Source of the DNA: a virus
DNA: 11,320 bases
UHGV virus genome: UHGV-0170512
Direction: 5' to 3' (one strand)
Shown here: positions 1 through 11,320 of the stretch, in pieces
Layout: every line of letters starts with the position of its first letter
Numbering within the stretch: the stretch's first letter is position 1
The notes under the pieces: model-generated
Database searches by the model: none
Seen by the model: only the letters and a program-made list of their open reading frames with translations
What the model was told of the DNA's origin: nothing
Program-made: the position numbers and the translations under genes

Positions 1-758
1 CCACAGTGTGGACAGGGCCAGTACCAGCGACGGCGATCACCACGGTTATAGAGCGACAGGATCCCCGTGGTTGGTGGAGCCTCATGCGGTGAAGTCCGTC
101 GCCATTTCACATCCTTCACATCCCTGCCGGGGGAACTCTCCACCAGCGTCATACCACTGGACATAAATGTGGTGGTACGTTTTGAGGCAAGAGAGAAAGC
201 ATCCCCCTCGCCATCAATATCTTCCGGAAAACGGTCATAATCCGTCAGCGCGACGCATTTATAATCTGATGAGGACATGATATTGACTGACGGCCAGCCG
301 ATTTTCAGGTAGTTACCAGCAAGGAATGTTCTGTCATAAACGTTGTTGTCATTTTTGTTCGGACTCAGGCGACTGACCACTTCCGGGCTGACGCGAAACG
401 TTCTGGCGAGTCGTTTTTTGGAGTGTTCGCGGGCTTTTTCCTCCGTCATCTGAATGATCAGCATATCAGCAGGATCGCAAATCACGTTGTAAATCACCCA
501 GCCGTCAATCAGGCCGATAGTCTTGCCGGTTCGTGCCGGGCCAACAAATATCACTGCGTCGTATTCACGCGAGGCCAGGCAGTTCATCGGCTCAATAACA
601 TACGGTGCCACCAGCGGATCCCACGGGACTGAGTTCCCTGCCCCCATGGGCACCCGCATATACTGAGCAACGGCATCAGCAACCCGCATTCGTCTCGGTG
701 CGCGAAGGATATAACCTGAATCGGTTCGTGCTGCCTTTGCGGTTTCCTGATTCAGCAT
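1..758 (-). CDS. Phage terminase large subunit (lambda gpA-like), N-terminal part; gene continues past the window start
   Basis: Minus-strand frame is open from ATG at 758-756 to the window edge; absent from the ORF track because no stop lies inside the window. My hand translation starts MLNQETAKAARTDSGYILRAPRR, contains a Walker-A-like GPARTGKT, and ends WYWPCPHC at the edge, resembling lambda gpA (..ACPHCG). The ATG overlaps the stop of the upstream small-subunit gene by one base (TAATG junction). Confidence 0.8.
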   Translation of the reverse strand, partial: MLNQETAKAARTDSGYILRAPRRMRVADAVAQYMRVPMGAGNSVPWDPLVAPYVIEPMNCLASREYDAVIFVGPARTGKTIGLIDGWVIYNVICDPADMLIIQMTEEKAREHSKKRLARTFRVSPEVVSRLSPNKNDNNVYDRTFLAGNYLKIGWPSVNIMSSSDYKCVALTDYDRFPEDIDGEGDAFSLASKRTTTFMSSGMTLVESSPGRDVKDVKWRRTSPHEAPPTTGILSLYNRGDRRRWYWPCPHC

Positions 759-1249
759 TACTCCTCCTGCTGTAATTCCTCCTCATCATCCGCACCTGCT
801 TCGGTCACCCGCAGGGCTATCTGATCGCGCAGATCATCAATAATGGACTGAACACGGCTCACAGCGGCAGGCTGCAGACCGCAGTCACGTTCCAGAATAT
901 CCGGTAATGTCTCCAGCACCTGCACGACCGCTTTTGCCCAGATGGCAAACTCCCGTCTGACATCACTGGCCGGAATGAGTTGTGCCGTTTCCTGTTCGAA
1001 CTTAAGACGCTCACGTTCAGACTGATACCAGGCTTTGCGTTCATGTGGATCCATTTCGCCCTCAGCAACCGGCGGTGGTAACCCCATAAATTCAGTCAGA
1101 ATATCGGTCAACCGGTATAGCTTGAGTTTGTCATGTCCACCAGCGGGACGAATGTTTTTCAGTCTTGCCACGACAGTCTGGCGGTGCAGACCAGATAAAG
1201 CCGCCAGTTGATTAATATTCAGCACCAGGTTTTTCAACTCATGATCCAT
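758..1249 (-). CDS. Phage terminase small subunit (Nu1/NohA-like, N-terminal HTH)
   Basis: 163-aa ORF from the track. N-terminus MDHELKNLVLNINQLAALSGLHRQTV has the helix-turn-helix layout of Nu1-type small terminases; acidic C-terminus; directly precedes and overlaps the large-subunit gene. Confidence 0.7.
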   Translation of the reverse strand: MDHELKNLVLNINQLAALSGLHRQTVVARLKNIRPAGGHDKLKLYRLTDILTEFMGLPPPVAEGEMDPHERKAWYQSERERLKFEQETAQLIPASDVRREFAIWAKAVVQVLETLPDILERDCGLQPAAVSRVQSIIDDLRDQIALRVTEAGADDEEELQQEE

Positions 1250-1863
1250 ATTTCCTCCGGAGAGCTTTAAACATGCATCGTGCGAACAACTTTAAGAAAA
1301 CGCGTTCGATGTCGAACAAAAAACACTCAATTCGACATGCAAAAAACAAATAACCATTAATAATCAATAAGATGCAAAGATGATGGTGGCCGATAAAAAT
1401 GCAAAAACTAGCCTTTTTCCGCGACGCTCCCGCCCCGTGGCAGGCCACCCCACCGGGAGGACCCGTCAGCCTGACAGCCATGACGAACGTCTGATACAGC
1501 GCCTTGCATGAATGGCATCGGGATAATCCAGAAAGGAATAGCATCGTGCCCACAAGAATCTGTGTGAGTATCCTGTTTCTTCCACCCCCGCACAGGACTG
1601 GCGAGCATGAGGGACAAACCCGCGAACCATAAACGCGGTAAAAACCCGGTGTGCATCGTTTTTGATTATTCCCGCACACTCTCGCAGAAGGAGTTCCCCG
1701 TCGGGCTACGGTCTCTGTTAATACGGGAATACGGCGACGATACAGCGCATGATGTGTCAGGCTTGAATACCTTTATCCGTTAAAAGGGATATCAGTTAAG
1801 TTATCCCGTGCAGGGTATAAGCCATTATCAAGCCCCCCGTAGATAGGCTTTGTAATGACATCT
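1250..1863. other. ~600 bp noncoding spacer between rha and the terminase genes, with ATGCAAA(A)AC direct repeats and short palindromes; candidate terminase-binding/packaging-control region or ncRNA
   Basis: Only Cys-rich, overlapping, Met-poor ORFs in the track (1239..1679, 1408..1656), judged spurious. ATGCAAAAAC at 1337-1346 and 1399-1408 plus ATGCAAAG at 1372-1379; near-palindrome GTTCGATGTCGAAC around 1303-1316 with TTCGACAT inverted copy at 1331-1338. Confidence 0.3.
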
Positions 1864-2388
1864 TCAATTAATCAGCAGTTCAGGCTGTGTCACCTGCAAG
1901 ATGTATTCATGCTCGACAGCCAGGACACGCTTCTCTTTCTTCCGTTCGTTCATTAACCGACTGCCGATCGTACCTTTCAGCTTTGAGCGTGTTTCTTTGG
2001 TGGCGTAGCGGTGCTGCATTTCTTCGCCAATTGCCATGCGGCGGCTCAGTTGCTCTGCCATCCAGTTGAATGCTGCGATATAGCTCTCCTTGATTGCCGC
2101 AGCAGCTTTCCCGGTGAACCCCATCACAACCATGATCCAGCCATCTTTCGTCAGGCTGTACATCGGGCGAACCTTGCCCTGCTCATCGATATAATCAGCC
2201 GACGCAAAATTGCGTTGGCTAAACTCACGCGAGCAATCAGCCTTAACCTGCTCGATTTTCCTGAGAACATCACCGTGTCGCTTGCCGAAGTACTTGGCAA
2301 TTTTTCTGGATGTGGTAACGACCTCTCCGTTTTTGGCTTGCACCATTTCTCGGAAGTCGAAGGCTGGAATAACTGAATGATTATTCAT
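1864..2388 (-). CDS. rha: Rha-family phage regulatory protein
   Basis: Track ORF 1864..2424 (GTG start); I prefer the internal ATG at 2388-2386 (MNNHSVIPAFDF...). Contains TTSRKIAKYFGKRHGDVLRKIEQ, the signature region of the Phage_pRha family as I recall it. The start choice between 2388 and 2424 is unresolved. Confidence 0.65.
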   Translation of the reverse strand: MNNHSVIPAFDFREMVQAKNGEVVTTSRKIAKYFGKRHGDVLRKIEQVKADCSREFSQRNFASADYIDEQGKVRPMYSLTKDGWIMVVMGFTGKAAAAIKESYIAAFNWMAEQLSRRMAIGEEMQHRYATKETRSKLKGTIGSRLMNERKKEKRVLAVEHEYILQVTQPELLIN

Positions 2389-2442
2389 AGCGTCTTTACC
2401 TTTTAGAAAGTGAGCCTGTCTCACAGAAAAGCCGCCCGAGAG

Positions 2443-2454
2443 AGGTCGCCACCT
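2443..2454 (-). other. cosN-like cohesive-end site (lambda-type)
   Basis: Minus strand reads CGTTATAGGTGGCGACCTCTCTCGGGCGGCTTTTC; lambda cos as I recall it reads CGTTACGGGGCGGCGACCTCGCGGGTTTTCGC. Shared CGTTA, GGCGACCTC and a CGGG..TTTTC tail; the 12-nt core AGGTGGCGACCT matches GGGCGGCGACCT at 10 of 12 positions. Lies between the lysis and head genes as in lambda. Confidence 0.45.
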
Positions 2455-2528
2455 ATAACGGCATTTCTCAGGCTCGCTTACTGAAAGGCTCTCGTTAATA
2501 TGCGCGTGAGATGCGCTGTGAAATTCAG

Positions 2529-2556
2529 ATATAAAAAGCCCCGCGAATGCGAGGCT
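2529..2556 (-). terminator. Candidate Rho-independent terminator downstream of Rz
   Basis: Imperfect GC hairpin (plus strand GCCCCGCGAATGCGAGGC, 2538-2555) followed on the minus strand by TTTTTAT (plus 2531-2537). Confidence 0.35.
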
Positions 2557-2729
2557 AAATCCTGGTATTTGTAATGACTGGCTCTTATTTCAACGCAGCC
2601 CCTTACCGCGCGCCAGATGCTCAACTTCAAGCATCAGCAATGAGATGTTTAATCTGGATTCACTCCAGAAGTGATCACCACCCTGTCTACAGAGCCAGAT
2701 GTGAAGGATGATGAGTAAAATTATCGCTA

Positions 2730-3212
2730 TCATCGAAGGCATTGCGTCCTGATATATTCCTGAAGCGTTCTCAGTGCTGTCTGGTCTCTGATGATTCCGT
2801 CCCGGATACCGAGAACGTTTCGTCCAGCAACTGGAGAGAGTTCGACGGTGGCATCATTGCCCATGCCGGAGGCGCTGGAGGTTTCGGCTGAGGATGGCAC
2901 AGGGCATTTTCCTTTGACGAGCACCCGACCACCATTATCAAGCTTGCGCCGAAGAGCATCATTTTCAGCTTTCGCATCAGCCAACTCCTTCGTGTATTTA
3001 GCATCGAGTACATCAGCAGCACGCTGGCGTTGCTGCATGTCAGTAATGGTGGCGGTCGCCTGCTTCAGCTCACTGACTTTTTTATCACGCTGTTCTTTGT
3101 AGGCGATGGCGTTATCACGGTAATGATTGACCGCCCACGACAGGCAGACGATGATGCAAATAACCAGAGCATAAATAATCGCGGCGACTCTGCTCACTGA
3201 TCTATCCCCCAA
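2730..3212 (-). CDS. Rz: Rz i-spanin (inner-membrane spanin subunit)
   Basis: 160-aa ORF; N-terminal segment [38 protein letters not shown] closely parallels lambda Rz ([39 protein letters not shown]), with coiled-coil periplasmic domain and C-terminal Cys. The true start may be a few codons inside the track ORF; it overlaps the endolysin 3' end. Confidence 0.85.
2771..2977 (-). CDS. Rz1: Rz1 o-spanin lipoprotein, embedded in the +1 frame of Rz
   Basis: Track ORF 2771..3022 trimmed to the internal start [22 protein letters not shown]; lipobox-like VVGC followed by a proline-rich segment ([11 protein letters not shown]) parallels lambda Rz1 (MLKLKMML...VVVGC...PPPPPAW). Lies entirely inside Rz. 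Confidence 0.75.
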
Positions 3213-3727
3213 CAGGCTAATGCGCTTTCCTGGTCACGACGAATAACCTGTCCATAGCAGTTATTTGAACGTATGCGGCAATCGCGCCCACCATCTTTTA
3301 TCCACCAGCGAATCGCCTCGCATGCACTCTTACGATCACCGGCATTCAGCCGCTTATAAAACGTCGACGGGAAACACTTACCGGGGCCAATGTTATAGGG
3401 ACAAAATGACGCTATACCCGCTTTCTGTGGTTCGGTCAGTGGTACTTTAATATTGCGCTCCACCCATGCCAGCGCCTTATCACGTTCAATAGCGTTAACC
3501 TGGTCGCATTTTTCCTTCGACAGCTTCATTCCCGGTATGACGGGCTTACCATCCACCATTGTGGCACCACGACAGATGGTCCATATACCGGAACCATCGC
3601 GGTATGCCGTAGTGTGGTTACCCTCTTTTTCATCCAGAAACTGGTCAAGTATTTGAGGAGCAGACGAGCCTGCAGCAATCAGCGCCAGAACGGCAGCCGA
3701 CAGGCCGTATCTGATTTTTGCGTTCAT
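3194..3727 (-). CDS. SAR endolysin (phage lysozyme, T4/P21 R-type, GH24) with N-terminal signal-anchor-release domain
   Basis: 177 aa. N-terminal hydrophobic, Gly/Ala-rich segment [16 protein letters not shown], then catalytic-triad spacing E-x8-D-x5-T in [16 protein letters not shown], parallel to the P21 R lysozyme. Sits in a lysis cassette next to a pinholin. Confidence 0.85.
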
Positions 3728-3790
3728 GGATATTTATCAGGATTTATCGGTTTCTGCCCACGGACAGGTTTATCTGTTCCGGTCAGTGAC

Positions 3791-4141
3791 TTAAGGTTGT
3801 GATTCCGGAGGAGTCTTCAGAGAACCAGTAATTCTTCCTGGTAGCTTTCCTTTGTAGGTTATCCACACATTCTGCGCATCTAAAATTACGGGGCGCTTTT
3901 CCGGCGACTGCTCATCCCCTTCACATAACCCGGCAGCAACATCCAGGAAGACCTGTCTGATGCTCCTTCTGGCTGCTGCCTCATAAAACTCCAGCGCGGC
4001 ACCTTCAACACGGTCCAGCGAGATGTCCAGGTCAAAAATTTCACCGTCAAAGCGTTTTTTGTCCCGTAACGCTACAGTTACCGTAACTTTATTCTCAAAA
4101 TTGCGGATCCCTTTCACAATCAGTTCATAGTTTTGAGTCAT
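3791..4141 (-). CDS. Hypothetical protein between holin and endolysin (YdfR/DUF1327-like by position)
   Basis: 116-aa ORF with good SD (GGAGAG, 8 nt before the ATG at 4141-4139) lying inside the 3' end of the holin gene; 4-nt gap after the holin stop. A small gene (ydfR) occupies the same holin-endolysin slot in the K-12 Qin prophage as I recall; sequence-level family membership is not verified. Confidence 0.55.
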   Translation of the reverse strand: MTQNYELIVKGIRNFENKVTVTVALRDKKRFDGEIFDLDISLDRVEGAALEFYEAAARRSIRQVFLDVAAGLCEGDEQSPEKRPVILDAQNVWITYKGKLPGRITGSLKTPPESQP

Positions 4142-4145
4142 TGAA

Positions 4146-4361
4146 TTACTCTCCCCGTGCCGCCTTACGACGGTCCTCTCTGATTTTGAAATACAGGTTA
4201 GTCAGATATGTCAGCAGCCCAAACAGCAGACTTCCCAGCACGCCTATTGCCGCCCACTGAGACGGGGAAACCCTGTCCAGCAACTGCAGGAACCAGTAGC
4301 CCGTTCCCACCGCTGACGTGGTGTATGACACACCTGTTGTGATTTTTTCCATCTGGTCCAT
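4146..4361 (-). CDS. Pinholin, phage 21 S21-like (class II holin) with dual-start motif
   Basis: Track ORF 4146..4466 trimmed to the internal start [10 protein letters not shown]. The C-terminal two thirds, [51 protein letters not shown], are near-identical to P21 S21 as I recall it; 71 aa. Met1 and Met4 (MDQM) resemble the S21 antiholin/holin dual start. Confidence 0.85.
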
Positions 4362-4510
4362 ACCCCGTCTCCCGTTATCCGGAAGCTGACAACAATAAAA
4401 AAGCCACCAGTTAACTACTGATGGCTCTGATAACTCATGCAAGCGTCTCAGACGACCCACTGACACTACCGGTGAGTTTAACGATACCTTCCATTTGACT
4501 GGCTCACTTT

Positions 4511-4869
4511 TTATGATGATGCCGGTGCATTTATCTCCAGCGCCAGACTTTCTATCTCAACGCCATACGTTGCATTTTTGGTAATATCCGTCAGCGTCAG
4601 TGCATTTAGTCCCACTGCCAGACTGTCTTTTATGGCCTGGAATGCCGGGCCAGTACGATGACGTAGTATCACTCCGGCTCAGTTGCACCACTGACCACCA
4701 CATCACCTTCTGCTGCAATCGCCTGCATCAGGGTATAAGGGGTTATGGCCACCGGACTACCAAACGGCTGCCAGCCCTCTTTCAGTTTATGTGTCAGCTT
4801 TTCCGCAAGATCTGACGGCGGCGCCGCCCTGACAACATCATAGTGTTTAAATGCCATGGTTCTTTCCAC
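4511..4869 (-). pseudogene. DUF1737-like gene (NanS-p N-terminal-domain-like), apparently frameshifted/truncated
   Basis: Track ORF 4669..4869 (66 aa, MERTMAFKHYDVVRAAPPSDLAEKL...) stops at 4669-4671; a second stop-free frame of 55 codons ([55 protein letters not shown]) opens just after a stop at 4679-4681 and runs to 4511, overlapping the first frame in 4669-4678. Consistent with a single indel. The first Met may be the third residue (MAFKHYDVV). Confidence 0.35.
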
Positions 4870-5117
4870 TATCTGAAAAATAATTCTTTAAAATACCTGA
4901 CATGTAATACAGAAAAAACACAAAACTATACCTTAAATAAAAACCTGATTATCAAGCAGATATGCATGGATAAACTACAAGACGAGATATAAACCACCCT
5001 GCATTTAAATAAACAATAAACAACATCAGAAAAATAATTCTGCTCTATGGTTTACATTCAAAAATATCATTTATACTTTTCAGGACATCACCAGCAAGGC
5101 ATAAACAAGGAAACCAA

Positions 5118-5453
5118 ATGAAGTGGATTGTGATTGATACAGTTATCCAGCCATCATGCGGAATATCTTTTTCAGTCATATGGAGTAAAATAAAATTAAT
5201 AATCTGGTATCAATCGGATGCTTTCTTACCTCCTGAAAGTATATTTACACTGACTCACACAGGCATCATGCTCAATAACAAAGTGCTACCTGTAACCATT
5301 TACAACGTAGTACCATTCAATAAAACATTCTGGAATTTAATCAAAAACAGCCAGGAATGCCCTACAAATACAGATAACGTATTGAATGAATGCTTTAATA
5401 ACCGTTGCACTCTGCAAATATGTCCTTATGGACTAAAACAACAAAGTCCATAA
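5118..5453 (+). CDS. Hypothetical 111-aa protein, AT-rich convergent moron ORF
   Basis: Only credible plus-strand ORF in the window. Strong SD AAGGAA 7 nt upstream of the ATG at 5118, preceded by a ~250 bp very AT-rich stretch (4870-5117). Visibly lower GC than the phage backbone; 5 Cys; no recognisable family. Confidence 0.45.
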
Positions 5454-5487
5454 GGAGTTTACTCACATCTGACAAAATCAATATAAA

Positions 5488-5509
5488 CAGCCCCTCCGGA
5501 GAGGGGCTG
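5488..5509 (-). terminator. GC hairpin, likely Rho-independent terminator for minus-strand transcription (possibly also stops the convergent plus-strand ORF)
   Basis: CAGCCCCTC-CGGA-GAGGGGCTG, 9-bp perfect stem; on the minus strand it is followed by TTTATATTGATTTTG. On the plus strand it sits 35 nt after the 5118..5453 stop but has no U-tract. Confidence 0.4.
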
Positions 5510-5900
5510 GAGAGTGGCGCTATGTGCCATTGCATGGTGCCGGGTGCCTCCCGGTGAATTCAGTACCAGCACCTGAATCCGCGATTATCCCATATACCTA
5601 CTCGCTGATTGCCCCTCCGCACAGGGGGATTCACCATGCCAGTTTCTTTTAACAAACTCCCCGCAAACCAGACAACAGTCAACCGCCTGAATTGTGAAGT
5701 ATTTAAAAATTTCTCCCGCTAACTGATACCCGGCTAACAGTCTGGCGTTTTCTTTTTCAGCAACGGAAAAGCAACAACCACCACACCTGCCACCAGCACA
5801 CCGTCAGCCAGCACTGACATTATCCGGCTGCTGCAATGCCATTCACAAAAACAGTAAGCAATCACTTTTTACCGTAACAGGTGATAATCCAGATATGTAT

Positions 5901-6227
5901 CTACCCCAGATGAGTAATCCGAAGTTCATCCATACCACAGGTCCTGGCTATTCTGTTGTACTCCTGAACAAGAGCAAATAATTCTGAATTAGCAACCATG
6001 AACTCATCGCTAACCCTCTGTATAGCATCACTATTCAGAATAATAACGTCTCTTCCCGAAAGACGATCAGGAGTACAAAACAAAACTGTCAAACGGCTGA
6101 AGGCCTTTGCTCGTGCTGCATTGACTATATCAATACGCTGCCTAAGGATGAAACACCCCGACGCCTCATCAATATTCACTCTACCCACACCATATGAATG
6201 ATAAATATTTAATGCTGAAAAAACCAT
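5901..6227 (-). CDS. Hypothetical protein (108 aa from the internal ATG); doubtful
   Basis: Track ORF 5901..6254 starts at TTG; the first ATG is at 6227-6225 (MVFSALNIYH...) with a weak SD. No recognisable motifs; immediately downstream of the tRNA cluster. Confidence 0.25.
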   Translation of the reverse strand: MVFSALNIYHSYGVGRVNIDEASGCFILRQRIDIVNAARAKAFSRLTVLFCTPDRLSGRDVIILNSDAIQRVSDEFMVANSELFALVQEYNRIARTCGMDELRITHLG

Positions 6228-6364
6228 TAGACCGTATAACAAACACTCAATCAATACTTAACAGAACTTTTATTTTTGACAAACATATAATATTTTCAAC
6301 AATATCCTGAGCCAGGTATATTCCAGTATAAGGCTCTGCCGGAAGGAATCTGGAAGAATGAATA

Positions 6365-6441
6365 TGGCGCGTTGTACTGGATTCGAACCACTGACCGATT
6401 GCTTAGAAGGCAATTGCTCTGTCCTGCTGAGCTAACAACGC
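6365..6441 (-). tRNA. tRNA-Arg (anticodon UCU)
   Basis: Minus strand GCGTTGTTAGCTCAGCAGGACAGAGCAATTGCCTTCTAAGCAATCGGTCAGTGGTTCGAATCCAGTACAACGCGCCA: 7-bp acceptor stem, D arm GCTC/GAGC, anticodon loop CTTCTAA, T loop TTCGAAT, encoded CCA. One G:G mismatch in the T stem. Confidence 0.8.
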
Positions 6442-6454
6442 AGAATACCGATAA

Positions 6455-6531
6455 TGGACCACCATCGGGGACCCGAACTCCGCGCAACCAGCTTCGAAAG
6501 CTGGCGCTCTTTCCTGATGAGCTAATGGCGG
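6455..6531 (-). tRNA. tRNA-Arg (anticodon UCG)
   Basis: Minus strand CCGCCATTAGCTCATCAGGAAAGAGCGCCAGCTTTCGAAGCTGGTTGCGCGGAGTTCGGGTCCCCGATGGTGGTCCA: acceptor stem with one G:U pair, perfect anticodon stem CCAGC/GCTGG, loop TTTCGAA, encoded CCA. Non-canonical T loop TTCGGGT (G at position 58) and one A:C mismatch in the T stem. Confidence 0.7.
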
Positions 6532-6538
6532 TATGTGA

Positions 6539-6614
6539 TGGTGGCCCTTGCTGGATTTGAACCAGCGACCTGGCGATTATGAGTCGCTCGCTCTCACCAC
6601 TGAGCTAAAGGGCC
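6539..6614 (-). tRNA. tRNA with CAU anticodon (Ile2-type, ileX-like, or Met)
   Basis: Minus strand GGCCCTTTAGCTCAGTGGTGAGAGCGAGCGACTCATAATCGCCAGGTCGCTGGTTCAAATCCAGCAAGGGCCACCA: perfect acceptor and T stems, anticodon loop CTCATAA; closely resembles the E. coli ileX tRNA as I recall it. Confidence 0.85.
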
Positions 6615-6736
6615 ATATGCGGAATAATACTTATGCCAGTTTAGCTCTGCAATACCCTACCCTGATTAAATCCTGCATATTGGCCTACACATGATAAAAG
6701 AATCTGAGCGGTCAACAGAAAGTTACTCAGGCAATA

Positions 6737-7456
6737 TTAACGAACTCTGACTACATTAATTTCAAAGTCATCAATCTGCCCGCTATTAAGTATAACGAAT
6801 GCAGAACTCCCATTACTGTACGATTTCGATAAAACCAGACGATCATCATAGCGTGCAAGAACGTAATACCAAGTATTCTCATAGTGGATCGTCTGATATT
6901 CCCTCTTAAACTGGGGTTTATACCAACCGGCAATAAGAGAGAATGTCCAGAAATAAATCATGAATCCAGCCATAATAAACTCAATTCGGTGATGGCGAAT
7001 AAAAGACACTTCCGAAAAACATTTGACTGAAATAAGTCTTCTTCCTGACCTGACAAAAAGCGTAATTGTAAAGGCAGCAATAACACAAAAAAACAGCACA
7101 TCTGGCTCAACGTGCTGATGAATTACCGAAAACTCCAGAACAGGCGGAATAAAAAGCAGCAATATTGCCAGAAAAAGTCTGATAAAACTCAAATTCTGTA
7201 TATTGTTTTTTTGTTTTATGCCTAAAAAGAAAACAATACCTACTCCCCATCCAGTAAGGAATATAACGATAACGCTCACAGCATAAAACAAACTTCGGGC
7301 CACATCATCAACGCCAACCCCGACGATCCACCATGGAAAGCCATAGTAAAAGGAAGTCCCCCATCCATAGAAATAAGCGCTTCCCCATCCAAGACAGCCC
7401 ATATAAGCAATAAAAAGTGAAGAGTTCCTCAGCAGAGTGCTGTCATCCATACCCAT
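6737..7456 (-). CDS. Uncharacterised polytopic membrane protein (about 5 predicted TM helices plus ~60-aa C-terminal soluble tail)
   Basis: 239-aa ORF, first gene after the tR'-like terminator. Successive hydrophobic, aromatic-rich segments (FIAYMGCLGWGSAYFYGWG..., LFYAVSVIVIFLTGWGVGIVFFLGI, FIRLFLAILLLFIPPVLEF, VLFFCVIAAFTITLFV, IMAGFMIYFWTFSLIAGWY). Visibly AT-rich. Likely start is the second ATG (7450), with GAGAG 6 nt upstream. Confidence 0.6.
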   Translation of the reverse strand: MGMDDSTLLRNSSLFIAYMGCLGWGSAYFYGWGTSFYYGFPWWIVGVGVDDVARSLFYAVSVIVIFLTGWGVGIVFFLGIKQKNNIQNLSFIRLFLAILLLFIPPVLEFSVIHQHVEPDVLFFCVIAAFTITLFVRSGRRLISVKCFSEVSFIRHHRIEFIMAGFMIYFWTFSLIAGWYKPQFKREYQTIHYENTWYYVLARYDDRLVLSKSYSNGSSAFVILNSGQIDDFEINVVRVR

Positions 7457-7591
7457 CTCTCTAACAATTTTAAAACATCAACTCATCTTACATAACAAAG
7501 GAGATTCCATGCAGTCAAGAGACTTCAGAGCAGGAGAAACTCATTGCGCAATCGCCATCACGTTTAACGTTATGCACCGCTTTCCAGATAT

Positions 7592-7616
7592 AAAAAACCC
7601 GCTCGATGGCGGGCTG
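7592..7616 (-). terminator. tR'-like Rho-independent terminator downstream of Q
   Basis: Minus strand AGCCCGC-CATCGA-GCGGG followed by TTTTTTATATC; about 80-100 nt downstream of the Q stop, as expected for the short pR' transcript of lambdoid phages. Confidence 0.55.
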
Positions 7617-7662
7617 TAAAAATCCTTCTAACGTCAGGCATAAAACGCCCATCGTTAGAGCA

Positions 7663-7690
7663 AATTTACCACAGATTCGGGAAAAATCAA
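7663..7690 (-). promoter_or_regulatory. Candidate late promoter pR' (with presumed qut region)
   Basis: Minus strand TTGATT-16 nt-TAAATT with TGG immediately upstream of the -10 (extended -10-like), directly after the Q stop codon (7696). Confidence 0.35.
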
Positions 7691-7695
7691 CAACA

Positions 7696-8517
7696 CTATC
7701 GCGTTACCCTCTTTAACTGCCGCTCCGCCCATGCCTCTTCAATGTCAAACCGAACCACCAACGTATCGTAAAAGCGTTTCACTGATTTTTTCCACGTATC
7801 AAGCGTGATAGCACTCGTCACTTTGCGTATGGCATTAAATGCCTCCGTTGATGGTAGTCTTTCATAGCCCCGACCGCCACAACGCTGGCAGTTCCTGATT
7901 ACAGGCATACCCCGTTTTTCCGACTCTTCACGATGAATGGCAACACCACGCCCACGGCAGTCTTTACAGGCAGTGGAAATCTCCCCCTTCCCTTTACATT
8001 CAGGACAAGAAACTTTCACCACCTCCCGGATTTTTTTCCATTCTTCCCAGTAAGACGGATACACACCTTTCGTACACTTTGCCCATACCGGCGGCTTACC
8101 ATCCGGATACTGGACCTTGTTTGTAAAAACTACGCTTTCAATAAATTTTTCCCCATAGCAACAAGGGCACTGCTTTTTACTCGCTGCGCTGCGGGCATAA
8201 TCCTCAAAAGCGTACGAAGCCATAATGCGCATCACTACCGGTTTTATTTCTGCCGGAAGTTTTCTTAACGCCGCCACGCGATCGCACTGACTTAATGCAT
8301 AATCTGCCAGTAATTCTGTTGCCCGCGCCCTGTCATTCATACTAATACCCATTTTCCCCAGGAACGCAGAAAATCCCATCTCAGCCCGGTTTTGTGTCAT
8401 ACCCTGCGCAGCCATCACATCAGTGATGCTCAGCGCATCTTTTGACGTCGAGACGGATGCATCAGTCAGGCCTGGCGATTTTGGGGAATAGTATTTCGGT
8501 AAATCTTCCAGTCTCAT
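7696..8517 (-). CDS. Q-like late antiterminator (QuuQ-type, zinc-finger Cys pairs)
   Basis: 273-aa ORF with several CxxC pairs (CPCC, CPEC, CKDC, CQRC); positioned after rusA and before a promoter-terminator pair and the lysis genes, the canonical Q position. ATG overlaps the rusA stop (ATGA). Confidence 0.6.
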   Translation of the reverse strand: MRLEDLPKYYSPKSPGLTDASVSTSKDALSITDVMAAQGMTQNRAEMGFSAFLGKMGISMNDRARATELLADYALSQCDRVAALRKLPAEIKPVVMRIMASYAFEDYARSAASKKQCPCCYGEKFIESVVFTNKVQYPDGKPPVWAKCTKGVYPSYWEEWKKIREVVKVSCPECKGKGEISTACKDCRGRGVAIHREESEKRGMPVIRNCQRCGGRGYERLPSTEAFNAIRKVTSAITLDTWKKSVKRFYDTLVVRFDIEEAWAERQLKRVTR

Positions 8518-8888
8518 TTTTGGACCTGCCCGTCATGCATTATTTCGTAAATCTTCACGCCCAACCGACCACCAGGAACGAGCTGACCGCGCACAATATT
8601 GATTTCATCAAACTGCTCGTCGTCTATAAGTAGTCCGGCATGCGTCAGCGCATCCAGTGGTGCTTTCAGGATATTGTCCAGGTCACGACGGCGCTTATCC
8701 GGTGGCTCTGCAATCACCTTTATCGCCAGCCTTCCGGACAGGCTTAATTTCAGCTGCTGCTGGCGAACAATAAGCGCCACAGCCCGGCGATAACGCTTTC
8801 CCTCCTCCGAGATAAAATATGTGCTGCCACGGCGTCGCCAGTAAGTGTTCACCGTCGGCGGGTAAGGTAAAACCAAATCTATGAGCAT
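8514..8888 (-). CDS. rusA: RusA Holliday-junction resolvase
   Basis: 124 aa; PPTVNTYWRR... and DKRRRDLDNILKAPLDALTHAGLLIDDEQ parallel E. coli RusA (PPSNNRYYRH..., [30 protein letters not shown]). Strong SD (AGAGGTGA) upstream. Confidence 0.85.
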   Translation of the reverse strand: MLIDLVLPYPPTVNTYWRRRGSTYFISEEGKRYRRAVALIVRQQQLKLSLSGRLAIKVIAEPPDKRRRDLDNILKAPLDALTHAGLLIDDEQFDEINIVRGQLVPGGRLGVKIYEIMHDGQVQK

Positions 8889-8900
8889 CAGTCACCTCTT

Positions 8901-9950
8901 TTACCCAAGCACGCCGGTTGCAAAGGCGTGATCAAGAAAACGAAAAATTAAATCAACCTGAGAACCATGCTTTTCTTCGAACGCCAGCGGATCCGCATGA
9001 AGCTCGTTGTGATGCTCCCGACACAGCGGTAGCGTGAAAATATCGTGGGCCTTTGTTCCCATCCCTCCCTGACCGTGACCAATCAGGTGATGGGGATCGT
9101 CGGCTGGCTGACCACAACACGCACACGGCTGTGTCTTCACCCAGCGCGTATATTTCTCATTTACCCAACGGCGACGTTTAGGTCGCCTCATGAAAGATTC
9201 CGGAGAGTCCGGATCAACGGCAATGCTGACCACCGCCTTTTCCAGTGGTGGGTTCTGTTGCTGGTGGGCGTGAAGCAGCGGCGTAAGATTTTTTGTGCGC
9301 TGTTTCAGTATGCTGGTGGCGGTCTGCTCTCCCGGTACGATGTCGCTTTCGCGGTACACCGCGCGGATTTTTTCCGCACGTAACCCCAGAGAACGACGTA
9401 ATACTGCCTCCGGAAGCGCGTCCGCCACTTGATTGCAGACCGCCCACCAGGATAATTCAGCCAGCGATAACTCCCGCTCCTGCGTGCCATTCATTGCATG
9501 GCGTATGACGTCAATCATCCATGCTGCCAGGTTTTGTTGAGCAAGTTGCTCAAGTGATTCGGATGTCTGGTCACGCAGCTGGTTATCGCAGTGCCAGCAC
9601 AACACCATCGCGCCGGTGCCGTAACGATGTATGACGGTTTCACTGTGATGATAGTCACCATGAGGCCACTGGCAGGATTTGACATGACGCAACAGCCAGT
9701 CAGACAGTGCACCAGCGCCGCCAGCAGCACGAATCACACGCTCATTGCTGAAAAACCGCAGTAATGATTTATCCTCCGCCAGCGGCTGGCGAACGGCAGG
9801 GACGATGCCGGACGGCAGACCACGCATGCTTTTCGGTTCCGGCTCCACCAGCACTCGAGGGTTATGGAATACCTGCATGGATTCACGGCCTGGTTTAAGG
9901 ACCACCAGCCCAAGTTCCGGTACCGGAACAGGTCGAAGTAATACCCGCAC
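8901..9950 (-). CDS. DUF968 family protein (YdfU-like) with C-terminal Cys/His (HNH-like) motif
   Basis: 349-aa ORF, GTG start with strong SD GGAGGT 5 nt upstream. C-terminal CACCGQPADDPHHLIGHG...HDIFTLPLCREHHNELH. Same length and genomic context as YdfU of the K-12 Qin prophage as I recall. Confidence 0.65.
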   Translation of the reverse strand: MRVLLRPVPVPELGLVVLKPGRESMQVFHNPRVLVEPEPKSMRGLPSGIVPAVRQPLAEDKSLLRFFSNERVIRAAGGAGALSDWLLRHVKSCQWPHGDYHHSETVIHRYGTGAMVLCWHCDNQLRDQTSESLEQLAQQNLAAWMIDVIRHAMNGTQERELSLAELSWWAVCNQVADALPEAVLRRSLGLRAEKIRAVYRESDIVPGEQTATSILKQRTKNLTPLLHAHQQQNPPLEKAVVSIAVDPDSPESFMRRPKRRRWVNEKYTRWVKTQPCACCGQPADDPHHLIGHGQGGMGTKAHDIFTLPLCREHHNELHADPLAFEEKHGSQVDLIFRFLDHAFATGVLG

Positions 9951-9951
9951 G

Positions 9952-10230
9952 TTACCTCCAGATGCGTTGCTGGAATGTGCGGGACGGACGCGGTGGGCGT
10001 TCGGAGTAAGGCAATCTGACTGAGATTATCCAGTGACGGTAGTCGAGGCTAAGGGCTTTTTTAACCTCGTATCCGCGCCTGCGGTAACACTGAATTATCC
10101 ATTCAGCCTGCTCTTCAGTGCATGGAGGATGCTGGAACCAGTCTGATTTGAATGCGTGAAAACGCCGTCCGCACCTGCTGGCAAAGACGGCAGAATCATT
10201 AGAATTGTGTAATTTGGTATCGTGCGCCAT
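9952..10230 (-). CDS. Hypothetical protein, rem-like by position (between hok and the DUF968 gene)
   Basis: Track ORF 9952..10359 trimmed to the internal ATG at 10230 because a terminator hairpin (10301-10329) lies inside the longer ORF; 92 aa. Start and identity uncertain. Confidence 0.4.
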   Translation of the reverse strand: MAHDTKLHNSNDSAVFASRCGRRFHAFKSDWFQHPPCTEEQAEWIIQCYRRRGYEVKKALSLDYRHWIISVRLPYSERPPRPSRTFQQRIWR

Positions 10231-10300
10231 CGGTTGTCTCTGCTGGCGCAGCAGGTGCCAGTTGTTCAGGCTGGCGTGCGAATTGTAAACCAGAATGCCA

Positions 10301-10329
10301 GGAAAAAACAAAACCCGCCGAAGCGGGTT
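10301..10329 (-). terminator. Rho-independent terminator downstream of hok
   Basis: Minus strand AACCCGC-TTCG-GCGGGTT followed by TTGTTTTTTCC; about 70 nt after the hok stop. Confidence 0.55.
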
Positions 10330-10397
10330 AAGTGCGGGTGCGTTGAGGATGCCTGACACATCAGAGGTGGCGAGGGATTTCTCCCCCGCCTGGTCTC

Positions 10398-10553
10398 TTA
10401 CTCCTCAGGTTCGTAAGCTGTGAAGACAGCGACCTCCGTCTGGCCGGTTCGGATTCGTACCTCGCAGAGGTCTTTCCTCGTTACCAGTGCCGTCACTATG
10501 ACGGTTAAACAGATGACGATCAGGGCGATTAACATCGCCTTTTGCTGCTTCAT
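10398..10553 (-). CDS. hok: Hok-family type I toxin (HokD/RelF-like), 51 aa
   Basis: Hand-translated, below the ORF-track size cutoff: MKQQKAMLIALIVICLTVIVTALVTRKDLCEVRIRTGQTEVAVFTAYEPEE. Single TM segment and Hok/Gef signature; SD AGGAGAAG 6 nt upstream of the ATG. Confidence 0.85.
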   Translation of the reverse strand: MKQQKAMLIALIVICLTVIVTALVTRKDLCEVRIRTGQTEVAVFTAYEPEE

Positions 10554-10789
10554 AGCCTGCTTCTCCTTGACCTTTCGGTCCGTAAGAGGCTAATCTCTAT
10601 GTGTCGCATAGATATGGCCTCAGATTAATGTTAAGCGTCTTGCAGGACGCGTAATGTTAACTGGGGCTTTTCTCTATCTGCCTTTTGGTGTTCATGCCTG
10701 AGGCAGATAGCCTCAAGCACCCGCAGCAATTCTACTTAACTCACGTCACCTCGCCAATATGAAATCAATCAGAAAGGTGATCCATAAAA

Positions 10790-11320
10790 TCACTCCTTCT
10801 CTTCTTTTCCGTAGTGGAGTTGGCCAATTTTGATAAGAGGGCGCCCCTGAGATTTGCGGTGTAGATTGGTATCGCGCAGAGAATACACACAGCCACAATA
10901 TTCCTGCTGATAGAATTTTTCGCGCTTGCTGATTTCAATCATACGGGACGAGCCGCCCTGCTTGCGCCAGTTATAATCCCAGTACACCATACCCGGATAA
11001 TGCGCAACAGCTCGCCGCCCACACTCGTTAACCTGCTGCATATTTTTCCAGCGTGAAATGCCCAGTGAACTGCTGATCACACTGAAACCATTTTCAGCAG
11101 CGTACAACGCTGTCCGCTCAAAACGCATGTCAAAACACATGGTACAACGGATCCCCCTCTCAGGCTCCCATTCCATTCCTTTGGCACGTTCAAACCAGTT
11201 GTCGGTGTCGTAATCAGCATCGATAAACGGCACGCCGTGTTGTTCAGCAAAGCGAATATTTTCATCCTTACGAATTAAATACTCTTTCTGAGGATGAATG
11301 TTCGGGTTGTAGAAAAAGAT
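10790..11320 (-). CDS. Cys-motif protein, tentatively QueH/DUF208-like (epoxyqueuosine reductase family); 5' end beyond window
   Basis: Track ORF 10790..11233 (GTG) continues stop-free in frame to the window edge (..[42 protein letters not shown]..). Motifs FYNPNIHP, C-x2-C (CTMC) and YCGCVYS match my recollection of DUF208/QueH; the family call is not verified. Confidence 0.5.

Follow-up and report, generated by a model that had tools for sequence, protein, structure and literature searches.

The minus-strand segment 7590-7695 of the window (the whole 11,320-nt stretch of viral DNA analysed here, UHGV-0170512) very likely serves a lambdoid prophage with a lambda-family Q as its late-gene control cassette; the opposite strand carries a 36-codon ORF, which is very likely there by chance. 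Judged from its sequence, the cassette is an ordinary lambda-style late switch, a system of an already-known kind. Its homology, positions and conservation patterns were observed as described below. The first-pass annotation had proposed a pR'/tR'-like module behind Q, a proposal that the conservation data and the homology with lambda pR' support well. The promoter-like element and the terminator that it placed between Q and the next gene were both found, on the minus strand.

Q gene and pR' promoter

The features at the upstream side of the cassette were as follows.

7696..8517, minus strand: gene for a 273-aa Q antiterminator of the lambda-Q family (Pfam PF03589, E=4.9e-52)
within 7696..8517, minus strand: zinc-ribbon arm of Q, an insertion of ~66 aa (alignment to lambda Q)
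7685..7690, minus strand: pR' -35 hexamer TTGATT, invariant in 44 unique homologs and part of the top position-weight (PWM) match
7669..7684, minus strand: 16-bp pR' spacer TTTCCCGAATCTGTGG, candidate Q-binding element (QBE), near-invariant across homologs
7663..7668, minus strand: pR' -10 hexamer TAAATT, which lambda pR' shares, here preceded by TGg and belonging to the top PWM match
7651..7656, minus strand: AACGAT, sigma-dependent pause element at +1..+6, with 7656 as the predicted +1 (homology to lambda and K-12 Qin)

The immediate upstream neighbour of the cassette was a Q gene of PF03589, which RefSeq labels as antitermination protein. The PDB matches of its product included the lambda Q structure 7ubm (E=8e-41) and 4mo1, and the identity with lambda Q was 30%, with an alignment gap of 68 residues. 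PMC9388147 defines the Q families as PF03589 for lambda, PF06323 for phage 82 and PF06530 for phage 21. A cassette of the phage 82/21 type was ruled out because Q belongs to the lambda family. The proper comparators for the Q module appear to be lambda and K-12 Qin (ydfT/quuQ) rather than phages 82, 21 or 933W, all three put forward earlier; phages 82 and 21 carry Q proteins of the other two families.

The pR' sequence TTGATT-16-TGgTAAATT starts 6 nt past the Q stop codon. The strict promoter scan of the region gave no minus-strand pR' call, because TTGATT/TAAATT fits the consensus at only 8/12 positions. The PWM scan, a rough one with approximate base frequencies, compared 126 window segments, each of 350 nt (background: median 7.2, 90th percentile 10.3), and TTGATT-16-TAAATT with its upstream TG scored 13.2, the top of all segments. 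Since a global MAFFT alignment of lambda and the window was misaligned, anchored comparisons were used instead. From GGTAAATT through AACGATGGG, the promoter and pause element matched lambda without gaps at 19/23 positions, in agreement with a three-way alignment of the window, K-12 Qin and lambda. AACGAT matched lambda and K-12 Qin in sequence and in distance from the -10 hexamer (anchored and three-way comparisons), and its variants among homologs retained xAxxAT (A2, A5, T6). Pausing at lambda pR' is established, and by analogy a pause is predicted at +16/+17 (7641/7640). The lambda QBE sits between -35 and -10, as does the candidate element here; the pR' spacer was near-invariant among homologs, though unlike the lambda spacer in the anchored comparison. 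Q may bind to this conserved spacer at 7669..7684.

The conservation profile of the Q module fits the promoter-pause-terminator reading. Conservation set in exactly at the -35 hexamer (44 unique homologs). Among 53 unique homologous Q modules, the -35..-10 block showed a pairwise identity of 97.7% with 22/28 columns invariant, compared to 81% at Q third codon positions. In the same set, the identity was 67% in the spacer between -10 and +1, 90% in the pause element, 92.9% at leader positions +7..+35 (again versus 81% at Q third codon positions), 89%/99% in the two tR' stem arms versus 66% in the loop, and 59% downstream of tR'. The module was present in 2810/5426 complete E. coli genomes, about half.

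Predicted leader RNA and tR' terminator

Two further features completed the cassette.

7590..7656, minus strand: predicted short pR' leader RNA, ~62-67 nt (fold and conservation)
7590..7615, minus strand: tR' intrinsic terminator with a 7-bp stem, a 6-nt loop and T6 (terminator scan)

The tR' terminator stands between pR' and the downstream genes. Its sequence is AGCCCGC-CATCGA-GCGGGTT followed by TTTTTT at 7615-7590, with the hairpin itself at 7596-7615 (-11.2 kcal/mol). The hairpin was kept across homologs despite altered stems, and behind unrelated Q modules (L061 and L067) a hairpin and T-tract persisted with different stem sequences. The scan of the region gave two terminator-like sites against 0.4 expected; the other one, at 7662-7646, was regarded as a chance match, as it has only 5 pairs and overlaps the +1 and the pause element. 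Together, promoter, pause element and terminator predict a leader RNA of ~65 nt. Its predicted fold (-22.3 kcal/mol, z=-3.2) consists of a 5' hairpin at 7656-7630, a single-stranded AGAAGGAUUUUUACA and then the terminator.

Cargo gene

6737..7450, minus strand: predicted membrane protein, 237 aa, cargo/moron gene (phrog_1521, unassigned function)

The gene following tR' had been taken as the first late gene. It is instead a cargo gene, with tRNA genes between it and the lysis genes. Its true start is ATG 7450, which all homologs share and RefSeq also uses; ATG 7456 is confined to the clade of the window. Searches of the 237-aa protein against Pfam and NCBIfam gave no match, and only a weak AbiC match (E=0.0037) was found. 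Phage matches to the Q module ended at the tR' terminator, the Q-pR'-tR' module preceded at least six different downstream sequences in other prophages, and the cargo gene was also found behind unrelated pR' regions. The gene is thus present or absent among phages that share the flanking modules, as a moron is. In the window, the stretch from 6737 to the first tRNA gene gave no terminator-like site; in the relatives L017, L031 and L035, the cargo gene has a terminator copy of its own behind it.

Opposite-strand ORF, conserved block and alternative readings

The ORF and the block that overlaps its beginning comprised the following elements.

7509..7619, plus strand: 36-codon ORF MQSRDFRAGETHCAIAITFNVMHRFPDIKNPLDGGL, ATG 7509 and TAA 7617-7619, judged non-coding
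7497-7503, plus strand: SD-like AAAGGAG before the ORF, 5 nt from the ATG
7489..7518, minus strand: putative own promoter of the cargo gene (conservation of TTGAC-N18-TGnTATGNN)
7518-7513, 7497-7496 and 7494-7489, minus strand: TTGACT, TG and TATGTA, parts of the putative cargo promoter, with a variable spacer of 18 bp

The ORF has a start codon and a ribosome-binding site. The AAAGGAG pointed out in the first-pass annotation is present, but the spacer is 5 nt (ATTCC) instead of 7 nt, which is still good. Similarly, the last codons do cross the hairpin at 7596-7615, but the stop codon lies 2 nt past the stem and not inside it. Among the 125 window ORFs of at least 30 aa, two ATG-ORFs had a 6-nt SD core (this ORF and hokD), compared to 0.185 expected per shuffled window. 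The combination of SD and ORF at 7509 is mildly unusual, not compelling. Three other ORFs were rejected, none with a family match: a minus-strand 45-aa ORF (7515-7652), which starts at +5 of the leader without an SD and crosses the terminator; plus-strand 7437-7619, which shares the frame of the ORF at 7509-7619; and plus-strand 7606-7716.

The first-pass annotation had left open whether the ORF was coincidental or encoded a small antisense peptide. A real, young, clade-specific small protein made from an antisense transcript seems to us very improbable, even though its strong SD so close to the ATG is seldom met in shuffled windows and most near-identical copies in the window's clade keep the frame open, with its SD. 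There is also a precedent in K-12 Qin, where the small protein YnfS (29 aa), encoded opposite Q in the equivalent intergenic region, has been validated (PMC6001520). On comparison, however, the ORF had no homology to YnfS, which goes with the co-directional cspF cargo. Conservation of the ORF had been named as a check, and the frame was not preserved among 51 unique homologous leaders. At least 10 lineages had TAG at codon 2 or had lost the start, among them L055, which loses the frame yet retains the same SD. The C-terminal frame varied with the length of the T-tract, giving 25, 27, 36 or >67 aa, and even L014, a 97.6% identical copy, was already frame-shifted there. The AAAGGAG itself was limited to the window's own clade. 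The substitutions compared to L017 numbered 8/11/9 at codon positions 1/2/3 and the mean column entropies were 0.77/0.83/0.69, so neither showed a third-position bias indicative of purifying selection on the peptide; at the amino-acid level the identity was 47% (17/36, a hand count from translations). The ORF body (7520-7589) was ~60% identical, less conserved than the synonymous sites of the neighbouring gene (81% at CDS third positions). As for expression signals on the plus strand, the strict scan gave no promoter match for the ORF and the best relaxed score was 6.1, under the window median of 7.2; no terminator was found, as the hairpin there leads into CTGTAAAAAT and not into a T run. The ORF had no Pfam match and no RefSeq annotation. 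The frame loss, the substitution pattern and the lack of a promoter-like site all favour coincidence, and the ORF at 7509-7619 is best read as a chance open frame, not a gene.

The block at 7489-7518 was the one strongly conserved stretch past tR' in the 130 nt before the cargo gene, with 86% identity versus 60% in its flanks, and it is probably the cargo gene's own promoter. Across 19 clade representatives whose protein identity went as low as 57%, TTGAC and TTTGT.A.G were (near-)invariant and the sequence between them was variable. Both the SD of the plus-strand ORF and its ATG fall within this variable spacer. Two invariant blocks with a free 18-bp spacer are a classic promoter signature; moreover, TTGACT fits the consensus at 5/6 positions, and TG stands at -15/-14. 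It is rather unlikely that the block, with its TTTGTTATG end, is no promoter but is bound by a regulator or acts in the late transcript as an RNA element. Consistent with such a role, TATGTA is a poor -10 hexamer: no homolog has T at position -7, where all have A or G, and with just 8.4 the PWM score did not rise above the background (median 7.2). The TTTGT directly upstream of the hexamer was also more invariant than a usual promoter spacer, and TGTT(A/T), read by eye, was repeated at conserved 5' UTR positions, with TGTTA-like repeats at about 0, 20 and 31 nt that resemble the direct repeats of response regulators. RNAalifold, in contrast, gave no conserved structure (-0.13 kcal/mol, essentially without covariation, for the leader at 7439-7592), and a structured RNA was rejected. 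For the pR' leader, a further role would be compatible with the late-switch reading. In Stx phages, pR' is constitutive and its transcripts are terminated at tR' in lysogens, which yields the short RNA StxS (PMC7547250). The ~65-nt RNA at 7656-7590 could likewise be a constitutive trans-acting prophage sRNA, with the conserved +7..+35 serving as a seed beyond the pause and loading signal. The conservation of this stretch above Q third codon positions, the sRNA-like predicted shape (5' hairpin, A/U-rich single strand and U6 terminator) and the presence of the module in about half of the complete E. coli genomes, K-12 Qin included, agree with this possibility. We nevertheless consider it unlikely: conservation of the early-transcribed part is equally explained by the needs of pausing and Q loading, the 5' hairpin had no covariation support, its variants being single-sided, and the Rfam scan of the region gave nothing at the gathering threshold. 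Sub-threshold matches to the Trp and Phe leaders (E=0.097 and 3) were rejected as reflecting a generic leader-plus-terminator shape.

Proposed mechanism and meaning

For the late switch, we infer the following course, from initiation through pausing, Q binding and read-through to the activity of a second promoter. Sigma-70 RNA polymerase would initiate at pR', with +1 near 7656, and sigma region 2 would rebind the -10-like AACGAT at +1..+6, causing the polymerase to pause near +16/+17. Without Q, transcription would terminate at the hairpin and U-tract (7615-7590) to leave the ~65-nt RNA. Once made, Q would bind within the promoter, at the conserved -35/-10 spacer, and load onto the paused complex, and the Q-loaded polymerase would pass tR' and transcribe the cargo, tRNA and lysis genes. 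In the lysogen, the cargo gene may be expressed from its own putative promoter at 7489-7518.

The import of these results is modest and lies mainly in better annotation. They locate pR', the pause element and tR', unannotated in database records, in a very common QuuQ-type Q module, and indicate that the downstream cargo gene probably has its own promoter. They also remove a false small-ORF call, illustrating that a perfect SD and ATG can arise in a promoter spacer, with the frame crossing a terminator. If the leader were a regulatory sRNA, this would be moderately interesting given the wide distribution of the module in E. coli.

Comparison with known systems

The cassette resembles that of lambda in having a Q of the same Pfam family, the -10 hexamer TAAATT followed after 6 nt by AACGATGGG at the same spacing, and an intrinsic terminator ahead of the late genes. 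The lambda 6S RNA is 194 nt long, as opposed to ~65 nt for the predicted leader here, and in lambda the T-tract is found 218 nt past the -35. Further differences are the length of Q (273 aa with its ~66-aa zinc-ribbon insertion, compared to 207 aa in lambda, at 30% identity), a promoter spacer (the candidate QBE) of 16 bp instead of 17 bp and of different sequence, and the cargo and tRNA genes that separate tR' from the holin gene in the window. Unlike typical lambdoid morons, the cargo gene is not followed by a terminator in the window and its promoter is putative; like them, it is missing from related phages with the same flanking Q module, has a conserved promoter-like block upstream and is accompanied by its own terminator copy in relatives. 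The predicted short-RNA architecture from pR' to tR' is like that of StxS.

K-12 Qin differs from the window in the -35 hexamer and the promoter spacer and in its cargo, which is cspF/ynfS/cspB instead of a 237-aa membrane protein, and its YnfS is unrelated to the plus-strand ORF. The two nevertheless share a homologous gene order hokD - ydfU - Q, a homologous pR'-leader-tR' (TAAAAT-6-AACGATGGGC...GACGTTA...AACCCGC..GAGCGGGTTTT in Qin) and the cargo insertion site after tR'.

Locus and Q protein

In the window, the early region of a lambdoid prophage meets the late region; the prophage is present in extraintestinal pathogenic E. coli at 99.5% identity (e.g., IHE3034 and UPEC 26-1). The minus strand carries every gene near the intergenic region under study.

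Features around the intergenic region
8514-8888 (-), RusA
7696-8517 (-), antitermination protein Q, 273 aa
7451-7695, intergenic region under study
7615-7596 (stem) and 7595-7590 (T6) (-), terminator tR', from the terminator scan
6737-7450 (-), hypothetical protein of 237 aa (the cargo gene)
6365-6614 (-), three tRNA genes (Arg-tct, Arg-tcg and a CAT-anticodon tRNA)
beyond the tRNA genes (-), holin and lysis genes

The CAT-anticodon tRNA was called Met by ARAGORN, and the corresponding IHE3034 gene is annotated as Ile in RefSeq. Rfam matches were also found for the STnc100 sRNA (132 bits, 5479-5668, -), close to the lysis genes, and for the sok antitoxin RNA (108 bits, 10551-10722, -), which adjoins hokD.

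Q matched Pfam PF03589 as well as the lambda Q structures 7ubm and 4mo1 (E=8e-41), and by sequence it is a lambda-Q family member, sharing 30% identity with lambda Q and carrying an insertion of ~66 aa in the zinc-ribbon arm. The first-pass annotation had proposed phages 82 and 21 as comparators. PMC9388147 sorts Q proteins into three families, in which PF06530 corresponds to Q21, PF03589 to Q-lambda and PF06323 to Q82, and therefore lambda is the proper comparator rather than 82 or 21. The insertion (residues ~114-182) adds CxxC motifs relative to lambda Q, which account for sub-threshold matches of Q to DnaJ CXXCXGXG and anti-TRAP. Enlargement of the DNA-contacting arm is consistent with a different Q-binding element.

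Predicted promoter, leader and terminator downstream of Q

A strict promoter scan of the region gave no match. In a relaxed position-weight (PWM) scan, with approximate base frequencies, TTGATT-16-TGgTAAATT at 7690-7663 (-) ranked top of all 126 window segments. Comparison with the lambda late promoter pR' showed 19 identical bases over 23 ungapped positions, GGTAAATT through AACGATGGG; the two share the -10 TAAATT, a distance of 6 nt from -10 to +1, and a -10-like pause element, AACGAT, at +1..+6. For the RNA predicted from 7656-7590, the fold (-22.3 kcal/mol, z=-3.2) starts with a hairpin at the 5' end, continues as an A/U-rich single strand and closes with the terminator.

Conservation was evaluated as mean pairwise identity per segment, using 53 unique sequences from 80 loci encoding relatives of Q.

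Conservation of the Q-pR'-tR' module
Q third codon positions, 81%
8 nt from the Q stop to -35, 71%
-35 through -10 including the spacer, 97.7% (22/28 invariant)
6 nt from -10 to +1, 67%
Pause element, 90%
+7..+35, 93%
Terminator arms, 89% and 99%
Terminator loop, 66%
30 nt after the terminator, 59%

Variation in the pause element was limited to non-critical positions, with xAxxAT retained. Such a profile is as expected for a promoter, a putative Q-binding spacer, a pause element and a terminator. The promoter-like element and terminator noted at first pass are thus borne out by the terminator scan, the best PWM score, the lambda pR' homology and the conservation profile; with the Q family corrected, the sequence comparisons support a pR'/tR' interpretation. 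Between window 7590-7602 (the tR' T-tract and following bases, TTTTTTATATCTG) and lambda tR' (44770-44786), 13 nt are identical, perhaps left over from shared descent, perhaps by chance; the tR' stems differ.

The opposite-strand reading frame

On the plus strand, a 36-codon frame runs from ATG 7509 to TAA 7617-7619, and its translation is the peptide quoted in the first-pass annotation, which had considered it a possible small antisense-encoded product. The AAAGGAG described there is present (7497-7503), but it stands 5 nt from the ATG instead of 7, and the stop codon lies 2 nt past the hairpin rather than inside it. A shuffled window is expected to hold 0.185 ATG-initiated frames that reach 30 aa or more and follow a 6-nt SD core, so the combination is mildly unusual and far from decisive.

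We compared 51 unique leaders from genes homologous to the one for the 237-aa protein (57-100% identical as proteins). Region 7457-7613 is kept there at ~75% identity, and the pR' region preceding it is mostly a different one. TAG occurred at codon 2 in 8 unique leaders (L028, which also stands for L002; L055, L057, L060, L061, L062, L063 and L067), and the start codon was lost (ATT, ATA or ACA) in L003, L058, L035 and L039. Length variation in the terminator T-tract placed the C-terminus at 25, 27, 36 or >67 aa, and shifted it even in L014, a copy 97.6% identical. GGAG was found only in the window's own clade and in L055, where the frame reads M-stop. Substitutions relative to the L017 clade numbered 8/11/9 at codon positions 1/2/3, with no third-position bias, and the body of the frame (7520-7589) was 60% identical, compared to 81% at third positions of the adjacent gene. 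Neither the strict nor the relaxed scan found a plus-strand promoter-like site above background, read in the plus direction the hairpin does not form a terminator, and RefSeq annotates no feature at the frame. Since the frame is not preserved in relatives, the outcome is the one that the first-pass annotation itself had named as refuting, and at the sequence level an antisense peptide is not supported.

A conserved block upstream of the cargo gene

The leader contains a single strongly conserved block, 7518-7489, which reads CTTGAC(T/G)-variable 18 nt-TTTGT(T/A)A(T/C/A)G in gene sense (86% identity vs 60% in the flanks). In promoter terms, TTGACT is followed across an 18-bp spacer by TATGTA, with TG at -15/-14, and the -10 region resembles the gal P2 extended -10 (TTTGTTATGCT). 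We read the block as the cargo gene's own putative promoter; its PWM score of 8.4 is unremarkable, and position -7 is never T among homologs. The variable spacer holds the SD (CTCC, gene sense) and ATG (CAT) of the plus-strand frame. RNAalifold found no conserved RNA structure in 7439-7592. TGTT(A/T) motifs, conserved across homologs, repeat at about 0, 20 and 31 nt (TTTGTTATG, GATGTTTT, ATTGTTAGAG) within 7451-7500 (-); this spacing, near multiples of a helical turn, recalls direct-repeat response-regulator sites.

The cargo gene starts at ATG 7450, which is conserved everywhere, and not at ATG 7456, which is clade-specific. L074/L005-type homologs (57% protein identity) have a conserved ATG inside TTGTTATGAG, some 40 nt ahead of the annotated start, in frame without an intervening stop, and thus a 14-codon N-terminal extension is possible there; the equivalent ATG in the window is followed immediately by TAA. 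The cargo protein is hydrophobic, apparently with several transmembrane segments (by eye) and a C-terminal soluble part. It was assigned to phrog_1521, a group of unknown function; searches of Pfam and NCBIfam gave no family, and AbiC was only a weak match (E=0.0037). A role in lysogenic conversion or exclusion is possible.

Among other prophages, the Q-pR'-tR' module precedes at least six unrelated downstream sequences, so the site directly after tR' is a cargo-insertion site. Many relatives (such as L017, L031 and L035, each at 2712-2830) carry, directly after the 237-aa gene, a second tR' copy of the QuuQ type, i.e., of the lambda-family module as in K-12 Qin. Set against window 7540-7630, this copy takes in the AGAAGATTTTTAC portion of the QuuQ-type leader and ~40 nt further, so that in such relatives terminator repeats stand on both sides of the cargo gene. 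The arrangement suggests that tR' is a recombination junction for cargo exchange. The downstream copy is absent from the window.

Comparison with known systems

In Stx phages, pR' is constitutive and its transcription ends at tR' in lysogens, resulting in the sRNA StxS (PMC7547250). K-12 Qin has a homologous, unannotated pR'-leader-tR' downstream of ydfT.

K-12 Qin sites on L169 (K-12 MG1655 1637000-1647000)
5123-5212 (+) and 5340-5489, pR'-leader-tR' and YnfS

In the equivalent intergenic region, next to cspF, the opposite strand encodes YnfS, a validated protein of 29 aa (PMC6001520). YnfS goes with the cspF cargo; the plus-strand frame of the window is unrelated to it. The Qin sequence downstream of ydfT/quuQ can be aligned with the window across the entire promoter-leader-terminator. 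The sequence features of a lambda-type cassette (a PF03589 Q gene, a promoter, a pause element and a terminator) are present, with the promoter spacer as the candidate Q-binding element, and the cassette is predicted to resemble lambda Q/pR'/tR' in its working. Such cassettes are well known, and the one in the window adds another example.

Follow-up and report, generated by a model that had tools for sequence, protein, structure and literature searches.

The stretch of DNA analyzed here (the window) comprises 11,320 nt of the virus genome UHGV-0170512. On its minus strand, at 10553..10398, the ORF list contains hokD, which encodes a 51-aa toxin (MKQQKAML...EPEE) that matches the Pfam family HOK_GEF (PF01848) over residues 6-47 with an E value of 1.2e-23 and a score of 82.9 bits (cut-off, 22). 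By this match, the product is a toxin of the Hok/Gef family, whose members are ∼50 aa long with an N-terminal transmembrane helix, and it is 100% identical to the HokD of a K-12-type relE-hokD locus (L088). In addition to hokD, the minus strand contains a sense promoter, a tac element, a 5′ stem-loop, a mok Shine-Dalgarno (SD) sequence and ATG within a Sok-target hairpin, a helix formed by an anti-SD box and the hok SD, a 3′ fbi element, and a terminator, and the plus strand contains a convergent predicted Sok-like promoter and RNA. A first-pass annotation of this DNA had reported a 19-codon ORF, two hairpins, and a plus-strand promoter upstream of hok, and all of these features are present in the sequence and the ORF list at the positions it gave.

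The surroundings of the locus are the nin/Q-lysis region of a lambdoid prophage. Downstream of hok lies rem/DUF968 (YdfU), and farther on, matching phage records annotate a RusA Holliday-junction resolvase, a Q antiterminator, and lysis and terminase genes. Directly upstream of hok is a gene for QueH, an epoxyqueuosine reductase (10790-11320, minus strand; PF02677, E 1.7e-52), so that a queuosine-pathway gene is found in a lambdoid prophage that also encodes three tRNAs. These tRNA genes (anticodons Arg-tct, Arg-tcg, and Met-cat) and a match to the STnc100 sRNA (132 bits) are found at 5479-5668 and 6365-6614 on the minus strand, between the Q-like antiterminator region and the lysis genes, an arrangement typical of Stx-type and related lambdoid phages.

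The region upstream of the hokD coding sequence matches the Rfam profile RF01794 on the hok strand (10551-10722) with a score of 108.3 bits, compared with a gathering score of 59, and an E value of 2e-24. Model positions 1-157 are all matched, as expected for a conserved hok mRNA leader. RF01794 is named "sok antitoxin," and its matches in the window and in locus L138 (502-654) both follow the sense strand of hok and mok up to the hok AUG. At K-12 hokC, this strand is the one matched, and the annotated SokC is encoded on the other. Because the profile matches the hok strand at both loci, the model describes the hok mRNA leader, and the strand that it reports is that of hok. Use of the Rfam "sok" match as direct evidence for an antisense RNA was therefore rejected, as it is evidence for the leader only.

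To compare the individual elements, an R1-type reference was used, a locus on an IncFII plasmid that encodes the same Hok as the R1 sequence used as the query. In this alignment, the 5′ end GG(G/C)(U)GCUUGAGGC, the first stem-loop, AGCCCC, and GAGG are found at homologous places, and the same is true of the mok start codon, TAGCCTCTTAC, the start codon of hok with its SD, and a 3′ sequence that can pair with the 5′ end. The first-pass annotation had proposed that this hok copy keeps its regulatory elements and had called for an alignment to hok/sok, hokD, and other chromosomal hok loci; the full-length RF01794 match and the element-by-element homology with both the R1-type and hokC loci bear this proposal out. 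That annotation had also made its reading depend on conservation of the upstream elements, and the mok SD and ATG proved to be invariant in 57 aligned loci.

A consensus scan of 10200-10850 predicted only one sigma-70-like site, TTGGCG-17 nt-TAGAAT on the minus strand (10757-10729; 9/12 matches). This predicted hok mRNA promoter lies ∼7 nt upstream of the predicted mRNA 5′ end, and its −10 hexamer aligns with a TATAAT upstream of K-12 hokC. The predicted full-length hok mRNA is ∼420 nt long (10722-10303, minus strand) and runs from a 5′ GGGUGCUUGAGG, placed by the start of the RF01794 match and by alignment with the 5′ GGCGCUUGAGG of the R1-type locus, to an intrinsic terminator (10303..10329, minus strand), which was found in a scan as a 7-bp stem (10329-10312) followed by a T run. 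The 420-nt RNA is predicted to fold with a minimum free energy (MFE) of −175.5 kcal/mol (z −7.8). In both the MFE and centroid structures, nt 1-12, a tac-like 5′ element (10711..10722, minus strand), pair with nt 375-387, an fbi-like 3′ element CCUCAACGCACCC (10336..10348, minus strand) that is complementary to the 5′ end and whose counterpart in the R1-type alignment is the 3′ GAAGCGCC region. The full-length transcript is thus predicted to be closed by tac/fbi pairing. The pairs of this helix are invariant among hokD-type loci, and covariation is uninformative for it.

When the RNA was truncated from the 3′ side in silico, the thermodynamic model predicted that the 5′ end re-pairs locally; with one truncation length, its partner becomes nt 54-60, and the mok SD is left unpaired in the MFE structure. 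In this model, such tac/ucb refolding appears at only some truncation lengths; it is of the kind described for R1 (summarized in PMC9841398).

The two leader hairpins that had been noted in the sequence correspond, by RF01794, folds, and alignments, to two elements of the hok leader, its conserved 5′ stem-loop and its Sok-target hairpin. The 5′ stem-loop (10674..10710, minus strand) represents the first RF01794 helix and contains a 9-bp inverted repeat (CTATCTGCC at 10710-10702 and GGCAGATAG at 10682-10674); one of its pairs shows a compensatory A-U to G-C change in four loci, and another changes from G-C to G-U in 30. It is followed by a long hairpin of the sense RNA, complementary to the body of Sok (10617..10667, minus strand), in which a 5′ CCCC (10663-10666, nt 57-60) pairs with the mok SD in the manner of a ucb-like anti-SD and in which three pairs show compensatory changes in three loci. 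At its tip, this hairpin exceeds the Rfam consensus by a 16-nt insertion, gcguccugcaagacgc (10633-10648, minus strand), and that of K-12 hokC by ∼18 nt, and the Sok hairpin is thereby lengthened. The phage loci L020, L033, and L081 have instead a shorter, different hairpin with compensatory changes.

The mok ATG itself is held in a hairpin, TCTATG/CGACA/CATAGA (10612-10596, minus strand), to which, judged from sequence and fold, the 5′ tail of Sok is predicted to bind (sokT). No YUNR U-turn motif was seen by eye in its 5-nt loop, CGACA. This hairpin is the hypervariable part of the locus, and each variant, when folded separately, keeps a hairpin. Fixed-column covariation was uninformative as evidence here, with only 74.6% of the cells paired, because the variants differ in register; retention is seen from the separate folding of the variants. 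Nor are the hairpin and the repeat significant on their own, as the window contains 26 perfect 6-bp hairpins compared with 17.5 in dinucleotide shuffles, which is not unusual, and seven 9-bp inverted repeats compared with 1.3, which is modestly unusual; the shuffles therefore give no support for the hairpin and weak support for the repeat. These small features rise above chance because of homology, namely the RF01794 match, the invariant mok SD and ATG, and the keeping of the hairpin among variants.

Nearly all of the variation among loci that are elsewhere ∼94-100% identical falls within ∼25 nt around the mok ATG hairpin (10596-10620, minus strand; alignment columns 108-132). E. coli genomes contain a median of two and a maximum of 11 copies of the locus. 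The variability of the hairpin would fit a diversification of Sok/target specificity that avoids cross-talk among co-resident prophages.

The leader ORF within this region, MRHIEISLLRTERSRRSRL (10609..10550, minus strand), has 19 codons, with its ATG at 10609-10607 and its TGA at 10552-10550, and overlaps hok, whose ATG is at 10553-10551, by 4 nt in the sequence ATGA. It is preceded by a mok-type SD, GAGG (10618..10621, minus strand), which occupies alignment positions G102, A103, G104, and G105 and is invariant in the 57 aligned loci, including the R1-type locus; the homologous SD motif of R1 mok is a site of loss-of-function mutations (PMC9841398). The mok ATG is invariant in all leader-bearing loci, and the start codon of the 19-codon ORF is homologous to that of mok in R1-type hok and of K-12 mokC, in agreement with its initial description as mok-like. 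Inside the leader ORF, an anti-SD box CCUCUU (10584-10589) pairs in the MFE structure with the hok SD AAGGAG (10563-10568), forming a helix (10563..10589, minus strand) that encloses a GACC-GAAA-GGUC hairpin. The box TAGCCTCTTAC is conserved between the window and the R1-type locus. In short, the ORF has its own GAGG SD and an ATG at homologous, invariant positions and crosses the helix that sequesters the hok SD, as a mok-type ORF does.

The extensive overlap between mok and hok that is classical for this family is absent from the window, where the two ORFs share 4 nt only. Such an overlap is not a true defining feature, as it is dispensable in R1 and as spacings of 56, 57, and 58 nt are found within the family, across genera as well as between loci whose toxin is identical. 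In R1, Le Rhun et al. found that the first 19 mok codons, the same number as in the window leader, precede the hok start and are required, that stop codons placed before the hok SD abolish Hok, and that translation past the hok start is unnecessary, so that hok is still translated when R1 mok is cut off beyond that start (PMC9841398). Because the window leader crosses the helix and stops on the hok ATG, a role in coupling is its natural reading, and the coupling arrangement proposed in the first-pass annotation is consistent with the R1 mutagenesis (PMC9841398). The window ORF would thus be a naturally occurring mok of minimal length, and it agrees fully with the accepted mechanism of coupling.

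We also considered whether translation of hok starts at its own strong SD (AAGGAG) with no need for the upstream ORF, the 19-codon ORF being incidental and Sok acting only through mRNA cleavage. The hok SD has a predicted unpaired probability of ∼0.5 and is thus not fully masked, and K-12 hokD, which keeps only the SD and a 14-nt leader, is still annotated downstream of relBE. Against this, the leader ATG and SD are invariant in leader-bearing and R1-type loci while neighboring bases vary freely, and the anti-SD/SD helix is conserved as paired at 99.7% across 57 loci. Translation of hok independently of the leader is therefore very improbable, and we favor coupling through the mok-like ORF.

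Covariation was assessed for the whole predicted structure across the 57 distinct aligned loci, in which 23 pairs had changed on both sides compared with 2.9 in shuffles and at most nine in slid controls. The structure used for this count was drawn from the window sequence itself, the aligned sequences are ∼94% identical, most pairs never vary, and several of the double changes come from the single R1-type outgroup.

On the plus strand, a promoter for a Sok-like RNA is predicted at 10567..10596, with TTGACC (10567-10572), an 18-nt spacer, and TAATCT (10591-10596). The consensus sigma-70 scan of 10200-10850 placed this plus-strand site below threshold, and its −10 hexamer matches TATAAT at three of six positions. 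Its position is supported by homology, as TAATCT lies at the same place as the experimentally mutated −10 of sokW, TAACCT (primers YO-421/422), and the site is just upstream of the position homologous to the annotated SokC 5′ end. The Sok promoter hexamers of the R1-type locus presumably lie in a region homologous in position to TTGACC-18-TAATCT as well. From these alignments, the plus-strand promoter suggested in the first-pass annotation is a credible candidate. Two classes of Sok promoter were found, that of the window (TTGACC-18-TAATCT) and a majority class (TTGCCT-17-TAACCT).

The RNA predicted from this promoter is ∼75 nt long (10603..10677, plus strand) and consists of a 5′ tail, a long hairpin, and a U-rich tail. 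Its ends were transferred from the annotated K-12 SokC through an alignment to hokC/mokC/sokC, and the start that results, 10603, is 7 nt after TAATCT. The segment 10603-10682 is predicted to fold with −33.8 kcal/mol (z −5.1) into a single-stranded tail, a long hairpin, and a U-rich tail. Based on this homology, we infer that an antisense RNA is expressed from the window allele.

To place the 19-codon leader among its relatives, the distance between the mok and hok start codons was determined in 83 loci with identical HokD, comprising the window, 80 loci of a phage-contig collection, and two loci of phage records. A spacing of 57 nt, which puts mok in frame with hok and gives a 70-aa product, was found in 67 of the 83 loci; the 56-nt spacing, with a 19-codon ORF ending on ATGA, was found in 12 that include the window; one locus has a 58-nt spacing and a classical 68-aa overlapping mok; and three have no leader, two of these being relE-hokD forms like that of K-12. 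Indels of 1-2 nt, located in the hairpin loop and the GAAA hairpin, account for the spacing differences; in the window, the frame of classical mok ends at a TAG that directly follows the hairpin. Because the sampled hok genes all begin with ATGAA, a 56-nt spacing always stops on ATGA.

When one genome per species was considered, the 56-nt form was present in five other lineages, including E. ruysiae, E. whittamii, an Erwinia species, and Kalamiella, and the 57-nt form was predominant in Photorhabdus, Pantoea, and hokC-type loci. A view of the short ORF as a one-off degenerate mutation was rejected, given its presence in 12 of 83 loci with identical HokD and the 56-nt spacing in other lineages. 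A view of the in-frame majority form as new was also rejected, since the MG1655 annotation has mokC and hokC sharing a stop codon. The R1 spacing is 58 nt by the coordinates in PMC9841398, and the IncFII plasmid locus with a Hok identical to the R1 query has a spacing of 57 nt, in frame. In the papers that we could search, no description of the 19-codon form was found; a preprint on Hok diversity contains no analysis of mok frames and explicitly leaves Mok aside (10.1101/2025.08.07.668861), and the T1TAdb paper contains no analysis of mok frames. The 19-codon form differs from the others by a minor change of frame whose consequence can be predicted.

The locus that encodes the same toxin in K-12, hokD (relF) of the Qin prophage, provides a direct comparison (protein identity, 100%, through L088). 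K-12 hokD has the same downstream neighbors as the window, rem and ydfU/DUF968, and the same 3′ UTR with the fbi-like element and terminator (K-12 matches query positions 224-487). The two loci differ upstream. In K-12, relB-relE lie immediately upstream of hokD, with the end of relE 71 nt before it, whereas the window has QueH; homology to the window begins 14 nt before the hok ATG, the leader being replaced by relBE. As a result, K-12 hokD lacks the tac element, 5′ stem-loop, mok SD and ATG, Sok target, Sok promoter, and Sok RNA, whereas the window has a full leader of 170 nt. In DH5alpha, relB-relE are directly upstream of hokD, and the alignment contains no leader homology. The window, with QueH upstream and a complete leader, is thus not of the K-12-type relBE-hokD operon form, and the statement in the first-pass annotation that K-12 hokD lacks the regulatory elements was correct, as only the last 14 nt before the ATG are shared. 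Judged from these alignments, the hokD locus of the window is untruncated, and hokD of K-12 derives by truncation from an intact prophage hok/sok locus.

The hok leader has been replaced a second time, independently, in L079, a phage locus on an IMG/VR contig in which unrelated sequence takes the place of the leader, homology runs from the hok SD onward as in K-12, and a 29-codon ORF ends on the same ATGA.

Among characterized systems, a close homolog is hokW-sokW of Sakai prophage 5 (Sp5), an Stx2 phage. It is also prophage-borne, at a similar lambdoid site, and the two leaders are near-identical outside the hairpin; the 5′-end primer used for hokW matches sister loci of the window exactly (PMC8621323). 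Takada et al. (2021) reported that hokW-sokW is a working type I toxin-antitoxin system in which a mutation of the sokW −10 abolishes protection, that it is partly dependent on RNase III and Hfq, and that HokW is produced on induction and raises phage release ∼2-fold (PMC8621323). HokW is 44% identical to R1 Hok (PMC8621323). Several differences from the window were found. In Sp5, a spacing of 57 nt puts the leader ATG in frame with hok, whereas the window has a 56-nt spacing and a 19-codon ORF; the sequence of the Sok-target hairpin differs, and the sokW probe YO-592 has no match in the window; the Sok promoter is TTGCCT-17-TAACCT in Sp5 and TTGACC-18-TAATCT in the window; and the C terminus is ..VFVDYESEK in HokW (from primer YO-560) and ..VFTAYEPEE in HokD.

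The archetype of the family, R1 hok/mok/sok (parB), is matched by the same Rfam family, RF01794, and has the same elements in the same order and position, namely tac, the 5′ stem-loop, the mok SD and ATG, TAGCCTCTTAC, the hok SD, fbi, and the terminator. With its 70 codons, R1 mok starts 58 nt from hok and overlaps it out of frame, whereas the window leader stops on the hok ATG; the Sok hairpin of the window is extended by 16 nt at its tip; and the R1 locus is on a plasmid, whereas that of the window is in a prophage. K-12 hokC/mokC/sokC has a leader 81% identical to that of the window; the position of the hok promoter, the mok ATG, and the anti-SD/SD helix are shared, and RF01794 matches the two loci in the same way. 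The SokC annotated in MG1655 is 59 nt long, starts 8 nt inside mokC, and lacks the hairpin-tip insertion found in the window. Other differences are that mokC is in frame with hokC, with a common stop codon and a spacing of 57 nt rather than 56 nt, and that the hokC locus is flanked by IS186.

Based on the elements found and their homology to these systems, we conclude with considerable confidence that positions 10303-10757 of the window (minus strand) are a complete hok/mok/sok-family type I toxin-antitoxin cassette of a lambdoid prophage, carried, to judge from its neighbors, in the nin/Q region. The presence, homology, conservation, and predicted folding of the elements were computed here, and the mechanism that follows is drawn from homology with R1 hok/sok and Sp5 hokW-sokW, from which we infer transcription of both RNAs, translational coupling, toxicity, and biological role. 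A hok mRNA of ∼420 nt would be transcribed from 10722 to ∼10303 and would be inert through tac-fbi pairing and through pairing of the mok SD with the upstream CCCC box. Slow 3′ trimming would remove fbi, after which the 5′ end would refold and the mok SD would be exposed. At this stage, a short, unstable Sok-like RNA from the plus strand (∼10603-10677) would pair with the hairpin and the SD around the leader ATG, blocking leader translation and probably triggering RNase III cleavage. If Sok were lost, translation of the 19-codon leader would open the CCUCUU/AAGGAG helix masking the hok SD, and ribosomes would terminate on the UGA of AUGA, leading to initiation at the hok AUG; HokD would then insert into the inner membrane and kill or lyse the cell.

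Toxicity of the HokD coding sequence has been reported in a preprint (10.1101/2025.08.07.668861), and inactivation of the Sok promoter in R1 was toxic or unobtainable without suppressor mutations (PMC9841398). The role of the cassette could be to help lysis at prophage induction, as for hokW-sokW, or to maintain the prophage. Because hok points in the same direction as the early-right and late genes of the phage, we speculate that read-through transcription at induction could supply hok RNA and interfere with the convergent Sok promoter, an idea that would fit the RecA-dependent loss of sokW (PMC8621323).

In a different reading, the cassette would be structurally intact and functionally silent, a relic whose elements are inherited with the prophage, whose Hok is never released in nature, and whose 2-nt-shorter hairpin, the source of the 19-codon ORF, is a neutral or mildly disabling indel. 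The predicted Sok promoter is weak by consensus, the window-type leader is the minority form (12 of 83 loci), and chromosomal hokA, hokB, and hokC have been reported to be unable to mediate post-segregational killing (summarized in preprint 10.1101/2025.08.07.668861). However, all of the elements are intact, with an invariant mok SD and ATG; the exact leader is common to hundreds of genomes at 99-100% identity; the 56-nt spacing arose in unrelated hok lineages; hokW-sokW, the close homolog, is active from a single prophage copy (PMC8621323); and the truncation of R1 mok described above leaves hok translation in place. We consider a silent relic unlikely and retain the complete cassette, with the homology-based mechanism, as the preferred reading.

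The full-length locus was found in ∼3,800 of 5,426 complete E. coli genomes, and the window-type leader region was found at 99-100% identity in up to ∼700 records, SK1144 being one of those at 100%. HokD that is 96-100% identical to that of E. coli is also encoded on two tiny contigs, L099 and L104, whose assignments are Acinetobacter idrijaensis (275 bp) and Xanthomonas pisi (431 bp), and a 97%-identical locus is present in the record of Actinobacillus phage vB_Apl-pPE4 (H38). These matches are probably E. coli contamination or misassignment and not an indication of host range. In the annotation of such loci, RefSeq E. coli records label hokD and have no feature over the leader, mok, or Sok region, and some phage records, such as that of phage Evi (L001, 1735-1890), label the 51-aa hok ORF itself "MokW protein."

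The recurrence of three spacings in independent lineages led us to consider whether the mok frame is an evolutionary dial on toxin output or isoform that, together with the variable hairpin, yields differently tuned, orthogonal prophage copies; we regard this idea as doubtful. If the three frames were not equivalent, termination and reinitiation at ATGA might give a lower or tighter Hok output than an in-frame fusion. In that case, the window would represent the minimal setting, in which termination is followed by reinitiation, and the frame and the hypervariable hairpin could reflect selection for orthogonal, differently tuned copies among prophages that share a cell.

The cassette is complete and ordinary. 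It belongs to a known system (hokW-sokW and hokC-sokC) that is present in thousands of E. coli genomes, its arrangement is not unusual for the hok family, and the family, the prophage location, and the close homolog hokW-sokW have already been published. The importance of the finding lies mainly in annotation, because the blank over the leader in RefSeq and the "MokW" labels in phage records mean that thousands of genomes have no annotation for the regulatory half of a very common prophage toxin-antitoxin cassette. The locus implies no new mechanism; its 19-codon leader parallels in nature the stop-codon experiments in R1 and lends modest comparative support to the view that only the transit of ribosomes to the hok SD matters.

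Follow-up and report, generated by a model that had tools for sequence, protein, structure and literature searches.

The window analysed here is the whole 11,320-nucleotide stretch presented as UHGV virus genome UHGV-0170512. All of its genes lie on the minus strand, and the region corresponds to the late-regulatory and lysis region of a lambdoid phage. At its right-hand edge it contains most of a queH gene, with a hok toxin gene and its sok/hok leader just downstream, in agreement with the initial annotation, which had placed a possible QueH-like (DUF208) gene directly upstream of hok. The features are as follows.

758-1249, minus strand: DUF1441 gene
1864-2424, minus strand: Rha gene
2730-3212, minus strand: Rz gene
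3194-3727, minus strand: lysozyme gene
3791-4141, minus strand: DUF1327 gene
4146-4466, minus strand: holin gene
6365-6614, minus strand: three tRNA genes (Arg-UCU, Arg-UCG and one with anticodon CAU)
7696-8517, minus strand: Q antiterminator gene
8514-8888, minus strand: RusA gene
8901-9950, minus strand: DUF968/HNH gene
10312-10329, minus strand: terminator-like hairpin with T run after hok, found by scan, the first such site downstream of queH
10398-10553, minus strand: hok (HokD-type) toxin gene, 51 aa (Pfam HOK_GEF, E=1.2e-23; hokD in matching genomes)
10551-10722, minus strand: hok mRNA leader and sok antisense region (Rfam RF01794, 108.3 bits against a gathering score of 59)
10729-10757, minus strand: promoter-like site TTGGCG-17-TAGAAT, 33 bases after the queH stop (consensus scan; part of a downstream block conserved in 10 flank types)
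10790-11320, minus strand: queH, 3' 531 bases, comprising codons 46-221 of 221 and the stop at 10790-10792 (open frame, Pfam, identity to the IHE3034 gene, RefSeq name)
10793-10873, minus strand: basic C-terminal tail of QueH, 27 residues, outside the Pfam domain (the Pfam match stops at residue 149 of the 176-aa fragment)
10889-10897, minus strand: CGC motif (YCGCVYS), Cys187-Gly188-Cys189, in invariant columns of the QueH alignment described below; the reverse complement reads TGT GGC TGT
11135-11146, minus strand: CxxC motif (RCTMCF), Cys104 and Cys107 in full-length numbering, in invariant columns of the same alignment

On the minus strand, positions 10790-11320 form an open frame of 176 codons plus a TGA stop (complement at 10790-10792) that runs off the window edge. 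It is frame 1 counted from base 11320, and the other two frames of that strand contain many stops over the same interval. Because the true start of queH lies beyond the edge, a listing of open reading frames showed only an internal piece with a GTG start at this locus. In Pfam, the 176-aa product falls in PF02677 (QueH, formerly DUF208), with E=1.7e-52 and 178.5 bits over profile positions 27-174 of 175; the curated cut-off is 23.5 bits, and the match is far above chance. The product also matches PHROG 3217 (E=6e-130), a family labelled "unknown function". Megablast searches place the stretch containing hok and queH in many E. coli chromosomes (98.9% identity), where RefSeq annotates "epoxyqueuosine reductase QueH" followed by hokD. 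A search of NCBIfam with the window product returned no family match, so that no model in the library searched accounts for the RefSeq name. The exact protein already bears the name QueH in RefSeq for approximately 1000 E. coli genomes, and the assignment itself is not new.

A full-length copy is provided by the prophage of E. coli IHE3034 (L001:14432-15097; 666 bases, 221 aa, WP_000150294.1). Over the 531 shared bases the two genes are identical in DNA, with neither synonymous nor non-synonymous differences; what lies beyond the right edge of the window is the 5' 135 bases of queH (45 codons, including the CCAPC motif) and its leader. The full-length protein aligns with the structure of Thermotoga maritima QueH (7lc5_A) with E=7.6e-22, residues 20-196 of the query matching positions 4-178 of the chain at 33% identity. 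To define the conserved positions of the family we used an alignment of 28 sequences, the phage protein and 27 diverse QueH at 33-86% identity, T. maritima 7lc5 included, taken from among the 3163 matches (E<0.001) that a scan of 1.84 billion representatives gave. Eighteen columns are invariant (C25, C26, N52, I53, E58, Y59, R62, W87, E99, R103, C104, C107, K137, Q184, C187, G188, C189 and S192), and the full-length phage QueH keeps all 18; those from N52 to S192 fall inside the window fragment and every one of them is present there. The N-terminal metal-site motif of the family, CCxPC or CCxPD, reads HSCCAPCS in the full-length IHE3034 gene, which provides the presumed motif of the window copy, this part of the gene lying beyond the window. 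C29 of this motif is near-invariant (at least 90% conserved in the alignment) and is kept in the full-length phage copy; T. maritima QueH has Asp at position 29, whereas the phage protein has Cys, like most family members. The 27-residue basic tail is common to proteobacterial chromosomal QueH, and the T. maritima chain, as far as it aligns, lacks it; a putative role in tRNA binding is our guess.

The two refutation tests set with the initial assignment thus came out in its favour: profile searches returned QueH and not another family, and the CxxC and CxC cysteine motifs, invariant across the alignment, are conserved here. From these sequence comparisons we regard it as virtually certain that 10790-11320 is the last 80% (the C-terminal 176 codons) of a genuine queH and belongs to the QueH/DUF208 family. 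The prophage QueH is likely to have kept the predicted epoxyqueuosine (oQ) reductase activity.

The gene order of the window is the same as that of the IHE3034 prophage, which runs YdaT, O-like, DUF977, queH, hokD, DUF968, RusA, Q, tRNAs and lysis genes, with a cro/cI-like switch also upstream of queH and an integrase at a tRNA-Ser site. In IHE3034, in E. coli B and in the window, queH comes after the replication genes and before the Q antiterminator and reads in their direction. The slot is therefore equivalent to the nin region of lambda, as had been supposed at the outset. The comparison with K-12 made in the initial annotation is equally borne out: at the matching place the cryptic prophage Qin carries relB-relE-hokD, that is, relBE occupies the slot of queH directly upstream of hokD, and the module found here is a different one. 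Screening of the queH leader and gene against Rfam revealed no riboswitch, of the preQ1 or any other class, the only element found being sok, downstream. A PADLOC search with QueH gave no defence-system match. The tRNAs of the IHE3034 prophage are Ile, Lys, Thr and Gly, and none of the phage tRNAs near queH, there or in the window, is a queuosine (Q) substrate; the target of QueH must therefore be host tRNA.

We found queH in 995 of 5426 complete E. coli genomes (18%), at 1017 places, nearly all chromosomal, and at least 80% of its length is present in 985 of the 995 carriers. The cobalamin-dependent counterpart queG occurs in all 5426 genomes, and thus alongside every queH. A second queH allele is found in E. 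coli B/REL606, E. coli C and ATCC 8739. In E. coli B the surrounding Qin-like prophage has decayed, its integrase (frameshifted), a methyltransferase and DUF968 being pseudogenes, yet queH is intact. BL21(DE3) was expected to carry queH like E. coli B; instead the gene has been deleted, DUF977 abutting hokD, and this loss came without obvious harm. K-12 has no queH. In IMG/VR, 190 contigs contain the gene, and the best 80 of these 190 encode a protein with 100% identity. Among 50,697 deposited phage records we identified a single credible isolate with queH, Escherichia phage HannyBb, a temperate phage isolated as virions, whose QueH shows 96.8% amino acid identity and is annotated as "hypothetical". 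Matches in Staphylococcus and Listeria "phage" records, in a 328-kb "Acinetobacter phage" record and in unannotated faecal contigs were judged to be host or uncertain DNA and were not counted. The S. aureus genome has a QueH of its own. A literature search retrieved no paper on an E. coli prophage QueH, and carriage of queH by lambdoid phages appears to be unreported in the literature searched.

The relatives of the gene provide clues on its origin. With one genome taken per species, the closest are those of E. albertii (100% amino acid identity), Scandinavium (92%), Kluyvera (91%), Enterobacter (88-90%) and Symbiopectobacterium (87%). Lambdoid neighbours (Hok, DUF977, O-like and YdaT) accompany queH at one of 80 such loci, that of E. 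albertii, and at none of the 79 loci outside Escherichia. In Scandinavium and Enterobacter quasihormaechei the Pfam content of the flanks is metabolic and non-phage, with dehydrogenase, hydrolase, DeoR and LysR-type proteins. Homologues at 79-86% identity reside in ordinary chromosomal contexts in Erwinia, Providencia and Photorhabdus; in Erwinia the order is purL, queH, a two-component sensor kinase/sigma-54 response regulator pair, a glnB-like PII gene, flavohaemoglobin and glyA, and in Providencia queH adjoins a tmcA-like gene. The clade to which the phage protein belongs retains 75-80% identity even to copies from Sphingomonas, Neisseria and Stenotrophomonas, and comparison of these sequences indicates that it evolves very slowly. 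At synonymous sites, divergence from all the cellular homologues compared (Erwinia, Providencia and Photorhabdus) has reached saturation, and so neither the donor nor the date of capture can be fixed. The G+C content of queH (0.47-0.50) is not clearly different from that of its flanks and gives no clear signal of foreign DNA.

Comparison of the two phage-borne alleles, that of the window and IHE3034 against that of E. coli B and HannyBb, gives dS of about 0.28-0.37, dN of about 0.012-0.016 and dN/dS of 0.03-0.06. Such values imply strong purifying selection on queH while phage-borne, which argues against a dead passenger. The flanks of the E. coli-type gene were compared at 82 loci and sort into at least five upstream and at least 10 downstream types, the gene between them being identical. 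What stays constant across flank types is a block of approximately 70-90 bases upstream, queH itself and approximately 75 bases downstream. The gene with its leader and trailer thus travels as a unit, independently of the flanking phage genes. Inside the downstream block, and accompanying queH in all contexts, lies TTGGCG-17-TAGAAT, which is probably the promoter of the hok/mok mRNA.

The upstream block calls for closer description. A scan for the sigma-70 consensus detected no promoter reaching threshold upstream of queH, and the element described here emerged instead from the comparison of leaders. In all five upstream contexts of phage-borne queH ATGCTACACT is conserved. The constant block includes gaTGcTACACT, in which TACACT ends 34 bases ahead of the ATG. 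In Scandinavium, Kluyvera, E. quasihormaechei and Symbiopectobacterium an extended -10-like motif, ATGCTACA(A/C)T, lies 43-44 bases from the ATG, with the same spacing as in the phage gene; Erwinia has it at a comparable distance, and two other Enterobacter genomes have near-variants of it at the same place. Furthermore, GCTCTGATGCTACA is common to the leaders of the Scandinavium and the phage queH. The motif is preceded by no recognisable -35 element, and no Shine-Dalgarno sequence was seen at queH. We infer from these shared leaders that TGcTACACT might be an extended -10 promoter captured together with the gene. A scan for terminators found nothing resembling one in the interval from the queH stop to hok, and queH is consequently not a classic moron with both promoter and terminator.

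QueH is an iron-sulfur epoxyqueuosine reductase that converts oQ into Q at the wobble position 34 of tRNA-Asp, -Asn, -His and -Tyr, and QueA forms this oQ substrate on tRNA. E. coli has no de novo synthesis of B12, which must be imported. QueH is described, in three reports, as a cobalamin-independent, iron-dependent and non-orthologous alternative to QueG in the final step of Q biosynthesis (PMC6461909; PMC9508795; PMC13443448). The cobalamin dependence of the QueG step in E. coli is attributed to Frey 1988 in PMC4646009, and QueG is one of the few cobamide-dependent enzymes of this species (PMC11841063). Deletion of queG left the growth of a metE mutant with cobalamin unaltered (PMC11841063).

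In this context, we put forward that a housekeeping queH was acquired by a phage along with a weak promoter belonging to that gene, the extended -10-like TGcTACACT. The gene would be expressed in the lysogen in the manner of a moron, and after induction also by read-through of the early-right operon. Host Tgt and QueA would supply oQ-tRNA, such that a lone QueH would suffice for the conversion of oQ34 into Q34, freeing the last step of Q synthesis from B12 when this is scarce or its uptake has been lost. The gene would in this way be a single-step add-on to tRNA modification and not part of a phage pathway for deazaguanine in DNA. Of the manipulation of tRNA queuosine suggested by the initial annotation, the last step, from oQ to Q, is plausible; anything beyond that step is not. 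Taken as a whole, the proposal that prophage queH is a captured housekeeping gene which makes Q maturation independent of B12 and is expressed in the lysogen seems to us fairly probable. Its more specific part, expression in the lysogen from the gene's own promoter with a benefit under B12 limitation, is more tentative, and we would give it a little less than an even chance. The loss of queH in BL21(DE3) and the growth result of PMC11841063 weigh against a firm fitness benefit of Q over oQ.

Other explanations have to be set against this one. The gene could lack a promoter of consequence and be transcribed, after induction only, as one member of the antiterminated early-right operon; it would then finish Q on host tRNAs so as to tune NAU/NAC decoding in late genes or to change the susceptibility of tRNAs to anticodon nucleases. 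The setting agrees with such a lytic role, since queH lies in the same orientation inside the operon running from replication genes to Q, with no terminator-like site in the scanned upstream region or before hok, no canonical sigma-70 promoter was found, and an active phage, HannyBb, carries the gene. However, queH is intact, with dN/dS of approximately 0.05, in the decayed prophage of E. coli B, among truncated genes and with a frameshifted integrase, and it is accompanied by a promoter-like element common to its chromosomal homologues. Nor do the phage tRNAs of the window and IHE3034 include Q substrates, and we know of no reported difference in decoding between oQ and Q. Confinement to the lytic phase is thus unlikely in our view. 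We find it very unlikely that the prophage resets the wobble base from oQ to Q for its own ends and not merely to bypass B12. Two versions of this are conceivable, an altered susceptibility of tRNAs to anticodon nucleases cutting at Q34 (colicin E5-type toxins or tRNA-targeting defence) and a tuned NAU/NAC decoding of late genes. If either were true, Q versus oQ status would be a phage-controlled trait that sets B/REL606, with queH, apart from K-12 and BL21(DE3), without it.

A neutral passenger, redundant with queG and kept only by hitch-hiking in a mosaic nin-like region, would fit with the universal presence of queG in E. coli, the deletion in BL21(DE3) and the restriction of queH to 18% of genomes. 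Against it stand the low dN/dS of 0.03-0.06 at a dS of about 0.3 between phage-borne alleles, the integrity of all family-invariant residues, the 985 of 995 carriers with at least 80% of the gene and its persistence amid pseudogenes in E. coli B, which together make this explanation decidedly unlikely. A reductase that has acquired another substrate (an anti-defence role, say, or a different epoxide or nucleoside) might be suspected from the PHROG label "unknown function" and from the basic C-terminal tail outside the Pfam domain. Yet the tail and the invariant residues are common to chromosomal orthologues, to which the protein is 88-92% identical, PADLOC gave no match and the sequence has no phage-specific signature; a new function is extremely improbable. 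The initial annotation had also raised 7-deazaguanine chemistry, in which QueH would belong to a phage pathway placing a deazaguanine derivative in DNA. Phages do modify their DNA with 7-deazaguanines through enzymes of the Q pathway (PMC6884629), but the 2019 survey by Hutinet et al. found no homologues of QueA, QueG or QueH in the deazaguanine-encoding viruses analysed (PMC6884629). The genes that such a pathway needs, for a DpdA/Tgt-type transglycosylase and for preQ0, are missing from the annotated stretches: tgt/dpdA, folE, queC, queD, queE and queA are not annotated in the IHE3034 prophage from the integrase to the tail genes, nor is any of them in 17 kb around queH in HannyBb, where the annotation is mostly "hypothetical" and the evidence accordingly weaker. 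The neighbouring genes whose presence had been proposed as a check thus lend the idea no support. Moreover, the oQ used by QueH arises on tRNA through QueA, and identity of the protein with housekeeping chromosomal QueH reaches 88-92%. A role in DNA modification is, on these grounds, barely credible.

The implications depend on activity. If QueH is active, the final Q step would be independent of B12 in carrier strains, and strains would differ in tRNA modification under B12 limitation, with B/REL606, C, ATCC 8739 and many ExPEC strains on one side and K-12 and BL21(DE3) on the other. A gene specific to Q maturation of tRNA on a temperate phage has been little discussed, yet 18% of complete E. 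coli genomes have it in a prophage. The surprise has its limits, for the family, the reaction and the annotation of the protein were already known, and the predicted activity duplicates that of QueG.

QueG (yjeS in E. coli) is predicted to catalyse the same reaction as QueH, from oQ34 to Q34 on tRNA. It depends on cobalamin and a [4Fe-4S] cluster, whereas QueH has an unrelated fold and needs no cobalamin; queG belongs to the core chromosome, while queH is accessory and prophage-borne. Cellular QueH is of the same family as the phage protein, with the same invariant residues (CC..C, CxxC, CxC and the others) and 79-92% identity between the latter and the enterobacterial chromosomal genes named above. 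The difference lies in the setting, since the phage gene resides in a lambdoid prophage, beside hok/sok in a nin-like region, in a host that already has QueG. The relBE pair of K-12 Qin is toxin-antitoxin cargo unrelated to queH, which takes that slot instead in E. coli B, E. coli C, ATCC 8739 and many ExPEC strains. Finally, the 7-deazaguanine clusters of phages (DpdA with FolE, QueD, QueE and QueC; PMC6884629) likewise consist of queuosine-pathway genes carried by phages, but these act on DNA via DpdA, whereas here a lone QueH is found without DpdA or preQ0 genes.

The conservation of the QueH clade to which the E. coli prophage protein belongs is, judged from sequence identity, unusually high. 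Among the matches from a scan of one genome per species (loci L095-L174), chromosomal queH genes from Alpha-, Beta- and Gammaproteobacteria encode proteins with 75-80% identity to the E. coli prophage QueH, among them those of Sphingomonas, Neisseria, Stenotrophomonas and Pseudomonas. Two records of the same scan appear at odds with their titles: L173, titled Bacillus subtilis SK7B5, and L124, titled as a Candidatus Avacidaminococcus MAG, both carry a proteobacterial-type queH (77% and 86% identity, respectively). The DNA upstream of the L173 gene is similar to that of the Stenotrophomonas loci L155, L163 and L165. Both assemblies are probably contaminated or mis-binned.

The flanks of queH are variable in some of the IMG/VR loci. 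In L077, a G+C-rich hairpin, ccgcccgaaagggcgg, precedes the conserved queH leader and replaces the DUF977 end usually found there. Sequence divergence in L027 and L089 begins about 75 bases past the queH stop, and thus hok is not invariably the downstream neighbour of queH. The gene itself may also be missing: it is absent from BL21(DE3) (L175, NC_012971.2 1591068-1591844), where hokD lies 262 bases from a shortened DUF977 gene, whereas the same site in E. coli B (L092) and REL606 holds an intact queH together with a methyltransferase remnant. BL21(DE3) and E. coli B/REL606 therefore provide a natural near-isogenic pair, queH-minus versus queH-plus.

Elsewhere in the window, an sRNA-family match, three tRNA genes and two ORFs matching PHROGs of unknown function were identified:

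5118-5453, (+): 111-aa ORF; PHROG 4407, a family of unknown function, is matched at full length with E=3e-73
5479-5668, (-): strong match to the STnc100 sRNA family (Rfam RF02076), scoring 132 bits where the gathering score is 47
6365-6614, (-): tRNA-Arg(UCU), tRNA-Arg(UCG) and a CAU-anticodon tRNA, just downstream of Q
6737-7456, (-): ORF of 239 aa located between the tRNA genes and Q; hit to PHROG 1521 (E=6.5e-86), a family of unknown function

None of the three phage tRNAs is a queuosine substrate, the CAU-anticodon species being either Met or lysidine-Ile. The STnc100 match is placed downstream of Q, with the holin gene on one side and the tRNA array on the other. The 239-aa ORF has no Pfam family, gives a faint AbiC match in PADLOC (E=0.0037), and its counterpart in IHE3034 is annotated as "hypothetical". 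The 111-aa ORF, with all remaining window genes on the opposite strand, may represent cargo with its own transcription.

A further feature was found in the IHE3034 prophage, which carries a full-length queH:

18100-18578 of the IHE3034 prophage locus (L001): relB/relE-family pair, adjoining a cI-like repressor

In the K-12 Qin prophage relB/relE reside upstream of hokD, whereas the queH-bearing IHE3034 prophage retains such a pair, but beside its repressor.
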